From Escherichia phage vB_EcoS_AKFV33: DNA of 64,000 nt. The notes below the pieces were generated by a model. The model was not told where the DNA came from. It searched no databases and was given only the letters and a program-made list of their open reading frames with translations. Positions 1-64,000 of this stretch are shown here, in pieces. The DNA lies in sequence record NC_017969.1. One strand, written 5' to 3'. The translations under genes and the position numbers were made by a program. Positions within the stretch are counted from its first letter, which is position 1. Every line of letters begins with the position of its first letter.

Positions 1-6561: not shown

Positions 6562-6996
6562 TTAGAAAAATTCGCTAGCAATCAAAGCAGTTGTTTTACC
6601 TTCATAACGCCCTGGAAACTCTGCCTTAATGGTTTTCATTAAGAGAGCTTTGGTAATGCCGGGGTTTAGCTTAACCAGTTCTGCAAAGTATTTACGAATT
6701 TCAGTTTCAGTCAGTTGACTTGGCTGATACTCTTGCAGCATGGAATAAAGCAGTTGCTCATAGTCTACATCAGTAGGAACTTTCGTACCAACTTTAATAG
6801 CGCGCTGCTTTGCATTTTCTAGAGCCTTAATCTGAGCTTTCAGATAGGCTACGAACTCGGTTCGAGTAACAATATCTTTATCAATACGTTGCAGGTCGCC
6901 AATCATGGTCTGAAGATTAAGCGCCCGCTCTTTATCACCGTGAGTACGTGCTAGACTAAGCAGTCCACGAAGGGTCATTAGGATATTTTCACCCAT
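6562..6996 (-). CDS. GatB/YqeY-like domain protein
   Basis: C-terminal pattern EYQPSQLTETEI...KALLMKTIKAEFPGRYEGKTTALIASE resembles YqeY family. Confidence 0.5.
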   Translation of the reverse strand: MGENILMTLRGLLSLARTHGDKERALNLQTMIGDLQRIDKDIVTRTEFVAYLKAQIKALENAKQRAIKVGTKVPTDVDYEQLLYSMLQEYQPSQLTETEIRKYFAELVKLNPGITKALLMKTIKAEFPGRYEGKTTALIASEFF

Positions 6997-7166
6997 TATT
7001 TCATCCCCAGTGCTTGGTTAAAAGATTGCTCTGTCATAACTGCTGAGACTTTGGCGAAATCAAACTTTTTAGGGTTCGTAGTGATTTCAGCAACGTTAGA
7101 AGTTTTAACAGTTTTCGTAGTACGAATACCGCGAGTGTTAACACCAATAATTACAACTGATTTCAT
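6996..7166 (-). CDS. small hypothetical protein (~56 aa)
   Basis: manual translation MKSVVIIGVNTRGIRTTKTV...; stop overlaps ATG of downstream ORF (TAATG). Confidence 0.3.
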   Translation of the reverse strand: MKSVVIIGVNTRGIRTTKTVKTSNVAEITTNPKKFDFAKVSAVMTEQSFNQALGMK

Positions 7167-7197
7167 ATTTCGCTTCCTCTCATTAATTTATGAAAGT

Positions 7198-7226
7198 ATT
7201 ATACAGAAATTTAAGTAGTTAAGCAA
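7198..7226 (-). promoter_or_regulatory. early promoter (TTGCTT-17-TATAAT)
   Basis: motif plus downstream TTTCATAAATT box. Confidence 0.5.
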
Positions 7227-7234
7227 GTAACTTT

Positions 7235-7702
7235 TTAAGTTTTAGTGACAACAGGTTTATAGAATGTATGTCCCTTAATCTTAGTTGTTTTCTTAAATTT
7301 CTTTGTCCAGTAAGGTTTATCTTTACCACTATGGAAGTATAGTGCTCCATGTGTAGGATCTTGTGGTAAATCAACGTAGTATATCACTCTAGCTAAATTC
7401 TTAGCGGTTTGCCAAGCCTCATCAGTTTTATCAACTTTTGGTCTCTTAGATACCCAAGAGAACTGGTTAGACTGATATACTACTTTACAGTAGGAATCTG
7501 GGAATTTACCGGAGTTTACACGGTTTTTAGTAACATGTGCAATTGCCGTCATTCCCTTTATGCCCTCACCACGACTCTCGAAATAGATATTTTTAGCAAT
7601 GCAATCTATTTCTTTTGCATCGTGCGATGCCTGACTACTAAAGCTGAAGGTAAGGGCAGCTACTAAAAGCAAAGCTGCCTTCATTCTTTTTACTCCTGCC
7701 AA
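7235..7702 (-). CDS. secreted cell-wall hydrolase, SleB-like
   Basis: signal peptide MKAALLLVAALTFSFSSQA; IAKNIYFESRGEG...AIAHVTKNRV...YCKVVYQSNQFSW motifs. Confidence 0.6.
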   Translation of the reverse strand: MAGVKRMKAALLLVAALTFSFSSQASHDAKEIDCIAKNIYFESRGEGIKGMTAIAHVTKNRVNSGKFPDSYCKVVYQSNQFSWVSKRPKVDKTDEAWQTAKNLARVIYYVDLPQDPTHGALYFHSGKDKPYWTKKFKKTTKIKGHTFYKPVVTKT

Positions 7703-8007
7703 TCATATTCAACACGATTGGGATTTTCTTTATACCCTAAGTCAAGCAAATCATTACGCATATTTTGCTTAGCTACTGGGTTCGAGGTTACTAGTACCAC
7801 TTTCTTTGGTCTCTGCCCAAATTCTAAGAGTAAACGAAGAATTTGATAACCTTCCATACCATCTACAGCCAAGTCATTATCCATATAAACGAAATGGCCG
7901 GTGGTATCAGTTTTATTCAGAAACTCTACAGCGGCTTCTGGGGTTCGAATGATAATGTCCATTCCGTGAAGATTACGCACATCATCAATCAAAATATGAA
8001 AAGTCAT
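7690..8007 (-). CDS. stand-alone receiver-domain-like protein (CheY-like fold?)
   Basis: ILIDDV (acidic pair), YMDNDL, VVLVTSNP, AKQ in REC-like order. Confidence 0.4.
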   Translation of the reverse strand: MTFHILIDDVRNLHGMDIIIRTPEAAVEFLNKTDTTGHFVYMDNDLAVDGMEGYQILRLLLEFGQRPKKVVLVTSNPVAKQNMRNDLLDLGYKENPNRVEYDWQE

Positions 8008-8037
8008 AATAGCCTCGTTTCATCAATTTAAAAATAT

Positions 8038-8066
8038 ATTATACATATAATTTAGTAGATTAGCAA
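8038..8066 (-). promoter_or_regulatory. early promoter (TTGCTA-17-TATAAT)
   Basis: motif read on minus strand. Confidence 0.5.
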
Positions 8067-8449
8067 ATACATTTTTAAATTGTGAAACTAGTAAACCGAT
8101 AAACAGCCTAGAGGCGCCACAGGCCATATCTTATGAGCCATGTACCTTTGATCTAGGGTTTGAATCATCAACGAATACTTTGCATCTTTTAGCTTTAGAA
8201 GTTTAGAAGTTTGAGTTCTTTAAACTTTTCAGCTTTCATACTTAAATGTTGATCTTTGAAGTTGTGTCGGTAATATCAACGACGCTTTGTTCTTACGTGT
8301 CAGCTTAAAAGGCTGGTGTAATAAACATAATCTCCAATAGATTATACTTTATAGTATGGTCAGCGGTCTTATTTAACCTCGTATTTCAACCGCTGCTGCG
8401 AGGTAAGATGCTTGGGCTTTCGTCTACCGATTTACTAGCTTTTAAATTA

Positions 8450-9088
8450 TTACTCTACTTCAATGAAGGTAGAAGCGTTAGACTCGGACAGAACAAAGTC
8501 AACATTTGTTGCAAAGTCCTGATATTCCTCGTCATGCTGCTTAATCAGCTTTTCCAGTTCCAGCGGATCAATCAAGAATGGAGTATTCTTGAGTTCCAGC
8601 AGGTTGAGCTGCATTTTAACTTCATCTTCGGAAGTTTTCTTATCGCGGGTAGCCATGCTATCCTGCAAACGCTCATATTTAGCATCAAACTGTGCTTTCT
8701 GCGTATTAAACTTAACCGTAGCGGCATGGAACTGCTTACGCATGTTAGCCAGTAGTTGGGCTTTAAGTTCCATAGAACGCTTAGCTTCAATTGCTTCCGC
8801 AACAGTCATCTTACGAGAGCCAATCTCAACGATTGTTTCCGCATTGCTTTTAATCAGAGCAGCTTTGATACGATCACGCTGGGACATCATATCCAGCAGA
8901 GACTGGAAATCAGTCTTAATACGAGTAGACAGATCAGCTACTTCGATTGCAGCGCCAACTACAACTTGGTTTTTATCCTTACCTTCACCAACAGCGATCA
9001 GAAGCTGCTGTTCAGTAGCTTTACGGATTTTAGCTTCCAGAGATTTGATAGTTGCCAGAGCGCGAGTTTTAGAAATACGAGTAGTCAT
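8450..9088 (-). CDS. hypothetical protein (212 aa), coiled-coil rich
   Basis: ORF track. Confidence 0.5.
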   Translation of the reverse strand: MTTRISKTRALATIKSLEAKIRKATEQQLLIAVGEGKDKNQVVVGAAIEVADLSTRIKTDFQSLLDMMSQRDRIKAALIKSNAETIVEIGSRKMTVAEAIEAKRSMELKAQLLANMRKQFHAATVKFNTQKAQFDAKYERLQDSMATRDKKTSEDEVKMQLNLLELKNTPFLIDPLELEKLIKQHDEEYQDFATNVDFVLSESNASTFIEVE

Positions 9089-9141
9089 TATTTGCTTCCT
9101 TATATGAAGTTTGAGATTTGAATTTGTTTAAAGTTGGTCTA

Positions 9142-9324
9142 TTACAGACCAATTGCCAGCAGAGTGCGTAGAACAGTATCATTACTGTTATCAATTTTAG
9201 GATTAGCACGATTTAGCAGATCAAAGATTTTCTGGATACCTGATTGACGTTCAGCCATACGACGGATACCCAGATTACGAGTAGCTTTCTTACCATTTTT
9301 ACGAACATTTTTAGATACTGGCAT
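9142..9324 (-). CDS. hypothetical basic protein (60 aa)
   Basis: ORF track. Confidence 0.4.
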   Translation of the reverse strand: MPVSKNVRKNGKKATRNLGIRRMAERQSGIQKIFDLLNRANPKIDNSNDTVLRTLLAIGL

Positions 9325-9364
9325 ATATGTTTTCCTTTTATTGTTTTCTCAAATTTATGAATAT

Positions 9365-9393
9365 ATTATACAGAATTTTGGGGCCGGAAGCAA
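9365..9393 (-). promoter_or_regulatory. early promoter (TTGCTT-17-TATAAT)
   Basis: motif plus ATTCATAAATT box. Confidence 0.5.
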
Positions 9394-9394
9394 A

Positions 9395-10096
9395 TCAAAT
9401 TTTCATTTTTTCGATCATAGCTGCAACACAATAGCTTTCAACTAAGGCATCAAATGCAGGATCATGCTTAACCGGATAGATCCCATAACGAATAGTGTCC
9501 ATCTTCTCCATTTTAGCTATTGCCCAGCTAATACCTTCGGTCTCTAGAGCCTTATAACTGTATCCAGCTTGCATCCAGAGATTACGAAGAGATCGAACAT
9601 TGCCCAAATTCCAGAATTTCCACGGAACTACCTCTTCATTGGTTCCAGCATGGAACGTGTTTGCAGAGTAGATAGTCATATCAAACTCTGGGCCATTGCC
9701 ATAATACAAAGCATTTTCACCTAGAGCCAACTCCATAATATTTTGAGCCATAGAGAAGGCAGCATAGTTTGAGCCTAATTTATTAGTGCAATGATGTTTA
9801 CCATTTTGGAAGGCAATCAGTTTTGGATTACGTTCCTTCATGGCTTCCATAATGTGGATAGCAGACGGGCTATTTTTAGCTTGATCCATCCAGAATGCTA
9901 GAGTAGATGCTGTAACTTTGGCACCAGAATTAAGCTGATCCTGCACATCCAAAGTAGCAAATACTAAGTCAGGGTCTTTATCAATCCCATGCATAGCCAC
10001 AAAAGCGAAAGAAGGCATTGCGATATGAGTAGTACCACAATCTCCTGGAGTTCCTAGAGATTCAATATCTAGCATACCAAATGGTTTTACTTTCAT
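9395..10096 (-). CDS. DEDD-family 3'-5' exonuclease
   Basis: Exo I motif MLDIESLG near N-terminus, Exo III-like HDPAFDA near C-terminus. Confidence 0.6.
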   Translation of the reverse strand: MKVKPFGMLDIESLGTPGDCGTTHIAMPSFAFVAMHGIDKDPDLVFATLDVQDQLNSGAKVTASTLAFWMDQAKNSPSAIHIMEAMKERNPKLIAFQNGKHHCTNKLGSNYAAFSMAQNIMELALGENALYYGNGPEFDMTIYSANTFHAGTNEEVVPWKFWNLGNVRSLRNLWMQAGYSYKALETEGISWAIAKMEKMDTIRYGIYPVKHDPAFDALVESYCVAAMIEKMKI

Positions 10097-10124
10097 AACT
10101 TATCCTTTATTGTGTAGAAAACTA

Positions 10125-10361
10125 TTAAAGAGCTGTCTCTTTAATAGACTCCCACTTCTTGGGGTCTTTAAAACCAGGAAGCATATCCTCACTGACATCC
10201 CAGTTCTCTTCCATAGAGAAGTCGGGCCAGTCATTCCAGCTACCTTCCAGCTCTTCATAACAGGTATCCATTACTTCATGACTAGAAAGTCGTATATAAT
10301 CCCTAGCTGACTTATGGGTGCTAGCACGGTTAAAATCATTCTTTGCTACAAAATTACGCAT
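10125..10361 (-). CDS. hypothetical acidic protein (78 aa)
   Basis: ORF track. Confidence 0.45.
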   Translation of the reverse strand: MRNFVAKNDFNRASTHKSARDYIRLSSHEVMDTCYEELEGSWNDWPDFSMEENWDVSEDMLPGFKDPKKWESIKETAL

Positions 10362-10369
10362 AGTTTCTC

Positions 10370-10394
10370 CAAATAAGAGGGGCTTTCGCCCCCT
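10370..10394 (-). terminator. rho-independent terminator
   Basis: GC-rich hairpin GGGGGC-GAAA-GCCCCTC followed by T-rich run on minus strand. Confidence 0.55.
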
Positions 10395-10402
10395 GATTTA
10401 AA

Positions 10403-10618
10403 TCACTTGCCCAGCAGTTTAAGGATATTTTCCATAATAGTTTGGGCAGATTTTTCGCTCTTGTTGGTTTCAGCCAACTTTAAAGCGAGTTCTTCCTGCT
10501 GTTTCTGAATATCCGCAGCAATTTTTTGATCAGCCTCAATACGAGCTTGAAGCTCATCAGTGATAGTGGTAAAGGAAGCAACGATTTCAGTAACGGAACG
10601 TGGTTTCTTAGAGAACAT
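10403..10618 (-). CDS. hypothetical protein (71 aa)
   Basis: ORF track; followed by hairpin terminator. Confidence 0.45.
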   Translation of the reverse strand: MFSKKPRSVTEIVASFTTITDELQARIEADQKIAADIQKQQEELALKLAETNKSEKSAQTIMENILKLLGK

Positions 10619-10681
10619 AAAAATATCCTTGATTAGTTAGAGAATTAGTAGATTGTAGGGGCTTCTGCCCCTATTTATCTA

Positions 10682-11197
10682 TTACTTCGCTTTACGCTTG
10701 CGAGCTGGTTTAGCAGATTTACGAGCAGAATCACCCGTGAACTTAATGCCTACACCGTAACACAGAGCACGAACATTATCTTTACTATACTCTACGCCAA
10801 AGATATTTGGCTTAACAGAACCAAACTGTCCACGAGTATCACGCAATACATCTGCTGTTGGTTTACGCTTCTGGTTAACTGCCTTCTCATAGTCTTTCAT
10901 AGACATACCATTACGAGAGAACAATTCAGCCCCAGCGTTGAAGCTCAGGGAAACTGGGACAGATTTGTGGCCGTAATTTTCTACATACATAACCATTTTG
11001 TAGGATTTACGGGTGGCATTTTTAGCTTTAGGCTTCTTACGAATCGGAGCCGGATTATTCAGTGCTTGCGCAGCCTGAGCATCGGTAGGATGCTTACGCA
11101 GGTGGCGTTCCAGACGAGCTTTGCGATTAGCCTCGGTCTGCGGGAAAGTTTTAACTGCCGGAGCTGCTTGAGTTTTTGCGTTTTTCTGCTTAGCCAT
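10682..11197 (-). CDS. hypothetical basic protein (171 aa), possible nucleic-acid binding
   Basis: Lys/Arg-rich termini. Confidence 0.5.
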   Translation of the reverse strand: MAKQKNAKTQAAPAVKTFPQTEANRKARLERHLRKHPTDAQAAQALNNPAPIRKKPKAKNATRKSYKMVMYVENYGHKSVPVSLSFNAGAELFSRNGMSMKDYEKAVNQKRKPTADVLRDTRGQFGSVKPNIFGVEYSKDNVRALCYGVGIKFTGDSARKSAKPARKRKAK

Positions 11198-11235
11198 TAT
11201 TTGTTTTCCTTTTTGTTTATCAATTTATGAAGTAT

Positions 11236-11264
11236 ATTATACGAGAATTTGAAGCGTTTAGCAA
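11236..11264 (-). promoter_or_regulatory. early promoter (TTGCTA-17-TATAAT)
   Basis: motif plus CTTCATAAATT box. Confidence 0.5.
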
Positions 11265-11280
11265 ATGAATTTTTTAAAAA

Positions 11281-11559
11281 TTATCTACCAACCATCTTAG
11301 CTTGTTCGGCATCTGAGACATATTGATACGCTCCTTTATTATACGCTGGAGCAGTACACATTTTCTTACGCTCAATCTCTTCTTGAGCTTTTCTTTCGCG
11401 TTCAGCTAATTCTTCATCCAGGTAAACTAAACGTTGCTCTGGAGGAGGTGGGAGACGTGTTTCTGGCTCACCAATATTAGCCTTTCTTATTTGACGAGGT
11501 GATTGTGCACGTTTTCTCAATGGCTTAAATCCTAATGAATTTGAGTTATAAATCCGCAT
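11281..11559 (-). CDS. hypothetical protein (92 aa)
   Basis: ORF track. Confidence 0.45.
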   Translation of the reverse strand: MRIYNSNSLGFKPLRKRAQSPRQIRKANIGEPETRLPPPPEQRLVYLDEELAERERKAQEEIERKKMCTAPAYNKGAYQYVSDAEQAKMVGR

Positions 11560-11586
11560 AAAGCCCTCCTCACTTTCAATACGAAT

Positions 11587-11615
11587 ATTATACTAAATTA
11601 GAGGGCTTTAAGCAA
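11587..11615 (-). promoter_or_regulatory. early promoter (TTGCTT-17-TATAAT)
   Basis: motif upstream of rnhA. Confidence 0.5.
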
Positions 11616-11635
11616 GAAAATTTTTAATTTATTTA

Positions 11636-12112
11636 TTACATCTCGGCAAGTTCTTGCTCGGTAATAACTGTGTTACACAATGCATCTACAGCTTCATTAC
11701 CACTAATACCAGAATGACCTTTAACCTTAATAAAGGTAGGGTTAGTATTATGAAAGTTGATATACTGCTGTGTTAATTTAAATGCTTCCTGCCAAAGTTC
11801 TAGATTAAGAGGGACTTCACCATCTGCTTTCTTCCAGCCTTTCCTTTGCCAAGAAAACATCCAACTTTCCATACCATTTTTGCAATAAGCAGAGTCAGTA
11901 TAGATAGCAATTGGTCTATTATCTTTTTTAACAGACCAACGTAGAGCTTCTACAATAGCTGTGAGTTCCATCTCATTATTTGTAGTTTTAGGATTATAAC
12001 CAGATTTAGAACCCAAACGATCGTCGTTATCATCATAGACAATAAAACCCCAAGCACCTGGACCTGGGTTAGACTTACAAGCACCATCTGTGTAAATGTG
12101 GAAAACCGACAT
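11636..12112 (-). CDS. rnhA: ribonuclease H
   Basis: YTDGAC...NPGPGAWG...NNEMELTAI...YTDS...VKGHSGISGNEAVDALC pattern. Confidence 0.8.
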   Translation of the reverse strand: MSVFHIYTDGACKSNPGPGAWGFIVYDDNDDRLGSKSGYNPKTTNNEMELTAIVEALRWSVKKDNRPIAIYTDSAYCKNGMESWMFSWQRKGWKKADGEVPLNLELWQEAFKLTQQYINFHNTNPTFIKVKGHSGISGNEAVDALCNTVITEQELAEM

Positions 12113-12375
12113 TATTTTTCACCTTCTGTTACAACTCTAGTTTTTGGCGGAATTGGAGGCATTGGTGGAACTCTTGGGTACTCTCTTTGTGGACCATTTG
12201 ATGCTAAAGACGGCTCAGGAGGCTTAGGTTTTATAGCCTCTAATTCCCTATCCAAGAATTCCTCTATTGCTCTATCTACAAAGTAGTCATAAGGTAAATG
12301 ATAGTATTCTGATAGAGTAAGAAGTTTGTGTTCTTGCCTTTCTGTTAAATAAATTTTCTTTCTAAAGAGTCCCAT
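12112..12375 (-). CDS. hypothetical protein (87 aa), Pro-rich C-terminus
   Basis: ORF track. Confidence 0.45.
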   Translation of the reverse strand: MGLFRKKIYLTERQEHKLLTLSEYYHLPYDYFVDRAIEEFLDRELEAIKPKPPEPSLASNGPQREYPRVPPMPPIPPKTRVVTEGEK

Positions 12376-12401
12376 ATGTATACCTCCAATTTATAAAATA
12401 T

Positions 12402-12430
12402 ATTATATTTAAATTTCACTAAATAAGCAA
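12402..12430 (-). promoter_or_regulatory. early promoter (TTGCTT-17-TATAAT)
   Basis: motif upstream of 87-aa ORF. Confidence 0.5.
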
Positions 12431-12469
12431 ATGAAATTTAAATATAATAGCCCCGAAGGGCTATTTGAG

Positions 12470-12823
12470 TTAAATTATAATCAAGATTATGAGAGCATAG
12501 GTTAAGTAATGGAGTAACTGATCAAATCCTAAAGCTATCCAAAACTTGGAATCACTTATATCGTATTTACAGCGTTGTGCTTTCCAGTAATCTATGATAA
12601 AGTGTAGGATTAATTCCATTATAGCTAAAGTTATAGCCATTCCTAGTGATGTGAACATAGTAAGAATTATAAAGGTTAGTCCAGCATGTACTAGAGAATG
12701 GGTTAGTAATGGAAGTTTCCATCCTATTTTGTGAGTCTTCCTTAACATGTATGGAGTTTGGAGGGGATAATCAGCCATAAAATGTTTCAGGAAGAATATA
12801 ACAAATAATAATATTGTAAACAT
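12470..12823 (-). CDS. small integral membrane protein
   Basis: three to four hydrophobic helices. Confidence 0.5.
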   Translation of the reverse strand: MFTILLFVIFFLKHFMADYPLQTPYMLRKTHKIGWKLPLLTHSLVHAGLTFIILTMFTSLGMAITLAIMELILHFIIDYWKAQRCKYDISDSKFWIALGFDQLLHYLTYALIILIII

Positions 12824-12826
12824 ATA

Positions 12827-13681
12827 TTATACCGTAAAGGGGTATGCAATAGCAGGATGGTGTTTGTAACCACGAACAGTAAAATCATCCTTACTTACCC
12901 AGGTCAATACATCCTCCAGAGTTCGGATATTTGGATTGATTTCTAGAGTAGGATGTGCAAAAGGTTCACGATCGAATTGCTTATGCTCCATCAAAACATT
13001 ATACTGATCCTCATAGATATGAAGATTGATAATCTTCTGGCGTGCAATTCCTGGTTTAAGGCCTGTAATCTGTGCCATTAATGCTAGAAGCGTATAGCAC
13101 TGAACCATGTTAAATACTTGGCCTAACAGGAAGTCATTAGATCTCTGAAAAGAGTTCAGGTATAATGTATCTCCCAAAATAGAGAACTGATGAGTGTGCA
13201 TACATGGACGTAAGCAACCTTTCGAGAACTCTCCAGGATTCCAGAAGGTTAGAATTTCCCCACGATCATCAATGCCCTTCTTCAGGTTATGATAAATCTT
13301 GGCTAGTTGGTCAAACATAAGACCATCGGAATTAGTCCACTGACGTCCTTGAACACCATAGACTCGTCCCATATCATCCTCACCTTTGCGATATGGATTG
13401 TCTAGCCAAGCTAAGTTTTCATTTGCATTAGCATTCCATGTGTTAACACCAATAGCGCGGAATTGTGCTGCTGAATCATACCCACGCAGATACCCAATCA
13501 TTTCCATTATTGCTTGTTTTGCAAACGCCTTACGAGTAGTAATAAGGGGGAATTCCCCTGCACCTACGTTAAAAGTAAAGTCTGCGTCAATAATGGTGAG
13601 GCAACGAACCCCCGTTCTAGGATTCGTTACCCACTGACCCTCTGATAGAATATGTTTTCCAACTTCGATATACTGATCCAT
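12827..13681 (-). CDS. thyA: thymidylate synthase
   Basis: ThyA-like length and motifs ([21 protein letters not shown]). Confidence 0.85.
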
Positions 13682-14214
13682 TAATAGGTAACCAATTCCT
13701 GTACAAATCGCAGGCTGTTATCACTGTTTGCGCCAGTTGCGTAAACTAAACGAGTAGATTCATAGTTGTAATCTAGAATCGTATTATCCAGATGTACATC
13801 TGCCTCTAGTTTTTGATCACTAAAGATTGTGGATACGAAAGCACTTTCAATATGACCATGAATATACATTTCGTACAGTAATGTTGCGCCACCTAAAACC
13901 ACTGTCTGTTGATCTTTTAAGAATGTAGGCAATGTATCCCCAATCTTAGAAATTGGAATGTAAATATCATGCGTAATATCGTCTGGCAGTGGACGATCAG
14001 CACGAATAAATAGATCAGAAGCCCCAATCATACGTTCCCTAACGGCGTATGGAAGAGCTAAATAAGTACCAGCACCAATGATGATGTTATCTGGATTCAA
14101 CACGTCCAGTTGAGAATAGAAAGCATCTAGTTCTTCTTTGAAGGAACCCCATGGAAGTTTACCGTGGAGGCCGAACTCCCCATTCGGCCCAACTGCATAC
14201 ATTGCTGTAATCAT
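13681..14214 (-). CDS. folA: dihydrofolate reductase
   Basis: N-terminal [15 protein letters not shown]...LPW motif; 1-nt overlap with thyA start. Confidence 0.8.
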
Positions 14215-15356
14215 AAGAAATCTCCAAATTCATTACCCAGATCTTTCAGAGTATCAGTAGAGGTTTCGGTGACTTGACCTACACGATATGCTGCACCAAT
14301 CTGGATTTCTTGTGGAGCAGGCTGTAAAGAAGTGGTATCCAACCAGTTCATGATCCACGGAATAGGGTTTTTGGTGATTACTGGTAAATGACTAGGCCAT
14401 TCTACACCGATGTGCATAAATGCATTACGTCCCACAAAATACAGATATTCTTCTAGAAGTTCTGCATTTAAACCAATCAGACTACGACCTTTGAAAATGA
14501 AATGACCCCATTCAATTTCAGTTTTCAGAGTTTTCAGAAGCTGTGCGGGTGCTTTAGCCAATGCTTCATCCACCAGATCTTTGTCAAACTGCTGGAACAT
14601 AATCTGGATGATTGCTTTAGACATCTGAGTGTGTAGAGCTTCATCTTTAGCGATTAGTTGTAGGTTTTTAGCAATACCTTGCAGAATATCGTTCTCTGCT
14701 AATGCAAAGGTACATGCAAAGGATGCGTAAAACTGCATTGCTTCCAGACCGTAGATTGCAAAGTAAGCGTCTAATAGCTTAGCCTGAGTTTCACGTTTAA
14801 CTTCAGGGAACTCAGTTTCTGGATACGTATTGTCGCCACGATGATCGCGTACTGCGATGAAATACTGACCTAACTGATATAGCTCATCAAATAGCTCAAC
14901 AGAATCAGCGATGCGTGCGAATGCTTCCTGGTTTTTGGTTACAGAATCAATAAATTCTGCTGGATCAGTCAGCACATTACGAATAATATTGCTATAAGCA
15001 CGACTATGCAGATCTTCAAAATAGCTCCACTGCTTGAGCATACCTTCCAATTCTGGGCGACTTACAAGTGGCATAATAGCTGCTTCAGGGGCACGACTGA
15101 TAAAGGAGTCAGTTTGAGTTTGCCATGCTAAGTTCAGGAGTGTAATTTCCTGAATTTCACGCGGGAGATTACCCCACTGCTTTTTATCAGCTTCAAGACT
15201 AATTTCAGTTTCAGTCCAGAACTGGGAACGCTGCAACAGAGCTAATCGCTCTAGTTCGGGGTGTGCCACACGCACATAATCTGCGATACCCAAAGAATCA
15301 CCTAGGAAAAGATCAGCGTTAGTATGGTCCCATTCTAAGTTAAGTAAAGTAGTCAT
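14211..15356 (-). CDS. nrdB: ribonucleotide reductase class Ia beta subunit
   Basis: NrdB-like length and di-iron ligand pattern. Confidence 0.85.
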   Translation of the reverse strand: MTTLLNLEWDHTNADLFLGDSLGIADYVRVAHPELERLALLQRSQFWTETEISLEADKKQWGNLPREIQEITLLNLAWQTQTDSFISRAPEAAIMPLVSRPELEGMLKQWSYFEDLHSRAYSNIIRNVLTDPAEFIDSVTKNQEAFARIADSVELFDELYQLGQYFIAVRDHRGDNTYPETEFPEVKRETQAKLLDAYFAIYGLEAMQFYASFACTFALAENDILQGIAKNLQLIAKDEALHTQMSKAIIQIMFQQFDKDLVDEALAKAPAQLLKTLKTEIEWGHFIFKGRSLIGLNAELLEEYLYFVGRNAFMHIGVEWPSHLPVITKNPIPWIMNWLDTTSLQPAPQEIQIGAAYRVGQVTETSTDTLKDLGNEFGDFL

Positions 15357-15850
15357 TTAGCTTCTCCGTTGTTTGCAAAGTCCCCATGAAGTTCTAGTAG
15401 TTTGATGTCTCTCCATTCTATAGCTTCTTCTAGGGTTTTAAAAGTTTTTGTGTAAGATTTGCCGTCTTTGCCTATCCTAACCTGAAATGAAGTGCCTTTT
15501 ACACGAATATTTTTCATTCCAAGCTGGTTATCCGCTCTTGCACACGAGTTCATAGAATTTTGAGAACTCGTGGCTTCACGGAGATTATCCCAGGCACAGT
15601 TGGACGGATTAGTATCTTTATGGTCGATTTTTCCTTCTGGTATTTCTCCAGTCATATACAAGAAGGCTAGGCGATGAGCTAAATATTGAACTCCTTCAAC
15701 TTTTATACGAAGATACCCTAATTTATCGTAGGTTCCTGCTTTAGCGTTCCATAAATGCTTTGCTAAAGTTTTTCTTGGGAGCCAGGTAAATTCGCCAGTT
15801 TCAGGGTCATAGGAGATTAGCTCTTTTAATCTACTCTGTGTTAATTTCAT
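15353..15850 (-). CDS. HNH homing endonuclease with AP2-type DNA-binding domain
   Basis: IDHKDTNPSNCAWDNLREATSSQN (HNH) plus KNIRVKGTSFQVRIGKDGKSYTKTF (AP2-like); inserted between nrdA and nrdB with own promoter. Confidence 0.75.
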   Translation of the reverse strand: MKLTQSRLKELISYDPETGEFTWLPRKTLAKHLWNAKAGTYDKLGYLRIKVEGVQYLAHRLAFLYMTGEIPEGKIDHKDTNPSNCAWDNLREATSSQNSMNSCARADNQLGMKNIRVKGTSFQVRIGKDGKSYTKTFKTLEEAIEWRDIKLLELHGDFANNGEAK

Positions 15851-15856
15851 ATAGAT

Positions 15857-15885
15857 ATTATAGCAAATCTGGTAGCGATTAGCAA
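15857..15885 (-). promoter_or_regulatory. promoter (TTGCTA-17-TATAAT) dedicated to the HNH endonuclease gene
   Basis: motif between nrdA terminator and HNH start. Confidence 0.5.
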
Positions 15886-15895
15886 GTAAAATTTC

Positions 15896-15930
15896 AAAGA
15901 AAAAGGAGACCCGAAGATCTCCTTGTTTTT
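15896..15930 (-). terminator. hairpin terminator after nrdA (possibly bidirectional)
   Basis: AAGGAGA-loop-TCTCCTT stem flanked by A-run and T-run. Confidence 0.55.
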
Positions 15931-15931
15931 A

Positions 15932-18262
15932 TTAAATAGTACAACCACCGGATGCACAACCGGCTGCTTCTTCTCCAGCACCTCCACCATTTGCGGTATT
16001 GAAGTTAGCGTAATACCAAGTTTTCCACCCATACTTAACAGCAGTCATGAAATCACGAACTACTACTGGGCCAGGAATGATTTCATTCTCAAACTTGGTG
16101 TAGTCATAGTACATATTCGTACTGATAGACTGACTGAAGAATTTCTGCATAGTTGCTACCCATTTGATCCACTCGATACGATCTACATCATAAGCCAGTT
16201 TATAGCTCATTAACGTTTCCCAATCGGTTGCACCTGGAGCAATTGCAATTACTTTATTTACTGCACTACCTTTAATAGATACAATCTTACGAGGCGGTTC
16301 GATAGAGTTAGTAACTCCTAGCAGAACAGAAGAACTTTCTCCTGGCATCTGAGCAGTCAGAACAGAGTTACGCATACCATATTTCAGAATATCTGCACGC
16401 AGAGACTCCCAATCCATTTCTAGACCTACGGATACCAGTTCATCAACAGTTTTCTTGTACGTGTCGATTACCAGAATTCCTTTAGATGGTTTAGTGCGAT
16501 CAAACCACTCGCATGCACCCTGTTCTTTAGCTAGGCGTACAGAGGCTTTATGCAGGAAGTAAGACAGTTTTTCAGCCTCACGGTGAATCCAGTTACGGGC
16601 TTCAATACCTTCATAAGCCAGACCTTCTGCTGCCATTGCACCTGCTGCGTTCATTAGTCCAATACCAACATTACGACGTTTCTTAGCCGTATATTCCATA
16701 GTTGGGAACGGATAATCCTGAATTTCAATAATTGTATCAACGAATTTCAGAAGGATGTAGCAAGTTTTTTCCCACTCAGCCAGAGATTCCATGCGCCCAA
16801 GTACAACACCACCTAAGTTACACAGAGATACTTCACCAATATCCTCCGGCTTCATTTGATCAAGCTGCTCTTTTGTCTTATACAGCTCTGTGATATGATG
16901 GAACGGGCGTGTAGGCTGAGTAATTTCAACACAAAGGTTTGTCATACGGATCGGATCAAGGAAGTTACCGTGACGATTAGATTCCCCGATGTGATGAGCA
17001 TACATACGTCCTGTTTCCATTCGGATACGTAGCCAAGTATCTAGGATTTCTTTTGCAGAGACTTTAGGAGCTGCAGGAACTGTTTTTCCTTCGTGGTCGA
17101 TCTTTGTAAGAGATGCCACACGTTTCTCCGCTGCCACGTAGATTTCTTCAAATTTAGCCTCGTCATCACTATAAAACGCTTCATGAACTTCTGGAGCATA
17201 GAAGTATGACATTAGCGTAATATCTTCGTTTTTAAGATAACGTTTTAACAAAAGATTGTTAAAGCTCAGAGAATAATCCATCTTATCGATTTTATTCTCA
17301 TCTGTAGCACGTTGTTGCTTAACCTGCATCAATTGAATGATTTCAGGGTCGAAGTATGGATAAGACACTGTAGCAGAACCACCACGAGTTTGCTGAGTAT
17401 TGGCCTTTACTGAGCGGTCAATGTGTCGATAATATGGTAGTTTTCCGGAATGCGGGAATGCCCCATTTCGCACCGGATCAGCAATTGATCGGCTTTCAAG
17501 ATGATACCCGATTCCCGCTCTGGCTGCGACCATTTTGAAGACGATGTGCTCGGCGGTGTCGATTGAATCCAACGTGTCAGTGGAATCCACGAGGCAGCAA
17601 CTAGCAAATCCACGGTCACTAGAGCGCAGACCAACCAGTGGCGGCGTAGGAACGTTGATTTTGTGGAGTGACATTGCGTTGTAGAGGTCGATTGCATCTA
17701 GAATTGTCCAGTTAGGTTGAGATAACATCGCCATTGCCATACCCATGTAGGCAAACTGCGGAGTTTCATAAATTTCACCAGTGGCTATGTTACGACGGGA
17801 ATACTTATCAAAGAACTGCTTCAGTCCACCACTAGTAAAAAGACGGTCACGATCATGGTCGATAACCTGATTCAGAGCTTCAAATTGCTCATCGGTAATC
17901 CATGCACTCATGTCTTCCCATGCACCTACGCTAACCATGTGGTCATGGAAGAAGCGCAGAGAAGGCGGTTCGAAGGAATCATAAAGGCGTTTACGCATTT
18001 GCGCAAGACGTAATTCCTTTGCTGGCACATCATATGCTGGATTATCTTTAATAAGACTTTCAGCAGCTTTAATTAATGCATCCATCAGAGTGTCGGAATC
18101 TACAACCCCTTTAGGCAGAGTTTTTTGAGCAGCCATAGTAATGGCTGACCAACTTACATCAACTGTTTTGCAACCATACTCTGCCCAACCATTTAGTTTT
18201 TCAGGAGCAAAGTCTTCTACAGTACCGTCACGTTTAATTACTTTTTCAATGCGATGGCTCAT
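15932..18262 (-). CDS. nrdA: ribonucleotide reductase class Ia alpha subunit
   Basis: ATP-cone start MSHRIEKVIKRDGTVEDF, C-terminal Cys pair CASGGC; start moved to ATG with AAGGAAAG RBS. Confidence 0.9.
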   Translation of the reverse strand: MSHRIEKVIKRDGTVEDFAPEKLNGWAEYGCKTVDVSWSAITMAAQKTLPKGVVDSDTLMDALIKAAESLIKDNPAYDVPAKELRLAQMRKRLYDSFEPPSLRFFHDHMVSVGAWEDMSAWITDEQFEALNQVIDHDRDRLFTSGGLKQFFDKYSRRNIATGEIYETPQFAYMGMAMAMLSQPNWTILDAIDLYNAMSLHKINVPTPPLVGLRSSDRGFASCCLVDSTDTLDSIDTAEHIVFKMVAARAGIGYHLESRSIADPVRNGAFPHSGKLPYYRHIDRSVKANTQQTRGGSATVSYPYFDPEIIQLMQVKQQRATDENKIDKMDYSLSFNNLLLKRYLKNEDITLMSYFYAPEVHEAFYSDDEAKFEEIYVAAEKRVASLTKIDHEGKTVPAAPKVSAKEILDTWLRIRMETGRMYAHHIGESNRHGNFLDPIRMTNLCVEITQPTRPFHHITELYKTKEQLDQMKPEDIGEVSLCNLGGVVLGRMESLAEWEKTCYILLKFVDTIIEIQDYPFPTMEYTAKKRRNVGIGLMNAAGAMAAEGLAYEGIEARNWIHREAEKLSYFLHKASVRLAKEQGACEWFDRTKPSKGILVIDTYKKTVDELVSVGLEMDWESLRADILKYGMRNSVLTAQMPGESSSVLLGVTNSIEPPRKIVSIKGSAVNKVIAIAPGATDWETLMSYKLAYDVDRIEWIKWVATMQKFFSQSISTNMYYDYTKFENEIIPGPVVVRDFMTAVKYGWKTWYYANFNTANGGGAGEEAAGCASGGCTI

Positions 18263-18300
18263 TTGGCTTTCCTTTTTATAGTTATCAGGATTTAAGGAAT

Positions 18301-18329
18301 ATTCTACTTTATTATCGGTCATTAGGCAA
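18301..18329 (-). promoter_or_regulatory. promoter (TTGCCT-17-TAGAAT) upstream of nrdA
   Basis: motif follows hairpin terminator. Confidence 0.45.
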
Positions 18330-18342
18330 ATAAAATTTTCTG

Positions 18343-18376
18343 ATAGAAAAGGCCCGAGTATTTTCATACCCAGGCC
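18343..18376 (-). terminator. rho-independent terminator ending the phoH unit
   Basis: GGCCTGGGTAT-GAAA-ATACTCGGGCC hairpin then TTTTCT on minus strand. Confidence 0.5.
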
Positions 18377-18404
18377 CTGTATATTACCAGTCTAGCTTTT
18401 TAGC

Positions 18405-18626
18405 TTATTCAATTACTTTAGCTCTAGCTACTTCTTTTAATAGAATATCTATGGAGGTGCTCAGCTCGTTATAATTGAATGGTTTATTTGGATTTGAGGT
18501 TACAATTTTCCACGCTAGGGTTGTCTTAGGACTTTCTTCCCCTTCCTTACGTGTAATCATATTAGCAGCACTCAGTGAAGTACGATGTATTTTAGTTTTA
18601 CGGCTCAGATGAACGACGTTTCCCAT
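18405..18626 (-). CDS. hypothetical protein (~73 aa)
   Basis: MGNVVHL...; ATG 2 nt after phoH stop. Confidence 0.4.
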   Translation of the reverse strand: MGNVVHLSRKTKIHRTSLSAANMITRKEGEESPKTTLAWKIVTSNPNKPFNYNELSTSIDILLKEVARAKVIE

Positions 18627-18627
18627 A

Positions 18628-19389
18628 TTACACCTTCCCCATGTCTTTAAAGATGTCATAGAATGCTTTAGACTCAACAGAACGAACGTTATCAATCAAT
18701 TCGATCATTGAGAATGGGGCATTTTCGTATTTCTCATAGACTTCCATAAGGAGTGCTAGACCTGAGTCACCTTTAATGTCTTTCTGAGCTATATCTCCGC
18801 AGATAATTAAACGGCAGTCTTGTCCTACACGAGTTAGAAGACAAATCATTGCCTCAACGGAAATATTCTGAGCTTCATCGACAATTACATAGGAGTTGTT
18901 GAAAGTTCTGCCACGAGCATGTTCGACAGCCAAAAATTTAATTTTCTGACGTTCGACATATCCCTTATAGGCATGATCGCCGATGGCCCATTTCATACCA
19001 TCAGCTATTGGCTCCAACCAAGGCTCTAGCTTTTCTGCTAGATCACCAGGAAGCATACCAAGAGACTTACCTAGAGGTTCATTAGGACGTACGAGGATAA
19101 CTTGCTCAATATCTGAGTGAATGTCTACGAGTTCCTGAGCTGCAAGAACGGACGGAATAAAGGTTTTACCAGTACCTGGCTCACCGATACCCACAGTCAC
19201 TGTGTTGTTCTTGATCATATTGATATATGATTTTTGCTCGCGGTTTTTACCTACTAGGGATTTAGCAACTGGGTTAGCGTAATCATTAGAAAAATCAGCC
19301 TGAATTACGTTATTCTCATACTTGTTGCCACGCTTTCTTGAACCATTGCGGTTCTCTCTTTTTTGACGTGCTTTTCCCATAAATAACAC
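18628..19389 (-). CDS. phoH: PhoH-like ATPase
   Basis: Walker A GIGEPGTGKTF and PhoH-like core. Confidence 0.85.
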   Translation of the reverse strand: MLFMGKARQKRENRNGSRKRGNKYENNVIQADFSNDYANPVAKSLVGKNREQKSYINMIKNNTVTVGIGEPGTGKTFIPSVLAAQELVDIHSDIEQVILVRPNEPLGKSLGMLPGDLAEKLEPWLEPIADGMKWAIGDHAYKGYVERQKIKFLAVEHARGRTFNNSYVIVDEAQNISVEAMICLLTRVGQDCRLIICGDIAQKDIKGDSGLALLMEVYEKYENAPFSMIELIDNVRSVESKAFYDIFKDMGKV

Positions 19390-19453
19390 TCCTATAGTGT
19401 ACTTCGCTAACAGAGGATCAACAAAAAGATCTTGTTTATCAACTTACAAATAT

Positions 19454-19482
19454 ATTATACCAATATATACAGTAAAAAGCAA
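19454..19482 (-). promoter_or_regulatory. early promoter (TTGCTT-17-TATAAT) for the phoH-nrd leftward unit
   Basis: motif in divergent intergenic region. Confidence 0.5.
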
Positions 19483-19682
19483 CTACAATTTTAAATAAGC
19501 CTATGATATTGCATTTAAATAAAAAATTTGCTTGCTTTTAACGTGAGATGTGTGATACTAGATAATCATTTTATATCGCGTACACGAGTGCGTGATTATA
19601 CAATCTTTAATAGAAATTGGCAAATAAAATTTTTTCAAAAATTGATTAAAGTCAAGTTATTTAAGAATGCTAAAAAATTTTA

Positions 19683-19711
19683 TTGACATAGTGGTATTTT
19701 TATATTATACT
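19683..19711 (+). promoter_or_regulatory. strong sigma70 promoter (TTGACA-17-TATACT)
   Basis: consensus -35, 17-bp spacer, near-consensus -10, AGGAG RBS before ATG at 19735. Confidence 0.6.
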
Positions 19712-19734
19712 ATGTACTAAATAGGAGAAATAAA

Positions 19735-20403
19735 ATGCCAAAGAAATTGAGTACGGAAGAAGTCAATAATAGACTTTTAGATAGAGGAATTGTCTTAGTT
19801 GGGGAGTATATAAATGCTAATACTAAGGCTAGTTTTAGATGTTCAGTGGGGCATGTATGGGAAACAAAACCATCAGTGTTACTTAACATGGGATTTGGAT
19901 GTCCATATTGCAGTGGGAAAGCTAAACTAACTCCTGAAGTAATAAACCAGGAATTAAGTAATAAAGGAATACAAATAGTAGGCAAATATGTAAATAATAG
20001 AACTCCGACCCTTTTTAGGTGTGAAAATGGCCATGAGTGGAATACTACTATTAATGCAGTGAAAAATTTAGACAGTAATTGCCCGATATGTAAAAAAGAA
20101 GGCAGGTCTAAAACAAAACTATATGTTATGTATAGTGAATCTTTAGGTACTAAGATTGGTATCTCTAATAAACCGGGAACTAGATTAGGAAAAATTAGCA
20201 GAAATGCTAATATACCAGATCTTAAATTATTTAAAGTATTTGATATCTTAGATTATACTAAGTGCCGTAAAATTGAGAAAGCAGCACATGAGCATTTTAA
20301 AGAATGGAACTGCTATTATAAGGATTTTGATGGTGCTACAGAGTTTTTTGATATTGAACCAGATACAGCAGTAAAATTTATTGAGGAAAATATTAATGAC
20401 TGA
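19735..20403 (+). CDS. GIY-YIG-like (T5orf172-type) protein with duplicated zinc-ribbon modules
   Basis: two repeats of F(R)C..GH.W...CP.C; C-terminal KLYVMYSE...GTKIGISN...R; strong promoter and RBS upstream. Confidence 0.55.
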   Translation: MPKKLSTEEVNNRLLDRGIVLVGEYINANTKASFRCSVGHVWETKPSVLLNMGFGCPYCSGKAKLTPEVINQELSNKGIQIVGKYVNNRTPTLFRCENGHEWNTTINAVKNLDSNCPICKKEGRSKTKLYVMYSESLGTKIGISNKPGTRLGKISRNANIPDLKLFKVFDILDYTKCRKIEKAAHEHFKEWNCYYKDFDGATEFFDIEPDTAVKFIEENIND

Positions 20404-22243
20404 AGCTGAATTATTCGATAATATCTATGGTATTACAGATGGCTTTGCAGACTCTACCCTAAAGCATAATAATGCTAATAAACCCTCTGAGCGTTTTCCT
20501 ACTCAGCGGGATATGATTGCAGGTGAACTAAGTAAATTTTTAACCTTGCAAGAAATGCCCGTACAGATCAGGACAGCACACTCAATCGGAGATATTCATT
20601 TCCATGACTTGGATTATTCCCTTTTGGGCATGACTAACTGTTGTCTAGTAGCTCTGGAAGATATGCTAAAAAATGGTATGAAGGTTGGTAATGCTGAAAT
20701 TAGCACTCCAAACTCTATCACTACTGCGGCGGCTATTACTGCTCAGATTATCACTCAGGTTAGCTCCCATCAGTATGGTGGTACTTCTGTAGATCGCCTT
20801 GATGAAGTATTAGCCCCTTATGTTCGTAAATCCTATGACAAAAATCATGCGTTTGCAAAACGTTGGACTAAGGATGAAGCCAAAGCATCAGTAATGGCTA
20901 CGGAGATGACTGAAAAAGAAGTCTATGACGCTTGTCAGGGTTTAGAATATGAAATCAATACCATGTTCAACTCTAATGGTCAGAGTCCATTTATTACCTT
21001 TGGTTTTGGTCTAGGAACTTCCTGGGAAGCACGTCTAGTACAGAAAGCAGTACTGAAAGTACGCATGGATGGTTTAGGTATCAATAAACGTACAGCTATC
21101 TTCCCGAAACTGGTATTTGTACTTCGCGATGGCGTAAATATGAAACCAGGAGATGTTAATTATGACATCAAGAAGTTAGCTATGAAATGTACTGCTGAAC
21201 GTATGTATCCAGATTATATCAGCTATGACAAGGTTGTAGAAGTTACTGGAGACTATAAAGTTTCTATGGGCTGCCGTTCATTCCTAGCTGCTGCAGAAGA
21301 TGGTGAAACTGCTGGCCGTAATAACTTAGGTGTTGTTTCTGTAAACTTGCCTAGAATTGCTATCGAAGCTGAAGGAAATATTGATCTATTCTTTGATTTG
21401 CTTGAGCTACGTGTGGATACAGCGTTAAAAGCATTGGAGTGGAGAGTTGATCGCTTAAAATACATCCAAGCTAAAGCTGCACCCATCCTCTATATGTCAG
21501 GAGCCTTTGGGTTACGCTTGGAGCCTGATGAATATGTATTCGATCATTTCTATAACCGTGCTTCTGTATCTCTAGGGTATATTGGTTGCCATGAAATGCT
21601 ACAGTTCATGTTCGGCAAAGATGTAGACACAATGTCAGAGACCTGCATCAAGTTTGTTCAGCGTGTATTGCAGTACATGCGAGATAGAGTCGATCAGAAG
21701 AAGGAAGAGACTAAGTTAGGTTATAGCCTGTATGCTACACCGTCAGAGTCCCTATGTGATAGGTTTTGCCGTTTAGACCGTGAATATTTCCCAGAGCATG
21801 AAGATATTCTGTCTAAAGGATACTACACTAACTCGCACCACCTTGATGTAGAGCGTAAAGTTGCTCCTAACGTGAAATTTGATTATGAATCTAACTTTAC
21901 GCCTATTGCTTCTGGTGGGTGCATTTCCTATGTAGAACTACCGGATATGAAACGATTCCCAGATGCACTGGAATGGGTTATTAATTATGCTGCTAGTAAG
22001 GTTCATTACTTCGGTATTAATACCCCAGTGGATTCTTGTGGTAAATGTGGATTCTTAGGTGAAACAATAGCATCCGAAGATGGATTCAAGTGCCCTATCT
22101 GTGGTAATCATGACCCCGAAACTCTTGAAGTAACTCGTCGAGTTTGTGGGTATCTTGGAAATCCAGGTGCTCGTCCGTTTAACCCAGGAAAACAACATGA
22201 GGTTATGGGCAGGGTGAAACATCAGGATATTCGAGCTAAGTAA
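20396..22243 (+). CDS. nrdD: anaerobic ribonucleoside-triphosphate reductase (class III)
   Basis: glycyl radical motif RVCGYLG and C-terminal zinc ribbon; ATG with GAGGAAAA RBS. Confidence 0.9.
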   Translation: MTEAELFDNIYGITDGFADSTLKHNNANKPSERFPTQRDMIAGELSKFLTLQEMPVQIRTAHSIGDIHFHDLDYSLLGMTNCCLVALEDMLKNGMKVGNAEISTPNSITTAAAITAQIITQVSSHQYGGTSVDRLDEVLAPYVRKSYDKNHAFAKRWTKDEAKASVMATEMTEKEVYDACQGLEYEINTMFNSNGQSPFITFGFGLGTSWEARLVQKAVLKVRMDGLGINKRTAIFPKLVFVLRDGVNMKPGDVNYDIKKLAMKCTAERMYPDYISYDKVVEVTGDYKVSMGCRSFLAAAEDGETAGRNNLGVVSVNLPRIAIEAEGNIDLFFDLLELRVDTALKALEWRVDRLKYIQAKAAPILYMSGAFGLRLEPDEYVFDHFYNRASVSLGYIGCHEMLQFMFGKDVDTMSETCIKFVQRVLQYMRDRVDQKKEETKLGYSLYATPSESLCDRFCRLDREYFPEHEDILSKGYYTNSHHLDVERKVAPNVKFDYESNFTPIASGGCISYVELPDMKRFPDALEWVINYAASKVHYFGINTPVDSCGKCGFLGETIASEDGFKCPICGNHDPETLEVTRRVCGYLGNPGARPFNPGKQHEVMGRVKHQDIRAK

Positions 22244-22250
22244 GCTAATC

Positions 22251-22287
22251 AGCCGGGTTGCTAGTCGACCTGGCTTTTATTTTATTT
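22251..22287 (+). terminator. rho-independent terminator after nrdD
   Basis: AGCCGGGT...ACCTGGCT hairpin then TTTATTTTATTT. Confidence 0.55.
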
Positions 22288-22314
22288 GCTTTCAGCCAAA
22301 AATTTATATATAAT
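22286..22314 (+). promoter_or_regulatory. early promoter (TTGCTT-17-TATAAT)
   Basis: motif plus GATTTATAAATTTGAGGAGG leader. Confidence 0.55.
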
Positions 22315-22343
22315 AGATTTATAAATTTGAGGAGGTAGGAATT

Positions 22344-22724
22344 ATGACTTTAAAACCGTATATAGTGGAGTCTACGTGTGGCAGTTTCCACCTGGGTGTG
22401 GATGATATTGCTGAGGCTGTCTTTGCTGCCACAGGTGATTACTCTCATATAGGGGGTGCTGGGTACCCCACCGTTATTGGCGATTGGGTGGAAACAAATC
22501 TAGATGTGTCGCCTTATAACCCGTATTGCTTGTTTGATGAAGACAGAGATGAGGTAAAGTGTAATCTTGAATTTGTGTATAATAGAGTATTAAAAGTATA
22601 CCAACGTAGTCCCGAGGGGTACGAAGATATTACTTGTAGTATTAAACAGTATCTTAAAGATGTATACTCTAGTTTTTCTGACGAAGGCCTAGAAACAGTT
22701 GCAGTGGAGTTTAATAATGACTAA
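22344..22724 (+). CDS. hypothetical protein (126 aa)
   Basis: ORF track; GAGGAGG RBS. Confidence 0.5.
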   Translation: MTLKPYIVESTCGSFHLGVDDIAEAVFAATGDYSHIGGAGYPTVIGDWVETNLDVSPYNPYCLFDEDRDEVKCNLEFVYNRVLKVYQRSPEGYEDITCSIKQYLKDVYSSFSDEGLETVAVEFNND

Positions 22725-22923
22725 GAATGTGAAACACCTTAAATATCGCTTAATCTATAACGGACGTATGGAAACAGAAGATCTGGCCCAATTAGCTATT
22801 AATTCTAATGAGGTTATGGTGCGTGCGCTAGCAATTGAAAAGTTGCGTGCTTCTTATGAAAATCATGTTATGGAACTAGAGGAGAAACTGTATGGACTTC
22901 TTGAATCAGAGTCTAAAAAGTAA
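22699..22923 (+). CDS. hypothetical protein (74 aa)
   Basis: ORF track. Confidence 0.35.
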   Translation: MQWSLIMTKNVKHLKYRLIYNGRMETEDLAQLAINSNEVMVRALAIEKLRASYENHVMELEEKLYGLLESESKK

Positions 22924-23086
22924 TCCAGAAAACATGCTTATTGAGCAATGGAACTTTGGTTATAATGCCGGTATAGCTACTTGTATTGCTAGATTGGATA
23001 TGCTTATTAAGCAAGAAAAGGTACGCCCGGAGGAAGCAATTTTACTCCGAAATATTATCGAAGGATTTAAGCAAGGAATCGTATAG
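22892..23086 (+). CDS. hypothetical protein (64 aa)
   Basis: ORF track. Confidence 0.35.
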   Translation: MDFLNQSLKSNPENMLIEQWNFGYNAGIATCIARLDMLIKQEKVRPEEAILLRNIIEGFKQGIV

Positions 23087-23904
23087 TGCGTAGATTAATT
23101 ATTATTAGCGGTGCAGGTTTGAGTGTTGAAAGTGGTGTACGAGCTTTTCGTACTGATACTGCTAGTGGTAAAGCACTGTGGGATGATTATGATCTAGAAG
23201 AAGTATGTAATATTCATGCCTTTCGTGGTAATTTTTATCATAAAACCCATATGTTTTACAACAAGCGTCGTGAAGAGCTAAAAACTGTTGAACCCAATCT
23301 TGCACACTTGCGTATTGGTGAATGGTATAAACAATATCCAGGTCAAGTAGTAAACTTGACTACCAACGTTGATGACCTTATTGAGCGTGCTGGCGTTCCA
23401 CATAGTGACATTCTGCACATTCACGGATATTTAAAAGAGGTTGTTGTAGCTGATAGCTACAATAGTAGCAATAAACGGATTATTGATGTAGGGTATAATT
23501 CTATTGATCCAGATGATTATAAATGGGTTAAACCTAATGTTATCTTCTTTGGTGAGGTTGCTCCTGCCTATAAAACAATGTATGAGGTTTTTGATGGTAT
23601 CACCAGTCATGATATGATCATCATTGTTGGGTGCTCTAACCAAGTAATTAACTTCTACTGGGAGCTATTTCCTATTCTGAATCTTACTGCTGCAAAACTT
23701 ATGGTAGTTAACTATTACGATAGTGCAGTAGCTATGGAACCAGGCTATCAGGGCATGACTCGTAGTGAAATGTATCAGTTAGAAGAACGTGGTATTCCTT
23801 ACTGGAGTAAAGGTGCTGTGGATGCCTTTAGTGATCCCGATTTTATTGCTCGTGTGGAAGCTCATCTAGAAGGTAAACCCTATGTCCAACAAAAGCATGT
23901 GTGA
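23086..23904 (+). CDS. Sir2-like (sirtuin-fold) protein lacking the zinc-ribbon cysteines
   Basis: N-terminal ISGAGLSVESG, catalytic-position His in IHGYL, VIFFGE motif; no CxxC pairs. Confidence 0.55.
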   Translation: MRRLIIISGAGLSVESGVRAFRTDTASGKALWDDYDLEEVCNIHAFRGNFYHKTHMFYNKRREELKTVEPNLAHLRIGEWYKQYPGQVVNLTTNVDDLIERAGVPHSDILHIHGYLKEVVVADSYNSSNKRIIDVGYNSIDPDDYKWVKPNVIFFGEVAPAYKTMYEVFDGITSHDMIIIVGCSNQVINFYWELFPILNLTAAKLMVVNYYDSAVAMEPGYQGMTRSEMYQLEERGIPYWSKGAVDAFSDPDFIARVEAHLEGKPYVQQKHV

Positions 23905-24064
23905 TCTTTTAGTGTGGCCGGACGGTAGTTGGTGCTACCGTTTCGAATTTGCTACCGATGATTTCTCATGGAAGAGTGATGATTTCTGTGTTATCTATGA
24001 AGATACAGCAGAATGGAAAGAGTTCCTTATTAAGGAGGGAGAATATGGTGAAGAAGATTTTTAA
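23882..24064 (+). CDS. hypothetical protein (60 aa)
   Basis: ORF track. Confidence 0.3.
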   Translation: MSNKSMCDLLVWPDGSWCYRFEFATDDFSWKSDDFCVIYEDTAEWKEFLIKEGEYGEEDF

Positions 24065-24230
24065 GGGTATCTGGAAAGGTCTAGTATGGTTTGTCAACCT
24101 AATCGGTATGATTACCATTTATTCTCTGTTCCTATCTGTTATGTGGGGTAAAGGTGAATTGAAGGTTCCAGTTCCTTTTACTGATGAAGTTAAAGTCTGG
24201 ACGTGGGATGCTACTGGTGGAAATAAGTAA
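24044..24230 (+). CDS. small membrane protein (~62 aa)
   Basis: AAGGAGGG RBS then ATG; one hydrophobic helix. Confidence 0.4.
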
Positions 24231-24723
24231 TACTCCTGTGATTTTCCTGGATATTGATGGGGTGCTCAATTCGAGCATCTCCCACCATCATGCACCTGAT
24301 GATGAAAAGATTTTCTTTGGGAGTGACTGGGTTTTCAAACCGCTTCTCAAGGCTTTTCAAGATTTTATTCGTCCTTCCTCGATAATGATTGTTGGGGTAT
24401 CCTCATGGTTCTCTGTCAGGAATGAGATGGAGAACGTTCAGATTATGACCGGATTAGGTCTTATCGATCGTTTTCTTGGTACAACGGATTTTACTGGTGG
24501 TGGATTATCTAGGGGTAATTCTGTTCTTCGCTTCGTTGAAAAGCATAAGCTCAAACATTGGTGTGTACTGGATGACGCTGGTGCTATGATGTATCAGTAT
24601 CCAACGGTTATAGTCAATGGTAGAACTGGAATAAATCTTCAAGATTTAAAAGCTGTTAGCTATATGCTAGAATTTAGCCCAGATCTTGAAATGTGTAAAT
24701 CCTTACAACAATTTAAGGTGTAA
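24184..24723 (+). CDS. HAD-superfamily phosphatase (possible 5'-deoxyribonucleotidase)
   Basis: motif I VIFLDIDGVLN near N-terminus. Confidence 0.6.
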   Translation: MKLKSGRGMLLVEISNTPVIFLDIDGVLNSSISHHHAPDDEKIFFGSDWVFKPLLKAFQDFIRPSSIMIVGVSSWFSVRNEMENVQIMTGLGLIDRFLGTTDFTGGGLSRGNSVLRFVEKHKLKHWCVLDDAGAMMYQYPTVIVNGRTGINLQDLKAVSYMLEFSPDLEMCKSLQQFKV

Positions 24724-24725
24724 AT

Positions 24726-25154
24726 ATGTTCAATAATGTATTCTCTAAAGAAGCTAACCCAATTTTGGTTAACTTTTGGCGTACTCTCCCAGCTAGCCTG
24801 TATAATGAGGCTATTAACTCTTTGAAAATATGGTGTGAGAATAACGAAATCTCCTTTGCTTTTAAAGATGATATTGATGAGGCTCCCTGTATTGGTTTAA
24901 TTGTGCAGGTAGAGGAGGGTCTTGAAGAGATTGTGGGCTGGAAAGAGTTAGACGAAATGGGCTTAGTTTTTGCGTTAAATTATAAACTGTTTATGCCTGC
25001 TAAGCATCGCCTTGTTGTTAACTATAAAACTAGTGAATCTCCTGGTTTTCAGGTTAATGAACGTTATGGTTGGTCTTACTCACCGGAAGAAGTAAATGAG
25101 GGGATTCAGAAACTTCGACGTTTCGGGTATATGATCCCGGGTTTAACTGCTTAA
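24726..25154 (+). CDS. hypothetical protein (142 aa), paralog of next ORF
   Basis: shares PCIG...W.EL..M.L..ALN..LF.P...PGL with 25164-25556. Confidence 0.5.
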   Translation: MFNNVFSKEANPILVNFWRTLPASLYNEAINSLKIWCENNEISFAFKDDIDEAPCIGLIVQVEEGLEEIVGWKELDEMGLVFALNYKLFMPAKHRLVVNYKTSESPGFQVNERYGWSYSPEEVNEGIQKLRRFGYMIPGLTA

Positions 25155-25163
25155 GGAGGCAGG

Positions 25164-25556
25164 ATGGAACAAGTATATTGGCGTCAGATTGACCCTAGTT
25201 TGGTGAAACGTGCGGAGAAGCTGCTACAACGTTGGTTGGGGGTAAGGCAAGCCTCCTTCTCTTTTCCGGAGCAGCAAACGGATGATCCATGCATTGGCGT
25301 TTTCCTGTCTGGATATGCCGGGGAATGGGAGATGGATTGGAATGAATTGTCCGCTATGAGTTTAATTGTTGCCCTAAATTTCTCTTTGTTCCATCCACGT
25401 GGTTTGGCCATATGTCGTGTGCCTGATGACGGTTGTTCGCCCCATCTTTTACAGGTGGAAGATGATATTTGGGAGTACACTCCAGATATTCTCAAAGAAG
25501 CTAAAGAACAATTAAACCGTGTTGGGATTTATGTTCCAGGCCTAAATGATGAATGA
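25164..25556 (+). CDS. hypothetical protein (130 aa), paralog of previous ORF
   Basis: as above. Confidence 0.5.
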   Translation: MEQVYWRQIDPSLVKRAEKLLQRWLGVRQASFSFPEQQTDDPCIGVFLSGYAGEWEMDWNELSAMSLIVALNFSLFHPRGLAICRVPDDGCSPHLLQVEDDIWEYTPDILKEAKEQLNRVGIYVPGLNDE

Positions 25557-25647
25557 TTTTTATTAGCTGAAATTTGTAATCCGGGCTATTAGTGCTCGGA
25601 TTATTACATAATCTTTCCAGTCGATTGACAGTCAAAATAAATTGTCG

Positions 25648-25678
25648 TTGACAATTTGGATGGATTATGTAATAATAT
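25648..25678 (+). promoter_or_regulatory. promoter with duplicated TTGACA boxes upstream of second HNH gene
   Basis: TTGACA at 25625 and 25648, TAATAA/TAATAT -10 candidates. Confidence 0.4.
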
Positions 25679-25695
25679 ATGTATTGGAGGTGAGG

Positions 25696-26148
25696 ATGTC
25701 ATTCACACAGCAAGAACTTTTAGATAACTTCCGATATGAAGATGGTAAGTTATTTAGAACTACAGGAAGAAATGCAGGGAAAGAATGTTGTGTTTCTACG
25801 GGTAACGGATATTATCGTATATCTCTAGGGAATAGGACTATGCTTCGGCATAGAGCAATATTTTTAATGCATCATGGATACTTACCTGATTTAGTAGATC
25901 ATGTGAATACTATAAAAGGTGATGATCGTATTGAAAATCTTAGAGAGCAGACAGTGTCCGGTAATCTAAGAAATATCAAATATAAGAAAGGAATGCATGT
26001 TTACCCTTCTGGTAGTAAGAACTGGCAAGTAGTATTTACTATTAACCGTAAACGTATAGTTAAAGGAACATATGACAACTATGAGGTTGCATGTTCTATG
26101 GCCAAGATGTTTAGAGGTCAATTATACGGTAGGGAATCAATCCAGTAA
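25696..26148 (+). CDS. HNH homing endonuclease with AP2-type domain (second copy)
   Basis: HRAIFLMHHGYLPDLVDHVNTIKGDDRIENLREQT plus AP2-like C-terminus; start moved to ATG after GGAGGTGAGG RBS. Confidence 0.7.
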   Translation: MSFTQQELLDNFRYEDGKLFRTTGRNAGKECCVSTGNGYYRISLGNRTMLRHRAIFLMHHGYLPDLVDHVNTIKGDDRIENLREQTVSGNLRNIKYKKGMHVYPSGSKNWQVVFTINRKRIVKGTYDNYEVACSMAKMFRGQLYGRESIQ

Positions 26149-26156
26149 AATTTCAT

Positions 26157-26186
26157 TTGCAAGGGAGTATTATTTTATAGTATAAT
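26157..26186 (+). promoter_or_regulatory. early-type promoter (TTGCAA-18-TATAAT) reading into a 500-nt ORF-free region
   Basis: motif plus ATTCCCATAAATGAGAG leader. Confidence 0.45.
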
Positions 26187-26681
26187 ATTCCCATAAATGA
26201 GAGACATTAGTAAAAATTGATTTTGCTAATTTTTCTTGTTTACAATCCGCGATACGGAACAGTTAGGCTGCCCCATTAAGGGTTGTTTTAACTATTACTA
26301 GTGTTTATATTGCATTAGTTAATCTTCAATTAAGTGATCTGTGTACCCTGAATTCGGAAAGGTAAATCCAAACCGTGCATATTTAGCTCGTTATATAGGC
26401 AGAGCTTTATATGGGGGTGCGAACGAAAAGAGCAGCGAATGGCGGCACGTACAGTAGTCACCTACCAATAGGATAGTGAGGACAAATAGAATCGGCTTAG
26501 CGGCCAATGACCTAGGTTCTATTCTGTATATGAGCGAAGAGAGCACAGCACTGAGATATGATAACTTATTCATATTGTTTGATGATAATTGATGTTTACG
26601 TAAATAGTAGTAATAGTTGTTCTATTCTTTCTGAATAGTCCTAAAGAAAAGATTTCTATTAATCAACACAGGAGTATTGTT

Positions 26682-29471
26682 GTGTTTTCTATCCTCCAAG
26701 GTCACGCCGGGTTTTCTCGTGATTTAGCAACAGGTATTTGGCGAGAAATCAAAGCGGAAGATTATACCTTTGCCAAACGATTCTCGAAAGAGCATCCAGA
26801 AGGTAAACCAGCTTCTATGCCCTTCAAATTTGATGTAATAGAAGAGCACGACCCACAAAGCCTTGCCGAAATGTTACCACTTATGAGACGTTTAACGTCT
26901 GACCCTCATATCGTTGCGGTACGAGGTCGATGTCTTGCACCTAAAAATAATGTGCGACGTAAGAAAGGTAACTTTAATGTATCCAACCCTAGCAATATTA
27001 TTGCTATGGACGTGGATGGTATCCTAGATACCGGTGGGTATGACAAGTTTAATCTTGTAGGTATGGCTCGACATATTATTAGGATGTTAAATAGTATTAG
27101 TGAGGATATGTTTCCTCTTGATGCAGGGTTTATCGCTCATGCATCGTCTTCGGCTGGGCTAAAACCAGGTATCCGAATGCACTTAATACTAGAATCTAAT
27201 GTTAAGGTAACTCAGGGTCAAATCAAATTCTTATTTACATCTATCAACGAAAGTAGTAGACAAAAGTATGGCTTTGATATTGCCGACTTAGCTTATTACT
27301 CTTCCGTACAGCTCCATTATTTTGCAGATCCGTTATTTACCGATGGTATAGTAGATCCGTTTAAAGCGGAGAGTAAGCCACGTCTGGTATATGTTAAAGG
27401 TTCGAAGGTAAATTTGCCCAATAATCTGGTTGACTATGAAACAACTAGAGGGGAATTTAAGGAAGAGTTTTATTCTTTACTTGATCAAATTAAAGGCAAA
27501 AAGATTGCTTCTGATAAAGTAGAAGAAACCATCAGCGAATTGGAAGAAGCCGAGGATGGGGTGTACTTGCGTATTATCCCCAAACTCTACCATAGAGCAT
27601 TAGAGGATGGTGTTGATTTCGCATGGCTAGAACGTGAGATTAAACCCGCTTTATCTGAATATATTGCAACTAAAGATAACAGTCGTAATATTCAAGATTA
27701 CTTTAATAACGGTCGTAAGCAGGCTCTCAAAGCGTTTGTTAATAATTCTAAACGTGAGATCCCATTAAATCTGAAGGGTGTTCCACTCAAGAAATTAGAA
27801 GTGGATTCTCCACCAGAAGTTCCGTACCTGAAGATTAACATTGTGCCTCCAAAAGGCCATATAACATTTGTTAAGGCAAGTCTTGGTACTGGTAAGACTA
27901 CGGCAGTAACTAAATGGCTGGACGCAGGTGTTCTTCCTGGCAACTTTTTAGCAGTTACAAATACTAGAGCACTGGTATCTTCAAACGCTAAGAAATTTAG
28001 CGCAGGACAATATGATAAGTCTGTAGATATGCTCAACTTTAAACGTGGAGCTATTGATCGTATGTCTACAACTATCCACTCTTTGCATAAGTTCAAAAGT
28101 TTTATTGGTCAAATAGATACCATTTTTATTGATGAATGTGATGCTGTAATGAATGATCTATTATTCGCACCTGTTGTTAAGCAACGTCGCGAATGTATTC
28201 AAGTTCTACGTGACATCCTCATGACAGCTAAAACTGTAATTCTATCTGATGGGGATATTAGTGCAGAAACAATTGAAGCATATGGTTCTCTAATTGATTT
28301 TGATAAACCAGTAGCATTTTATAATCATCACCGTAAGATGCTGTCAAAAGCTCATGCTTATGAGTTCCCGGATGAATCCAGTATTTGGGTTGCACTTCAG
28401 ACCTCTCTAGAGATGGGTGAGAAATCTATCCTAGTATCTGATTGTGGGCCGGATGAACTGAATGAGAAGGGCATGGCGTTGCGTCGTAATACGGGTGCGT
28501 TAGTTAAGGAAATCCACTCAAACTCTACGTCTGATGTAGATATTCGACGTATTCTGGATTACACAACTAATGAGCTAATTGACCAACAAATTGATTGCTT
28601 ATTATGTAGTCCATCCGTAACTAGTGGTGTTGACTTCAACTATTTTGATAACGTATTCGTTATTACTAGAACCAGCAACCAAGCGCCAAACATGCGTTTC
28701 CAAGCAATCAGGCGCGACCGTGGTGCTCAGAACATTTATTATTTTATTGATAAATCTACGAGTGGATTCTCCGCAGGTTCTGAACAATATAATATTGATG
28801 AGGGTTGGCTGGAGTTAGCACAGCAATTATACGCACGTCGTAGGGAGCTGGAATCTAGGAATTATACTAGTACCTTACGTTATTACTTGCTTGATCAGGG
28901 TGCAACTATTGATATTTTCAGTGAAAGCTGGGGAACTATCGAAGGTGCAGGCAAAGAGTATACAGAAGAGCGAATCAAAGCCATTTTGTATTCAACTCCT
29001 GATTATTGCGCTCCACGTCATGCGGATGCGTATGAAGCTAAACTACTTCTTGTTCGCTACTATCATCTTGAGTCTATTAAAGATGTAACAGTTGAGCATG
29101 TTGAACAATATATCAAGGATAAACCTAATGATCGGGCTGCATTCTTCCATAAAATGCACGAGATGTTCTGGGAAGATATTAAGAAGTGTTCAAATGTCAC
29201 TATCAAACCATTCATAGAAGCTCTGAAAGGTAAGAAGAAAGATTTCTTCCTTAAAACAGGTCAGAGTGCTAACCCAAAATATGCCAGAATGTATCTTGGT
29301 ATGATGGGTATTGGTAAAGATATGAACACGGAGAATATTGTAGACTGGTACAGAACTTATTGTAAAATCGAGTGTATGCCAATCCCATATAAGTTTATGA
29401 CTGATGAGGAGAAACATATGCATGATGAAGCAATGGCAGAGCTAGGTGCTAGAAATGACAGTGAAGAATAA
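26682..29471 (+). CDS. large P-loop NTPase, putative helicase / replication-initiation protein
   Basis: Walker A ASLGTGKTT, DExD-like IFIDECD, TSGVDF; GTG start 7 nt after GGAG. Confidence 0.65.
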   Translation: MFSILQGHAGFSRDLATGIWREIKAEDYTFAKRFSKEHPEGKPASMPFKFDVIEEHDPQSLAEMLPLMRRLTSDPHIVAVRGRCLAPKNNVRRKKGNFNVSNPSNIIAMDVDGILDTGGYDKFNLVGMARHIIRMLNSISEDMFPLDAGFIAHASSSAGLKPGIRMHLILESNVKVTQGQIKFLFTSINESSRQKYGFDIADLAYYSSVQLHYFADPLFTDGIVDPFKAESKPRLVYVKGSKVNLPNNLVDYETTRGEFKEEFYSLLDQIKGKKIASDKVEETISELEEAEDGVYLRIIPKLYHRALEDGVDFAWLEREIKPALSEYIATKDNSRNIQDYFNNGRKQALKAFVNNSKREIPLNLKGVPLKKLEVDSPPEVPYLKINIVPPKGHITFVKASLGTGKTTAVTKWLDAGVLPGNFLAVTNTRALVSSNAKKFSAGQYDKSVDMLNFKRGAIDRMSTTIHSLHKFKSFIGQIDTIFIDECDAVMNDLLFAPVVKQRRECIQVLRDILMTAKTVILSDGDISAETIEAYGSLIDFDKPVAFYNHHRKMLSKAHAYEFPDESSIWVALQTSLEMGEKSILVSDCGPDELNEKGMALRRNTGALVKEIHSNSTSDVDIRRILDYTTNELIDQQIDCLLCSPSVTSGVDFNYFDNVFVITRTSNQAPNMRFQAIRRDRGAQNIYYFIDKSTSGFSAGSEQYNIDEGWLELAQQLYARRRELESRNYTSTLRYYLLDQGATIDIFSESWGTIEGAGKEYTEERIKAILYSTPDYCAPRHADAYEAKLLLVRYYHLESIKDVTVEHVEQYIKDKPNDRAAFFHKMHEMFWEDIKKCSNVTIKPFIEALKGKKKDFFLKTGQSANPKYARMYLGMMGIGKDMNTENIVDWYRTYCKIECMPIPYKFMTDEEKHMHDEAMAELGARNDSEE

Positions 29472-29688
29472 AAAATGGGAAACAAGGAAGTTCCCAGTAA
29501 AAGAACGTAAAGTTCCTGTTTACGACACTTCGGAAAAGCTATGTAGGGTGGTACCGCCCAGATTAGCTGGCATCCCTAACATATCCGAATGGTTACTTAA
29601 ACAACGGAAAACCAACGTGTCTCTTCGCATCGGCTTTGAGTTAGATAAAGTCTATGCTGAACTTGCTTCTTTGCTCAAGGAATCGTAA
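29446..29688 (+). CDS. hypothetical protein (80 aa)
   Basis: ORF track. Confidence 0.35.
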   Translation: MLEMTVKNKKWETRKFPVKERKVPVYDTSEKLCRVVPPRLAGIPNISEWLLKQRKTNVSLRIGFELDKVYAELASLLKES

Positions 29689-29696
29689 AAATTTAT

Positions 29697-29725
29697 TTGC
29701 TTTCAGGAAAATTTTTCTGTATAAT
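29697..29725 (+). promoter_or_regulatory. T5 PN25-type early promoter (TTGCTT-17-TATAAT)
   Basis: TTTATTTGCTTTCAGGAAAATTTTTCTGTATAATAGATTCATAAATTTGAGAGAGGAG matches the classic PN25 sequence from memory. Confidence 0.7.
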
Positions 29726-29756
29726 AGATTCATAAATTTGAGAGAGGAGTTTAAAT

Positions 29757-30461
29757 ATGGCCGGTTCTCGCAGAAAGAAACATATCCATGAAATCCCGGA
29801 TGAAGTCTTCAAAAAAGTTATAGAGCATCTAGAGAACGGTGGTACTAAGAAAGCAGCATGTGAAATGCTTGGCGTATCATCCAATCCAACTATGGAAAGG
29901 ATGATTGAAGAATGGCAAGACCGCCAGATTCAAGTTGCCGAAATGAAGAAAAAGAAACGTGGCACACTCATTGAAGGCATTGAGTTAGCTAACGTTATTG
30001 AGCAGTATTTATCTGGTGATTCTTTTGAAGAGATTGCCGATCGTAATTATCGATCTGTAGCAATGGTTAAATCTGTTCTGGAACGCTATGGTGCTTTGCT
30101 TCGTTTGAACGATATTGTAGACCCATTGAATCCTCCAATTATTCCTGATGATGCTGTAGCAGAAGAATTTGCAGTTGGTGAGCTTGTTTGGGTTCCTGGA
30201 TACCAGTGTATCGGTGAAATCAAAAAAGCAATGGATAATCCTGTTGGTTGTTACCGTGTATGGCTTCTATCAGAAGGCAAACAACAGAACGTTCATTATA
30301 TGAATTACGAGCTGGCTTCTGTTAAACATCTGGAAAAGCTAGGGGTTGATGTAAAATCTCTGGGATACAAGTGGACTCGTGAAGAAGTAATTTCGTTGAT
30401 TAACGAAGCTGTTAAGGCTGCCCTGAAACTTGATAAAGAAAAAGGAAAACGCCGTGAGTAA
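29757..30461 (+). CDS. DNA-binding protein with two HTH-like motifs
   Basis: GTKKAACEMLGVSSNPTMERM and SFEEIADRNYRSVAMVKSV segments; follows PN25-type promoter. Confidence 0.55.
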   Translation: MAGSRRKKHIHEIPDEVFKKVIEHLENGGTKKAACEMLGVSSNPTMERMIEEWQDRQIQVAEMKKKKRGTLIEGIELANVIEQYLSGDSFEEIADRNYRSVAMVKSVLERYGALLRLNDIVDPLNPPIIPDDAVAEEFAVGELVWVPGYQCIGEIKKAMDNPVGCYRVWLLSEGKQQNVHYMNYELASVKHLEKLGVDVKSLGYKWTREEVISLINEAVKAALKLDKEKGKRRE

Positions 30462-30705
30462 ACTAACAGATTTGCTTAAAGATGGGGAAGTAAAAACTCT
30501 GTATCGTAGAAGCTGGGATAATGACAATAATGGCTTAGTGTTACTAACTTTAGACGCTGACTCAGATGTAGTTACCCAACATACCTGGGTAGCTGGTAGT
30601 TATCCCTATAGTGAGGTTGTTACGTTAACAGTATGCGAAGCTATTGCTGACGATTGGGAGATTGCCAGCATTGATGATATGCTTGCTGTTGGCCTGGTGG
30701 AGTAA
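30455..30705 (+). CDS. hypothetical acidic protein (~83 aa)
   Basis: GTG start overlapping upstream stop. Confidence 0.4.
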
Positions 30706-30808
30706 CTACAGAAAAATTTCAGTTGCTTAATCCTATAATTCTTGATATAATATTCTCATAGTTTGAAAGAACTATTCTGTTTAATTCTTAATTAAGGAAA
30801 TATAAAAT

Positions 30809-31219
30809 ATGACTACTCCAACTCAGTGGACTGATGAACTGTTCGAAAAAATGTCTTCCGAATACGTTGCTCGTATGGAGCAATTCCCAGAGGATGAACG
30901 TCCGGGTGTTAGCATGGAAATTGTTAGCGAAATTGCCCAGGAAAATGGTGTAACTCCGAACGGTTTTCGTATGAAGCTGACTAAAGCAGGTTTGTATATC
31001 AAGAAAGCTGCTGGCTCTGCTTCTAAATCTAGCGCATCTACTGGAGAAAAAGCTTCCGGTGGTTCTCGTACCTCCAAAGCCCAAGCTCACGCCGATCTTC
31101 GCTCAGCATTCTCTGATGCTGGCCTAGCACCAGATTTTCTGGATGATGCAATTATCGACAAACTGACCGGTAAAGCGGCTGCTCATCTGGCAGAAGCAAT
31201 CCGAGCTATCACTAAGTAA
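30809..31219 (+). CDS. hypothetical protein (136 aa), host-like codon usage
   Basis: strong preference for GCT/CTG/CGT/GAA/AAA codons. Confidence 0.55.
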   Translation: MTTPTQWTDELFEKMSSEYVARMEQFPEDERPGVSMEIVSEIAQENGVTPNGFRMKLTKAGLYIKKAAGSASKSSASTGEKASGGSRTSKAQAHADLRSAFSDAGLAPDFLDDAIIDKLTGKAAAHLAEAIRAITK

Positions 31220-31255
31220 TTTTTAGATAAATCCACCAACAAAAGGAACACAGTT

Positions 31256-31552
31256 ATGACCAAAGCTGAAATTATCGCACAATGTGAAAAATTTGGTGAG
31301 TTTTATCTTCATTACGAGAAACTTCGTCAGAAAGGAACCACGTACCTTCAGGGTACGATGGAATTTGATCCAGCCCAAGATAAATATCTAGCTGAGCGTA
31401 TTAAACGTGAACGTATTCGTAAAGCGAAAGATGATGAGATCCTTGTCTTCTCTCGTACTAATGATAGCTTCCGTTTTATTCCTGTCGAGAAAGTCCGTCG
31501 TGTGACCAGCCTCCAATCAGAGTTAGATCGTGCTTCTCCAGTAGGCCGATAA
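31256..31552 (+). CDS. hypothetical protein (98 aa)
   Basis: ORF track; followed by terminator. Confidence 0.5.
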   Translation: MTKAEIIAQCEKFGEFYLHYEKLRQKGTTYLQGTMEFDPAQDKYLAERIKRERIRKAKDDEILVFSRTNDSFRFIPVEKVRRVTSLQSELDRASPVGR

Positions 31553-31562
31553 GAAACCAATT

Positions 31563-31591
31563 AGCCCCTATATGGGGCTTTTTGTGTATTT
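31563..31591 (+). terminator. rho-independent terminator
   Basis: AGCCCC-TATAT-GGGGCT then TTTTGTGTATTT. Confidence 0.6.
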
Positions 31592-31602
31592 GGGATATGT
31601 AA

Positions 31603-31911
31603 ATGAGCGAACAGGTAAATCAAAACTATGAAGGACACGTTGATGACCAGTCCATCATACTTTGGGAGAAGGAGGGGGAACAAGTAAGATTAACAGTATC
31701 TGAATTTCGTGGGAATCTATACATGGGTATTCGTTACTGGCTTCTTGATATTAATGATGAATGGTTTCCAACGAAATCTGGCTTCTCTTTTCCTTACACC
31801 CTAGAAACAACATCACAGCTTTTCTATGCGTTTACACAGATTCTTAGCGAATCTGAGGTTTTACATGAAGTACAGAAACGAGCTGAAGAACTCAAAGCCA
31901 AGAATGCCTAG
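31603..31911 (+). CDS. hypothetical protein (102 aa), possible PC4-like ssDNA-binding fold
   Basis: weak pattern only. Confidence 0.45.
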   Translation: MSEQVNQNYEGHVDDQSIILWEKEGEQVRLTVSEFRGNLYMGIRYWLLDINDEWFPTKSGFSFPYTLETTSQLFYAFTQILSESEVLHEVQKRAEELKAKNA

Positions 31912-31938
31912 TTCTTGGCTTTTTCTTTATAAATGTAC

Positions 31939-31967
31939 TTGCTTTCAACTCAGTTTTGTTATATAAT
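31939..31967 (+). promoter_or_regulatory. early promoter (TTGCTT-17-TATAAT) upstream of ligase N-terminal gene
   Basis: motif plus TTTATATAAATTAACGAGAG leader. Confidence 0.55.
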
Positions 31968-31998
31968 ATTTATATAAATTAACGAGAGATATAAATAA

Positions 31999-32970
31999 AT
32001 GACTAATGTAAAAGAATTTATTAAACGCTGTCAAGAAGCATATTATCAAGGTATGTCTTTAATCTCTGATGAGGAGTATGATTGCCTGGTAAAACGCTTC
32101 CCATTAGAAGAAGAGATCGGACCTAAGGGTGATATTCCACATCTATATCGTATGTATTCTTTACAGAAAGTTTATTATAATCGTGGAGATAAACCCCCAT
32201 TTAACCCATTAGGTCAGGTAGAAACTGATAAGTTAGATGGTTGTGCGATTTCTCTGTTATATATTAATGGCGAATTTGTTCAAGCACTAACTCGTGGTAA
32301 TGGTATTCTAGGGAATGATGTCACAAGCAACGTAAGATTGCTGAACATCCCTCAAAAGATTTCCCAAAAAGTACCTACTCAAATCACTGGTGAAGTTCTA
32401 ATTACAAAAGAAGTAGAAAATAAACGTAACTTTGCCTCTGGTGCTATTAACCTCAAAGATAGCGATGATTTCGTACAACGTATCGGGGAAGGTGGTTTAA
32501 TCTTCGTTGCATACGGTATCCAGTGTTCTGCTGAATCTGTAGGTATTACAGAAACGTATTTAAAAGATATGCTTTGGCTAGAGAATGAGAACTTCTTAAC
32601 AGTTGTTAATGTGCGTTCCTTCTTTAAATGGATTCCGACGGACGGTAAAGTTGTTCGTATTAATGATAACAACAAATTCTTCCGTGAAGGCTGGACTAAT
32701 AAATTCCCTCGTGGAGCATTCGCTATTAAAGAGGATGAAGAAGGCGAGATTACAACTCTTACTAAAGTTGAATGGCAGGTAGGAGCTTCTGGTAAAGTAA
32801 CTCCAGTTGGTTATTTCGAACCGGTAATTATTGATGATGCTACAATTGTTAAAGCGACTCTTAATAACGTTGATTATATTAACTCTCTTGATCTAGAGAT
32901 CGGTTGCCAGATTCGAGTGATTCGTGCTGGTGGTGTAATCCCGTGCATAGTAGAGCGAGTATATGATTAA
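31999..32970 (+). CDS. ligA: NAD-dependent DNA ligase, N-terminal (adenylation/OB) half
   Basis: KxDG motif ETDKLDGCAIS and LTRGNGILGNDVT; ORF ends before zinc finger/HhH/BRCT. Confidence 0.8.
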   Translation: MTNVKEFIKRCQEAYYQGMSLISDEEYDCLVKRFPLEEEIGPKGDIPHLYRMYSLQKVYYNRGDKPPFNPLGQVETDKLDGCAISLLYINGEFVQALTRGNGILGNDVTSNVRLLNIPQKISQKVPTQITGEVLITKEVENKRNFASGAINLKDSDDFVQRIGEGGLIFVAYGIQCSAESVGITETYLKDMLWLENENFLTVVNVRSFFKWIPTDGKVVRINDNNKFFREGWTNKFPRGAFAIKEDEEGEITTLTKVEWQVGASGKVTPVGYFEPVIIDDATIVKATLNNVDYINSLDLEIGCQIRVIRAGGVIPCIVERVYD

Positions 32971-33020
32971 TACATAACCCTTTGCTACCCATCTACCATA
33001 TAGGAATTATAAAGTGGTTA

Positions 33021-33049
33021 TTGACATTTTCGCCGCTTAGGTATATACT
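33021..33049 (+). promoter_or_regulatory. sigma70 promoter (TTGACA-17-TATACT) between the ligase halves
   Basis: consensus -35 and spacing. Confidence 0.5.
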
Positions 33050-33113
33050 ATTATCATTCAGTTGAGGGATAGAAAGTTATGGCGAGGGTAAGCAAAGTTA
33101 GTTAAAATTGTAG

Positions 33114-33142
33114 TTGCTAAATGCTTAAATACTTGCTATAAT
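33114..33142 (+). promoter_or_regulatory. early promoter (TTGCTA-17-TATAAT) upstream of ligase C-terminal gene
   Basis: motif plus TTTATATAAATTGATAAGG leader. Confidence 0.55.
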
Positions 33143-33172
33143 ATTTATATAAATTGATAAGGAAGAAATTTG

Positions 33173-33943
33173 ATGAAAATCGAAATTCCAACACAATGTC
33201 CCTCTTGTGGTTCTAAGCTAGATCTTGTCAACGGACAATTATTCTGTCGGAATAAGTCCAACTGTCCAGCGCAATCAAGTAAGTTAATTGAGAACTTCTG
33301 TACAAAAATGAAGTTAAAGGGCTTTGGTCCAAAAACTATTGAGAAGCTGGAGCTGACGAAGATTTCAGAACTATTTTACCTAACCGAAGAAGATTTGGTT
33401 AGAGCCGTGGGTAGCAAGGTTGCCGCTAAGTTAATTAGCGAATTAAATACTAAAGTTCGCGGAGACATTGACTTTGGTTCAGTTCTCGGTTCTTTAGGAA
33501 TCCCTCTAATTGGAGAGGTTGCAGCAAAGAAATTATCCCAAAATTGCACTAGCTTCCACGATGTGAAGGCTGACGGCAAGGCTGGAGAAAATTATAAAGC
33601 CTGGCTAAATTCCCCACAGGGCAAGGATGTTATCGAATTACCGTGGAAATTCTCAACTGGTGCTAAAACTAAAACCGTCGTTACTGATGATTTAGTTGCC
33701 CAGCCAAATGGAATCGCGGTATGTATTACCGGATCTTTGCAAGATTTTGCAAATCGAACGGATGCAACAAACTATTTAGAAGGTCTAGGATACACGGTTA
33801 AGAAATCCGTTACCAAAGACGTAAAATACCTGATCTGTGAGGATGAATCAAAACGTTCTTCCTCATCTTATAAGAAAGCCGAAACGAATGGGATAGAAAT
33901 CCTGTCGATTAAAGAACTATTGGAGAAAAATAATAATGTCTAA
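33173..33943 (+). CDS. ligA: NAD-dependent DNA ligase, C-terminal (zinc finger-HhH-BRCT) half
   Basis: CPSCGS...C...C zinc finger, HhH-like GIPLIGEVAAKKL, BRCT-like tail. Confidence 0.8.
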   Translation: MKIEIPTQCPSCGSKLDLVNGQLFCRNKSNCPAQSSKLIENFCTKMKLKGFGPKTIEKLELTKISELFYLTEEDLVRAVGSKVAAKLISELNTKVRGDIDFGSVLGSLGIPLIGEVAAKKLSQNCTSFHDVKADGKAGENYKAWLNSPQGKDVIELPWKFSTGAKTKTVVTDDLVAQPNGIAVCITGSLQDFANRTDATNYLEGLGYTVKKSVTKDVKYLICEDESKRSSSSYKKAETNGIEILSIKELLEKNNNV

Positions 33944-34703
33944 ACTGAACTGGAACGTAGAAGGTGTAACCGAGTCTCTGAAAGCAAAAGCCACTGCTCT
34001 GGGTGTTTCTGTAATCTCTCAAGAACAAGTAGCCGCTATCGCTGCTGAACTGGCTGCTGAAACTGGCAAAGATGTTACCGCTCGCTCTGTTGGCTCTAAA
34101 CTGCGTAAAGAAGGTTTTGAAGTACAGAAAGCTAACGAAGTACAGAAATCCCCGTGGACTCCTGAGCAGGAAGCTGAACTGGTTGATTTCCTGAACGCTC
34201 ATGCTGGTCAGTATACCTATGCTGAAATCGCTGCTGCTGTAGCTGGTGGTCAGTTCGGTGCTAAGCAGGTACAGGGTAAGATTCTGAGCCTGGAAATGAC
34301 CGCTTCTGTTAAGCCAACCGAAAAAGCTGCTGCTGTTCGTTCCTTCACTCCGGATGAAGAAACTGATTTTGTTAATCAGGTTGTTGCTGGCGCTACTATT
34401 GAAGCTATCGCTGCTCACTTCGGTCGTAATATCAAGCAGATCCGTGGTAAAGCTCTGAGTTTGCTTCGTGAAGGTCGTATCGCTGCTATGCCGGTACAGG
34501 AAACTTCAAGTGCTAAAACTCGTGAAGATCTGTTAGAAGGTCTGGATCTGGTTAACATGACTGTTGCTGAGATCGCTGAGAAAACTGGTAAGTCTGAGCG
34601 CGGTGTTAAATCTATGCTGTCTCGTCGTGGTCTGGTTGCTAAGGACTATGATGGTGCCGCTAAGCGTGCTAAACTGGATGCAAAAGCTGCGGCTGCTGAA
34701 TAA
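33936..34703 (+). CDS. protein with four tandem HTH-like repeats, host-like codon usage
   Basis: four ~50-aa repeats; Ala-rich; GCT/CTG/CGT codon bias. Confidence 0.55.
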   Translation: MSKLNWNVEGVTESLKAKATALGVSVISQEQVAAIAAELAAETGKDVTARSVGSKLRKEGFEVQKANEVQKSPWTPEQEAELVDFLNAHAGQYTYAEIAAAVAGGQFGAKQVQGKILSLEMTASVKPTEKAAAVRSFTPDEETDFVNQVVAGATIEAIAAHFGRNIKQIRGKALSLLREGRIAAMPVQETSSAKTREDLLEGLDLVNMTVAEIAEKTGKSERGVKSMLSRRGLVAKDYDGAAKRAKLDAKAAAAE

Positions 34704-34720
34704 TCTGGTAAATTAAACCT

Positions 34721-34757
34721 AAGGGGAGGGGGCTATGCTCCTTCCCCTTTTTGCATT
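34721..34757 (+). terminator. rho-independent terminator
   Basis: AAGGGGAGG-loop-CCTTCCCCTT then TTTTGCATTT. Confidence 0.55.
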
Positions 34758-34785
34758 TAGAAGGCACGAAAGCGTGCAAAGGAGA

Positions 34786-36258
34786 ATGACCTTGTTTAAC
34801 GTGCAAGCTGTAGTGTTGAAGATGCTTCTAGCTTCCGAACAGAAGCAAATAGCATTGGAAACATTCTCAAAACTGCATAAAGATCATTTTAATGACGCTT
34901 TCTCCTCAATTTACCAAGCCGTCCAGAATTATTATAAAAAATATAACACAATGCCGTCCATTGACGCACTTATGCTTGAAGCTAATAGGAACGCCCGCCT
35001 TTCTCAAGCTCTAGTCGTCTTAGCTAACACTCAAATTCCAGAAGTGAGCATGGAACAGGCACTTGAAGTCCTAGAGGCTGAATATACACAGGATTTATTC
35101 CTGAAGCTTCTAGAAACAGACGTGCTTCAAGATTTAACAATGCTGGATCAGGGAGAAATTCTCAACCGAGTTGCCTCCCTTCACTTAAAATTAGAAGAGA
35201 AAGTAACGAATACTGGAAAAGTATTCAACGCAGATAACATGCGTATTTTCCAGAGAGAAGAAGATACCAAACTGAACTTAATCGCTCTTGGTATTTGTAA
35301 TGAGTTCGACGCTCAAATTGGTTTAGCTCGCACAGAAACGTTACTGCTTGGTGGTTGGCGTGGTACTGGTAAATCCATTATCTGTTCAAACATACAGGTT
35401 CAGCAATATTTGAATGGAGATATTGCTCCATACTTCTCAATTGAGATGAAAGAACATGAAGTATTTAGACGTAATCTAGCCATGTTAGCCGGGGTATCAG
35501 CACTAGCAATGCGTAATAATACTCTAGAAGGTGCAGCTCTATTGAGATTAGCCAGAACTAGAGCTAGAATGTTTAATGGGGGTGAAGAGCTTTTTGATAA
35601 CTTCGTTAAACAGTACACAATGGCTAAGATGAGTGATTTCTACGATATGGAGAGTAAGCTAATAGAGGGATATGAACTACATACTCCTATGATTATCGTT
35701 TATGACCCTGAACTGTCCATTACAACAGTTGACGTAGAATTAAATAAATTAGTTGCTAGATATGGTGATAAAGTTACAGTAGCTTTACTGGACTATATTA
35801 ACCAAACCCGACTTCCAGATTCTAAAACCATTGATATGTATGACTGGAAAGAACAGATGGTTGTTAGCTCGTCTTTCAAATCTATCTGCCAGAAACATAA
35901 CGTGGCTGGTGTAGCTCCTTACCAGATCGATCAAGATGGTAGAACACGTATGTCAAAGGGTATTCTTGATTCCGCAGACATGGCTGCTAATCTTAATGCT
36001 GCAAAAGCTGATAATGGTCAAGGTGCTATTATGTTTGACTTCGTTAAGACTCGTTCTTCTGATAGCGTGAAGTTTATGCCTAAAATGAACTGGGAAACCT
36101 TGCGGATGGATAACACTACCAACCTAGCGATGGAAGATATATCTCAAATGGAAGCTGAGTTCGTTATCCCTATTGAGAAGGATAAGCCGGCTCAACCTAA
36201 ACGTGCTAAGAAAGACAAAACCGAAAATTCAACAGGTGAACAGGCCAGCGATATATGA
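34786..36258 (+). CDS. replicative helicase, DnaB/RecA-like ATPase domain
   Basis: Walker A GGWRGTGKS; start moved to ATG after AAGGAG because upstream codons are the terminator hairpin. Confidence 0.7.
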   Translation: MTLFNVQAVVLKMLLASEQKQIALETFSKLHKDHFNDAFSSIYQAVQNYYKKYNTMPSIDALMLEANRNARLSQALVVLANTQIPEVSMEQALEVLEAEYTQDLFLKLLETDVLQDLTMLDQGEILNRVASLHLKLEEKVTNTGKVFNADNMRIFQREEDTKLNLIALGICNEFDAQIGLARTETLLLGGWRGTGKSIICSNIQVQQYLNGDIAPYFSIEMKEHEVFRRNLAMLAGVSALAMRNNTLEGAALLRLARTRARMFNGGEELFDNFVKQYTMAKMSDFYDMESKLIEGYELHTPMIIVYDPELSITTVDVELNKLVARYGDKVTVALLDYINQTRLPDSKTIDMYDWKEQMVVSSSFKSICQKHNVAGVAPYQIDQDGRTRMSKGILDSADMAANLNAAKADNGQGAIMFDFVKTRSSDSVKFMPKMNWETLRMDNTTNLAMEDISQMEAEFVIPIEKDKPAQPKRAKKDKTENSTGEQASDI

Positions 36259-37145
36259 GTAGAATAACAGAACTACTTGATCTGAAAGGCATTGAATATA
36301 AAGACACAGGTGGGGACATCCTCATCTGTTGTCTCAATCCAGATCATGACGATAAACACCCAAGTTTGCGTATTGATCCTGAAACAGGTATTATGCACTG
36401 CTTGAGTTGTGGCTTCGGTAAAGGTATACCGAGCATTTACCATTATTTTAATGAGACTCAGTACCGACAGTCTCCAAGACTATCGCAGGTACGTAAAAAG
36501 ATTTCAGAGATTAGGAATGGATCTACAAATCTTGCAATTCCTGAATCTGCTTACCTTTTCGAAGGTGATTTCCGAGGTATAAGTTCTAAGACCTTGAAGA
36601 AATATTTTGCTTTCCAACACCAAGCAGACTGGGAAGGCAGAATTGTATTCCCAATCACAGATGCTGTTGGACGCAATATCCTATTTTTGGGTCGTTCTAT
36701 AAACAGTTCTGCCCCTCCTAAATACTTAGTAAAACCAAAACAAGTTTCACCACCGATTTTCCCTGTACGATATAATACTCCAGTTCTTATTCTAGTTGAA
36801 GGTATCTTTGATATGCTGAACCTAGAGGATAATGGTATAGACTATGCTTCTTGCTGCTTTGGTACACATCAGTTTACTTCAGATAACATTGCAGATAAGT
36901 TTAGCCCTTATATTATTGCTGGTGTTAAAGTTGTTGTTATCTTACTAGATAATGATGCTTCTGGTAATAAAGCTGCACAAGCACTGGCTAAGCTAATTCG
37001 TACAAAAACGCGTTTAACACCTGTAGTTGCTAACTTTCTTCTACCTGAAGGTAAAGACCCAGGTGACTTAAATAAAGAAGAAATTGATATGTTAGCAAAA
37101 CGTATTGAAATTTTAGTTGCTGAATCGCTTAAAGATTTGGTATAA
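36255..37145 (+). CDS. DNA primase, DnaG-like
   Basis: zinc finger CCLNPDHDDKHPS...HCLSCGFG and Toprim VVILLDNDASGNKAA. Confidence 0.8.
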   Translation: MSRITELLDLKGIEYKDTGGDILICCLNPDHDDKHPSLRIDPETGIMHCLSCGFGKGIPSIYHYFNETQYRQSPRLSQVRKKISEIRNGSTNLAIPESAYLFEGDFRGISSKTLKKYFAFQHQADWEGRIVFPITDAVGRNILFLGRSINSSAPPKYLVKPKQVSPPIFPVRYNTPVLILVEGIFDMLNLEDNGIDYASCCFGTHQFTSDNIADKFSPYIIAGVKVVVILLDNDASGNKAAQALAKLIRTKTRLTPVVANFLLPEGKDPGDLNKEEIDMLAKRIEILVAESLKDLV

Positions 37146-37207
37146 TATATTGGTAAGTTAGAGAAGAAACACTGAAGTTATACTTACTTACCAAGAGGAG
37201 ATTAAAT

Positions 37208-39775
37208 TTGAAAATCGCAGTAGTTGATAAAGCCCTAAACAACACTCGTTACGATAAACATTTCCAGCTATACGGCGAGGAAGTTGATGTATTTCATATG
37301 TGTAACGAGAAGTTATCTGGTCGTTTGCTTAAAAAGCACATTACTATTGGAACACCAGAAAACCCATTTGATCCGAATGATTATGATTTTGTTATACTAG
37401 TAGGTGCCGAACCTTTCCTGTATTTCGCAGGTAAGAAAGGCATTGGTGACTATACTGGTAAACGTGTAGAATATAATGGATACGCTAACTGGATTGCGAG
37501 TATTAGCCCAGCCCAGTTACACTTTAAACCTGAAATGAAACCAGTTTTCGATGCAACAGTAGAGAATATCCACGATATTATCAATGGTCGTGAGAAGATT
37601 GCAAAAGCTGGTGATTACCGTCCTATTACTGACCCTGATGAGGCAGAAGAATATATCAAGATGGTGTATAATATGGTTATCGGACCTGTCGCATTCGACT
37701 CCGAAACCTCAGCACTATACTGTCGAGATGGTTATCTGCTTGGTGTTTCTATGTCTCACCAAGAGTATCAGGGTGTATATATCGATTCTGATTGTCTCAC
37801 AGAGGTTGCAGTATATTATCTCCAGAAAATTCTGGATAGTGAAAACCATACTATTGTTTTTCACAACTTGAAGTTTGATATGCACTTTTATAAGTACCAT
37901 CTGGGACTTACTTTTGATAAAGCGCATAAAGAACGCAGGCTTCATGATACCATGTTGCAACACTATGTTCTAGATGAACGTCGTGGTACTCATGGCTTGA
38001 AATCTCTAGCAATGAAGTATACCGATATGGGTGACTATGACTTTGAACTAGATAAGTTCAAGGAGGATTACTGCAAAGCACATAAAATCAAGAAAGAAGA
38101 TTTCACCTATGATTTAATTCCGTTTGATATTATGTGGCCTTACGCTGCGAAAGATACTGATGCCACCCTACGTTTGCACAACTTCTTCTTACCAAAAATT
38201 GAGAAGAATGAAAAACTTTGTAGTCTGTATTATGATGTCCTAATGCCTGGTTGTGTATTTCTCCAGCGTGTTGAGGATCGTGGTGTACCTATTTCTATTG
38301 ATCGTTTAAAAGAAGCTCAGTACCAGTTAACCCATAATCTGAATAAAGCTCGTGAAAAACTGTATACTTATCCAGAAGTCGTTCAGCTAGAGAAAGATCA
38401 GAACGAAGCGTTTAACCCAAACTCTGTTAAACAACTCCGTGTTCTTCTGTTTGATTATGTTGGCTTAACTCCAACAGGTAAATTGACGGATACTGGAGCA
38501 GATTCTACGGATGCAGAAGCTCTGAACGAACTGGCTACGCAGCATCCAATTGCTAAGACTCTACTAGAGATTCGTAAGCTGACTAAGCTGATCTCTACTT
38601 ATGTTGAGAAGATTCTTCTGAGTATTGATGCAGATGGTTGCATTCGTACTGGTTTCCACGAACATATGACTACTTCTGGTCGTCTGAGTTCTTCTGGTAA
38701 ACTGAACTTGCAACAGCTACCTCGTGATGAATCTATTATCAAGGGTTGTGTAGTAGCTCCTCCTGGGTATCGTGTAATCGCATGGGACTTAACAACTGCG
38801 GAAGTTTATTATGCTGCTGTTCTATCTGGTGATAGAAATATGCAACAGGTATTTATCAACATGAGAAATGAACCTGATAAATACCCGGACTTCCACTCTA
38901 ACATCGCACACATGGTATTTAAGCTCCAATGCGAACCCCGTGATGTTAAAAAGCTGTTCCCAGCTTTGCGTCAAGCAGCTAAAGCAATCACCTTTGGTAT
39001 TCTGTATGGTTCTGGCCCAGCTAAAGTAGCTCATTCTGTTAACGAAGCTCTTCTGGAACAGGCTGCTAAGACAGGAGAACCGTTTGTTGAATGTACTGTT
39101 GCGGATGCGAAGGACTATATTGAAACTTACTTCGGTCAGTTCCCGCAGCTTAAGCGTTGGATTGATAAGTGCCACGATCAGATCAAGAATCATGGATTTA
39201 TCTATAGTCACTTTGGTCGTAAACGTCGTCTGCATAATATCCATTCCGAAGACCGTGGTGTTCAGGGTGAAGAAATTCGTTCTGGATTTAACGCAATCAT
39301 TCAGTCTGCTTCTTCTGATAGTCTCCTTTTAGGTGCTGTAGATGCAGATAATGAGATCATTTCTCTTGGCCTAGAACAAGAGATGAAGATTGTTATGCTG
39401 GTTCATGACTCCGTAGTTGCTATTGTTCGTGAGGATTTGATCGACCAATACAATGAAATCCTGATTCGTAATATTCAGAAAGACCGTGGTATCAGTATTC
39501 CTGGCTGTCCGATTGGTATTGATTCAGATTCTGAAGCTGGAGGTTCTCGTGACTATTCTTGTGGTAAGATGAAGAAACAGCATCCATCAATCGCTTGTAT
39601 TGATGATGATGAATATACTCGTTATGTCAAGAGTGTATTACTTGATGCAGAGTTCGAGTATAAGAAACTAGCTGCAATGGATAAAGAGCATCCAGATCAT
39701 AGCAAATACAAGGATGATAAGTTTATTGCTGTATGTAAAGATTTGGATAACGTGAGAAGGATTCTCGGTGCTTGA
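37208..39775 (+). CDS. family A DNA polymerase with 3'-5' exonuclease domain
   Basis: exo motifs FDSETSALY and YAAKDTDATL; motif B QAAKAITFGILYGSG; motif C VHDSVV; TTG start after AGGAG. Confidence 0.9.
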   Translation: MKIAVVDKALNNTRYDKHFQLYGEEVDVFHMCNEKLSGRLLKKHITIGTPENPFDPNDYDFVILVGAEPFLYFAGKKGIGDYTGKRVEYNGYANWIASISPAQLHFKPEMKPVFDATVENIHDIINGREKIAKAGDYRPITDPDEAEEYIKMVYNMVIGPVAFDSETSALYCRDGYLLGVSMSHQEYQGVYIDSDCLTEVAVYYLQKILDSENHTIVFHNLKFDMHFYKYHLGLTFDKAHKERRLHDTMLQHYVLDERRGTHGLKSLAMKYTDMGDYDFELDKFKEDYCKAHKIKKEDFTYDLIPFDIMWPYAAKDTDATLRLHNFFLPKIEKNEKLCSLYYDVLMPGCVFLQRVEDRGVPISIDRLKEAQYQLTHNLNKAREKLYTYPEVVQLEKDQNEAFNPNSVKQLRVLLFDYVGLTPTGKLTDTGADSTDAEALNELATQHPIAKTLLEIRKLTKLISTYVEKILLSIDADGCIRTGFHEHMTTSGRLSSSGKLNLQQLPRDESIIKGCVVAPPGYRVIAWDLTTAEVYYAAVLSGDRNMQQVFINMRNEPDKYPDFHSNIAHMVFKLQCEPRDVKKLFPALRQAAKAITFGILYGSGPAKVAHSVNEALLEQAAKTGEPFVECTVADAKDYIETYFGQFPQLKRWIDKCHDQIKNHGFIYSHFGRKRRLHNIHSEDRGVQGEEIRSGFNAIIQSASSDSLLLGAVDADNEIISLGLEQEMKIVMLVHDSVVAIVREDLIDQYNEILIRNIQKDRGISIPGCPIGIDSDSEAGGSRDYSCGKMKKQHPSIACIDDDEYTRYVKSVLLDAEFEYKKLAAMDKEHPDHSKYKDDKFIAVCKDLDNVRRILGA

Positions 39776-40265
39776 TTTCAAATTGCCCGTATATGCTTTA
39801 CGGGCTTTTGTATCAATTGAGCAAGAAGGTGATTATTCCGTAATTACAACAAGATATAATAAATATGTGCTAGATAACAGGAAGTTGCCTGGCACTTTTT
39901 CTCAACGTAGGCTTATTCTATTTGAGAAACGGAAAGAATTACCATATAAGCTCTATCCTATTAGGGGTAGAATATCAATGTTGTCTCAATTAGTTGGGTC
40001 AAAGCGTAGCCAATTTATAGATTCTGATGGAAATCTTATTAACTGGAAGAAAACTACATTTTATGATGTTGTCACCTCTAAAGTTTTGCATTCAGCTAGA
40101 ATTTATAACGGAAAATACCAATGCTATGTAGCTAAAGTTCCATATCCATTTGTATTATCCTATGTTCCAGCTTATATAAGCTATATTCTGGTAAATAATA
40201 GCCCTGTTATTTACCAAGTCCATCAAGAGGAGCCTGAAATTCCTAGACTTAGAATAAAATTATGA
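39768..40265 (+). CDS. hypothetical protein (165 aa), AT-rich ORFan
   Basis: GTG start overlapping polymerase stop. Confidence 0.4.
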   Translation: MLDFKLPVYALRAFVSIEQEGDYSVITTRYNKYVLDNRKLPGTFSQRRLILFEKRKELPYKLYPIRGRISMLSQLVGSKRSQFIDSDGNLINWKKTTFYDVVTSKVLHSARIYNGKYQCYVAKVPYPFVLSYVPAYISYILVNNSPVIYQVHQEEPEIPRLRIKL

Positions 40266-41614
40266 AGGTTGTTATATCTAATAAAGCCTATTTCAAGCCC
40301 GATGATGAACTTTGGGATTATTGTAGTAAGCAAACCACTTATCACATTGAGACAATGACTAGTAAATACCCTATTATGTATAAGAATAGTGGTGTTGTTG
40401 CTAAAGAGATTAAGTGGATTCCTATCACGCGTCTGGATTTACTAGATGCTAAAGGAGTAAAATACGAATTAGTCGATAAACGCACATTAGCTCCGGTAGA
40501 TATACCAAAACCTAAGTTCAAGCTGCGCGAAGAAGATCAGCTTCCAATATACGAAGAATGCGATGATACCTGTATTATTAATGGTAAGCCTGGATTTGGT
40601 AAAACTATCCTAGCCCTTGCACTTGCGTATAAATTTGGCCAGAAAACTTTGGTAATTTGTACCAACACATCTATTCGTGAAATGTGGGCGGCAGAAGTTC
40701 GTAAATGGTTTGGGTTTGAACCAGGTATCATAGGTTCTGGGAAATACAATATTGATCCACCAATTGTGGTCAGTAATATTCAAACAGTGAATAAACATGC
40801 GAATAATCTTTCTAAAGTATTCGGTACTGTTATAGTTGATGAAGTTCACCATTGTGTGGCTACAACTTTCACTAACTTCCTAGAAATATCATGTGCTCGC
40901 TATAAGATCGGACTATCTGGAACATTAAAACGGAAAGATGGTCTACAAGTCATGTTCAAAGATTTCTTTGGATATAAGATCTTTAGCCCACCGGTTAATA
41001 ATACTATTGCTCCTACAATCCATAGGTACTCCGTGCCTGTTGAGCTATCAGGAAACCAAAACGTACCGTGGGCATTACGTGCTAATGATGTGTATAATCA
41101 TCCTGAATATAGGGAGACTATTATAAATCTAGCACATTTATATGTGAATATGGGGCATAAAGTACTCATTGTAAGTGACAGAACAGAGTTAATCCAAACA
41201 GTACTAGAAGCTCTTGCACAGCGTGGTGTTACAACATATGAAATTATAGGGGCAACTCACTTAGATGACCGATTAAAAATTCAGGAAGATATAGCAAAAG
41301 GTGGACCTTGTGTACTTGCAGCCGCTCAAAGTATCTTCTCTGAGGGTATTTCCCTTAATGAATTATCTTGCTTAATAATGGGCAGTCTCATTAATAATGA
41401 GTCTCTCATTGAACAGCTCGCAGGCCGTGTTCAACGTATTGTCGATGGTAAACTAGACCCTATTGTTGTGGATCTAATTATGAAAGGCGGCACTGGACTA
41501 AGACAGGCTTCTGGACGTATGGCAGTATATCGTAACAACGGGTGGAAAACTATTACCATGACTCCTGAGAAAGCAGTTCAATTAGCTAAAATTGCATTTG
41601 GCAACAGCTCATAA
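40262..41614 (+). CDS. SF2 ATP-dependent DNA helicase
   Basis: Walker A GKPGFGKT, DEVHH box. Confidence 0.8.
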   Translation: MKVVISNKAYFKPDDELWDYCSKQTTYHIETMTSKYPIMYKNSGVVAKEIKWIPITRLDLLDAKGVKYELVDKRTLAPVDIPKPKFKLREEDQLPIYEECDDTCIINGKPGFGKTILALALAYKFGQKTLVICTNTSIREMWAAEVRKWFGFEPGIIGSGKYNIDPPIVVSNIQTVNKHANNLSKVFGTVIVDEVHHCVATTFTNFLEISCARYKIGLSGTLKRKDGLQVMFKDFFGYKIFSPPVNNTIAPTIHRYSVPVELSGNQNVPWALRANDVYNHPEYRETIINLAHLYVNMGHKVLIVSDRTELIQTVLEALAQRGVTTYEIIGATHLDDRLKIQEDIAKGGPCVLAAAQSIFSEGISLNELSCLIMGSLINNESLIEQLAGRVQRIVDGKLDPIVVDLIMKGGTGLRQASGRMAVYRNNGWKTITMTPEKAVQLAKIAFGNSS

Positions 41615-41626
41615 ATGATGTATAAT
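41598..41626 (+). promoter_or_regulatory. early promoter (TTGGCA-17-TATAAT) overlapping helicase 3' end
   Basis: motif plus ATACATAAATTTGAGAGAG leader. Confidence 0.45.
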
Positions 41627-41697
41627 ATATACATAAATTTGAGAGAGAAAGTTTCGGATTGATAAGAAAGTCCGAAGCAGAAAAATAAAAATTTTAG

Positions 41698-41727
41698 TTG
41701 CTAAATTCTCTCGAAATCTAGTATAAT
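41698..41727 (+). promoter_or_regulatory. early promoter (TTGCTA-18-TATAAT), tandem to previous
   Basis: motif plus ATACATAAATTCGAGGAG leader. Confidence 0.5.
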
Positions 41728-41834
41728 ATATACATAAATTCGAGGAGAAAATAAAAATTAAATTCTTCGATTATGAAAAGCTATACTTACTAGCTAGAGG
41801 AAATTCCGACCTAATTATTAAGCTATTCAAAAGA

Positions 41835-42119
41835 ATGCTTACAGAGCCTGATGCTCACCAATTATTGGTCGGTTCCTCATTCATTTTGAATGAATCAACA
41901 ATAGTTGATAATCCAAATAAATTGTCTAACAGACAACTGGCAGAATATCTAGGAATTTTAAGTCTACGAAATTATGCCGAATACAAGTTTACAAACGATC
42001 CTAGTTTGGACATACAATATGTTCCAGTATGGATACCACGTTTAGTAATCGACACTAACCCACTAATCGCAATTAACAAATCAAAATTAATCTTTAAAGA
42101 GGAAATAAAATATGGCTAA
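41835..42119 (+). CDS. hypothetical protein (94 aa)
   Basis: ORF track; overlaps RBS of next gene. Confidence 0.3.
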   Translation: MLTEPDAHQLLVGSSFILNESTIVDNPNKLSNRQLAEYLGILSLRNYAEYKFTNDPSLDIQYVPVWIPRLVIDTNPLIAINKSKLIFKEEIKYG

Positions 42120-42885
42120 GTCTTGGGGCGAAACTACTGGCGGTTCTAACGATAAAATCGAATTCCTGAAGTTCAACAACGGTATCACTCGTGTTCGTAT
42201 CGTTTCTGGTGTTCTTCCACGTTATGTCTATTGGCTGACTAATAAAGAGGGTAACGTAGCTCCTTTCGAATGTCTCCGTTTTAACCGTGACAAAGAGAGC
42301 TTTGTTCGTGGTAAAGCTGACCCGGTTCATGAGATGGGCTTCTTTGAGAAAGAGCTGGATAAAGATGGTAATCGTGTTCCCCTGAAACCGAAGAAAAACT
42401 ATATCGCTTTTGTTATCGACCGTTCTGATAACAAACTGAAAGTAATGGAAGTCAAGGCTACTATTCTGAAGGGCATCCAGTCTATCATGAAGCAGCTGAG
42501 CCTGGCAACTCCGTTTGATATTGATATTTCTATCGAGAAAAAAGGTAAAGGTTTCGATACTGAGTATGATGTACAGCAGATTGCTGCTATGCAGTTCCAG
42601 ATTAAGCTGCAAGATCCTAACAGTGCAGAATCTAAGCAATATGCTGCGGATGTCGATCTGATCGGTGAAGCTATGTGTGATAAAGATGGCGACATCATTA
42701 AGTTCGAAAAAGTTCCTTCTCTGGAACAAACCTATCCGGTTCCTACCTATGAAGAGCAGAAAGAAGCAATTCTAGCCTTCATGGAGGGTCGCGAGAATAA
42801 AGATGATGATGCCAAATCTGGTAATAGCAATGCAGGTTCCCAGAAAGGTATTGACTCAGAAGCTGCAAGCGATCTGGACGACTAA
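42112..42885 (+). CDS. putative ssDNA-binding protein with acidic C-terminal tail
   Basis: tail ...SEAASDLDD as in phage SSBs; host-like codon usage; AAAGAGGAA RBS. Confidence 0.45.
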   Translation: MAKSWGETTGGSNDKIEFLKFNNGITRVRIVSGVLPRYVYWLTNKEGNVAPFECLRFNRDKESFVRGKADPVHEMGFFEKELDKDGNRVPLKPKKNYIAFVIDRSDNKLKVMEVKATILKGIQSIMKQLSLATPFDIDISIEKKGKGFDTEYDVQQIAAMQFQIKLQDPNSAESKQYAADVDLIGEAMCDKDGDIIKFEKVPSLEQTYPVPTYEEQKEAILAFMEGRENKDDDAKSGNSNAGSQKGIDSEAASDLDD

Positions 42886-42892
42886 TAAATAG

Positions 42893-42918
42893 AGGGGCTT
42901 CGGCCCCTTTCTTTTTAA
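42893..42918 (+). terminator. rho-independent terminator
   Basis: AGGGGC-TTCG-GCCCCT then TTCTTTTT. Confidence 0.6.
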
Positions 42919-42921
42919 CCA

Positions 42922-43899
42922 ATGAGAATATTATTTAGTGCTGATCATCATATCAAACTAGGACAAGATAAAATTCCAAAGGAATGGCAGAAGCGTCGCT
43001 TCCTGATGCTAGGAGAACGGTTAAATGATATATTCCATAATCATAACTGTGATCTTCATATTGCTGGTGGTGATATACTTGATGTTGCCGACCCGTCGTC
43101 AGAAGAAATAGAACTGCTTGAACAGTTCATGTCAAGACTTGACCATCCAGGCAAAATCTTTACTGGAAATCATGAAATGTTAACGAAAACCATTTCATGC
43201 CTATATCATTATGCAGGAGTTATTAATAAAGTAACGAGTGGGAAGTGGGAGGTAGTTACCAAACCATATCGTTCCCCTGAATTTGATATTGTTCCGTATG
43301 ATGAAATCCATAAGTCTAAGTGGAAACCATCTGAATCAAAACTATGTTTCACGCATGTTCGTGGTGAAATCCCTCCACATGTAAAACCAGAAATTGATCT
43401 AACTAAGTACAACTGTTATGATACTGTAATTGCTGGCGATTTACACTCTTATACTAATAGCCAGACTATCGGATCTACCAGACTCCTCTACCCAGGGTCT
43501 CCATTAACTACATCGTTCCATAGAGAACGCACAAAAGGTACAAATGGTTGCTTTATCGTTGATACCGACACATTAAAAGTAGAATGGATTGAACTAGGTG
43601 ATTTACCACAACTGATTCGTAAAACAATCGGAGTTGGTGAAGAGATGGAACCTAGTGATTATGATCGTGTAGTCTATGAAGTTACTGGTGACGTTGTTCA
43701 ATTAAAGTCTATCAAAGACTCTGATTTATTAGATAAGAAGATTAACCATCGAGTTACTAAAGACGCTAAGTTAAATCTTGTTGATCTTGATATGTTAGGT
43801 GAACTTGAACTTTACTTCCGTGAAGTTGAGAAGCTATCTCAAGGCGACATTGATAGAATCTTGGCTAGAGCTGCGAAATATGTCAAAGATTACAATTAA
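42922..43899 (+). CDS. SbcD/Mre11-like nuclease
   Basis: DHH, GGDILD and GNHE phosphoesterase motifs. Confidence 0.8.
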   Translation: MRILFSADHHIKLGQDKIPKEWQKRRFLMLGERLNDIFHNHNCDLHIAGGDILDVADPSSEEIELLEQFMSRLDHPGKIFTGNHEMLTKTISCLYHYAGVINKVTSGKWEVVTKPYRSPEFDIVPYDEIHKSKWKPSESKLCFTHVRGEIPPHVKPEIDLTKYNCYDTVIAGDLHSYTNSQTIGSTRLLYPGSPLTTSFHRERTKGTNGCFIVDTDTLKVEWIELGDLPQLIRKTIGVGEEMEPSDYDRVVYEVTGDVVQLKSIKDSDLLDKKINHRVTKDAKLNLVDLDMLGELELYFREVEKLSQGDIDRILARAAKYVKDYN

Positions 43900-45718
43900 G
43901 ACACTAAAATTTAGTAACGTTATGTCTTACGGTAAGGACATCGTAATCCATTTCGATAAGAATCCAGTTACTCAACTAATTGGGGGCAATGGGCTAGGGA
44001 AATCCACCATTGCTACTGTTATTGAAGAACTCTTTTATAATAAGAACTCACGCGGTATTAAGAAAGATGCTCTGTTCTCTTGGTCTTCCCCGAAAAAAGA
44101 GTATGATATGCACGCTTACTTCTCGAAAGATGAAGATGAGTACGAACTGCATAAAGTAGTTAAATCAACTGCTAAAGTAACTCTTATTAAGAATGGAGAA
44201 GATATTAGTGGACACACGGCAACTCAAACATACAAGATGATTGAAGAGATTATGGGTGGTGACTTCCAAACATTCACCAAACTGATTTATCAATCAGTGG
44301 GTTCCAATCTAGACTTTCTAAAAGCAACAGATGCAACACGTAAGGCTTTTCTTGTTAACTTGTTCAATCAAGAACAGTATAAAGAAATGTCAGAAACTAT
44401 TAAGGCTGACCGTAAAGAAATAGCAAATACCTTAAATAATTTGCAGGGCCAAATGGCTGTAATTACGAAAATCCTTAATGGAAAGAATAATCTGGGAACT
44501 TTGCAGGAACCTGTAGAAGTACCAGAGTTTGATGAAGAGCCATTAGCACAAGAACTTACTGAATCGAAAATTAAGGCGGCATTAGCCAAGTCTCAAGAGG
44601 CTAATATTACTAAATTGCGTAATTTGGACAAAGCTGTACAAGTTGCCGAACAATCTTTCGAGCCTTTCAAAAATTTACCCGCGCCCACTGACCAAAATGA
44701 AGAGATCTCGAGTGTTACGCGTGACCTAACGATTGTGACCTCACGTGCGAGCGAAGTTAAGAAACGTTATCAGAAGTTCAAGCAAGAGGCTTCAAATACT
44801 GAATGTCCTACCTGTGGTACTCATCTGGATACAACTGCTGCGCAAAAAGCAATGGATATGGCTAGAACAGAATATGATCCTCTGTTCAAAGAGAAGCAAT
44901 CTCTTGAAGCTAAGCTAGAACAGTTGAAGAAAGAACAACTTGAGTACGTTGCATATACTAGAGCAAAGGATGCTTTGGATAAGGCAGTAGCAGCTAGAGA
45001 CGAGTTCAAAAATTCAATGAGTGATGCTTCTTTTGAAGAACTCAATGTGCAAATCCTACAGGTGCAAATCCGACAATTAGAACAGGAAATAGCTGATGGA
45101 CGTTCTAAGGTTGCAATTGCTAAAGAACATAATGCAAATGTTGAGTTAGCCAATGCAAAATATAAGGCGAAACTAGAACAGATTGAGAAAGCTGAGGCAG
45201 AAATGTCTGAGATTACTTCCAAACTGGATGGAGTATCAGAAGCTGTTGCTGATCTCGATATTCTGATTGCTGCATTAAAGAATCTAGTAGGATATAAGCT
45301 AGAGCATAGTGTGAAAGTATTTGAAGAACTAATTAATAAATACCTTTCCATTATGACTGGTGGTAAGTTCGCACTTGGATTTGAGCTTGATGAAACAAAA
45401 TTACAAGTAGTAATCTTCAATGATGGAAATCGTACCAGTATGGAGAACTGCTCTACTGGTCAACAGAGTAGAATTAACCTAGCAACCCTGTTAGCTATTC
45501 GGATGCTGTTAACATCTATTAGTAAAGTTAATATTAATCTTCTATTCCTTGATGAAGTAATTAGCTTTATTGATACAAAAGGACTTGATACTCTTGTTGA
45601 ATTATTAAATGAGGAAGAAAGTCTAAATTCTATCATTGTTTCTCATGGGCATACGCATCCACTAGCTCATAAGATTACTGTCAAAAAAGATGCAGAAGGA
45701 TTTTCCTACTTAGAATAA
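43880..45718 (+). CDS. SbcC/Rad50-like ATPase
   Basis: Walker A GGNGLGKST, central CPTCG zinc hook, coiled coils, C-terminal LLFLDEV. Confidence 0.8.
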   Translation: MSKITIKTLKFSNVMSYGKDIVIHFDKNPVTQLIGGNGLGKSTIATVIEELFYNKNSRGIKKDALFSWSSPKKEYDMHAYFSKDEDEYELHKVVKSTAKVTLIKNGEDISGHTATQTYKMIEEIMGGDFQTFTKLIYQSVGSNLDFLKATDATRKAFLVNLFNQEQYKEMSETIKADRKEIANTLNNLQGQMAVITKILNGKNNLGTLQEPVEVPEFDEEPLAQELTESKIKAALAKSQEANITKLRNLDKAVQVAEQSFEPFKNLPAPTDQNEEISSVTRDLTIVTSRASEVKKRYQKFKQEASNTECPTCGTHLDTTAAQKAMDMARTEYDPLFKEKQSLEAKLEQLKKEQLEYVAYTRAKDALDKAVAARDEFKNSMSDASFEELNVQILQVQIRQLEQEIADGRSKVAIAKEHNANVELANAKYKAKLEQIEKAEAEMSEITSKLDGVSEAVADLDILIAALKNLVGYKLEHSVKVFEELINKYLSIMTGGKFALGFELDETKLQVVIFNDGNRTSMENCSTGQQSRINLATLLAIRMLLTSISKVNINLLFLDEVISFIDTKGLDTLVELLNEEESLNSIIVSHGHTHPLAHKITVKKDAEGFSYLE

Positions 45719-45721
45719 AAC

Positions 45722-46204
45722 ATGGCTGTAGATAGTAGAGAGAAAGGTAAACGCGGTGAATATCAGGTAAGAGATATTCTACGTGAGCGTACAGGTCTTG
45801 AGTGGGAACGTGTTCCTGGCTCTGGTGCTTTTGGCCAGAGCCATGGACTGAAGGGTGACATCTACCTTCCACCACAAAGTGGACACATTAGTAAATACTG
45901 CTTCGAAGTTAAGTGGTATAAAGATGATAATATATCAAGTAATTTATTTAATGTTGGTGAATCCACTCTAGAGAAGTGGTGGCAGCAGTGCTCACGTGAA
46001 GGTGAGCAGATGAACTCAAAACCTGCATTAATATTCAAGAAAGACAGAGGACAGTGGTTAATAGCTTTGGATAGCTCAGACCCGATGGTTGACAACTTAA
46101 TGAGTCGTACCCATATGGTGTTAAATAAGAAAGACATGGAAATCGTAATTGGTTTATTTGAGCCGTGGCTACATCATGCATCTGTTGAGGACTTAATTAA
46201 ATAA
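45722..46204 (+). CDS. putative PD-(D/E)xK-type nuclease
   Basis: GDIYL...FEVKW arrangement; position between SbcC-like and flap endonuclease. Confidence 0.5.
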   Translation: MAVDSREKGKRGEYQVRDILRERTGLEWERVPGSGAFGQSHGLKGDIYLPPQSGHISKYCFEVKWYKDDNISSNLFNVGESTLEKWWQQCSREGEQMNSKPALIFKKDRGQWLIALDSSDPMVDNLMSRTHMVLNKKDMEIVIGLFEPWLHHASVEDLIK

Positions 46205-47079
46205 TGAGTAAATCCTGGGGAAAATTTATTGAAGAAGAGGAAGCTGAAATGGCTTCCCGTCGTAACCTAATGATTGTCGATGGAACTAACTTAGGCTTTC
46301 GCTTCAAACATAACAATAGTAAAAAACCATTTGCCTCAAGTTATGTTTCCACTATTCAGTCTCTAGCAAAATCTTATTCTGCTAGAACTACAATAGTTTT
46401 AGGGGATAAAGGGAAGTCTGCATTCCGCTTAGAGCATCTACCAGAGTATAAAGGGAATCGAGATGAGAAATACTCTCAGCGTACGGAAGAGGAGAAAGCG
46501 TTAGATGAGCAGTTCTTCGAGTATTTGAAAGATGCTTTCGAACTATGTGAAACTACATTCCCAACTTTCACTATTCGTGGTGTAGAAGCAGATGATATGG
46601 CAGCTTATATTGTTAAGCTGATCGGGCATCTATATGATCACGTTTGGCTGATTTCTACTGACGGTGACTGGGATACTTTATTAACTGATAAAGTATCTCG
46701 CTTCTCTTTCACAACACGTCGTGAATACCATCTTCGTGATATGTATGAGCATCATAATGTTGACGATGTAGAGCAGTTTATCTCTCTGAAAGCAATTATG
46801 GGTGATTTAGGAGATAATATCCGTGGTGTTGAAGGTATTGGGGCAAAACGCGGATATAATATTATTCGTGAATTTGGTAACGTTCTGGATATTATTGATC
46901 AGCTTCCACTGCCTGGAAAACAGAAATATATACAGAATTTAAATGCTTCGGAAGAATTGCTTTATCGAAACCTAATTCTGGTTGATTTACCTACCTACTG
47001 TGTGGATGCTATTGCTGCTGTAGGTCAAGATGTATTAGATAAGTTTACAAAAGATATTTTGGAGATTGCAAAACAATGA
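46204..47079 (+). CDS. 5'-3' exonuclease / flap endonuclease (T5 D15-like)
   Basis: N-terminus MSKSWGKFIEEEE...NLMIVDGTNLGFR matches remembered T5 D15. Confidence 0.85.
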   Translation: MSKSWGKFIEEEEAEMASRRNLMIVDGTNLGFRFKHNNSKKPFASSYVSTIQSLAKSYSARTTIVLGDKGKSAFRLEHLPEYKGNRDEKYSQRTEEEKALDEQFFEYLKDAFELCETTFPTFTIRGVEADDMAAYIVKLIGHLYDHVWLISTDGDWDTLLTDKVSRFSFTTRREYHLRDMYEHHNVDDVEQFISLKAIMGDLGDNIRGVEGIGAKRGYNIIREFGNVLDIIDQLPLPGKQKYIQNLNASEELLYRNLILVDLPTYCVDAIAAVGQDVLDKFTKDILEIAKQ

Positions 47080-47522
47080 TTAAAATTAAACTAACTCATC
47101 CAGATTGTATGCCTAAGATTGGTTCCGAAGATGCCGCAGGTATGGATCTGCGAGCATTCTTTGGTACTAACCCTGCTGCAGATTTACGTGCTATTGCACC
47201 AGGCAAATCCTTAATGATTGACACCGGTGTCGCGGTAGAAATTCCGCGAGGTTGGTTCGGTTTGGTAGTTCCACGTAGTTCTTTAGGTAAACGCCATCTG
47301 ATGATTGCAAATACAGCAGGGGTGATCGACTCAGACTATCGTGGAACTATTAAGATGAACCTGTTCAACTACGGTTCTGAAATTCAAACTCTGGAGAATT
47401 TTGAAAGACTTTGTCAGCTAGTAGTAGTACCACACTACTCAACTCATAATTTTGAAATCGTTGACGAACTAGGAGAGACTAATCGTGGGGAAGGTGGATT
47501 TGGAAGTTCAGGAAGCAAATAA
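47076..47522 (+). CDS. dut: dUTPase
   Basis: dUTPase motifs AAGMDLRA, PRSSLG, GVIDSDYRG. Confidence 0.9.
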   Translation: MIKIKLTHPDCMPKIGSEDAAGMDLRAFFGTNPAADLRAIAPGKSLMIDTGVAVEIPRGWFGLVVPRSSLGKRHLMIANTAGVIDSDYRGTIKMNLFNYGSEIQTLENFERLCQLVVVPHYSTHNFEIVDELGETNRGEGGFGSSGSK

Positions 47523-47748
47523 TTTTACTGATCCTAATATGATAGGTATTGATACTAATATGTCAACTTATCAGATTAAAACTGCTGAACCAGAAACGGT
47601 TGTACTAAAAACAGATAAAGAAGGTAATGTTATTTTCTGGGATCCTGAAGGTTTTGTGAATCTTTGTACTAATACAGATAATGAGCATTTAAAAATACTA
47701 TTAGCTATTTATAATCTTGGTATTATAGAAGGTTGTAGAAGAGAATAA
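47485..47748 (+). CDS. hypothetical protein (87 aa or shorter)
   Basis: ORF track; followed by bidirectional terminator. Confidence 0.3.
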   Translation: MGKVDLEVQEANNFTDPNMIGIDTNMSTYQIKTAEPETVVLKTDKEGNVIFWDPEGFVNLCTNTDNEHLKILLAIYNLGIIEGCRRE

Positions 47749-47751
47749 TAG

Positions 47752-47788
47752 AAAAAACCCCAGCGGATTTTGTCCGCTGGGGTTTCTT
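47752..47788. terminator. bidirectional rho-independent terminator between convergent units
   Basis: AAAAAA-CCCCAGCGG-ATTTTGT-CCGCTGGGG-TTTCTT. Confidence 0.65.
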
Positions 47789-48123
47789 ATTATGATATTA
47801 GCTAATATTTTTAGTTTGCCCCTATTTGAGTGGGTTATTTAGATGTTTTTAGTGCCACTATCCCTGCCACCAAATCCTACGTTTGTCTACTTAGATACTA
47901 GACAAATCCTAGTAGACTACAAGGGTTGGGGCTACTCTAGGCCTATCTCTACCATGCCAGGATCATGAATGCCTTTTAAGCTCCGTTGTTATATTTGGTA
48001 TATTAAAATACTATACCCTCTCGTTGGCGATAACACCGAAGTTGGCCATACATATTACGGCCAACATCAGAATAGGATAGAAAATTCTACATCTACAGAA
48101 TTTTTATAGGAATCCAGGTAACG

Positions 48124-49797
48124 TTACTTCTGTACCATTAGGTTGACCAGCTCTCTGAGTTCAGCTAATTCAGCTTTCACCTCAGCCAACTCCCTATCCT
48201 GCTCCTGTACTACTGCCACGATATCTGCTAGTATCGCACGATCGTTCAGGTTGAGCATTCCAGACATGCTACCGGAAAACGCGTAAATCTCATCCGCTTC
48301 TTTAGCTTCCTGAGCAATAAATCCTCGATCTTTACGCCCATCTGATAGCCATTCAAACTCACGCGCAATAAGGTGGTTAATACGGTCGCGGGGGGTGTTA
48401 CCTTCCGTATTGGTGATGTCTGTGATCTTGTCTTTTAGGCGACGATCTGAACCGCCAGGTTGGATAAGGCCTAAATTAGTGTCGATACATGAATTTTCCC
48501 ATTTAAACGCCCAATATTTATTACCGCCTACGGCTCTAGTAATATTTAGTTGTACGGCTCTAAATTGTGTACTACCTTCACGTATGCCACCAAATTCCCA
48601 TCTATCATCATACCAATGACCACGAATAATATTTACGTAGGTATTACCTTCGCTACTAGGAGTAACATTGAAAAACTCGATGGCGTTGGGCTCTCCAGTA
48701 TTACCTACATAGAAACCACCTAGCCCTGGAACCGTTACCGCACCACCTGAGCTAACAGACATTACCTCCCTAGACGTACCTTCTTGTCCTTTCACTTCAA
48801 GCGCAGAATAAAAATCTGTCCCAAAACGGATCTTGGTACGCAATTGTGAGACGTATGCTTCCGCACCTGCAATATTGTACACAGATCGCACAGCGCCGCC
48901 ATATGCCGTTACGCCGCTTGCGGGTTCGGTTGCATCGCCATTAATGACACTCCATGATGTATTTGCTGCAATAAATCCACCGGACGCACGGATTACCCAC
49001 ACACCGACAAAGTTGCGCGTAAGGATTTCATCAGTGGATGCGCCATAAATCGGACTTGAAATTGAAGCATTGAAGTCACAGGTGTTATAACGTCCAGAAA
49101 GAGCTGTACTTCCTGGTGGGATTCCGTCACCTCTTCCGTCAGGGAAAGCATTATTGCTTGCATTAAAACAACCACCTGTTTGACCTAATACTTGGCCGTA
49201 GGTTTGAGAGGCATAAGTGGTGAAAAAACCTGTAATATTAGGCGCAGCGGATTCGAACAGTTGCCCATTTGCACCACTATTCCCACCATCTCCACGGCCA
49301 TAAAGAGCACGTATTGATCCCTCCTGCACCCCATTCTTATCTGGAACACGAAAGGTTGTTGTCCCATCCCCAGATGAGTACTTACCACGCTGAAATTTAT
49401 CCGCTAACCATACGGAATCCTCTATAACACCAACCATTTGAGCGTATGCCCAAAGCTCCGGCCAGTCAGCCCTGTTAAGAAGCTGCCCATCAGAAACTAC
49501 TTCATAAGGTTGAATATACGCACGGCTATCGCGAAGGTGGAAATCACCAACACCGTAATTCATAACACCATTCATAGTGGGACCGACTGTACCGGTGTTA
49601 ATCTTATTCTCTACCCAACGTTTAGTTGCGGCATCATAGTCCCCAACAGGATCTCCCGCAAGAGGGGTGGACCCAATAGGACGCACATTTAACCATGCTG
49701 CTGCACGGTCTGCAAGATCGGATAAATTGTTGTTTTTATCCATCTTTTCGTCTTTAAGTTTTGTAATATCCTGGGGGATATTAGTATAAGTAGTCAT
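48124..49797 (-). CDS. L-shaped tail fibre protein B-like, C-terminal intramolecular chaperone (S74-type)
   Basis: C-terminal ...RINHLIAREFEWLSDGRKDRGFIAQEAKE... then coiled-coil tail; GAGGTG RBS. Confidence 0.65.
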   Translation of the reverse strand: MTTYTNIPQDITKLKDEKMDKNNNLSDLADRAAAWLNVRPIGSTPLAGDPVGDYDAATKRWVENKINTGTVGPTMNGVMNYGVGDFHLRDSRAYIQPYEVVSDGQLLNRADWPELWAYAQMVGVIEDSVWLADKFQRGKYSSGDGTTTFRVPDKNGVQEGSIRALYGRGDGGNSGANGQLFESAAPNITGFFTTYASQTYGQVLGQTGGCFNASNNAFPDGRGDGIPPGSTALSGRYNTCDFNASISSPIYGASTDEILTRNFVGVWVIRASGGFIAANTSWSVINGDATEPASGVTAYGGAVRSVYNIAGAEAYVSQLRTKIRFGTDFYSALEVKGQEGTSREVMSVSSGGAVTVPGLGGFYVGNTGEPNAIEFFNVTPSSEGNTYVNIIRGHWYDDRWEFGGIREGSTQFRAVQLNITRAVGGNKYWAFKWENSCIDTNLGLIQPGGSDRRLKDKITDITNTEGNTPRDRINHLIAREFEWLSDGRKDRGFIAQEAKEADEIYAFSGSMSGMLNLNDRAILADIVAVVQEQDRELAEVKAELAELRELVNLMVQK

Positions 49798-49807
49798 TAA
49801 TCACCTC

Positions 49808-50074
49808 TTATGCCCATTTGCGTACACCGGGATTCTCAATAATGAATTGTTCGATGTCTGACAAGTCTATATTATCTCCTACTATCCTTATATTTATGTA
49901 ATAACCTTCTTTACCAATAATAGCAGGGGTTTTACTTTTAGGGTCGTCTACCATGGGGATAAAACCAATTTCATCTATAAACACGTTACCGTAGTTTGTC
50001 TTAAGCCACCCACTATCAACGACAACATCCCGATAATGTTTTTCATCCTTGAATTGTAAATTAATATCTTTCAC
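49808..50074 (-). CDS. 88-codon ORF contiguous and in frame with upstream fibre gene
   Basis: GTG start is the codon immediately after the TAA of 50075-52429. Confidence 0.4.
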   Translation of the reverse strand: MKDINLQFKDEKHYRDVVVDSGWLKTNYGNVFIDEIGFIPMVDDPKSKTPAIIGKEGYYINIRIVGDNIDLSDIEQFIIENPGVRKWA

Positions 50075-52429
50075 TTAAACTTTCTCCCGCATTTGACTAT
50101 CTGTTAATACTCTATTCCATATTCTAAGGTTACGAATATGACCATACAATTTAGTTGAATCTGAAGGTCTACCGCCTATTTCTACTAACGAGTCCGAGTC
50201 CGTTCCTTTCCAGGTAGAACCGTGTGAGGTACCACCCTTATTCCCATTAACAAACGAGGTGACATCTCCATTACCACTAAAAATAAAACCAAATACATGA
50301 GGAGAAAATTGTTTTTCAAATGCATAACCTCTGGATAATATAGTTGATCCACCCTCATTTACCACATACGCGTAAGGTGTAGCGGAGGTACTGTCAAATT
50401 CCGCAACAAATGCTTTTCCTTCTACGTAGTATGGCTTATTATCAATTATCATTGGGTATGTATTATTTAGTTGAAAGCTATCCCAGTTAATACTTACCTC
50501 AGCAAGTAATGAAATATTAGTTCCTGAGAAATTATTTCTTGCAGGTATAGTAATATAATCTACAGCCCTTGTTGCAGGTGTACTCCCCGTAATAATGAAG
50601 GAGGATGCACAAAACCCTTTTTCAAATTGCGGGGTACAAAATGATATTGTATCTCCAACCTGTACAGGTTGATCATTCTCCCTACAATAATTTACAGATC
50701 CAATAGAGTTACCACCACGTTCTACAAATTTACATGTAGCTTCAACTTTCAACCATCCGTTGTCTTCTCTATATATTCTATGTGTTATAGTACCTCTCCC
50801 TTCTACTACAGAAGAAACTTCACCGGTTTCGCAACTTATGAAAGATCTAGCGCCGAGAATAAGACCTCCGTCCTCACCTACTAAATAAAATTGCGGTGTG
50901 ATATAGATACCCAAGTTTGCTTTTACTCGTATAGATAAAGAAACGTATTCATTTTGCTGACAGTTGATTGCATTTACTGTTTCACAATAAAATAATGAAG
51001 GATACTCACCTTGTGCTTTTTCGTTTACTGTCGCCGTTGCATATGCAAAACCATACTTATCAATATTATAAGTAACATCACTACGGTATTTATCCGTATT
51101 TAATGAAGCGGGGTCATTACTATAAGTGATATAGTTTGTCCGCTGGCCTTCAATTAAGAGTCCTTGCTTTTCAAATCTAGGCTCATCGATATTGGCAATA
51201 CAAAACTCACCGTGTTTGTTTATATATGTTGCATTTGATGCGCGGGAGAAACTGACAACCTTATCCGAGGGCATTGTAATAACATCTTCACCAACTGTTA
51301 TTTTCTTGTATCCTGGCGAGTAACCTGCAAGCATATCAAGCGAGTCATTAAAGGGAATCCATACGTCAGGGAATGGTTGAAGATCCGGACCCCTGTTAGC
51401 TGCAACTTCCGCACGGTCTGCTTCTGCTTTTGCACGGTCTGCTTCTGCCTTAGAGCTGTTTGCACTACCAGCAGCATTGCTAGCTTGTTGCCCGGCCTCA
51501 ATAGCACTATTACCAGCTTGTGTAGCAGAAGCAGCAGCTTGGTTTTTTAAAGCTGTTGTATCAGATACCGCGCTATCCTTAATACCTTGTGTATCCGTTT
51601 TTAATTGCTCAACATCTGCTTTTAAAGTTGTTATCTCGGATACCGCGCTATTTTTAATGGCCTGGGTATCAGATTTTAACTGTTCTACATCCGCTTTTAA
51701 AGCTGTTGTCTCTGTTACAGCACTATTTTTAATGGCCTGGGTATCAGATTTTAACTGTTCGACATCTGATTTAAGTCCTTGAATAGCAGCTACAGATTGG
51801 CTGGCAGAAGTTGCAGATCCAGCAGCATTAGTTTCACTAGTCTTCGCATTAGTTTCGCTAGTCTTCGAGTTGGTTTCAGAGATTTTTGCCGCAGATGCCG
51901 ATGCAGCAGCTTGCCCAGAAAATATTTCCGCCTCATTCCTAAAACCGCTAGAATCAGCCGCTGATTGAGCTGCATTAGTCTCACTTGCCTTTGCATTAGT
52001 CTCACTAATTTTTGCAGCAGCAGCTGATGCGTCTTCACTAGTCTTCGCATTAGTTTCGCTAGTCTTCGAGTTGGTTTCAGAGGTTTTTGCAGCTGCAGCT
52101 GATTCTGCAGATTTAGTAGCAGAAGCGGCAGACTGAGTAGCAGAAGTAGCTGATTGAGTAGCAGAAGCTTCTGAAGCTCCAGCGGAAATAGCAGCATCAT
52201 TTTCAGATTCTTTAGCATTAAGTTCTGAGGTTTTAGCAGCTATTTCAGAATCTTTTGCAGCCGCAGCAGATTTAGCGGCGGCCTCTATAGAAGATACTAA
52301 CTCATTAGCAGTAATAGAGCTAATAGAATTTCCAAGAGTTACTGTGTATCTAGGAAATTTACTAGCAGTAGCTTTAGTATCATCAATATTTAATATTTGT
52401 TGTACAATAATCTTAGTAGTTATTGCCAT
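50075..52429 (-). CDS. L-shaped tail fibre protein A-like (Ala/Ser-rich repeats)
   Basis: N-terminal SETN/AKTS repeats and three 25-aa repeats; no C-terminal chaperone domain. Confidence 0.65.
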   Translation of the reverse strand: MAITTKIIVQQILNIDDTKATASKFPRYTVTLGNSISSITANELVSSIEAAAKSAAAAKDSEIAAKTSELNAKESENDAAISAGASEASATQSATSATQSAASATKSAESAAAAKTSETNSKTSETNAKTSEDASAAAAKISETNAKASETNAAQSAADSSGFRNEAEIFSGQAAASASAAKISETNSKTSETNAKTSETNAAGSATSASQSVAAIQGLKSDVEQLKSDTQAIKNSAVTETTALKADVEQLKSDTQAIKNSAVSEITTLKADVEQLKTDTQGIKDSAVSDTTALKNQAAASATQAGNSAIEAGQQASNAAGSANSSKAEADRAKAEADRAEVAANRGPDLQPFPDVWIPFNDSLDMLAGYSPGYKKITVGEDVITMPSDKVVSFSRASNATYINKHGEFCIANIDEPRFEKQGLLIEGQRTNYITYSNDPASLNTDKYRSDVTYNIDKYGFAYATATVNEKAQGEYPSLFYCETVNAINCQQNEYVSLSIRVKANLGIYITPQFYLVGEDGGLILGARSFISCETGEVSSVVEGRGTITHRIYREDNGWLKVEATCKFVERGGNSIGSVNYCRENDQPVQVGDTISFCTPQFEKGFCASSFIITGSTPATRAVDYITIPARNNFSGTNISLLAEVSINWDSFQLNNTYPMIIDNKPYYVEGKAFVAEFDSTSATPYAYVVNEGGSTILSRGYAFEKQFSPHVFGFIFSGNGDVTSFVNGNKGGTSHGSTWKGTDSDSLVEIGGRPSDSTKLYGHIRNLRIWNRVLTDSQMREKV
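51545..51775 (-). repeat. intragenic tandem repeat, three copies of ~75 nt
   Basis: near-identical 75-nt units encoding 25-aa repeats within fibre gene. Confidence 0.7.
51835..52083 (-). repeat. intragenic dispersed direct repeat (~48 nt, two copies ~200 nt apart)
   Basis: CACTAGTCTTCGCATTAGTTTCGCTAGTCTTCGAGTTGGTTTCAGAG at 51835 and 52036. Confidence 0.65.
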
Positions 52430-52851
52430 TATCTAGTTACCCCATCACTGATAAATACTTTACCCTCCATTATACGAAAAGAGCTAATAGCTGATCCTAT
52501 GACATCTCGTGTCATAATTATATCATAGTATCCTGCAAAACGTTGGCGAGGGTTATACTTATCTCTCTCTTTGGTAGCTTTTTCACCGATATTATCTATA
52601 GCCTCTACAGGTAAACTTATAGCTATAGCACCTTGAGCAGCATCAATAATTTTAGTAGTAAAAGATGCCAAAGTTTCCGCGTTCTCATCAAGCCCGGCCT
52701 TTATAGTACCCCTTAGGGAATACCCTGTTAAGTTAACAGGGGTATTTGTAGGTGGATAAGTACTATCATCAACATCTAAGAATTGCATCATTAGACCATA
52801 AGGTACTTTCTCATCTATCACTAAGTCTATAACTCTATTTTCAGTACTCAT
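52429..52851 (-). CDS. tail collar protein (T5 p132-like, 140 aa)
   Basis: size and position match T5 tail gene order. Confidence 0.5.
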
Positions 52852-52857
52852 TATTTA

Positions 52858-54930
52858 TTACCTTATATGGATATACCCACTATTTAGGTCTATCTTCATC
52901 TTGTAGTATGCCTCAGGATTTCCTGATAACGCAGCGTTCCTATCATAAATGATGTTAACACCGATCTGAGATAAGAAAGCATTTCCTGCTACAATTTTAT
53001 CTGCCGTCACCGTCCCGTTAACAATCATGTTTCCGTGGAGAACCATTGCAGGGTTAACCCAACCAGACCCGTTCCATTGCCTTGTAAATGCTGATTGTGG
53101 GGCATTACTGTTAAATTCAGTTAATACATCATATTTAACTGGGGGAGAACCGAAGTTACTTTGAAAGAAGGAATTAGCTTGTCCATCATCCCAACCACCT
53201 AAACCTGCTATACCTACAGAGTACATCCCAGGACCACGTTGTCCATCATGCCCTATAGTACCTTCAGTACCACTCCACTGAACCACATCTGACCAGCTAG
53301 TACCCTCTAATAACCTATTAGTAACTGGATCAAGCGTACCTGTAGTGGTATAGATATTTTGTGTCATATCTGTACGGTTAGGTGGAGTTTTTGACCAACT
53401 AGGAGGCGGATAATCTTGTTCTAGTGGTTTAGCGGGTAGAGATGTTGCTAACTTATAAACAAATACTGTTTGCTTACCTTGCATACCAGTACCCAGATCT
53501 ACATCGCCATTAGGAGTTCCAATAACTACTCCACTAGAAATACGTAGCACATCACCATCATAACGTATCCATTGTGTGGCGTTACCAATGTCTAGTTTAG
53601 CTTTGGCAGAAGTATTATCCATACCCATCCAAATACCGGAGTTATTATCACCCCAAGATTTACCTTGAGTGTAAATTGCTGGATTATCCTTACCAGATAA
53701 GTTAGTCATGATAAAGTTCGCAGCATTAATATCTCTAGTAATTACTTTACCATCAACGTTAACAACACGGTTTATAGGATCAAAAGAAATAGGTGCTTTT
53801 CCTTCTTCATCTAGCAGACCAATGTTAATAGCACCAGTAGCTGCGTCGATTAAGAATGTCTGTCTCCAGATTTCTCCATCTTTCATGCTGCCCTTAATAA
53901 AGGCATAATTAACATCAATACCCGTCTCATTGACAAAGCTGTTGTCTAGAGGAGTATCTTCATTCAATATAAATGTTACAGGAGCTGATTCTGTTATATC
54001 TTGCTTATTTGGTCCCCAGGCAATTGATGATACCTTAAAAGTATGCTCAACTTTCCATGGGAATGATATAATTGTTGCAGCTCTAGCAGCCCCAACGTTT
54101 ATCTTTTGAGCTTTAGCCCAACCAGTCTTAGCGTATTCTTCAGAGTTTATATAAGTAACCAGAAATTCACGGACATTAGCACCAGCACCACGTTCCCAGT
54201 CCCATTCTATTCTAACATCATATCGTTCCTTACCGTCTGCGATTCGTGCAGCTTTAAAGGCAATGTTAGTAGGTGCAGTAGGTGGTACGAAATTATAAGC
54301 TACAGTGAAAACGCTAGGATATTCATAATAACCAGATGAGTCAACTGTAACACCATCTGGCATCGTAACTTGACCAGATATTCTGATCTTATAGTCACCA
54401 ACAGGAACACCACCAAATTTGATAGTAGGTCCCAGTGCGCCTATATAATATTTAACCCATTCACTATCTTCTGACGCAGTACTTTTTAATTCAATAGTGC
54501 AGTAACTAGCTTCACCAGCAGTCTCTACAACAACTATTGGAGCACCAACACCAACGTCAACGGGTTCTGATTCAGATCTTGCTGCAGTAATTATTGGCTT
54601 TTCCTTTGTTCTAAAGTTAGTTTCATTAGAGAGGTTGATACCAATCTTAGCTTCCAGTAACTCTGAGTCAATAATTGAGTCATAGAAAGCCCCCTGAATC
54701 TCATAGGAAGTAGAGGGGGTTAGATTATTAATCATTACGAAGAAAGTATCTATACCGGTGTAATCACGTCTATCTATACTTTCTCCTCTTTTTAACCAAA
54801 AAGATCTACCAATAACATCATAATCAGTATAAATGGAGTGCTGGACATAAGCCAAAGTATATCCAGTCATTATACTATTTAAGACCATTTTGGCTGGTGC
54901 ATTATTTGAAATCATTAAATGGATGCCCAC
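52858..54930 (-). CDS. central straight fibre protein (T5 pb4-like)
   Basis: size (690 aa) and position downstream of baseplate hub. Confidence 0.55.
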   Translation of the reverse strand: MGIHLMISNNAPAKMVLNSIMTGYTLAYVQHSIYTDYDVIGRSFWLKRGESIDRRDYTGIDTFFVMINNLTPSTSYEIQGAFYDSIIDSELLEAKIGINLSNETNFRTKEKPIITAARSESEPVDVGVGAPIVVVETAGEASYCTIELKSTASEDSEWVKYYIGALGPTIKFGGVPVGDYKIRISGQVTMPDGVTVDSSGYYEYPSVFTVAYNFVPPTAPTNIAFKAARIADGKERYDVRIEWDWERGAGANVREFLVTYINSEEYAKTGWAKAQKINVGAARAATIISFPWKVEHTFKVSSIAWGPNKQDITESAPVTFILNEDTPLDNSFVNETGIDVNYAFIKGSMKDGEIWRQTFLIDAATGAINIGLLDEEGKAPISFDPINRVVNVDGKVITRDINAANFIMTNLSGKDNPAIYTQGKSWGDNNSGIWMGMDNTSAKAKLDIGNATQWIRYDGDVLRISSGVVIGTPNGDVDLGTGMQGKQTVFVYKLATSLPAKPLEQDYPPPSWSKTPPNRTDMTQNIYTTTGTLDPVTNRLLEGTSWSDVVQWSGTEGTIGHDGQRGPGMYSVGIAGLGGWDDGQANSFFQSNFGSPPVKYDVLTEFNSNAPQSAFTRQWNGSGWVNPAMVLHGNMIVNGTVTADKIVAGNAFLSQIGVNIIYDRNAALSGNPEAYYKMKIDLNSGYIHIR

Positions 54931-57764
54931 TCCACAGACTGTTCTCCATCATCCCCTTCAGCTCTAATACGAAAATACAATTTTCTATTTATACCTAGAG
55001 CACCACTGTTCTGGAGAGCAAAATCTGCCTTATTATATGTTAATAAATAGTCATAAGTATACTGATTTTCAATACGTACACTTCTTAACATCCTATTTTG
55101 CGAATCGTGTATTTCAAGGGTATAAAATATACTCTCTATTATATCTTCTTCAGGTATTCTATCCCAGGCTAGTTTCACATCTGGGCCAACAAACTCAGTT
55201 ACATCTCCAGAAGCAGTATTAATTACCCTAAAATTAGATACTACACTAAGGTTTTTAGCAGAGTTAAGTTCTATAGACAGAGTCACCGGGGAACTTCTTC
55301 TACCATTAATATCTACTGCCCTTATCTCAAATATAGCCAGACCTGCTGGTTCTCCAATTATTTCTTGGATCATACGTTCGTTAGGGTTGGTCTCTAACTG
55401 TTGTACTATGTAAGGTTCGGCATGGCCTGAGTGCACAATAGAGTAATAGACTACATTATTGGTTAGACTCGGAAGCCAGGATAACTCACCATTTTTACCT
55501 ATAGAACCTACTAAACCGCCAGGAGTAGGGGTATACTTAAAGTCTCTAGGAGGAAGCACATTGTTACTAATATCTGGTATATCATTACCACTATTATCTA
55601 CTTGATCAGAGTTGATAAATACATCCTCTCCATACTCTTGTAGGGTAACATTTATCTTTCCTTCCCTAGAGTTTTCCACTTCGTCTACTAGGAAGTACTT
55701 CTTATCCCATCCGTAACGGTCGTATGTAAATGCAATAGCATCATTAGGCTCAATACCGATGAATTGATATGGCAATGAGAAAGAAAGTGTTCTTGAGTAT
55801 CTAGATTTCTTAAGTTCCCTATCAGCAAAACTTCTTGCAGTATAATAATTAGTAATATTAGCAAAAGATAGTTGTAGTTTTTTATCCAGGTTCTTGTCTT
55901 GTTCCTTATACTTGGAGTTATAGAATGTAATGGAATTAGTTTTCCAGCTAAGGGCTGGGTCTACGATAGATGCTTGAACTGAGTTGAATTTATTTCTACC
56001 AGTAGTATCTGATAGCTCCAAATCACCATAAGTATCTAGAAAATTAATCTCTAATGGAGTATTAGAGTATTTTTCTACAGTAACCCTGTACTGGCCAGAT
56101 AAGTTGTTAATAGCCCCACCGTAGGACTCTAATAAACCTTGCACATTTTTAAATACTGATTCAGATGTATCCAGAATAGTATTCATTTGTACTATTTGTC
56201 TATTTTCTGCTAGTGGATCAGTCCACCCAACGTATCTCCAATATGGCTGCCAAGATACCTGATAGGATTCATCTATAATATCTAAAATAGCTGCTTCCTG
56301 TATTAATTGCTGAAGGGGGAACTGATCAATGGTAATATTAGCACCGTATCTATCAGAGGTTAAGTAATCAAGTGTTTGCCAAATACCATTTAAACTAGTA
56401 CTATTAGCAGTTACTCTACCATCAGAATGATAGACTTTTACTTTTTTACCTTGAATTTCAGCACTAACTTCAGGAATCTCAGTCCTATTTTCATTAATAG
56501 TGAAGCGCACCACTGCGTATGCAGTATCTAATAGTTTATACCTAGCATCCCAGTACTCCGGTCCATTGCCATTCATATTCTGAAGGTAGAACCCACGTTC
56601 TTTAGCTATATCTACTAGTACTTCAGAAGCCGTTTGATCAGATTTTCCATGATACGTCCAAATTCTTATGTCACCATTACCATCATTATACTTATACTCC
56701 TGCCCATGCACGGAAGGACTACTAGAAGGTGTTCCTGACGCTATTCTTTGCATGGTGTCCCCAGCCACTTTTTTAGTACCAAAGCAGGTTCTAGCGGAGC
56801 TATCATTAGCATCTACGCAGATCATAGGGTTATCACCAAAAGAGAAATCAAGAAAACCATCAATCTCCCCCTCAGCAAAGGCGTATACGACATAAACTAT
56901 GTTGGGATTGTGTAGTTCTGTATCAGCAAAAATTGGTATTCCTGGTATTTTCTGTACTCCATAAACTACTGGGATATATTTAGCAGCAAGGTTAAAATCT
57001 ATATCTACTTCCTTAGTGACAGTTTCATAGTATTTTTTAAGGCTGTAGCTTCTAGATAAGCCAAATAGTTTTTTCTTTGATTTTAGCTTATACCTTTCTT
57101 CCTGTACTTGGTACTTTGCTAGTATAGATATACTCTTATTAGAATGAAAGAACCCATAGTCTTCTTGGTACTCAGGTCTTTTAGCACCATTAGATGGTAC
57201 TAACTGTCCAGCTACAACTTCAAGTCCCCTATGGGAGGCGTCATCAGTATATCTACCATTAACTCTATCAAAATCATAGAATTGGTTAGAACAATTCCAG
57301 GTAATTGTAGAGGTTCCTACTCCAGAGGTACTAATGTTATCTTTAATGCCCCCTCCAGTAATCCTCCCCCTAAAGTATAGTAGAGGACCATTTGTATCTG
57401 GGTCTACTGGTAGAATAGAACCATCTTCGGTAATAATTGCTTGATGAATTGATACGGTTCTATCTAAGAAGGATACACCATTTTGCACTAGTTTTAGTAC
57501 TTCATCCTGTGCTGTACCAGTAATAGTAAAAGATAGACTACCAATAGATAAATCTCTATTTTGTTTGTGTGTGCTAATAGACTTAACTTTACCCGCCTGG
57601 TATAGGATGCCATTATATAGTACATCCCTAAAATAATCAGTTAAATAAATAAAAGCAGTACTAGTACCAGTAGAGCCAGGTAACTCTAGAGAAATTAGAC
57701 TAGCAGTTTTTATTCTGCTATTATTTTTTAAGTAGTTTCTAGCACTATCTAGTATTTTTTTCAT
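54915..57764 (-). CDS. baseplate hub protein (T5 pb3-like)
   Basis: 949 aa, position after Dit. Confidence 0.6.
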   Translation of the reverse strand: MKKILDSARNYLKNNSRIKTASLISLELPGSTGTSTAFIYLTDYFRDVLYNGILYQAGKVKSISTHKQNRDLSIGSLSFTITGTAQDEVLKLVQNGVSFLDRTVSIHQAIITEDGSILPVDPDTNGPLLYFRGRITGGGIKDNISTSGVGTSTITWNCSNQFYDFDRVNGRYTDDASHRGLEVVAGQLVPSNGAKRPEYQEDYGFFHSNKSISILAKYQVQEERYKLKSKKKLFGLSRSYSLKKYYETVTKEVDIDFNLAAKYIPVVYGVQKIPGIPIFADTELHNPNIVYVVYAFAEGEIDGFLDFSFGDNPMICVDANDSSARTCFGTKKVAGDTMQRIASGTPSSSPSVHGQEYKYNDGNGDIRIWTYHGKSDQTASEVLVDIAKERGFYLQNMNGNGPEYWDARYKLLDTAYAVVRFTINENRTEIPEVSAEIQGKKVKVYHSDGRVTANSTSLNGIWQTLDYLTSDRYGANITIDQFPLQQLIQEAAILDIIDESYQVSWQPYWRYVGWTDPLAENRQIVQMNTILDTSESVFKNVQGLLESYGGAINNLSGQYRVTVEKYSNTPLEINFLDTYGDLELSDTTGRNKFNSVQASIVDPALSWKTNSITFYNSKYKEQDKNLDKKLQLSFANITNYYTARSFADRELKKSRYSRTLSFSLPYQFIGIEPNDAIAFTYDRYGWDKKYFLVDEVENSREGKINVTLQEYGEDVFINSDQVDNSGNDIPDISNNVLPPRDFKYTPTPGGLVGSIGKNGELSWLPSLTNNVVYYSIVHSGHAEPYIVQQLETNPNERMIQEIIGEPAGLAIFEIRAVDINGRRSSPVTLSIELNSAKNLSVVSNFRVINTASGDVTEFVGPDVKLAWDRIPEEDIIESIFYTLEIHDSQNRMLRSVRIENQYTYDYLLTYNKADFALQNSGALGINRKLYFRIRAEGDDGEQSVEWASI

Positions 57765-58375
57765 AAACTTTCCCGTAAATTTAATGAGATGCCGGAATAT
57801 GTTCCGTTATTATTTAATGTAGATCCGAAAGCATCACCATTCATGAGTTTTGTTCTAAATAGTATCCCATTAAATACTGGTTTTTCAGCTCCAGTAGTAG
57901 TTACAAATAAATCAGGATATACGTTAATAGACCATGAATTACCAGATCTATTAAATGATGTTATTTTATAAACTTTTGGGTGATTGGATAACTTAAATAA
58001 ATCACCTGGTTTAGGAATACCGGTAAGAACACCTTTTGTATCCATAGTAATATTGGAACCTTTCTGTCCAGCAGGTATATTTACTAAGTTAGTATTACCC
58101 CTAACCCTAAAAGCCTCATACTGAGGTAGTATAACATCAATGTAGCCTCCTGTCCTCTTATACTCTAGAATAAAGGAATCTAGAACACTGAATTCATCAG
58201 GAAACAATTCTGGGTAAGAAATGTTTATACCCCAGTACTGAGCGGATACCTTAACTTCGTTAACTTTACCATTAGGTAACTCATCACGAATTACTGGGTC
58301 ATTATCAATCAGGTTAACATTTTCGAATCCTAAGCCTGAAAGTTCTGGATTCGTGTATGGGTCTGGTAATCTCAT
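57761..58375 (-). CDS. distal tail protein Dit (T5 pb9-like)
   Basis: 204 aa, immediately downstream of tape measure. Confidence 0.6.
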   Translation of the reverse strand: MRLPDPYTNPELSGLGFENVNLIDNDPVIRDELPNGKVNEVKVSAQYWGINISYPELFPDEFSVLDSFILEYKRTGGYIDVILPQYEAFRVRGNTNLVNIPAGQKGSNITMDTKGVLTGIPKPGDLFKLSNHPKVYKITSFNRSGNSWSINVYPDLFVTTTGAEKPVFNGILFRTKLMNGDAFGSTLNNNGTYSGISLNLRESL

Positions 58376-58402
58376 AGTTAATTTCTCCTCTTTAATAACA
58401 AT

Positions 58403-58431
58403 ATTATAATAGTATTAGAAAATTTTATCAA
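58403..58431 (-). promoter_or_regulatory. sigma70-like promoter (TTGATA-17-TATAAT) inside the tail gene block
   Basis: motif immediately after the tape-measure terminator. Confidence 0.4.
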
Positions 58432-58450
58432 GAAATTTTTATTTTTCCAT

Positions 58451-58478
58451 AAAGAAAAGGAGGACTCAAAGTCCTCCT
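58451..58478 (-). terminator. rho-independent terminator after tape measure gene
   Basis: GGAGGAC-TTTGA-GTCCTCC then TTTTCTTT on minus strand. Confidence 0.6.
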
Positions 58479-58484
58479 CCAGTT

Positions 58485-61400
58485 TTAAGAATTTCCTAAT
58501 GTTTTCAGACTAGCACCGTTCTCATTCAGAGCTAATTCTACTGCGTCTCTCAGAGCACCACTATTACTAGAGGCAAACTCTCTAAAACTTGCAGCATCCA
58601 TAGCACTAATATTCAGGATGATAGGTCTTCCTGAAGTTGAGTTAGACGAGGTTTTTAGCTCATCATTAGGTGTAGCTTTCATAGGAACCATAGGGGTAAC
58701 TACTTCTGTACCATGCTCACCCATTTGATAGCTAACCCCTGGATACATATTACCCCCCTCAGCACGAGGAACGAAAGAGTTGGCACTACCTATACCTTGA
58801 TCGCCACGAATATAAGATAGTTCACCTGCATTAGCAGACATGGACACATCTATATTCTTCTGACGCTCTCCTAAGGTTAAGTAACTAGTTGTATCCGCCC
58901 CAGAATCCGCAATACTTGACATACTAGATGCAGAGGATGCCTGAGCAAGAGCTAATGCACCTGCCAAACCTGCCGCTACCATCAGAGGGATAGAGAACGG
59001 GTATGGTACAGCTGTTGCTGCCTGCATAACTGCTACTGCAGTTTGGATGATAATCTGCTTCTTAGCTGCATCTTGTTGAATCTTCAGCTTTTCAGCTTCC
59101 AACTTCTTCAACTTAGCTTTAGATGCTTCTGATTTACCATCTCGTTTCTGCTCTGCTGCAATAGCCTGATCAATCGCACTAACCTGTTGACTAGTACTAT
59201 ATTGAATCATAGAGGCTACAGTCTGCATACCTGCTGCGATCGTGGAAGTAGTGTCTAAAGACCCCATAGAGAACTGAATCATAGCATTGGTTAAATTACC
59301 CATGCTTTGAGCTACAGCAGTTGCTTCGGAATTTAACTCAGATAGTTTAGAAATTGCCTGATCATAAGAAGCCATTCTATTTCCCATATCAGCAAAATCT
59401 TTATCTTCTCCAGATAGTCCAGTTGTAGGAGTATACACAGCACCTAAAGAAGATCCAACAGAAGCTTGCATCTCCGCATTTCTCTGTGCCCTTAAACCTG
59501 CTAGTTGTGCCCTAGTTTCAGCTATCTTTTTATTATACTCCGCTTGTGCCGCAGCATTACCTAATGTTTTCTGCTTTAAGTCTTCATATAATTTTAGCTG
59601 TTCCTGTAAGCGCTCCGCATTTCCCATTAGTGGTTTAGCAGTAAATTGTCTTTGCTGTTCTTCCTCTCTACCAGCAGCCATTGAAGCAATCTGATCTTGG
59701 CGGAATTTCCAGATTTCACGTTCAATTTGGGCTTGAGCACGTCTAGACTGTTCAGCCTCTTTCTGTTTATCAGCTTGTTTTGTATACCATTCGTACTTCT
59801 CCTTTTCAATGGTCAATTCAAGATTTAACTGTGCTAGACGATACTGAGTATCTGTCATAGTACGGTTATTTAAGAGAGCTATCTCACGATCTACACCCAG
59901 GATTTTATCTGTATAATCCTTAACCTTCTTCTGAGCCTCCATACCCTGATTAGTAAGTTTAAGTTTCTCCAGCTGAATTTTTTCAATTTCTTTCTCAACA
60001 GCTTTATTTCCCTGATTAGTTTGAAGTACACGGCGTAAAGCAGCTTCTTGCTCTTCTAACTGTTGGAGTTCTAAACGCCTACCAGCTTCCTGTGCTTTTT
60101 CTTTATCTTTAGTTTGGTTGTATACATCAGCTATCTTCTGTTGAACTGCTAACTGGTTCTTAGTCTCATTACCAGTTAGTTTAACGTACTCAGATAAGGC
60201 CTGAGACGCAGTTTTCATTTCAGACAGAGTATTATAGCCTAGGTTAAGATTTTTAACGTATTCATCAGCACTCTTACCAGTACCTAGAGATAGAGATTCT
60301 ATGTTTTTTATAGCATCTGCTAAAGTAGCACTAGTTTTAGCAGCAGTATCTGTATTCTGAGCAACGTTCTGTATATCATTAGCTAAGTCACTAGCAGTTT
60401 TCTTAGTCTGATTGTATGCTTTCTGCTGCTCAGTTAGTCCTTTTAATACAGTAGAGTTAAAATCATATACAGCACCAGGATCAGTAGTATCTCTCTGTAG
60501 ATTAATTTGCTTCTGAAACTCTGGACTAGCCTTTGCAGCAGCAGCCCCGGCAGCTTGATACGCTGATTTCCAAGCATTGAGGTTCTCTGTAGAATCCTCT
60601 ACTTCTTTACCAAGTCTAGTTACTTGTAAACCCATAGCTGCAGTTTCTGCTACAAATTGCTTATTGGCCTCCGAAGCACCTGCTGCTGCAAGACCAACAG
60701 GAATACCTTCACCAACTTGACGTATAGCTAGTTTTGTATAGAAATCTGCTTGTTCCATTCGTTTATCGAACTCAGATTTTAGCTTATTACGCTTATCAAG
60801 AGATTCCTTATACATATCTAGAGCTTTATTATAGCCTTCTTCAGAAGCAGCTAAACTTAAAGCAACAGCACCAACGTTGGTAGGGTCTATCTGTCTATTA
60901 GTTTTTTCTTGGGCCCTAGCTGCCTCAGCAGATATAGAAGCCTGAGATGTATAAAATACTGTGTTGATAGCATCAATTACTGGCCCTAAATACTTAGCAG
61001 CAGCTTGTTGTATTTTTCTTAGTGCAGCATCTGCATTAGCAGCAAATTGCTCCCATGGAGTTGCACGTAGTACTTCATCTAGGTAGCCAAACCGCTTAGT
61101 AGATTCAGCAATTACCGCGTTAGCGTATGCTTGTTGTTTCTGGAAAGTGGTAAGACTATTAACATTATATGTTATACCTGTGTTTGCAGCATTTAACTGT
61201 TTAACATAATCAGCGTATGCGTCATTAAGACGGATGGTGACACCAAGTTCATCCAGAAGTTCGATTTCTTGTTTAGATACGCCCTTAATTACACGGTTAA
61301 GTGCATCAGTCATATCAACGCCAAGAACAGCAGCCGCACGACGAGCTACTAAACCAAATTTATTAAGTTGTTCAGCATCAAATCCATAAGCAGATGCTGA

Positions 61401-62165
61401 AGATGCCTGTCTCATTGCTTCCTCAAAAGAAATAGCATATCCAGCAGCTTCTTGTAGTGATCTAGCAAGGGTCTGAACAGGAGTACCTGTCTGAGTACCT
61501 ACTATAACACCAAATTTTTCTAGACGATTCAGCTGATCACCTAGTTTAAGTTGTTCGAATGCAGATTGCAAAACGAAGATGTTGGAAGCAAGAGCTGCGT
61601 ACATAATAGGTAAACTACCACCGATCTTAGCCATTGCCGCAAAATCACGAGTTGCACCACGTGCTGAACCAGAAGTATTACCAATAGCTCTAGAAGCTCT
61701 ACCAGCGGCACCAGCAGTGTCATTAAAACCTCTAGCTGTACCACCTAATGCTCTATTAGTATCATATAGTCTATCCTGTACTTTTTCTGTTGCAGCTGCA
61801 ACATCATTACCCATTGTTTTAACAGATCTAGAAACTCCATCGAATCCAATTTCTAGTTTATCTGTTACTTCAATAAGCTGGATAGCCAGGTAGTCTAGCT
61901 TATCACCAATACCATCAATGGATTTAGTGATACCAGCCATACCCCTACTAGCTTGCATTTTAGTAAGACTTTTCGCTGCTCTGTCTGCTGCCCTCTCAAT
62001 GGAATAAAGAGTTCTGGGCATTTTACCTAACTGCTCATTTGTCAGTTCGGAAGCAGCAGCAGCATTTTCCAACGCATCAGATACGTTTTCAATAGACTTT
62101 GCAGTACGAGTTGCCCCCTTCTGTTTAACGTCTATTAGTAATTCTCGTATTAGCTTATCAGTCAT
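58485..62165 (-). CDS. tail tape measure protein (T5 pb2-like)
   Basis: 1226 aa, Ala/Gln-rich coiled-coil core, hydrophobic segment AVAVMQAATAVPYPFSIPLMVAAGLAGALALA. Confidence 0.85.
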   Translation of the reverse strand: MTDKLIRELLIDVKQKGATRTAKSIENVSDALENAAAASELTNEQLGKMPRTLYSIERAADRAAKSLTKMQASRGMAGITKSIDGIGDKLDYLAIQLIEVTDKLEIGFDGVSRSVKTMGNDVAAATEKVQDRLYDTNRALGGTARGFNDTAGAAGRASRAIGNTSGSARGATRDFAAMAKIGGSLPIMYAALASNIFVLQSAFEQLKLGDQLNRLEKFGVIVGTQTGTPVQTLARSLQEAAGYAISFEEAMRQASSASAYGFDAEQLNKFGLVARRAAAVLGVDMTDALNRVIKGVSKQEIELLDELGVTIRLNDAYADYVKQLNAANTGITYNVNSLTTFQKQQAYANAVIAESTKRFGYLDEVLRATPWEQFAANADAALRKIQQAAAKYLGPVIDAINTVFYTSQASISAEAARAQEKTNRQIDPTNVGAVALSLAASEEGYNKALDMYKESLDKRNKLKSEFDKRMEQADFYTKLAIRQVGEGIPVGLAAAGASEANKQFVAETAAMGLQVTRLGKEVEDSTENLNAWKSAYQAAGAAAAKASPEFQKQINLQRDTTDPGAVYDFNSTVLKGLTEQQKAYNQTKKTASDLANDIQNVAQNTDTAAKTSATLADAIKNIESLSLGTGKSADEYVKNLNLGYNTLSEMKTASQALSEYVKLTGNETKNQLAVQQKIADVYNQTKDKEKAQEAGRRLELQQLEEQEAALRRVLQTNQGNKAVEKEIEKIQLEKLKLTNQGMEAQKKVKDYTDKILGVDREIALLNNRTMTDTQYRLAQLNLELTIEKEKYEWYTKQADKQKEAEQSRRAQAQIEREIWKFRQDQIASMAAGREEEQQRQFTAKPLMGNAERLQEQLKLYEDLKQKTLGNAAAQAEYNKKIAETRAQLAGLRAQRNAEMQASVGSSLGAVYTPTTGLSGEDKDFADMGNRMASYDQAISKLSELNSEATAVAQSMGNLTNAMIQFSMGSLDTTSTIAAGMQTVASMIQYSTSQQVSAIDQAIAAEQKRDGKSEASKAKLKKLEAEKLKIQQDAAKKQIIIQTAVAVMQAATAVPYPFSIPLMVAAGLAGALALAQASSASSMSSIADSGADTTSYLTLGERQKNIDVSMSANAGELSYIRGDQGIGSANSFVPRAEGGNMYPGVSYQMGEHGTEVVTPMVPMKATPNDELKTSSNSTSGRPIILNISAMDAASFREFASSNSGALRDAVELALNENGASLKTLGNS

Positions 62166-62182
62166 GTTTTATTTTTCCCAAT

Positions 62183-62213
62183 AAAAAAGGCTCTGGGCAA
62201 ATCACCCAGAGCC
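62183..62213 (-). terminator. rho-independent terminator between chaperone ORF and tape measure gene
   Basis: GGCTCTGGG-TGATTTG-CCCAGAGCC then TTTTTT on minus strand. Confidence 0.6.
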
Positions 62214-62248
62214 AAGCCTCATCGTGGAACGCCCATTGGAGGAAACTT

Positions 62249-62617
62249 TTATCGTGCACGAGATCTAGCATGTGGCTTAACGTTAGGAATTCTTCCGTTT
62301 TGCGGTTTATGCTTCTCAGCACGTTTACGTGCAGCATCTACAGCTTTAGCATCAAATATATTGATAATGTGTAGAACAAATTCTTTCTCTATAGGATCAG
62401 TAATCCCATAAATATCGAATAAAACACCTAGAGCAGCTTTGTCTTTGCCTATAAATATAGGAAAGTCACCCGGTATGAAACAGTCAACTAGACTGTTATA
62501 GATATTCATACTAATAGCTACAATAGGTGGAAAGTCTTCAAGTTCAACAGGCATAGCCTTAGGGTCGGGTTCTATACCCATTGACTCACAAAGTATTAAA
62601 TATTGTTGTTTAGTCAT
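62249..62617 (-). CDS. tail assembly chaperone-like protein (possible frameshift product)
   Basis: directly upstream of tape measure; frame open 30 codons upstream into previous ORF; no obvious RBS. Confidence 0.4.
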   Translation of the reverse strand: MTKQQYLILCESMGIEPDPKAMPVELEDFPPIVAISMNIYNSLVDCFIPGDFPIFIGKDKAALGVLFDIYGITDPIEKEFVLHIINIFDAKAVDAARKRAEKHKPQNGRIPNVKPHARSRAR

Positions 62618-62678
62618 TTTAGATGCTGAGCTTTTAATACACTTATCTGCAAAATCAGCAACAGCATCTAGTAGTTCT

Positions 62679-63083
62679 TTACGCTTTTGGGCTACGAAAA
62701 GTATCTAAGTGGAACACTGTCTGGTTGATCCAAGAATCAAACGCAGCAGAGTTCTGCATAAGCATTACAGCATTATCACGACTAAAGGGAACTTCAGTAG
62801 CGGGATCAGCGTCTGTTTCAATCAGCATCAGTTTTTCAACATCACCAACAGTTAAGCCAGTCCAGCCTTTAATAGCTGCGTCAATAAATGCTTCAATGAA
62901 CTTATCATCATCCTGTACCTGAACCAAAGTACCATTAACCCATTCATCGCGTTTAGCAGAAGAAATAACACGTTTAGAGGTAGCACGAGACATATAGTTA
63001 AGTTCTAGTTTAAAATTCGGCATACCTGGGTAGGAAAGAGTAATAGTACGAGTATCAAGAGTAATATCTTTTAAATTAATCAT
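62679..63083 (-). CDS. tail assembly chaperone-like protein
   Basis: position upstream of tape measure. Confidence 0.5.
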   Translation of the reverse strand: MINLKDITLDTRTITLSYPGMPNFKLELNYMSRATSKRVISSAKRDEWVNGTLVQVQDDDKFIEAFIDAAIKGWTGLTVGDVEKLMLIETDADPATEVPFSRDNAVMLMQNSAAFDSWINQTVFHLDTFRSPKA

Positions 63084-63979
63084 TTTTTAATTTCTCCAAA
63101 GAAATCTATTCTCACTGGGTCTGAAGAAGCAGTAGGTATAATATCCCACTCAACTCTATACACATCTGAGAACTCTAGGCGTTTTGTAATACGTGCTGAA
63201 GGAAAATCTATAGAAATATTATTATTTCTTATATTTAAAGGTACATCTGTCTCCGGTTCGATATTGTAAACCATATCTCCTGCAAAACGTTTTAGGTAAT
63301 ATAGAGAAATGGTTGCCGAAGCATTCATTTCATTTACATAAGCTCTTTTATTATTATAAATTTTATTTATATCAAAAACACTCTTATCCTCTCTCCAGGA
63401 GCACTGCTGTTGGAAAGACAAAGAGGCAGAAATAAGACCGGGTAAGATGCTGCCATTAGTAGAAGCTATTACTGGGCTGTAAGACATTACTTCACCCTGT
63501 ATAATAGAAGAAGCTTCTCTATAGGTAGATACTTCTGAGAATTTCCCAGACTCAATACCAACATTAAGAATTGGTATATTCTTATCTAAAGAAAAATCTA
63601 CTGTAGATACATAGCAGTTTTCAAAATATACACAGTTATTATCTTTGTTTACTATATAGATATTGAACATAATAGGTTCAATATTACTACTATATAGTGG
63701 GAGTAAGAAAGTATTACCTTTTCTATCAAAACCTAACCATTCAAAGAAGTTAGCTTCAGTAAGAGTATTACTAAAATTTACTGCTAGAGAGATAGAAGAG
63801 GGGGTTTGAGCATTTATAATAGAGTCTGCATAGTTAGTTCTACGATGAACAGTCCTACGAAGAGTCTTGAATTCCTCGTAGGAAGTCTGTATATCATAGT
63901 TTGATAGGGCATCAAAATGAAATGCCCTACCATCATACTCAACTATAACTTTTGACTCTCTCATTAGAGAGTAGTACAT
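63080..63979 (-). CDS. tail collar/minor tail protein (T5 p140-like, 299 aa)
   Basis: size and position. Confidence 0.45.
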   Translation of the reverse strand: MYYSLMRESKVIVEYDGRAFHFDALSNYDIQTSYEEFKTLRRTVHRRTNYADSIINAQTPSSISLAVNFSNTLTEANFFEWLGFDRKGNTFLLPLYSSNIEPIMFNIYIVNKDNNCVYFENCYVSTVDFSLDKNIPILNVGIESGKFSEVSTYREASSIIQGEVMSYSPVIASTNGSILPGLISASLSFQQQCSWREDKSVFDINKIYNNKRAYVNEMNASATISLYYLKRFAGDMVYNIEPETDVPLNIRNNNISIDFPSARITKRLEFSDVYRVEWDIIPTASSDPVRIDFFGEIKK

Positions 63980-64000
63980 TTAATTAGCCACCTGCTGTTA

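Follow-up and report, generated by a model that had tools for sequence, protein, structure and literature searches.

The gap at 26149-26681 of the window, i.e., the whole 64,000-nucleotide stretch of sequence record NC_017969.1 (Escherichia phage vB_EcoS_AKFV33) that was analysed, specifies a structured RNA and is neither a DNA origin nor a hidden gene. Very probably, a large and highly structured RNA is transcribed from the region; its folded part is inferred to comprise the first ~430-450 nt and to reach to ~26640. The element appears to be new, an undescribed large RNA in a classic model phage; no published description of it was found in the literature searched, one 2026 ncRNA-mining preprint not being covered.

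Locus, promoter and transcript

The window comes from a T5-like phage with 99.4% identity to phage H8. The gap is flanked by the stop of an HNH gene (26148) and the GTG start of a helicase gene (26682), both on the + strand. The former (25642-26148; Pfam HNH_3) encodes a free-standing homing endonuclease and is an insertion missing from most relatives; HNH-less relatives align only from gap position 33. The latter (26682-29471; 929 aa) encodes a D2-type, UL9-like SF2 helicase (Pfam Herpes_ori_bp, E = 1.3e-7; PHROG 3712), which is annotated as "replication origin binding protein" and is a homologue of the T5 D2 bipolar helicase. For the T5 protein, a Walker A motif at 399-406 was described and the role of an initiator was proposed (Wong et al., 2013; PMC3632103). 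The gap sequence is carried by 442 T5-like phage records, and a gap upstream of the D2 homologue is retained in Mccorquodalevirinae (DU_PP_V and My1-like phages) and in Klebsiella and Proteus phages. In T5 the equivalent gap, for which RefSeq annotates a terminator and a promoter, lies at 58.9-59.5 kb of 121.75 kb, that is, at the genome centre. Wherever the RNA occurs, it stands directly upstream of D2. One D2-bearing lineage, at 52% identity, is without such an RNA, and in one RNA-less lineage an AT-rich spacer with a tandem repeat occupies the equivalent place.

The preliminary description of this DNA saw about 500 nt with no credible ORF, and the comparison of lineages agrees with it. The longest antisense ORFs in the gap encode 60 aa and 43 aa, the longest in sense orientation 38 aa. 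None is conserved across lineages in frame or position; they are lost even between 92%-identical genomes, and neither of the window's two 38-aa sense ORFs occurs in 92%-identical relatives. A conserved protein-coding gene in related phages, named beforehand as the observation that would refute a non-coding reading, was looked for with negative result.

The promoter that had been proposed at 26157-26186 is also supported. It is a sigma-70 promoter on the + strand, with a -35 element TTGCAA (26157-26162), an 18-nt spacer, and a -10 element TATAAT (26181-26186), and in a consensus scan it matches the consensus at 10 of 12 positions. Promoter-like sites are not enriched in the stretch (7 found vs 5.9 expected), and the call is made because of conservation across lineages, not because of the score: all enterobacterial lineages examined have TTGCA-N17/18-TATAAT at the same distance (~500-620 nt) ahead of the helicase start, and T5 RefSeq annotates a promoter at the homologous site, 58999-59073. 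The transcription start at ~26193 is inferred without start mapping. Transcription in vivo and the ends of the RNA are likewise inferred, as no T5 RNA-seq or end-mapping data over the region were found in the literature searched. The terminator scan gave no + strand intrinsic terminator; the last hairpin of the element, H7, is not followed by a U-run and thus is not one. Neither a terminator nor a second promoter was found before D2 in AKFV33 or in any of the Markadamsvirinae examined, and since no terminator follows the RNA, it is physically the 5' part of the D2-type helicase mRNA. In Proteus phage Stubb, a second consensus promoter lies between the RNA and D2; there D2 is expressed independently of the leader, suggesting that the RNA is a separable unit.

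Covariation and architecture of the fold

The structural evidence derives from comparison of related phages. MAFFT cannot align the two alleles of the core, A and B, and all-lineage RNAalifold consensus structures were poor; automatic alignment was replaced by anchor-based curation, which was checked with within-type alignments. In the curated alignment (~9 lineages), the 66 pairs of 11 helices are 98.1% canonical, compared with 73.1 +/- 1.1% in shuffles. Compensation on both sides was observed for 52/66 pairs vs 30 in shuffles (0/500 reach the observed number) and 11-14 with slid partners, and the covariation score is 0.637 vs 0.06-0.09 with slid partners. It has to be considered that the cross-lineage alignment was hand-built around the proposed helices, which inflates the pair counts, and that P1 and the inter-helix segments remain unresolved in it. 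The same helices were obtained by RNAalifold on indel-free MAFFT alignments, with 12 compensated pairs in type A and 6 in type B. The + strand folds with an MFE of -125.2 kcal/mol (z = -4.49; 0/100 shuffles as good), while the - strand reaches only z = -1.12; for the Proteus phage Stubb region z = -2.52 was calculated. The generic features of a large structured ncRNA (non-coding, own promoter, compensated helices, strand-specific) are thereby met, with transcription inferred. A structured leader or a non-coding RNA had been among the options of the preliminary description, and the conserved promoter, absence of a conserved ORF, strand-specific stability and covariation strongly support them; the comparative folding with related phages that it suggested is the source of the compensated pairs counted above.

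All elements of the fold lie on the + strand. The 5'-terminal clamp hairpin, H1 (26194-26242), is in the MFE structure of all 9 lineages. Its inner stem pairs UUAGUAAAA (26207-26215) with UUUUGCUAA (26221-26229), and 9/9 inner pairs are compensatory, while the outer stem, of GAGAGA/UUUUC type, is ambiguous in register. The following CR1 hairpin (26243-26285) presents a nearly invariant 21-nt loop, ACGGAACAGUUAGGCUGCCCC (26254-26274), closed by the short P1 (26251-26253 with 26275-26277) and by CAAUCC/GGGUUG. The loop sequence does not vary among types A and B, DU_PP_V and My1-like phages, and it occurs a single time in the window. The CR1 closing helix covaries (GAGCAU/AUGCUU in the Klebsiella lineage vs GAGUAU/AUACUU; also in lineage L059); P1 has a low pairing probability and is tentative. 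The core is closed by a long-range helix, P2, formed by AACUAUUAC (26290-26298) and GUAAUAGUU (26610-26618) and continued by an irregular rod, which extends on the 5' side to ~26337 and on the 3' side starts from ~26577. P2 spans 320 nt and is an unconstrained prediction in 8/9 lineages, with a pairing probability of 0.89-0.99; 6/9 of its pairs are compensated, and the inverted-repeat finder pairs 26290-26307 with 26601-26618 in this helix.

The rod leads to a multi-helix junction, entered at 26339-26348 by the 5' strands of P4 (CUGUG, 26339-26343) and P3 (UACCC, 26344-26348). Their 3' strands, both assigned by covariation, are GGGUG (26415-26419) for P3 and CACAG (26544-26548) for P4. P4 is 100% paired, with 4/6 pairs compensated, and P3 has 3/6 compensated; this compensation recurs within type A and within type B taken separately. 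Within the P3 domain lies the hairpin H3b, UAGCUC ... GAGCUU (26384-26407), which is present in the MFE structure of 9/9 lineages and has 6/6 pairs compensated. P5 (26449-26529) pairs GUACAG (26449-26454) with CUGUAU (26524-26529) and encloses a hairpin at 26457-26483 together with H5. In the indel-free type-A alignment, RNAalifold reveals an AU -> CG compensation of P5 in 5 sequences and a UA -> CG change in the inner hairpin. H5 (26487-26521) consists of an outer stem UAGAA/UUCUA, with 5/5 pairs compensated, and of the mini-hairpin GGC-UUAGCG-GCC (26494-26505), the stem of which, GGC/GCC, becomes GAC/GUC in lineage L044; the GCUUAGCGGC motif of H5 is kept in every lineage, including L036/L043 and Proteus phage Stubb. 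The hairpin H6, AUAUGA-UAACUUAU-UCAUAU (26556-26575), branches off the P2 rod; it is 100% paired with 5/6 pairs compensated, and within type A AUAUGA/UCAUAU changes to GUAUGG/CCAUAC. Immediately 3' of the core is H7, CUAUUC-UUUCU-GAAUAG (26622-26638), with 6/6 pairs compensated. The CR1 loop might also pair with the H5 loop (GGCUGC with GCGGCC) or with the stretch following P2; this is partly consistent with the data but remains hypothetical, as the positions are nearly invariant. The remaining spacer (26639-26684), as read from the sequence and the ORF list, contains the Shine-Dalgarno sequence AGGAG (26670-26674) and runs through the GTG start (26682-26684); a local CAACA/UGUUG hairpin is possible within it.

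Core alleles and the search for relatives

The core exists in two deeply divergent "alleles" (28-47% identity) that share the same architecture, and A and B replace each other as one whole cassette, the boundaries of which fall precisely at P2. In the comparison of Tequintavirus-type with Epseptimavirus-type phages, the RNA core is 85-98% identical vs 65-95% for the adjacent D2 coding DNA. The RNA alleles A, A' and B match the D2 protein clusters exactly, and the N-terminal 390 aa of D2 are more divergent (88-91% identity) than the helicase part (97%). This co-segregation rests on three clusters only and could be explained by plain linkage. The retention of structure when hardly any sequence identity is left, seen here in alleles A and B, is also a property of the phi29-family pRNA, another phage RNA made from an early promoter; however, pRNA is 120-174 nt long, is encoded at the end of the genome and functions in the packaging motor, and for the element there is neither structural similarity to it nor evidence of multimerisation.

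A covariance-model search against Rfam had been suggested for the region, and it matched no known family. None of the 4227 covariance models of Rfam 15 was matched by 1.8 kb of the locus, by 504 nt searched with the laxest filters, or by eight related loci; only junk matches were returned (E 0.5-10, far below gathering scores), and the Rfam scan of the window gave tRNAs only (11-13 tRNA genes). A riboswitch or attenuator is also not indicated, as no aptamer family, no + strand terminator and no Shine-Dalgarno-sequestering helix was found. A covariance model of H5-H6 finds the lineages it was trained on, as well as L043/L036 (E = 0.004 and 0.1), but misses Proteus and Vibrio phages and is too weak to set the limits of the family. 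Vibrio Demerecviridae have a 600-700-nt gap with a shared GUGACUAACC motif. Homology of the Vibrio gap is not claimed, considering that phage D302 gave z = +1.75 and no model match. The search of bacteria with the CR1 motif returned 83 matches in unrelated taxa, none of them enterobacterial, where ~139 were expected by chance, and two non-T5 viral matches lie in GC-rich coding DNA.

Possible functions

Our best guess, which is held tentatively and at less than an even chance, is that the RNA is coupled to D2 and to replication initiation, either as a leader/operator or as an origin RNA. With the same reserve we propose that the D2 helicase has its cognate nucleic-acid partner in the folded RNA, which heads the replication module; D2 binding is inferred, as is any regulatory or priming outcome. 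Host sigma-70 RNA polymerase very probably starts at ~26193 from the conserved early-type promoter, and the transcript folds into the H1 clamp, the CR1 loop hairpin and the compact core closed by P2. The P2 rod, with the side hairpin H6, ends in the junction of P4, P3, H3b, P5 and H5 with its invariant UUAGCG hexaloop. According to the tentative proposal, D2 would bind this folded leader, probably via its fast-evolving N-terminal domain; alternatively, its target might be the R-loop or the strand displaced by transcription of the leader. Such binding could meter D2 synthesis in the manner of an operator, as in T4 gp32/gp43 autoregulation, mark the start of early replication, or both, and the 5' hairpin and compact fold might also keep RNase E and Rho off the 490-nt untranslated stretch.

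The T4 gene 32 leader pseudoknot and the gp43 operator are, like the element, structured 5' leaders of replication-protein mRNAs, and if the encoded protein recognised its own leader, this would agree with the RNA alleles segregating together with D2 variants. However, the T4 operators measure tens of nt and overlap the ribosome-binding site, whereas the fold of the element comprises ~430 nt and stops 45 nt short of the Shine-Dalgarno sequence, with which it has no conserved contact; no conserved long-range partner for the ribosome-binding/translation-initiation region was found in the RNA. The lack of a visible expression platform (no terminator, no pairing with the ribosome-binding site) speaks against the leader model.

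This lack speaks for an autonomous, trans-acting large ncRNA, with the core cut from the D2 mRNA or made independently of it. Such an RNA is a close rival, possible though in our estimate rather unlikely. It could serve, e.g., as an RNP scaffold, a self-assembling "ornate" RNA (ROOL, GOLLD), a decoy for defence or host factors, or a ribozyme, and the adjacency to D2 would be inherited gene order. It is supported by the self-contained module closed by P2, by the exchange of the core as an A/B cassette with boundaries at P2, by the separate promoters for the RNA and D2 in Proteus phage Stubb, and by the strictly conserved loops (the CR1 21-mer and the UUAGCG hexaloop), which belong to a type that serves in tertiary or intermolecular contacts. 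In size and complexity (~430 nt, >11 helices) the element resembles large orphan RNAs reported from phages and prophages (PMC12286853). In the Markadamsvirinae examined, however, the absence of a terminator or second promoter before D2 means that the RNA would have to be processed, and there is no evidence for any processing; no known large RNA family was matched, and the window offers neither a trans target nor a second copy. The comparison with ROOL, GOLLD, OLE, raiA and HEARO is similarly divided. These RNAs also have several hundred nt, many covarying helices, strictly conserved loops and unknown function, and ROOL and GOLLD occur on phages and prophages; in contrast, the element matches none of their Rfam models, is not beside tRNAs, is fused to the 5' end of an mRNA, and is restricted to enterobacterial Demerecviridae.

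Within the coupling to D2 that we favour, the origin variant deserves separate consideration, although it is an unlikely one. In the manner of ColE1 RNA II, transcription would make a structured primer or R-loop RNA, the fold of which would favour a persistent RNA-DNA hybrid near the RNA 3' end, and D2 together with T5 polymerase would start early bidirectional replication at this hybrid. The locus is non-coding, has a strong conserved promoter, and lies directly upstream of the proposed initiator helicase gene, at the T5 genome centre; early origins were reportedly mapped to internal positions. The alleles co-segregate with the D2 N-terminal domain, like pairs of origin and initiator specificity, and the RNA-less lineage has the AT-rich spacer with a tandem repeat instead. 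On the other hand, the searches gave no AT-rich unwinding element, no iterons and no DnaA boxes, the minimum of the GC skew is located 6 kb upstream and tracks transcription direction, and there is no promoter for an antisense regulator inside the element (minus-strand sites are absent in 26190-26640, the nearest being at 26149-26121). Furthermore, known phage R-loop origins (T4, T7) are not known to need a 400-nt folded RNA, and T5 has its own primase gene. ColE1/pMB1 RNA II likewise has ~500 untranslated nt, a strong sigma-70 promoter, a place in a replication module, and a defined multi-stem fold kept while the sequence varies. The element differs in that an RNA I-type antisense promoter, a G-run/C-run hybrid signal and a mapped origin are lacking; it precedes an initiator helicase gene and has far more helices and a long-range closing helix, and priming is hypothetical. 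It is also conceivable, albeit again improbable, that the RNA represents a new class, a specificity partner of the UL9-like D2 that acts as an RNA-defined origin or cofactor, with the A and B cores as replicon-specificity cassettes; the fold, rather than repeats in duplex DNA, would then tell the initiator where and when to start.

An origin-like element at the DNA level, as had been envisaged in the preliminary description, was not found, although an RNA-mediated origin function remains possible. No iterons are present, only two-copy repeats. The direct repeats noted earlier do exist as two exact copies of GTTCTATTCT (26516-26525 and 26619-26628), but there are only these two, and each is one strand of a separate hairpin, H5 and H7; because the repeat is missing from the type-B element, the copies are not iterons. 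An excess of DnaA boxes was not detected (one 1-mismatch site in the region; 79 found vs 84 expected in the window). The GC-richer blocks seen earlier are real (GC 0.41-0.43 at 26300-26600 vs 0.33 in the flanks), and the GC-skew switch is 6 kb off, tracking transcription direction. A double-stranded DNA origin, or an array of binding sites for D2 or host proteins, is therefore very improbable. It would suit the neighbourhood of a gene annotated as "origin binding protein", and the two conserved sequence islands could be binding sites; but it predicts neither compensatory changes that include G-U pairs nor stability specific to the + strand, and the repeats, in two copies and not conserved in allele B, the GC content above the flanks and the DnaA-box count do not favour it. 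The HSV-1 oriS/UL9 system is comparable in that the neighbour of the element is a UL9-like SF2 helicase and that UL9 recognises a hairpin form of the origin; however, oriS is double-stranded DNA, a short palindrome rich in AT, whereas the element is a strand-specific 430-nt fold with G-U pairs and a promoter.

A divergent RNase P-like ribozyme serving the many tRNA genes of the phage (11-13 in the window) is scarcely tenable. The similarity in size to bacterial RNase P RNA (type A) is joined by short motifs: GGAACAGUUAGGCUGC resembles GGAAAGUCCGGGCUCC and CGGCUUAGCGGCC resembles CGGCUUAUCGGUC, the conserved regions CR-I and CR-V, respectively, of E. coli M1 RNA, and in Vibrio phage D302 the corresponding position is occupied by GAGAGGAAAGUC. 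No Rfam RNase P model was matched at E <= 10, even when only 504 nt were searched. Both motifs are hairpin loops (26254-26274; 26494-26505) and not P4 strands flanked by P1-P3, i.e., the P4 pseudoknot topology is lacking, and by eye the candidate pairings break in lineages L044, L032 and L059. RNase P RNA was rejected on the absence of a match and the wrong motif topology. Unannotated small protein genes can be dismissed with similar firmness: short hypothetical ORFs are annotated here in several records, and 38-aa sense and 60-aa antisense ORFs exist in the window, but they are not conserved across lineages and the substitutions are pairwise-compensatory rather than codon-periodic.

T5 has served as a model phage for 70 years, and phage-therapy and biocontrol collections commonly contain relatives of it, yet in hundreds of genome records this 0.5-kb stretch is blank or given spurious tiny ORFs. 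A covariance model of the element would correct the annotation in >400 genomes and would make the A/B core alleles recognisable as a marker of recombination. Large RNAs that covary to this extent are rare and usually mark important biochemistry (ribozymes, RNP scaffolds, replication primers). Most orphan large RNAs belong to organisms that are hard to manipulate, whereas this one is carried by a lytic phage of E. coli/Salmonella for which genetic methods are established; because it lies in a tractable phage beside a proposed replication initiator, its function is directly testable. The RNA may help to solve the old problem of how T5 initiates replication.

The locus and its promoter

The phage is T5-like, and the gap upstream of its helicase gene D2 is 99.4% identical to that of Escherichia phage H8 and was matched in 442 phage records, most of them Tequintavirus and Epseptimavirus of Salmonella and Escherichia. 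It is flanked on its 5' side by a free-standing HNH homing endonuclease gene (25642-26148; Pfam HNH_3) and on its 3' side by the gene of the 929-aa D2 homologue (26682-29471), which contains a UL9-like (herpesvirus) helicase domain and bears the annotation "replication origin binding protein" in related phages. The bipolar helicase D2 of T5 was characterised (Walker A, 399-406), and a role as replication initiator was proposed (Wong et al., 2013; PMC3632103). In the T5 counterpart of the gap (58928-59544), a terminator (58952-58976) and a promoter (58999-59073) are annotated.

The preliminary description, of an ORF-free and GC-richer region with its own promoter, holds: the 533-nt region contains no ORF >60 aa, its GC content is 0.41-0.43 versus 0.33 in the flanks, and a near-consensus promoter, TTGCAA-18-TATAAT, is located at 26157-26186. 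The direct repeat it reported is confirmed, GTTCTATTCT being present twice, with each copy forming one strand of a different hairpin; because the repeat is not kept in the second sequence type, an iteron array is excluded. In every enterobacterial lineage, TTGCA-N17/18-TATAAT, frequently with an extended -10, is found 480-620 nt 5' of the D2 start, and in most of them the interval is purely non-coding. The HNH gene is inserted exactly between the terminator of the upstream operon and the promoter of the RNA (25642-26186; 3001-3260 in the related locus L001). Genomes with it have the promoter version TTGCAAGGGAGTATTATTTTATAGTATAAT, those without it TTGCAGGATGCCCAAAATCTTGATATAAT, and Shivani and SHSML-45 have both, so that the promoter is present in duplicate together with the initial ~50 nt of the RNA; the mobile gene seems to carry in a replacement promoter. 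Just 5' of the HNH gene are two neighbouring paralogous genes (24726-25154 and 25164-25556), both DUF7415 (E = 5e-36 and 1e-30).

Evidence for a structured RNA

The element is, with high confidence, interpreted as a functional structured RNA. Its start is inferred at ~26193, followed by the clamp hairpin H1 (26194-26242) and the CR1 hairpin (26243-26285), the loop of which (26254-26274) is invariant. Helix P2 (26290-26298 with 26610-26618), prolonged as an irregular rod, closes the core, in which P4 (26339-26343 with 26544-26548), P3 (26344-26348 with 26415-26419, enclosing H3b, 26384-26407), P5 (26449-26454 with 26524-26529, enclosing H5, 26487-26521, with its GGC-UUAGCG-GCC mini-hairpin) and the side hairpin H6 (26556-26575) are predicted. 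H7 (26622-26638) and a 30-nt spacer precede the Shine-Dalgarno sequence (26670-26674) and the GTG start at 26682. The model leaves P1, the H3a region and 26420-26448 unresolved.

Anchoring on conserved islands revealed helices with lineage-specific sequences and retained pairing. A curated alignment of 13 sequences (~9 lineages) was assembled helix by helix from explicitly listed strands and, with linkers N-masked, passed through MAFFT unaltered (214 columns, 0 gaps added). It contains 66 pairs in 11 helices, with 98.1% canonical cells versus 73.1 +/- 1.1% in shuffles (none of 500 reached the observed value) and 39-51% with slid partners. Pairs compensated on both sides number 52, versus a shuffle mean of 30 (0/500) and 11-14 with slid partners, and the covariation score is 0.637 versus 0.06-0.09 for the latter. 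As this alignment was hand-fitted to the structure, independent support was sought. RNAalifold on plain, near-indel-free MAFFT alignments returned the same helices for type A sequences alone (n=14; 12 compensated pairs), with a further helix GUACAG/CUGUAU, and the same architecture for type B alone (n=15; 6 compensated pairs). Unconstrained single-sequence folds recovered H1 and H3b in all nine lineages and P2, which spans 320 nt, in eight of nine (probability 0.89-0.99); P2 was also detected directly by an inverted-repeat finder (26290-26307 with 26601-26618). RNA folding, proposed at the outset along with comparative alignment, also gave strand-specific stability: for 26189-26640 the + strand has a folding energy of -125.2 kcal/mol (z = -4.49; 0/100 shuffles as good) and the - strand a z of -1.12. 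Such asymmetry is expected for an RNA with G-U pairs and unexpected for duplex-DNA signals.

The earlier alternatives of a leader, non-coding RNA or origin-like element are thereby narrowed: covariation and + strand stability support a structured RNA, while a classical DNA origin is rejected, there being no iterons, DnaA-box excess or AT-rich block in the region. The cumulative GC-skew minimum lies ~6 kb upstream, where the direction of transcription switches (~18000-22000); a second turn is seen at ~48 kb. A conserved coding gene in relatives, which would have refuted the description, was looked for; no ORF is kept even among 92%-identical genomes, and a protein gene is ruled out. The suggested Rfam search was also run, and the element is not a catalogued family: Rfam 15 gave no known RNA at E <= 10, including with the 504 nt searched alone, nor any in eight related loci. 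RNase P was dismissed, since its models are unmatched and the short CR-I/CR-V-like motifs, judged against E. coli M1 RNA, both sit in hairpin loops, so that no P4-type helix is formed. Elsewhere in the window, two tRNA-like genes on the - strand (4011-4085 and 6376-6447) exceed the gathering score of the Rfam tRNA model and are absent from the ARAGORN list (13 versus 11 hits).

Distribution and two versions of the core

The gap upstream of D2 is retained in the Pectobacterium phages DU_PP_V and My1-like (D2 identity 74-75%), Klebsiella phages (79%), Proteus phage Stubb (66%) and an unassigned lineage (L036/L043; 64%). The central part of the element exists in two strongly differing versions, type A (window, T5, L6jm, Shivani and, as a 92% variant, Epseptimavirus) and type B (DT57C, 3sent1, IME178, Spc35), with common invariant islands including GAUACGGAACAGUUAGGCUGCCCCAU and GGCUUAGCGGCC. 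Between them, the core (26342-26581; window versus L023/L024) is merely 28-47% identical, whereas the preceding 60 nt are 100% and D2 72-100% identical. Type A and its Epseptimavirus variant are 85-98% identical in the core, above the adjoining D2 coding DNA (65-95%). P2 bounds the core, which, judged from sequence comparison, behaves like a cassette that can be exchanged. Alleles A, A' and B match D2 protein clusters one for one, and the N-terminal 390 residues of D2 are more divergent (88-91%) than the helicase part (97%); the match is suggestive of co-evolution, though inseparable from linkage. Type B RNAs have, besides the conserved H5 hexaloop motif, a second CUUAGCG beside the P4 5' strand (L008, ~785-800). 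Four loci (L010 of DT57C, 655-760; L022, L030, L038) carry a ~97-nt insertion directly after H1, flanked by the direct repeat TTTTTCTT and holding its own hairpin (ATTTACGG...CCGTAAAT). This insertion, possibly an additional RNA module or a miniature mobile element, accompanies either allele, type B in DT57C and type A in DT571/2.

As far as the searched genomes indicate, the element is restricted to T5-like phages. In the window, CR1 is a single-copy motif; its 33 viral matches comprise 31 T5-like contigs and two chance matches, and in 596 Gb of bacterial genomes only chance-level matches in unrelated taxa were found. A small covariance model, built on the H5-H6 region, recovered the lineages used to train it as well as L043/L036 (E = 0.004 and 0.1), and did not recover Proteus or Vibrio phages. 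The Stubb region has the GCCUUAGCGGG motif, its own consensus promoter and a folding z of -2.52. Vibrio Demerecviridae have a 600-700-nt gap 5' of D2 (L046 1005-1716, L047 1071-1935, L048 986-1713, L105, L106), which records often fill with 30-55-aa ORFs; it gave no folding signal (z = +1.75) and no covariance-model match, and homology is not claimed. GUGACUAACC is common to several of these lineages, and GAGGAAAGU occurs in D302/D51. The RNA is absent from a metagenomic, Demerecviridae-like lineage with 52% D2 identity (L092 1233-1600, L101 130-580). There, D2 is preceded by an AT-rich spacer of 370 nt, with GAATTTTTGAAAG repeated in tandem, and by a divergently oriented gene, an arrangement closer in appearance to a classical origin or promoter region.

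Relation to D2 and significance

The RNA is invariably directly 5' of D2, and in the window phage it is inferred to be the leader of the D2 mRNA, because neither a terminator nor a second promoter precedes D2. Functional coupling to the D2 initiator, as an operator or leader or as an origin-marking RNA, is tentatively favoured in the absence of transcript data; the literature search found no transcriptome or end-mapping data for the locus. No conserved pairing between the RNA and the ribosome-binding region was found. The H5 loop of DU_PP_V (L011, ~1813-1835) and My1-like (L044, ~1325-1345) reads CCUCCUUA/CUCCUUA, identical to the 16S rRNA 3' tail (anti-Shine-Dalgarno), the type B counterpart being UCCUC; no consistent pairing of this loop with the D2 ribosome-binding site was detected. 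In Stubb (L085), two consensus sigma-70 promoters (805-833 and 1535-1564) surround a ~700-nt non-coding region, one beginning the RNA and the other lying 37 nt 5' of the D2 start codon, and the RNA is therefore separable from D2 expression there. An autonomous, trans-acting large non-coding RNA is considered only somewhat less likely than coupling to D2, and a ColE1-RNA-II-like primer, counted as a distinct sub-case, is given less credence again.

Large covariation-supported phage RNAs of unknown function are already known as a kind. This family itself is new, without an Rfam match or a description found in the searchable literature; large-scale screens (e.g., PMC10690425, the main text of which does not mention T5-like phages) may include it anonymously. 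Two features are unusual: the RNA is fused to the leader of a gene for a replication initiator, and its two alleles are deeply divergent and iso-structural. Its function is directly testable, the host phage being a classic and tractable model.

Follow-up and report, generated by a model that had tools for sequence, protein, structure and literature searches.

The window, i.e. the whole 64,000-nt stretch of DNA from Escherichia phage vB_EcoS_AKFV33 (accession no. NC_017969.1) that was analysed, was found to contain an NAD-dependent DNA ligase encoded by two separate genes, ligA and ligB (Table 1). Two ligase ORFs with a spacer of about 200 nt between them had been proposed from the DNA letters alone (hereafter the original prediction), and this layout was confirmed, the spacer being 202 nt long. 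The region showed approximately 98% nucleotide identity to Tequintavirus genomes; 440 phage records matched, 429 of them covering at least 80% of the region, and judged from these matches the window is that of a T5-like phage (Tequintavirus).

Table 1. Features of the ligA-ligB locus (positions refer to the window).
Feature	Position	Strand	Description
PC4-like gene	31603-31911		Upstream of ligA
Terminator-like hairpin and T-run	31894-31922	+	12-bp stem followed by TTCTTTAT; closes the upstream transcription unit
ligA promoter, T5 early type	31939-31967	+	TTGCTT-17-TATAAT, then ATTTAT
[quoted passage not shown]
ligA-ligB spacer	32971-33172	+	202 nt; no coding capacity, Rfam match or conserved RNA structure
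Promoter P-K28b of T5	33001-33075	+	Hexamers TTGACA (33021-33026) and TATACT (33044-33049)
Promoter P-K28a of T5	33094-33168	+	Hexamers TTGCTA (33114-33119) and TATAAT (33137-33142)
ligB, NAD-dependent DNA ligase subunit B	33173-33943	+	256 aa; Cys4 zinc finger, HhH, BRCT
D5-like DNA-binding protein/putative transcription factor (T5p116)	33936-34703	+	ATG overlaps the ligB stop, 8 nt

The ligA ORF contained the Pfam domains DNA_ligase_aden (PF01653; 7.6e-24) and DNA_ligase_OB (PF03120; 3.8e-22). The adenylation motif KLDG lies at LigA residues 78-81 (nt 32230-32241), and K78-L-D-G81 was unchanged across eight diverse LigA homologues, so that the KxDG motif by which NAD-dependent ligases are recognized is present. 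In NAD-dependent ligases, the N-terminal domain Ia recognizes NMN and thereby sets the specificity for NAD+. LigA residues 15-28 (YYQGMSLISDEEYD) resemble the Ia motif of LigA; the HMMER alignment of this part to solved LigA was not significant, and Y15, Y16, E25 and D28 were invariant in eight diverse homologues. In ligB, the four zinc-finger cysteines (C9/C12/C25/C31; pattern CPSCG...C(25)RN...C(31)P) were shown to be invariant in diverse relatives, and the Pfam search matched HHH_2 (HhH) and BRCT domains. Read across both ORFs, the order OB, Cys4 zinc finger, HhH and BRCT is that of NAD-dependent ligases. A Shine-Dalgarno sequence (AAGGAAG, 33158-33164) precedes ligB, and an in-frame TTG is found at 33170, just before the ATG. 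Because the ATG of the D5-like gene lies within the end of ligB, this gene is predicted to be co-transcribed with ligB and is probably translationally coupled with it. The order PC4-like gene, ligA, gap, ligB, D5-like gene and dnaB is the one that marks a T5-type two-subunit ligase locus, and the sizes of the genes (~320 aa and ~250 aa) and their division in the OB/zinc-finger linker are likewise those of the T5-type split.

The phage T5 record (accession no. AY692264) contains ligA (T5p114), promoter P-K28b, promoter P-K28a and ligB (T5p115) in the same order as the window. The T5 ligase genes (AAU05253/AAU05254) were the same genes, in the same order and with a 202-nt spacer differing by 1 nt. 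In the T5 record, ligB begins with the TTG codon that immediately precedes the ATG taken as the start here, and T5 ligB is approximately 3 codons longer internally; otherwise nothing material separates T5 from the window. In relatives, ligA and ligB are annotated as subunits A and B of an NAD-dependent DNA ligase, and the same naming is used in publications on phages T5 and Stitch. The original prediction had pointed to a split ligase in T5, and rightly so, as AY692264 contains ligA (subunit A) and ligB (subunit B); both the split ligase and the two spacer promoters are already known, being annotated in the T5 reference genome. Besides, LigA and LigB were 94-100% identical among Tequintavirus/Epseptimavirus loci, and the C-terminus of A (GGVIPxIV...) and the N-terminus of B (MKIxIPxxCPxCG) were common to relatives.

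Comparison with one-chain and two-chain ligases

An alignment to E. coli LigA had been proposed as a check of the split point. In this alignment (2OWO), residues 214-320 of A corresponded to residues 284-390 and residues 3-122 of B to residues 402-529, and the phage halves covered 2OWO up to approximately residue 393 and from approximately residue 400 onward; the halves also aligned consecutively to 1DGS. Since the halves are consecutive segments of LigA, the cut falls within the short linker joining the OB fold to the zinc finger, and all domains are retained. The domains of the E. coli enzyme are arranged in the same way (Ia, NTase, OB, Zn, HhH, BRCT), and the KxDG motif and the four zinc cysteines are conserved, but it is one chain of 671 aa, whereas the phage enzyme comprises 579 aa in total, has shorter NTase and HhH regions and is divided between OB and Zn.

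A stop codon within a normally single gene could also result from a sequencing or assembly error or from a recent pseudogenising mutation, and nothing more than the stop codon speaks for this. The same stop, spacer and restart were found throughout the 440 phage records (429 covering at least 80%) and in 133 related loci, and the catalytic and zinc-binding residues were kept in both halves. By this conservation an error or a pseudogene is already refuted, and its chance is practically nil.

LigA was found to match chain A (339 aa, 'DNA ligase (NAD(+))'; E = 5e-103) and LigB chain B (248 aa, 'DNA ligase subunit B'; E = 1.4e-81) of PDB entries 9HU3/9I5I. Chain B, which in 9HU3 begins at the same MKI residues as the ligB product, showed 100% identity to ligB of the T5-like Providencia phages PR1 and PSTCR5. 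The ligase of Providencia phage vB_PreS_PR1/PSTCR5 has orthologous A and B chains, which end at the same OB/zinc-finger junction, and showed approximately 54-56% identity to the ligase of the window (tblastn); the two phages are of the same family. The spacer is 192 nt in the Providencia phages and has the same tandem promoter layout, with diverged sequence between the hexamers. A literature search yielded no publication on the 9HU3 structure or on the biochemistry of the split ligase, and a sequence search of the literature gave no match. The occurrence of both orthologous chains together in 9HU3/9I5I indirectly supports the proposal that the enzyme is made from two polypeptides, and LigA and LigB most likely form a non-covalent heterodimer acting as one nick-sealing enzyme of the LigA type.

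Inteins, group I introns and translational bypass of the T4 gene 60 kind are known to interrupt some phage genes, and two ORFs in different frames, 202 nt apart, would agree with rejoining of the ligase by one of these routes. However, the domains fill the ORFs: in LigA the OB domain extends to residue 321 of 323, and in LigB the zinc finger starts from residue 9, so that intein halves would find no space. The Pfam search of either ORF detected no intein domain. The spacer contained neither an Rfam intron match nor a conserved RNA structure. Besides, the gap length in relatives varies between 56 nt and 5.9 kb, the gaps contain unrelated genes, and the PDB entry contains two separate chains with ends corresponding to the ORF ends. 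Rejoining is effectively refuted, with a very slight chance at best.

Promoters and other content of the spacer

The two sigma70-type promoters of the original prediction were recovered by a promoter scan, which returned precisely 33021-33049 (P-K28b core, TTGACA-17-TATACT, 11/12) and 33114-33142 (P-K28a core, TTGCTA-17-TATAAT with a TG-extended -10, 10/12), and both correspond to annotated T5 promoters. The window sequences 33001-33075 and 33094-33168 matched the T5 features at 2812-2886 and 2905-2979 of the T5 locus (L149) except for one substitution; this is the single spacer substitution relative to T5, located at 33002 and outside the hexamers of both promoters. The ligA promoter falls within a 'putative promoter' feature of AY692264 (L149 1738-1805, corresponding to window 31927-31994). 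The original work behind the T5 promoter annotation is reportedly that of Gentz and Bujard from 1985.

The 3-kb region contained six promoter-like sites compared to 6.8 in shuffles, and since this count is not above expectation, the promoter pattern alone is not significant. The spacer promoters are considered significant because their hexamers are conserved amid divergence and are identical to annotated T5 promoters. Among 21 distinct spacers (189-225 nt), both hexamer pairs persisted while the intervening sequence diverged. Both pairs were kept where the LigA half was only 52-72% identical and the surrounding sequence had diverged, and the P-K28b hexamers were conserved down to 46-52% LigA identity. 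From the T5 annotation and this conservation, P-K28b and P-K28a are predicted to be active promoters for the sigma70 RNA polymerase of E. coli.

The two promoters are of different types. T5 early promoters form a class with an ATATT signature (PMC7472727). P-K28a has the flanks of the T5 early type, with AAAATT upstream and ATTTAT downstream, and approximately 25 other promoters in the window were found to carry the early signature (TTGCTx, upstream AAAATT, and TATAAT with an ATATT-like sequence). The P-K28b type (TTGACA-17-TATACT) differs from the T5 early class. P-K28b and the promoter PJ5 have GTTATTGACA and TATACT in common. What we take to be the PJ5 sequence maps at 100% identity to the late (tail-gene) region of T5. 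PJ5 has been described as a late promoter (PMC7472727).

No terminator was detected between ligA and the spacer promoters, and because of this, ligA transcripts may read through toward ligB, in which case the two units would not be fully separate.

The spacer was also searched for RNA and coding content. An Rfam search at permissive threshold found nothing in the spacer. Folded on its own, the P-K28b leader gave a good structure (z = -3.0); an RNA element was rejected, as the consensus structure of six diverged spacers was essentially nil (-0.66 kcal/mol). A small ORF or pseudogene was rejected as well, as blastx against the gap ORFs of relatives gave chance matches only, and a 7-codon ATG ORF in the spacer was not conserved. 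Two-piece megablast matches had suggested an insertion in the spacer; the extra 272 nt was shown to be located upstream of ligA instead.

The split and the gap among relatives

A total of 146 related loci were gathered from phage records, IMG/VR and metagenomes. The ligase was split in 133 of the 146, always at the OB/zinc-finger junction and with gaps of 56-2529 nt (median 202 nt), and these 133 loci include every relative above approximately 40% identity. In a large marine clade, ten unrelated genes separate the halves, over a distance of 5.9 kb. A and B co-occurred throughout the clade; one apparent B half without an A half (L059) was rejected as an exception, as relatives have A 5.9 kb upstream. 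With a single exception among the loci having both genes, the distance from ligB to the D5-like gene was between -23 and +32 nt.

The gap inserts differed by lineage and were mutually non-homologous except for a Vibrio-phage pair, and a common ancestry of the intervening ORFs was rejected on this ground. By Pfam, only a GIY-YIG endonuclease and a NADAR protein were identified among the gap ORFs of relatives. The NADAR protein gene is present in the gap of Proteus phages, a gene annotated as DprA-like in the gap of Vibrio phages, and several orphan ORFs are also among the gap contents. The GIY-YIG ORF (Pfam 1.1e-5) was found between the ligA stop and P-K28b in one locus (L034) with a LigA 94% identical to that of the window, and in the last ~190 nt of ligA of this locus the nucleotide identity falls from approximately 97% to approximately 70%.

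Genes split by homing endonucleases are known as 'genes in pieces', e.g. nrdA/mobE of Aeromonas phage Aeh1 and the topoisomerase genes 39/60 of T4. The ligase resembles these as an enzyme divided at a domain boundary into two genes whose products would reassemble, and the endonuclease in the gap of L034, together with the drop in identity at the end of its ligA and the unrelated inserts at the same place in other relatives, would agree with fission by a homing endonuclease gene since lost, the gap having no regulatory purpose. Unlike in those examples, neither an endonuclease gene nor a remnant was found in the spacer of the window, L034 being the only relative with one, and the inserts of different lineages are not homologous. 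What is conserved in the gap is the promoter, the sole element present everywhere, and this speaks for a gap that is kept for a function. A gap without regulatory purpose is accordingly considered rather unlikely, although it keeps a real share of the probability; a lost endonuclease may explain the origin of the split and is compatible with the main explanation given below.

A promoter of at least 10/12 was found before ligB in 91% of 79 distinct upstream regions, 32 of which reached 12/12; these regions share ancestry, and the 91% does not count independent events. Of 947 control windows taken from coding sequence of these loci, 1.3% reached 10/12, and such a promoter site was found in only 42% of the ligA upstream regions. 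The median distance from the end of the -10 element to the ligB start was 32 nt, and in gaps of 56-58 nt a consensus promoter takes up nearly all the space.

One distant T5-like metagenome locus (L009; JGI metagenome 3300024581) contained a fused ligase of 573 aa (P0085, 10001-11722) of the same compact type, with 36% identity over 97% of A+B. This locus showed the synteny of T5, with a D5 homologue (43% identity) directly behind the ligase and then DnaB, primase, PolA and Mre11/Rad50. Where the window has a stop, a spacer and a start, L009 has a 15-residue linker (ENKPNSRTVVNLCNS). No promoter-like site scored at its OB/zinc-finger junction on the coding strand; tandem promoter-like sites were found upstream of the whole operon instead. 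Parsimony based on this single fused relative would make L009 the ancestral fused state and the split a fission, as opposed to L009 being a later fusion.

A two-chain ligase at a predicted transcription-unit boundary

We propose, with a probability of about 0.9, that the locus encodes a T5-like two-polypeptide ligase and that the gap between its genes is a transcription-unit boundary with tandem promoters. LigA would supply the adenylation site, the OB fold and, through domain Ia, the recognition of NAD+, and LigB would add the zinc finger, the BRCT domain and the HhH part that clamps the DNA; the two would associate non-covalently and seal nicks, as indicated by the structure for the orthologue and assumed here by homology. 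In this arrangement ligA would be the last gene of a unit under its own early-type promoter, behind a terminator, and P-K28b and P-K28a would open a new unit comprising ligB, the D5-like gene, dnaB, primase and polymerase, an operon extent predicted from gene order and overlaps. The 202-nt gap is most likely such a boundary and not debris. The fission probably arose when an insertion interrupted an originally undivided gene, with a homing endonuclease as a plausible agent, and it was likely kept by selection for a strong promoter before the replication operon, at a site that tolerates inserts.

The original prediction had left open whether the enzyme assembles from two chains or the halves are expressed differently. 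Different expression is plausible, ligB having tandem promoters and a probable coupling to the D5-like gene and ligA its own promoter behind a terminator. Because of the possible read-through from ligA, the two promoters and the better Shine-Dalgarno sequence of ligB, the amount of LigB is predicted to equal or exceed that of LigA.

The original prediction also asked whether the C-terminal half has an independent role. LigB might act beyond the ligase clamp, as a nick- or DNA-binding BRCT scaffold together with the D5-like protein or the replisome, and because its two promoters are of different types, its schedule could differ from that of LigA. Such a role would agree with the position of ligB, which in every case comes first after a promoter and is closely joined to the D5-like gene, not to ligA, with the separation of ligA and ligB by up to 5.9 kb, and with a P-K28b that is unlike the T5 early class and resembles the late PJ5 (TTGACA/TATACT). 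However, no locus was found with B and demonstrably without A, L059 being explained by an A half 5.9 kb upstream; A and B occur together throughout the clade and are both present in the solved structure. No observation made here speaks for a separate function of LigB, and we regard such a function as improbable. Slightly less probable still is its specific form, in which ligB and the D5-like gene would be under the early P-K28a and a putative late P-K28b, and LigB would be present in late excess as a nick- or DNA-binding scaffold. If this were true, LigB would act alone, e.g. at the site-specific nicks of the T5 genome, or with the D5-like protein.

The weight of the locus as a discovery is small, since the T5 annotation exists and the structure of an orthologous two-chain enzyme has been solved. 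The comparative findings, i.e. the promoter at the junction, the variable insert site (0 to 5.9 kb) and the fused relative, add incremental context. Taken together, they would make a clear case from nature of a split gene that is kept at the border between two transcription units, which may be of interest to phage specialists.

Early-type promoters in the window

The early layout of T5 (AAAATT, TTGCTx, 17 nt, TATAAT) was found to be common to approximately 25 promoters in the window. Three matches from the window promoter scan are presumably known T5 promoters: the plus-strand match is taken to be PN25, the promoter used in the pQE expression vectors, and the two minus-strand matches PH207 and PD/E20 (Table). 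In the T5 record, P-N26 is annotated one gene beyond the site that we assign to PN25. Besides P-K28b, one of the tandem promoters in the spacer between ligA and ligB (the genes for the two halves of the split NAD-dependent DNA ligase), only one other promoter-like site of the TTGACA-17-TATACT type was present in the window, and it was located at the junction from which the early gene blocks diverge leftward and rightward. Two further early-type promoter-like sites were also arranged in tandem, and tandem promoters are thus not exclusive to the ligase gap.

Table. Coordinates of promoter matches, flanking genes and ligase-associated features in the window and in related loci.
Feature	Location	Coordinates	Strand	Details
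AAAAATTTATTTGCTTTCAGGAAAATTTTTCTGTATAATAGATTCATAAATTTGAGAGAGGAGTTTAAATATG	Window	29686-29750	+	5' of ORF 29757-30461; presumably PN25
P-N26	Window	~30703-30777		
Promoter match	Window	11264	-	TTGCTA...TATAATATACTTCA; presumably PH207
Promoter match	Window	58431	-	TTGATA...TATAATATTGTTAT; presumably PD/E20
TTGACA-17-TATACT site	Window	19683-19711	+	5' of ORF 19735-20403
Tandem promoter-like pair	Window	41598-41626 and 41698-41727	+	100 nt apart
Stretch 5' of ligA, 273-nt ORF absent	Window	~31912-31998		
D5-like gene	Window	33936-34703		
273-nt hypothetical ORF	L001 (T5_ev212)	1599-1871		
GIY-YIG endonuclease gene	L034 (IMGVR_UViG_2974606035)	3184-3840		
NADAR-domain gene	L053 (IMGVR_UViG_2974547928)	3153-3809		Pfam 1.8e-31
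Ten-gene cassette	L147/L148	4119-9898		5.9 kb
Single-chain ligase	L009 (JGI 3300024581, Ga0265365_1000315)	10001-11722		573 aa

Genes flanking the ligase halves

T5_ev212 and many other relatives contain a 273-nt hypothetical ORF immediately 5' of ligA that is missing from the window, which explains why the window matched relatives in two pieces by megablast. On the other side, the D5-like gene, located just 3' of ligB, showed a G+C content of 47.5% compared to 37-40% in the two ligase genes and 39% in the whole window, possibly because the codons of an abundant protein have been optimised or because the gene has a different origin. The genetic name D5 is assigned inconsistently among T5 records, either to the 255-aa DNA-binding protein or to dnaB.

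Organization of the ligase genes in relatives

A compact T5-type ligase was found as a natural single chain on one T5-syntenic metagenome contig (L009). In other relatives, additional genes were found between the halves. In a close relative (L034), the ligA stop is separated from P-K28b by a free-standing gene for a GIY-YIG homing endonuclease, and identity in the final ~190 nt of ligA in this relative declines from about 97% to about 70%, a pattern resembling a co-conversion tract or an immunity tract. Some Proteus T5-like phages, including L053, carry a gene encoding a NADAR-domain protein in the gap; an NAD/ADP-ribose-related domain thus adjoins an NAD-dependent ligase in these phages.

In four environmental loci (L097, L128, L129, and L141) the ligA half was present and no ligB half was found within 3 kb downstream; these loci probably have a larger gap, as in L147. 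In L147 and L148, marine metagenome contigs from an abundant marine T5-like clade, the halves are separated by a cassette with genes including radical SAM/SPASM, carbamoyltransferase, Asp/Arg hydroxylase-like and cytidylyltransferase genes, which may constitute a DNA- or sugar-modification module.

Follow-up and report, generated by a model that had tools for sequence, protein, structure and literature searches.

An early gene of Escherichia phage vB_EcoS_AKFV33 is the orthologue of T5 D5 and encodes four tandem HTH modules in the codons of highly expressed genes

The D5 gene of bacteriophage T5 has been known since the 1970s. Its product reportedly binds cooperatively to any duplex DNA, and the shut-off attributed to D5 in the literature of 1979 is said to concern the early genes of the phage. 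A functional likeness may be drawn to p6 of phage phi29, an abundant early protein that coats double-stranded DNA and affects both replication and the switch from early to late transcription, and which is unrelated to D5 in fold and sequence. The note on D5 (T5.118) in the T5 record NC_005859 reads 'D5 protein; DNA-binding protein', states that DNA replication and late transcription need the protein, and also mentions a role in the shutoff of expression. In a preprint on retron-Kva2, D5 triggers the retron, which is ascribed to a winged-helix-like mode of msdDNA binding by D5, on the basis of an AlphaFold3 prediction and mass photometry of the remodeling of the complex. In the same preprint, D5 alone was toxic when expressed, and escape mutations mapped to D5, D3, and D2.

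Several described proteins are built from comparable HTH domains. GcrA of Caulobacter crescentus (PDB 5YIU/5YIV; PF07750) combines one DNA-binding domain with a CCCH zinc-finger σ70-interacting domain defined by C118, C133, C143, and H146, and its HTH sits in the major groove, with W3 and K39 touching the DNA backbone (PMC5887438). It is a monomeric, methylation-sensitive activator. The Myb/SANT repeats, such as c-Myb R1-R3, the Timeless DNA-binding repeats, and those of SNAPc4, possess three regularly spaced Trp residues and belong mainly to eukaryotic, sequence-specific factors. The C-terminal domain of SelB (PDB 1LVA), like D5, strings together four small nucleic-acid-binding domains of the HTH type in about 250 residues.

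The window analyzed here is a stretch of 64,000 nucleotides from Escherichia phage vB_EcoS_AKFV33 (NC_017969.1). The ORF at 33936-34703 on the plus strand encodes a protein of 255 amino acids (27.06 kDa, pI 6.8) and is the orthologue of T5 gene D5, so that its detection rediscovers a known protein. The T5 protein (YP_006946.1) has the same length and is identical at 254 of 255 residues, the sole substitution being S25 in the window protein for D in T5, and the two genes differ at 24 nucleotides, almost all of them synonymous. PHROG 323, 'transcriptional regulator, D5-like', matches residues 1-253 (E = 1.4e-71). The window shares about 99% nucleotide identity with Tequintavirus records, which carry 'D5' annotations. 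The source phage is a relative of T5 and not T5 itself, with Salmonella phage SP1a and T5_ev212 being the closest, and it does not possess the T5 homing endonuclease genes hegI and hegJ. As in T5, D5 occupies the slot between ligB and the DnaB-like helicase gene, downstream of the same promoters, P-K28b and P-K28a. The window agrees with T5 in the gene order ligA-ligB-D5-helicase-primase-polymerase, and the order from ligB through D5, the DnaB-like helicase, and primase to DNA polymerase also recurs in T5_ev212 and Vibrio phage Chester. Across Demerecviridae of very different hosts, the synteny of D5 within the replication module is strict, and the full-length close homologues recovered belonged to T5-like (Demerecviridae-type) phages or lay on metagenomic contigs.

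D5 consists of four tandem HTH modules, three tri-helical and one truncated, with linkers and a conserved C-terminal helix. The first repeat, R1 (residues 5-66; 33948-34133, plus strand), possesses helices at 11-22, 29-43, and 49-58 and the motif W6...R50-S-V-G53-S-K55-L-R57. R2 (residues 72-126; 34149-34313, plus strand) has helices at 76-88, 95-101, and 109-118 with the motif W74-T-x-E...K110-Q-V-Q-G114-K115, and R3 (residues 135-189; 34338-34502, plus strand) has helices at 139-150, 155-162, and 166-178 with the motif F137-T-x-x-E...R170-G171-K172. R4 (residues 193-236; 34512-34643, plus strand) is degenerate; its N-terminal part is unstructured and the first helix is missing, leaving a two-helix HTH (210-217 and 221-231). 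The repeats are spaced by about 63 residues and have cores of about 50-60 residues. They are followed by the conserved segment D237-Y-D-G240-A-A-K-R-A-K-L-D (34644-34700, plus strand), identified from the alignment and the model, which contains a helix at 240-254. Within this segment D237 and G240 are invariant and A241 and K246 nearly so, making it a candidate protein-protein or oligomerization element. The AF2 model of D5 (pLDDT 93.1) likewise contains 3+3+3+2 helices and a C-terminal helix, and its pTM of only 0.51 means that it does not fix the relative arrangement of the modules.

The repeats differ in how readily they are detected. By single-sequence Smith-Waterman comparison, R2 against R3 was the sole clearly significant pair (z = 8.0), whereas R1-R4, R2-R4, and R3-R4 reached z of about 3 and R1-R2 was at chance; a DNA-level tandem repeat was searched for in D5 and none was found. 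Because R1 and R4 were weak by single sequence, profiles and leave-one-out HMMs were used. Profiles built from 33 homologues linked R2 to R3 (E = 1.4e-8), R3 to R4 (9e-5), and R1 to R4 (2.8e-4). In the leave-one-out analysis, each window repeat was scored with an HMM trained on the three remaining repeat types and compared with 1,200 composition-matched shuffles. R1, R2, and R3 scored 10.5, 26.8, and 21.2 bits, above all of the shuffles, and R4 scored 10.3 bits, above the 99th percentile (6.5 bits) and below the maximum (10.9). The four repeats align in register across 12 diverse homologues, with W/F-T-x-E, x-x-I-A, and basic-x-V-x-G-K motifs, and in a search of 1.84 billion representatives with a pooled repeat profile, nearly every D5-sized protein had exactly four matched stretches. 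The earlier note had described four tandem HTH-like repeats, and the profiles, the HMMs, and the model agree with this, R4 being a shorter HTH. The HTH-like label was also apt, since Pfam searches with D5 and with single repeats matched HTH families exclusively.

Judged from profile comparisons, the D5 module is an HTH of the GcrA N-terminal or Myb-SANT type. In hhalign, the DNA-binding domain of GcrA matched the pooled repeat profile with a probability of 95.4%, E = 1.7e-8, and a score of 38.1, while 300 shuffles gave a mean score of 8.9 and a maximum of 18.7. Among the four repeats, R3 is nearest to this domain (E = 1.4e-5). The repeat profile also finds proteins that carry tandem repeats and are assigned by Pfam to GcrA (E = 1e-52 to 1e-55) or Myb. 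A tri-helical HTH domain of the GcrA N-terminal type is present in D5, but the protein was not assigned to the GcrA family despite the homologous DNA-binding domain. The Pfam GcrA family (PF07750) was not matched by whole D5 at E <= 1, nor by any of 48 repeat segments searched at E <= 0.01 or any of the four window repeats searched at E <= 10, and the domain architecture differs, with four modules in D5 and one in GcrA. Since D5 contains no Cys, it does not possess the CCCH zinc-finger σ70-interacting domain. By the codon evidence given below, D5 is probably also made in far larger amounts than GcrA. No link of D5 to GcrA was reported in the literature searched, nor one between GcrA and T5. 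The best Pfam Myb_DNA-binding (PF00249) score on D5 was 17.6 bits, below the cut-off of 24.4, and of the three spaced Trp of Myb, D5 keeps the first aromatic position alone (W6, W74, F137).

Sigma70_r4_2 matches residues 204-230 of D5, within R4, at 28.8 bits against a cut-off of 25.7, and it was found in 14 of the 48 repeat segments. Pfam Sigma70_r2 gave no match in D5, and Sigma70_r3 reached 20.7 bits, under its cut-off of 25.3, on the same HTH. D5 is thus not a sigma factor, because region 4 alone matches. A profile search of PDB sequences with D5 returned nothing significant. The best whole-chain Foldseek match was the C-terminal domain of SelB (E = 0.017), but its domains are β-winged helices that bind an RNA hairpin, the TM-score is only 0.19, and sequence similarity is lacking, so the likeness is an architectural analogy only.

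The D5 gene is equipped for very high expression, with early promoters, a GGAG ribosome-binding site, favored codons, and a terminator hairpin, all on the plus strand. The equivalent of promoter P-K28b (33003-33075; TTGACA-17-TATACT at 33021-33049) has an alignment score of 73/75 against the annotated T5 feature and matches the consensus at 11/12 positions, and the equivalent of P-K28a (33094-33168; TTGCTA-17-TATAAT with TG at 33114-33142, also seen in a consensus scan) is identical to its annotated T5 counterpart over 75/75 positions. The upstream gene of the operon, ligB (33170-33943), encodes NAD-dependent DNA ligase subunit B. Its stop overlaps the ATG start of D5, which has GGAG 9 nt upstream. 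A terminator-like hairpin (34721-34759) of 13 bp, including 8 G-C pairs and followed by a T-run, lies 18 nt past the D5 stop (-25.6 kcal/mol, z = -2.9), and an equivalent hairpin is found 3' of D5 in Vibrio phage Chester.

The codon adaptation index (CAI) was computed for the 78 ORFs of the window with two sets of weights, those of Sharp & Li and a set computed from 28 E. coli K-12 genes (ribosomal proteins, rpoA, and elongation factors). The strongly E. coli-preferred codons claimed in the earlier note were borne out, as D5 was the top outlier, ranking first of 78 with both sets. Its CAI was 0.704 with the Sharp & Li weights (window mean 0.278, sd 0.107) and 0.771 with the K-12-derived weights (window median 0.338), for which the E. 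coli reference genes have a median of 0.678 and the poorly expressed gsp/chiA genes one of 0.338. D5 is therefore in the range of host ribosomal proteins and an outlier in its own window. Its z was 14.7 against synonymous-codon resampling from window-wide usage. A reference-free PCA of RSCU agreed with both weight sets, D5 being the most extreme ORF on PC1 (29% of variance), on which CGT, CTG, GGT, TCT, and ATC load against AGA, TTA, ATA, and GGA. The rare codons AGA, AGG, ATA, CTA, TTA, CGA, CGG, and GGA make up 0.4% of D5, compared with 9.2% on average in the window. D5 has a GC content of 0.475, above the window background of about 0.39, and a GC3 of only 0.33. The bias is toward the codons of highly expressed E. 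coli genes and not toward host composition.

The same codon signature had been noted in the ORFs at 30809-31219 and 42112-42885 (plus strand), which are D3 and D11; they rank 2 and 4 or 4 and 2 of 78, depending on the weights, D3 being 4th and D11 2nd with the K-12-derived set. Two further genes with this signature, at 8450-9088 and 10682-11197 on the minus strand, were absent from the earlier note, so that four genes besides D5, behind annotated early promoters, carry it. Annotated T5 early promoters (P-N26, P-K28a/b, P31A/B, P-H207) lie just 5' of the high-CAI genes or their operons. The P-N26 equivalent (30703-30777, plus strand), a match to the annotated T5 promoter, is directly 5' of D3, which encodes 136 amino acids. 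D3 carries a single copy of the D5/GcrA-like tri-helical HTH (helices 9-24, 28-45, and 50-59); a linker at 69-86 is disordered, and the C-terminal domain is helical and conserved. T5 annotates it 'DNA binding protein', in agreement with PHROG 1725 of the same label. PF26822 is annotated on some homologues of D5 and on some of D3. The equivalents of P31A and P31B (41578-41751, plus strand) lie 5' of the T5.125-D11 operon, and a terminator 3' of D11 (42894-42916, plus strand) is identical to the annotated T5 terminator at 23/23 positions. D11, a protein of 257 amino acids with an acidic C-terminal tail, matches PHROG 1607 (E = 3.5e-105), and both this PHROG and T5 name it a single-strand(ed) DNA-binding protein.

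The D5 orthologue of Vibrio phage Chester, at 48% identity, is the most biased gene of its genome (ENC 32.2), followed by D11 and D3. That the same trio is the most codon-biased set there too suggests that selection for very high expression has been conserved. In Yersinia phage phiR2-01, mass spectrometry placed the D5 homologue among the major virion-associated proteins (PMC8624392). Judging from the CAI, the early promoters, the terminator, and the mass spectrometry of this homologue, D5 is probably abundant. The proposal that these ORFs encode very abundant early DNA-binding proteins tied to replication fits the T5 annotation and the PHROGs, with abundance being the inferred part. The further suggestion of host DNA shut-off does not fit D5, because degradation of host DNA in T5 depends on the pre-early gene A1 (bioRxiv 10.64898/2026.04.02.716235).

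Taken as a whole, the evidence is very probably best explained by D5 being, as in T5, an early double-stranded-DNA-binding protein for replication and the switch to late transcription. In the proposed mechanism, the third helix of each module, with a basic-x-V-x-G/S-K motif as in the recognition helix of GcrA, would enter the major groove. In the alignment, the equivalents of the GcrA backbone contacts (the opening Trp and the Lys of G-K) look conserved between the repeats and those of the base-reading residues look variable, which would make binding by the four flexibly linked modules multivalent and largely sequence-independent. Many copies of D5 would thereby coat the phage DNA, and the coated template would be unfavorable for further early transcription but competent for replication and late transcription. 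The extreme expression of D5, and hence its codon bias, would follow because stoichiometric coating of many replicating genomes demands it. The protein is near-neutral and R2 is net acidic, uncommon features in a non-specific DNA coat, and perhaps not all four modules touch DNA. The Sigma70_r4_2 match of R4 and the resemblance to GcrA are equally compatible with a specific, RNA-polymerase-linked role.

Such a role, in which D5 is chiefly a sequence-specific or RNA-polymerase-associated late-promoter transcription factor and coating is secondary, is a possible but less likely reading. Like GcrA or a surrogate of sigma region 4, D5 would recognize a promoter element with at least one of its HTH modules and touch host RNA polymerase with a different part. 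The requirement for late transcription in NC_005859, the database names 'transcription factor D5', 'late gene transcription factor', and 'transcriptional regulator, D5-like', the passing region 4 score, and the closest solved fold, that of the DNA-binding domain of a σ70-bound activator, favor this role, and the conserved C-terminal DYDGAAKRAKLD helix could be the protein-contact element. However, neither the σ70-interacting domain of GcrA nor above-threshold matches to sigma regions 2 or 3 are present, the recognition-helix positions differ among the four repeats, and ribosomal-protein-level codons and abundance in mass spectrometry far exceed the needs of a promoter-specific factor. The reported cooperative binding to any duplex DNA also argues for coating. 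A different role, as a counter-defense decoy that titrates host defense nucleic acids such as retron msDNA, with indirect effects on replication and transcription, would accord with the interaction with retron-Kva2, the predicted binding to its msdDNA stem-loop, and the escape mutations in D5, D3, and D2. It is nevertheless highly improbable, as D5 triggers and does not block the defense in that study, its synteny in the replication module is strict across phages of very different hosts, and the reference annotation gives direct phenotypes in replication and late transcription.

The repeats and the codons could each be read in another way. If the four repeats were spurious, produced by a helical, low-complexity composition rich in alanine, with true duplication limited to R2 and R3, the single-sequence results and the scores of about 10 bits for R1 and R4 would be expected. 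This is very unlikely given that the profiles tie R2-R3-R4-R1 transitively, common motifs align in register across diverse homologues, every repeat scores above the 99th percentile of the shuffles, the helix pattern recurs in the model, and each repeat alone matches HTH families only. Likewise, the elevated GC content and E. coli-like codons might reflect recent acquisition of the gene from E. coli or another enterobacterium and not selection for expression. That origin is barely credible, and transfer from the host was rejected on the low GC3 and on a blastn search of 5,426 complete E. coli genomes that found no match. In addition, the T-ending, CTG, and ATC codons are typical of highly expressed and not average E. 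coli genes, close full-length homologues came from T5-like phages and metagenomic contigs, the Vibrio phage orthologue is also the most biased gene of its own genome, and four other genes behind early promoters share the bias.

Returning to D5 as an early DNA-binding protein, the outcome mainly validates singling out abundant early DNA-binding proteins from raw sequence by their codon usage and repeat patterns. It adds the four GcrA/Myb-type modules in D5 and the one in D3, the codon-biased trio of the Vibrio phage, and the positions of retron escape, and leaves unchanged the kind of protein that D5 is. In a reported retron-Kva2 escaper, each of the four D5 repeats bears one change, at a conserved position, and the HTH module common to both proteins may explain the escape mutations in D3. 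The reported escape alleles include G53D, W74*, V149I, and G232D in D5 and E30Q and G85D in D3. The repeat map could thus guide mutagenesis of D5, now of interest as a retron trigger. A broader reading, offered tentatively and rather unlikely, is that D5 and D3 represent a phage-borne branch of GcrA-type HTH proteins, multimerized (fourfold in D5, single in D3) as a block of phage 'chromatin' that joins coating to σ70 reprogramming. D5 would coat T5 DNA through four loosely sequence-specific modules, and its DYDGAAKRAKLD helix, perhaps with D3, would recruit or reprogram σ70 RNA polymerase for late promoters, reinventing a GcrA-like mechanism that dispenses with the zinc-finger σ-binding domain. 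In uncultured sequences, the module occurs in arrays with as many as 22 copies. If this reading were true, these arrays would constitute a widespread, undescribed class of DNA-coating proteins, and the D5 module would be the surface that type IX retrons evolved to sense.

The open reading frame at 33936-34703 (+) encodes a protein of 255 residues that is the orthologue of T5 gene D5 (T5.118). The surrounding 2.5 kb share ~99% identity with many Tequintavirus (T5-like, Demerecviridae) genomes, among them Salmonella phage SP1a and Escherichia phage T5_ev212, where the product is labelled 'D5 protein/DNA-binding protein', 'putative transcription factor D5' or 'D5-like transcriptional regulator'. 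The gene order is also that of the T5 early replication module, which runs from the bipolar helicase (T5.108), D2, D3 and a PC4-like regulator through ligA, ligB, D5, the DnaB-like helicase, primase and DNA polymerase to D10, D11 and D12/D13. Between this D5 and that of T5 (NC_005859), 24 of 768 nucleotides differ but only one residue is changed (S25 here, D in T5), indicating strong purifying selection. Elsewhere in the module, two HNH homing-endonuclease genes of T5 NC_005859, hegI after T5.108 and hegJ between the D6 helicase and primase, are missing from the window (sites 29446-29757 and 36255); the helicase ORF (end 36258) directly overlaps the primase start (36255).

In the portion of its annotation available, NC_005859 describes D5 as a 'DNA-binding protein; required for DNA replication and late transcription; also is involved in shutoff of expression of ...'. 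Work on D5 goes back to a founding paper by McCorquodale et al. (1979, J Virol 29:322), which PMC12630848 cites. The earlier note, which took this ORF, D3 (30809-31219 (+)) and D11 (42112-42885 (+)) for probably very abundant early DNA-binding proteins, possibly involved in replication or host DNA shut-off, was essentially right. DNA binding and a role in replication agree with NC_005859 and with the PHROG matches of D3 (PHROG 1725, 'DNA binding protein') and D11 (PHROG 1607, 'single strand DNA binding protein'). Host DNA shut-off did not stand, since T5 degrades host DNA by way of its pre-early gene A1 and not through D5 (bioRxiv 10.64898/2026.04.02.716235).

D5 is built from four HTH repeats, R1 to R4 (residues 5-66, 72-126, 135-189 and 193-236), as had been proposed from the sequence. 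In single-sequence comparison, R2 (71-130) and R3 (136-192) formed the only clearly significant pair (z = 8.0); R1-R4, R2-R4 and R3-R4 reached z ~3, and R1-R2 was at chance. Sub-profiles drawn from an alignment of 33 homologues (50-80% identity) gave E values of 1.4e-8 for R2-R3, 9e-5 for R3-R4, 2.8e-4 for R1-R4, 6e-3 for R1-R3, 9e-3 for R2-R4 and 0.08 for R1-R2, and thus link the four repeats in a transitive chain. HMMs from which one repeat type had been left out still recognized it, at 10.5 (R1), 26.8 (R2), 21.2 (R3) and 10.3 bits (R4), while shuffle controls (n = 1,200) had 99th percentiles of 3.8-6.5 bits and maxima of 7.2-10.9 bits. A joint alignment placed 48 repeat segments in register. 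The repeats open with an aromatic-T/N-x-E motif (W6, W74, F137), which R4 lacks; helix 2 ends in x-x-I-A, and helix 3 carries basic-x-V-x-G/S-K-hydrophobic-x-S. When a profile pooled from the repeat segments of homologues was searched against 1.84 billion representative proteins, nearly every D5-sized protein contained exactly four matched stretches. Pfam matches to whole D5 and to the isolated repeats were exclusively HTH families, with Sigma70_r4_2 on R4 above its cut-off and HTH_23, HTH_33, HTH_28, Myb and others below theirs.

The AlphaFold2 model of D5 (pLDDT 93.1, pTM 0.51) is confident for the domains but not for their mutual arrangement. It predicts three tri-helical units (R1, residues 11-22/29-43/49-58; R2, 76-88/95-101/109-118; R3, 139-150/155-162/166-178), one truncated two-helix unit (R4, 210-217/221-231) and a conserved C-terminal helix (240-254). 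No tandem repeat was found in D5 at the nucleotide level, so the duplication is ancient.

The type of HTH was sought by structure and by profile. Foldseek returned no match to the whole D5 model below E = 1e-3, and the best was to the four tandem winged helices of SelB. By hhalign, the GcrA sequence, taken from the PDB, aligned over the whole domain with the pooled repeat profile (95.4% probability, E = 1.7e-8, score 38.1), while 300 shuffled GcrA sequences scored 8.9 on average and 18.7 at most. R3 is the closest of the four repeats to GcrA (E = 1.4e-5). The Pfam GcrA model did not match D5 even at E <= 10, and because D5 has no cysteines it cannot possess the CCCH zinc-finger σ70-interacting domain of GcrA (PMC5887438). 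On these grounds, D5 has a DNA-binding module in common with GcrA without being a GcrA-family protein. The α2-α3 HTH of GcrA sits in the major groove, with phosphate-backbone contacts that include W3 and K39 and base contacts that include N34, I37 and H41 (PMC5887438). By our reading of the alignments, conservation among the D5 repeats extends to the equivalents of W3 and K39 but not to those of the base-reading residues, which suggests that binding is mainly backbone-directed. No paper connecting D5 with GcrA was found within the literature searched.

The pooled repeat profile also finds uncultured proteins in which the module occurs 5 to 22 times in tandem (P0258, P0225, P0228 and P0241). 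P0258 has 22 matched stretches in 1,259 residues, and P0225 (E = 1.4e-52) and P0228 (E = 3.6e-55), from the group with 5-9 tandem copies, are called multiple GcrA by Pfam. Proteins called Myb by Pfam were recovered as well. Tandem arrays of GcrA-type HTHs seem not to have been described previously.

The N-terminal 70 residues of D3 align with R1 of D5 (hhalign, 84%, E = 7.7e-6, 62 columns), and the helices of the predicted D3 model (9-24/28-45/50-59) coincide almost completely in register with those of R1. Based on this agreement, D3 carries one copy of the module that is present four times in D5. After the tri-helical HTH (residues 6-66), D3 continues with a disordered linker rich in Ser, Gly and Lys (69-86) and then a conserved helical C-terminal domain, in which the motif D-K-L-T-G-K-A-A is invariant. 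PF26822.1 is precomputed on some homologues of D5 and some of D3 (P0045, P0046, P0049, P0062, P0074, P0164, P0167 and P0171), and this family may already capture the shared module.

A July 2026 preprint reports that the type IX retron-Kva2 is triggered by T5 D5. In that work, AlphaFold3 predicts D5 to sit on the msdDNA stem-loop like the retron's own winged-helix protein, mass photometry shows that D5 remodels the complex, and D5 alone is toxic. Escape phages carried D5 G53D, W74*, V149I and G232D, or changes in D3 or D2. On our alignment and model, the D5 changes fall one per repeat: G53 and G232 are the conserved glycines of the recognition-helix region in R1 and R4, respectively, W74 is the opening tryptophan of R2, and V149 belongs to the first helix of R3. 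The premature stop W74* (codon 74, 34155-34157) was reported in a viable escape phage together with the three missense changes, although D5 is described as required for replication and late transcription. The reported D3 escapers are E30Q and G85D, and the HTH module common to D3 and D5 may underlie the D3 escape mutations.

Codon usage was scored in three ways for the 78 non-overlapping ORFs of at least 60 residues called in the window: by CAI with Sharp & Li weights, by CAI with weights from 4,884 codons of the E. coli K-12 str, S10, spc and alpha ribosomal-protein operons plus tufA and fusA, and by a reference-free PCA of RSCU. The strong preference for E. coli-favoured codons claimed for D5, and its extension to D3 and D11, were both confirmed. 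D5 ranked first with both weight sets (0.704 with Sharp & Li, 0.771 with K-12-derived weights). The next ranks were taken by D3 (0.549, rank 2; 0.623, rank 4), the T5.085 homologue at 8450-9088(-) (0.548 and 0.645, rank 3 in both), D11 (0.542, rank 4; 0.655, rank 2) and the T5.089 homologue at 10682-11197(-) (0.493 and 0.606, rank 5 in both). The Sharp & Li mean for the window was 0.278 (sd 0.107), and synonymous resampling of D5 from window-wide usage gave an expected 0.325 ± 0.026 (z = 14.7). With K-12-derived weights, the median was 0.338 both for the window and for the poorly expressed gsp and chiA genes, and 0.678 (range 0.546-0.839) for the E. coli reference genes, so that the codons of D5 are at least as favourable as those typical of ribosomal protein genes in E. 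coli.

The first RSCU axis (29% of variance) sets the codons classically regarded as 'optimal' in E. coli (CGT, CTG, GGT, TCT, GTT, ACT, ATC and CCG) against AGA, TTA, ATA, GGA and AGG. From its extreme it orders D5, D11, 8450-9088(-), 10682-11197(-), D3 and DNA polymerase. In D5, CTG makes up 84% of Leu (17% in the window), GCT 86% of Ala, CGT 83% of Arg, GGT 84% of Gly and ATC 80% of Ile, and AGA/AGG/ATA/CTA/TTA/CGA/CGG/GGA together account for 0.4% of codons (window mean, 9.2%). Most phage genes rely heavily on these shunned codons, and the phage has tRNA genes for several of them. Eleven tRNA genes lie at 666-5873 (-) (Lys-CTT, Asp, Asn, Cys, Phe, Trp, Glu, Tyr, Leu-TAA, Ser-GCT and Arg-TCT), and the Leu-TAA (Leu-UAA) and Arg-TCT (Arg-UCU) tRNAs decode codons that D5, D11 and D3 avoid almost wholly; the T5 annotation also has Leu-UAG and an AUA-reading Ile tRNA. 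With a GC3 of no more than 0.33, D5 shows codon choice like that of highly expressed host genes rather than 'host-like composition'. The first RSCU axis of Vibrio phage Chester likewise has the D5 orthologue (48% identity) at its extreme, and the effective number of codons there is 32.2 for D5 (the lowest), 34.5 for D11 and 35.8 for D3. The bias of the trio is therefore conserved across hosts. Recent transfer as its source in D5 was excluded, as a blastn search of 5,426 complete E. coli genomes found no match, and is also countered by the close, full-length homologues recovered, which were from T5-like phages and metagenomic contigs.

An annotated T5 early promoter directly precedes every high-CAI gene or the operon that contains it, and all of these promoter features are conserved here: P-N26 (30703-30777) before D3, P-K28b (33003-33075) and P-K28a (33094-33168) before ligB-D5, P31A/P31B (41578-41751) before T5.125-D11, P-H207 (11209-11283 (-)) before 10682-11197(-), and a promoter at 9341-9413 (-) before 9142-9324(-) and 8450-9088(-). 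The named promoters are the unusually strong T5 promoters reportedly characterized by Bujard's laboratory. D5 itself has GGAG nine bases 5' of its ATG and, 18 nt past its stop, a 13-bp G+C-rich terminator-like hairpin with a T-run (34721-34759 (+); -25.6 kcal/mol, z = -2.9). A terminator is also annotated 3' of D11. The ATG at 34735, from which both the ORF list and NC_005859 begin the DnaB-like helicase (D6), sits in the hairpin loop, so either this start may be wrong or D6 translation may depend on read-through of the terminator; the equivalent hairpin and T-run of Vibrio phage Chester lie fully inside the D5-helicase intergenic space. In the T5-like Yersinia phage phiR2-01, mass spectrometry counted the homologue of D5 as one of the 'major virion-associated proteins', all the others being known structural proteins (PMC8624392), as expected from a very abundant DNA-bound protein.

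Two minus-strand genes also have this signature. The T5.085 homologue at 8450-9088(-) is labelled 'tail fiber protein' (PHROG 1491, NC_005859) and has no Pfam match; it lies in the early region behind an annotated promoter and has the third-highest CAI. The label looks doubtful, and the gene probably encodes a further early protein made in very large amounts. The T5.089 homologue matches Pfam DUF7022 (E = 1.8e-76) directly behind P-H207, and downstream of it a 71-residue ORF (10403-10618(-), PHROG 2380) ranks sixth in CAI.

Four flexibly linked GcrA/Myb-type HTH modules would allow multivalent, weakly sequence-dependent binding in the major groove, and many D5 copies could then coat the replicating phage DNA. 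Such a coat would alter the template so that early transcription stops while replication and late transcription go on, and its stoichiometric demand would account for so extreme a combination of promoters, codon usage and terminator. Rice et al. (1979) and Fujimura and Roop (1983) reportedly found that the purified 29-kDa protein binds cooperatively to duplex DNA and that it modulates the activity of T5 DNA polymerase on such templates. A near-neutral pI (6.8) and a net-acidic R2 argue against a simple coat. The main rival, that D5 is a more specific, RNA-polymerase-linked late-transcription factor, is less likely, yet the σ-region-4 match of R4, the GcrA kinship of the modules and the conserved C-terminal helix all favour some contact with the transcription machinery.

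Overall, D5 is a textbook phage gene, and what is added here is limited to four points: its four-fold GcrA-type HTH architecture, the paralogy of D3 and D5, a codon-biased trio conserved across hosts, and the placement of retron escape mutations on the D5 repeats.

Follow-up and report, generated by a model that had tools for sequence, protein, structure and literature searches.

The window analysed here is a 64,000-nt stretch of Escherichia phage vB_EcoS_AKFV33 (NC_017969.1). It holds a T5-like replication and recombination block comprising D6, primase, polymerase, T5.123, D10, T5.125, the single-strand DNA-binding protein (SSB) D11 and the SbcCD-like pair D12/D13 (Table 1). The gene order, D6-pri-pol-T5.123-D10-T5.125-D11-D12-D13, is conserved as in Tequintavirus, nucleotide identity to more than 190 Tequintavirus genomes is 97-98% over 7.1 kb, and the gene coordinates are the same as in the T5, ECOP18 and T5_ev212 annotations. 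Profile matches were obtained for the polymerase (DNA_pol_A, 223 bits; the 3'-5' exonuclease domain DNA_pol_A_exo1, 136 bits), the SF2 helicase D10 (ResIII, 70 bits), the SbcD/Mre11-like D12 (Metallophos, 29.5 bits), the SbcC/Rad50-like D13 (AAA_23, 42 bits) and D11 (phrog_1607). The block would be transcribed rightward by strong early promoters. RNA family matches from Rfam are absent from the cluster.

Table 1 Features of the D6-D13 region (positions in the window; dG, Shine-Dalgarno pairing score)
Feature	Position	Strand	Start codon	Details
Intrinsic-terminator hairpin 3' of D5	34721-34749	+		13-bp stem with 8 G-C pairs, then T-run
D6, DnaB-like replicative helicase	34792-36258	+	TTG (proposed)	AAGGAG 34779-34784, 7-nt spacer
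DNA primase	36255-37145	+	ATG	ATGA overlap with D6 stop, 36255-36258
Shine-Dalgarno of polymerase, GAGGAG	37195-37200	+		7 nt 5' of TTG; dG -9.1
Family A DNA polymerase (T5 pol), 855 aa	37208-39775	+	TTG	stop TGA 39773-39775
T5.123-like ORF, 165 aa	39768-40265	+	GTG	8-nt overlap with polymerase stop, GTGCTTGA
D10 helicase, 450 aa	40262-41614	+	ATG	ATGA overlap with T5.123 stop
Tandem early promoters	41598-41727	+		equivalent to T5 P31A/P31B
P31A	41598-41626	+		TTGGCA-17-TATAAT
P31B	41698-41727	+		TTGCTA-18-TATAAT
Shine-Dalgarno of T5.125-like gene, GAGGAG	41742-41747	+		9 nt 5' of ATT 41757; dG -8.9
T5.125-like gene, 120 aa (proposed CDS)	41757-42119	+	ATT (proposed)
D11 single-strand DNA-binding protein	42112-42885	+	ATG	8-nt overlap with T5.125-like stop, ATGGCTAA
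Terminator-like hairpin between D11 and D12	42891-42910	+
D12, SbcD-like nuclease subunit	42922-43899	+	ATG	stop 43897-43899
D13, SbcC-like subunit	43880-45718	+	ATG	20-nt overlap with D12

An earlier note on this DNA had placed the polymerase start at a TTG behind a ribosome-binding site and that of the next ORF at a GTG overlapping the polymerase stop, and both calls were confirmed. TTG is the polymerase start in 27/27 relatives, while Klebsiella, Proteus and Vibrio phages carry ATG at the aligned position; for T5.123, the aligned codon is GTG in a Klebsiella phage and ATG in a Vibrio phage. The N-termini that follow are conserved in outgroups (MKIAVVDK for the polymerase, (M)LNF for T5.123), phrog_4386 covers T5.123 residues 1-165, and a tblastn search with the polymerase returned 907 matching records, with alignment from residue 1-2 in nearly all matches listed. 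In the codons that separate each start from the next ATG downstream, variation is mostly synonymous (S) rather than non-synonymous (N): 15S/2N over polymerase codons 2-30 (P=5e-9) and 46S/12N over T5.123 codons 2-70 (P=2e-19). Judged from these alignments, the two starts are single-base derivatives of starts that remain ATG in distant relatives. A reading in which they are longest-ORF artefacts, with translation beginning at Met31 (37298) and Met71 (39978), could appeal to the 1989 T5 polymerase record, which began at a downstream ATG, to a 95-aa PHROG family corresponding to a short T5.123 form, and to an SD-like score of -6.5 at 39978. That ATG of 1989 is, however, out of frame, its 829-aa product resting on a one-base sequencing error. 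The 95-aa and 165-aa families into which T5.123 is split reflect alternative start calls. The earlier note had named orthologs supporting downstream ATGs as the observation that would overturn its starts; this test fails because the ATGs of outgroups fall opposite the TTG and GTG instead and the intervening codons vary almost only synonymously, and we regard a downstream start for either gene as next to untenable. The PDB copy searched contains no solved structure of the T5 polymerase from which its N-terminus could be read.

The junctions are mostly as described before. The ATGA overlap attributed to a helicase and primase within 37208-43899 is real and joins D6 to the primase, but it lies upstream of that interval, whose sole ATGA junction is T5.123/D10. 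The overlap of the SbcC-like and SbcD-like ORFs, put at about 20 nt, is exactly 20 nt. An 8-nt overlap between T5.125-like and D11 (42112-42119) had not been listed. For D13, a start at the GTG further upstream is excluded, because 43799-43879 is non-coding in the D13 frame (2S/15N). As downstream genes of overlaps, D10 and D13 have almost no Shine-Dalgarno (SD) of their own, and the SD-less D10 start (dG +0.2) is consistent with translational coupling. More generally, the stop/start overlaps of 4, 8 and 20 nt that join many of the genes would represent the usual translational-coupling layout, resembling overlap-coupled phage and bacterial operons in their ATGA (D6/primase, T5.123/D10) and 8-nt (pol/T5.123, T5.125/D11) junctions.

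Whether such starts and overlaps are unusually dense, as had been claimed, was evaluated against the curated T5 annotation (59 kb). GTG/TTG starts account for 2/7 genes in 37208-43899 versus 8/72 CDS in the background, and overlaps for 4/6 versus 23/65 same-strand junctions; neither departs from background (hypergeometric P=0.17 and 0.11, respectively), and with 35% of T5 same-strand junctions overlapping, the cluster is not unusual. Counting both start corrections proposed below, non-ATG starts make up 4/9 of the D6-D13 genes in the window, or 4/10 in T5 (P=0.027), a post hoc comparison in which the rest of the genome was less closely re-examined. The four starts named earlier are the same in T5, ECOP18 and T5_ev212 and invariant in 27 IMG/VR relatives; together with the short overlaps, they are known, ordinary T5 annotation. 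The remark that start calls here are sensitive to annotation rules holds as a general statement, the cases being the 1989 polymerase record, the two T5.123 PHROGs, the T5.125-like gene and D6, but not for those four starts, which match the T5 annotation and orthologs.

Beyond the known T5 annotation, two starts appear from sequence comparison to be mis-called, those of D6 and of the T5.125-like gene. D6 probably begins at TTG 34792 instead of the annotated ATG 34735. The TTG follows an SD with dG -8.7, and five independent orthologs have their own start at the aligned codon, with M(F/Y/I)NVQA as N-terminus, two of them encoding a near-identical D6 whose upstream 57 nt are replaced by an HNH insertion. 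The DnaB profile, from its position 10, aligns from residue 6 of the TTG-started protein. Upstream initiation has points in its favour: the longest ORF is the one from ATG 34735, which is preceded at 5 nt by GGAGG and is annotated in nearly all public records, and ATG 34786, two codons 5' of the TTG, is canonical. Yet ATG 34735 falls in the loop of the 13-bp terminator hairpin 3' of D5, with its GGAGG within the stem, and ATG 34786 is just 1 nt from the SD; we therefore leave the two ATGs a small share of the probability between them. The segment 34735-34791 is identical in 28 close relatives. Downstream, the primase shares its N-terminus, MSRITELLDLK, with that of Klebsiella phage GZ8 without any difference.

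Public records annotate the T5.125-like gene, which lies between D10 and D11, from ATG 41835 (94 aa). We propose that it probably starts at ATT 41757, which would make it 26 residues short in every public annotation examined. No ATG, GTG or TTG occurs upstream of 41835 as far back as the stop at 41724. Orthologs in Shivani, STG2, Kpn3 and DU_PP_V are annotated 26 codons longer, from an ATG aligned with ATT 41757, and those of Sealy and K7rec17 23 codons longer, from the same aligned start. Altogether, ATT 41757 aligns with the start of 14 other lineages, which is ATG, or TTG in two. The codon is ATT in 32/32 T5-type sequences and ATG in 8 Epseptimavirus-type sequences. Within the ATT clade, codons 2-26 carry 9 synonymous variants and 1 non-synonymous variant, an excess with P=7e-6 under uniform mutation and P=0.0017 with transitions only, in a small sample of 10 sites from related genomes; in the other two frames of 41760-41834, 4/10 and 0/10 variants are synonymous. 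Because two sequences (L019 and L024) have single-base indels in the A-run immediately 5' of the ATT, the reading frame would begin at the ATT itself. Thus a homologous start codon, an SD at functional spacing and coding-type evolution 3' of the AUU, the features tested for an AUU-class start, are all found here.

At the protein level, phrog_4258 (120 positions) covers residues 1-120, and the N-terminus M-xFFDYEK is conserved in the family alignment. The AlphaFold model of the 120-aa protein is confident (pLDDT 93.8, pTM 0.88), and residues 1-29 are predicted to form a strand and two helices (pLDDT 96-97). The initiation region is present at at least 95% identity in 212 public phage records, 167 of which contain the exact 83-nt ATT version; the ATG-substituted version has no exact match in public phage records. 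Among 44 matches in a metagenome scan, only 7 were real T5-type loci. For one ATT genome, the output of the NCBI pipeline is a 'partial' protein of 125 aa. We also searched the window on both strands for hidden near-cognate starts (an SD followed by ATT, ATA, ATC or CTG before the first canonical start, in ORFs of at least 60 codons), and T5.125 was the only credible case. Full-text literature searches returned nothing relevant on the N-terminus of the T5 polymerase, ATT starts in T5-like phages or T5 ribosome profiling.

Two other readings of this gene were considered. If the public annotation is right, T5-type phages translate only the 94-aa form and the 78 nt upstream are a leftover untranslated leader. 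This is how the T5 GenBank entries, three of three, and some 100 members of the cluster are annotated; initiation is far better at ATG than at ATT (PMC5499595), and ATG 41835 is kept in 27/27 relatives. Against this, the 9:1 ratio of synonymous variants in the supposed leader is seen in the gene's frame only, ATG 41835 is without an SD (dG -0.6) while the ATT has GAGGAG, and Met27 varies across the family (I, L, A and others; also seen in L087/L088). Residues 1-26, by their conservation throughout the family and their place in one compact domain of the model, speak against it too. We consider translation from ATG 41835 only to be unlikely. The gene could also have become a pseudogene that is decaying in T5-lineage phages, with the change from ATG to ATT as the inactivating step: the canonical start is lost, and the protein is without structural or family assignment. 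But the 120-codon ORF is intact in 32/32 sequences, synonymous changes exceed non-synonymous ones in the remaining gene (22:11) as well as in the extension, the SD became stronger instead of being lost, and the region is retained in all 212 genomes mentioned above, which makes decay very improbable. Initiation at the ATT is thus the reading we prefer. With the features of the sequence, the alignment of orthologs, the constraint on coding and the predicted fold taken together, we have good confidence in the overall picture of a T5-like block in which the listed starts are genuine, T5.125-like is translated from AUU 41757 and D6 from TTG 34792.

How an AUU could serve here is suggested by the comparison of lineages. 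The closest relatives of the window's gene (92% identity) start with ATG, and the SD of the nearest ATG-start relatives has a dG of -2.9, pointing to an ancestral ATG that would have changed to ATT while the SD was strengthened. One contig (L086) has AAGGAG, 7 nt and then ATT at the same codon, and the two sequences nearest to it, at 81% and 77% aa identity, start with TTG. Among 16 lineages, the two with ATT have the strongest SDs (dG -8.9 and -8.7; others -1.5 to -6.4). A second lineage thus appears to have gained ATT and a strong SD independently. This ATT is seen in one assembled contig and may be an assembly error; scans of viral and genome collections yielded no further members of the L086 lineage. 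In both ATT lineages the SD can pair with codons 3-5, but this pairing is energetically unremarkable (z of roughly -1.5 to -1.9), and so an SD-sequestering hairpin is not claimed.

In the mechanism we envisage, the near-perfect SD, 9 nt upstream, would position the initiator tRNA on AUU 41757 and yield the 120-aa protein, the weak codon and strong SD jointly holding output low; other lineages might reach a similarly low output through SD-less ATG or TTG starts. None of the 11 tRNAs in the window is able to read AUU at initiation. In E. coli, AUU is reported to initiate at about 1-2% of the AUG level, and IF3 discriminates against it (PMC5499595). Because AUU is a poor initiator, the full-length protein could be very scarce, and a 94-aa product may additionally be made from ATG 41835. 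A bolder proposal, which we hold only tentatively and consider more doubtful than not, is that AUU with a near-perfect SD is a convergently selected throttle keeping the protein scarce and making it dependent on IF3, and hence on the host's translation state, for which SD-less ATG/TTG starts abutting the promoter -10 box would be the equivalent elsewhere. That ribosomes do initiate at the AUU, how efficiently they do so, whether IF3 matters and why a low dosage would be favoured are all matters of inference.

These findings have consequences for public records. Going by the sample inspected, T5.125, which T5-like phages conserve, appears truncated by 26 residues in T5 and roughly 200 deposited T5-type genomes. 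The residues cut are the predicted β-strand and two helices, and the short form has spread into protein databases; expressing it would probably yield a misfolded fragment. In D6, the first 19 residues of the annotated protein appear to be a spurious extension. Gene callers allow only ATG, GTG and TTG and prefer the longest ORF, a systematic blind spot that the T5.125 case exposes. The gene would also offer a simple natural system in which to study start-codon/SD compensation and IF3 discrimination during infection.

Compared with the T5 reference (NC_005859 / AY543070; T5.119-T5.128), the window has the same gene order and offset-corrected starts and stops, including the polymerase TTG, the T5.123 GTG, overlaps of 8, 4, 8 and 20 nt, the P31A and P31B promoters and the terminator 3' of D11. 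T5 differs in having the HNH endonuclease gene hegJ between D6 and primase, which the window lacks. Its annotation also differs from our proposals, with a T5.125 of 94 aa instead of the 120 aa from the ATT, and a D6 start other than the proposed TTG (488 aa in the window). Since the T5 sequence is identical at both sites, both corrections would extend to T5. The Epseptimavirus ortholog (e.g. STG2 gp028, Eps7 AGC_0138; 120 aa) shares 92% aa identity, the D10-D11 position and the promoter and leader backbone, but has ATG behind a weak SD (GATGAGAGA, dG -2.9) where the window has ATT behind GAGGAG (dG -8.9).

Two E. coli genes are known to start with AUU, infC (encoding IF3) and pcnB. If our reading is true, this very short list gains an AUU start from a classic model phage, one that is conserved and may be convergent. 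Like infC and pcnB, the T5.125-like gene combines an SD with a near-cognate AUU that is kept among relatives. According to PMC5499595, little protein is made from AUU starts, and IF3 rejects them, as is known for infC. Autoregulatory logic, however, is not evident for T5.125, because it is not a translation factor. In further contrast to infC and pcnB, its AUU would be derived from an ATG still found in sister lineages, alongside a strengthening of the SD.

The 7.1-kb query spanning the replication cluster matched 461 phage records, the best being Escherichia phage ECOP18 (98.0% identity); at least 80% of the query was covered in 433 of them, nearly all from T5-like phages of the family Demerecviridae. 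After coordinate offset, ECOP18, T5_ev212 and the T5 reference genome are annotated with the same gene map, and the gene names in the D6-D13 block agree with Pfam, PHROG and NCBIfam matches.

Features of the D6-D13 block, in window coordinates
Feature	Coordinates	Strand
D6 DnaB-like helicase	34735-36258 (as annotated)	+
Primase	36255-37145	+
DNA polymerase	37208-39775	+
T5.123-like ORF	39768-40265	+
D10 helicase	40262-41614	+
Intergenic stretch, promoters P31A and P31B	41615-41834 (220 nt)	+
T5.125-like ORF	41835-42119 (as annotated)	+
D11 SSB	42112-42885	+
Terminator	42891-42910	+
D12 (SbcD-like)	42922-43899	+
D13 (SbcC-like)	43880-45718	+

The earlier note had described a TTG polymerase start behind a Shine-Dalgarno (SD) sequence, a GTG-started ORF overlapping the polymerase stop and an overlap of about 20 nt between the SbcC-like and SbcD-like genes. 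These are all present: TTG 37208 has GAGGAG 7 bases upstream, the ORF begun at GTG 39768 shares 8 nt with the end of the polymerase gene (TGA), and D13, from ATG 43880, shares 20 nt with D12. Helicase and primase do overlap as ATGA, although this is the D6/primase junction (36255-36258) and lies outside the interval 37208-43899 to which it had been assigned. An ATGA junction is also found at 40262, where the D10 ATG overlaps the preceding TGA, and an 8-nt T5.125/D11 overlap had been missed. The starts that had been listed are real and already in the T5 annotation; being standard annotation, the finding is known and ordinary.

Orthologs do not support downstream ATG starts for either the polymerase or T5.123. 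The polymerase TTG is invariant across 27 IMG/VR relatives, and the aligned codon is exactly an ATG in Klebsiella phage GZ8, Proteus phage PM135 and Vibrio phage Hades (N-termini MKIAVVDK, MKIALVDK and MKVAVIDK, respectively). A tblastn search with polymerase residues 1-140 returned 907 records, and in nearly all matches listed the match begins at residue 1 or 2. Codons 2-30, which precede the first in-frame ATG, carry 15 synonymous and 2 non-synonymous variants (2/15 and 1/16 in the other two frames; P = 5e-9). The 1989 T5 polymerase record M24354 does start at a downstream ATG (window 37287); by alignment, that ATG is out of frame and the record contains an extra A relative to later sequences, a one-base error, which together explain its 829 aa versus the present 855 aa. 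The T5.123 GTG is likewise invariant across 27 relatives; the aligned codon is GTG in GZ8 and ATG in the Vibrio phage, (M)LNF is conserved, and codons 2-70 vary at 46 synonymous and 12 non-synonymous sites (P = 2e-19). No stop interrupts the D13 frame back to GTG 43799, yet this stretch varies 2 synonymous/15 non-synonymous in the D13 frame versus 11/4 in the D12 frame, and ATG 43880 is therefore the D13 start. Just past the polymerase stop, a terminator-like hairpin (39785-39805, GCCCGTA...TACGGGC then TTTTGT) lies inside T5.123-like codons 6-13; it is absent from GZ8, where the peptide LPVYALRA is conserved. The D12 ATG directly follows the terminator T-tract (42910-42924) with no recognisable SD (dG -1.7 kcal/mol). 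As read from the sequence, D12 expression would have to rely on terminator read-through and SD-independent initiation.

The cluster had also been called dense in non-ATG starts and overlaps. Start codons and same-strand junctions were read from the 72 CDS (59 kb) of the curated T5 annotation, which gave 64 ATG, 5 GTG and 3 TTG starts and overlaps at 23 of 65 same-strand junctions. Against this background, neither the non-ATG starts as annotated (2 of 7 genes, hypergeometric P = 0.17) nor the overlaps (4 of 6 junctions, P = 0.11) are in excess, and the cluster as annotated is therefore typical of T5. The remark that start calls depend on annotation rules was right, but it holds for genes other than those named, namely the T5.125-like gene and D6.

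In the T5.125-like gene, the annotated ATG 41835 has no SD (dG -0.6 kcal/mol). Going upstream, its frame meets no ATG, GTG or TTG before a stop at 41724, and ATT 41757, 26 codons upstream of the ATG, follows a perfect GAGGAG by 9 bases. Annotated orthologs are 363 nt (Shivani, STG2, vB_Kpn_3, DU_PP_V), 354 nt (Sealy, K7rec17) or 285 nt (T5) long, and the ATG of these six longer orthologs aligns precisely with the ATT shared by the window and T5. The ortholog in Proteus phage PM135 (L040, 14744-14824), whose 92-aa annotation begins at an internal ATG, has an in-frame upstream ATG (MIFFDYEK...) at the same place; this is a separate annotation truncation in which no non-canonical codon is involved. 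Across IMG/VR, metagenome and reference loci, the start codon is ATT in 32/32 T5-type and ATG in 8/8 Epseptimavirus-type sequences. The T5-type initiation region occurs in 212 public phage records, 167 of them exact to an 83-nt ATT query, and the same query with ATG substituted has no exact match in the public phage collection.

Among the 32 ATT-clade sequences (28 haplotypes), the pattern of variation suggests that the extension is translated. Nine of the 10 variable sites in codons 2-26 are synonymous and one changes Asp to Asn (4/10 and 0/10 synonymous in the other two frames); the chance of at least 9/10 is 7e-6 under uniform mutation and 0.0017 with transitions only. Since the rest of the gene varies 22 synonymous/11 non-synonymous, the extension is at least as constrained. 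A start further upstream is opposed by two genomes (L019, L024) in which the A-run directly before the ATT has gained or lost one base, which would break any frame begun upstream of it. PHROG 4258, of 120 positions, aligns to residues 1-120, and most of 18 homologs from a 5.8-billion-protein search keep the N-terminal motif M-xFFDYEK-x-Y-LL-x-G. The AlphaFold model built on an alignment of these homologs (mean pLDDT 93.8, pTM 0.88) predicts a strand and two helices for residues 1-29 (pLDDT 96-97), which would therefore belong to the domain instead of trailing from it. Together, alignment, variation and model make AUU 41757 the most likely start of the T5.125-like gene, for a product of 120 residues. 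In all three GenBank records of T5 the length is 94 aa; a collection of 15 billion proteins lacks the 120-aa T5-type protein, and the NCBI pipeline has one entry, marked "partial", of 125 aa that extends upstream without a start. Among the matches listed, records annotate nothing or only a promoter over the initiation region, and the ATT 41757 start was found neither in the annotations examined nor in the searchable literature.

For D6, the terminator after D5 (34721-34749), a G+C-rich hairpin with a 13-bp stem and a trailing T-run, holds the annotated ATG 34735 in its loop. In D6 orthologs of Klebsiella, Proteus and Vibrio phages, which begin MYNVQA or MINVQA, the order terminator, about 40 nt, SD, ATG is kept. 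Two close relatives, L015 and L030, carry an HNH endonuclease gene in place of the upstream sequence, and their D6 begins ATG TTT AAC GTG (MFNVQA). The matching window codon is TTG 34792, with AAGGAG 7 bases before it (dG -8.7 kcal/mol); just one base separates ATG 34786 from this SD. The DnaB profile alignment begins at residue 6 of the TTG-started protein. The annotated D6 start is thus probably mis-called, with TTG 34792 the likely real start. The interval 34735-34791 does not vary among 28 relatives.

With both proposed corrections, four of the nine D6-D13 genes in the window start with non-ATG codons (TTG, TTG, GTG, ATT), all with good SDs (-5.5 to -9.1 kcal/mol). The corrected enrichment (T5, 10-gene block) has a nominal P of 0.027, which is post hoc, the re-examination of starts having been confined to this block. 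Several ATG-started genes in overlaps have almost no SD (D10 +0.2, D13 -2.1 kcal/mol), the signature that would be expected of translational coupling.

HNH homing-endonuclease genes (loci include L003 3615-4148 and L005 271-603) occupy differing junctions of the cluster: in T5 hegJ lies at D6/primase, Shivani has one behind D10, and L015 and L030 carry theirs ahead of D6. All three sites are empty in the window (D6/primase at 36255-36258). The D6-junction insertions leave the flanking stop/start overlaps (ATGA or TAATG) intact. Elsewhere, the tRNA region is mosaic relative to T5 (3426-3502, 3432-3998, about 4715-4754), with tRNA-Leu(UAA) in a segment without T5 match where T5 carries hegA; the T5.077-T5.079 block is missing, and Rfam gives two tRNA-like matches (4011-4085, 6376-6447) not called by ARAGORN.

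Initiation regions of the T5.125-like gene were compared across 16 lineages, 2 with ATT and 14 with canonical starts. By far the strongest SDs belong to the two ATT lineages (-8.9 kcal/mol in the T5 type, -8.7 in the contig L086), versus -1.5 to -6.4 in the others. In nine of the 14 (all Klebsiella-phage lineages and six metagenomic ones; start regions in L004, L039, L087, L088, L090-L093), an ATG or TTG without SD lies 0-4 nt past a consensus TATAAT -10 box, so that mRNA from that promoter would be leaderless or begin inside the ORF. We infer that output of this protein may be kept low in every lineage, and that T5-type phages do so by pairing a weak start codon with a strong ribosome-binding site. 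In the minimum-energy fold of both ATT lineages (window 41740-41775, L086 1408-1440), the SD pairs with codons 3-5 (UUCUUC/UUCUUU), which puts the AUU into the loop, with energies in the ordinary range (z about -1.5 to -1.9). The initial transcribed sequence is repeated at the two tandem promoters (41615-41740), as GTATAATATATACATAAATT(T/C)GAG(A/G)AGA, and a hairpin without T-run lies between them (about 41652-41679).

The proteins closest to that of the window, at 92% identity, start with ATG behind GATGAGAGA; the T5 type has ATT behind GAGGAG. L086 is only 56% identical to the window protein, and its nearest relatives (81%, 77%) start with TTG; parsimony therefore favours two independent acquisitions of a strong SD plus ATT, the second resting on this single contig, of whose type scans found no further copies. 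In E. coli, AUU initiation is reported at ~1-2% of AUG, AUU is rejected by IF3, and only two genes, infC and pcnB, use it (PMC5499595). The ATT start described here is a candidate new instance of this known non-canonical initiation.
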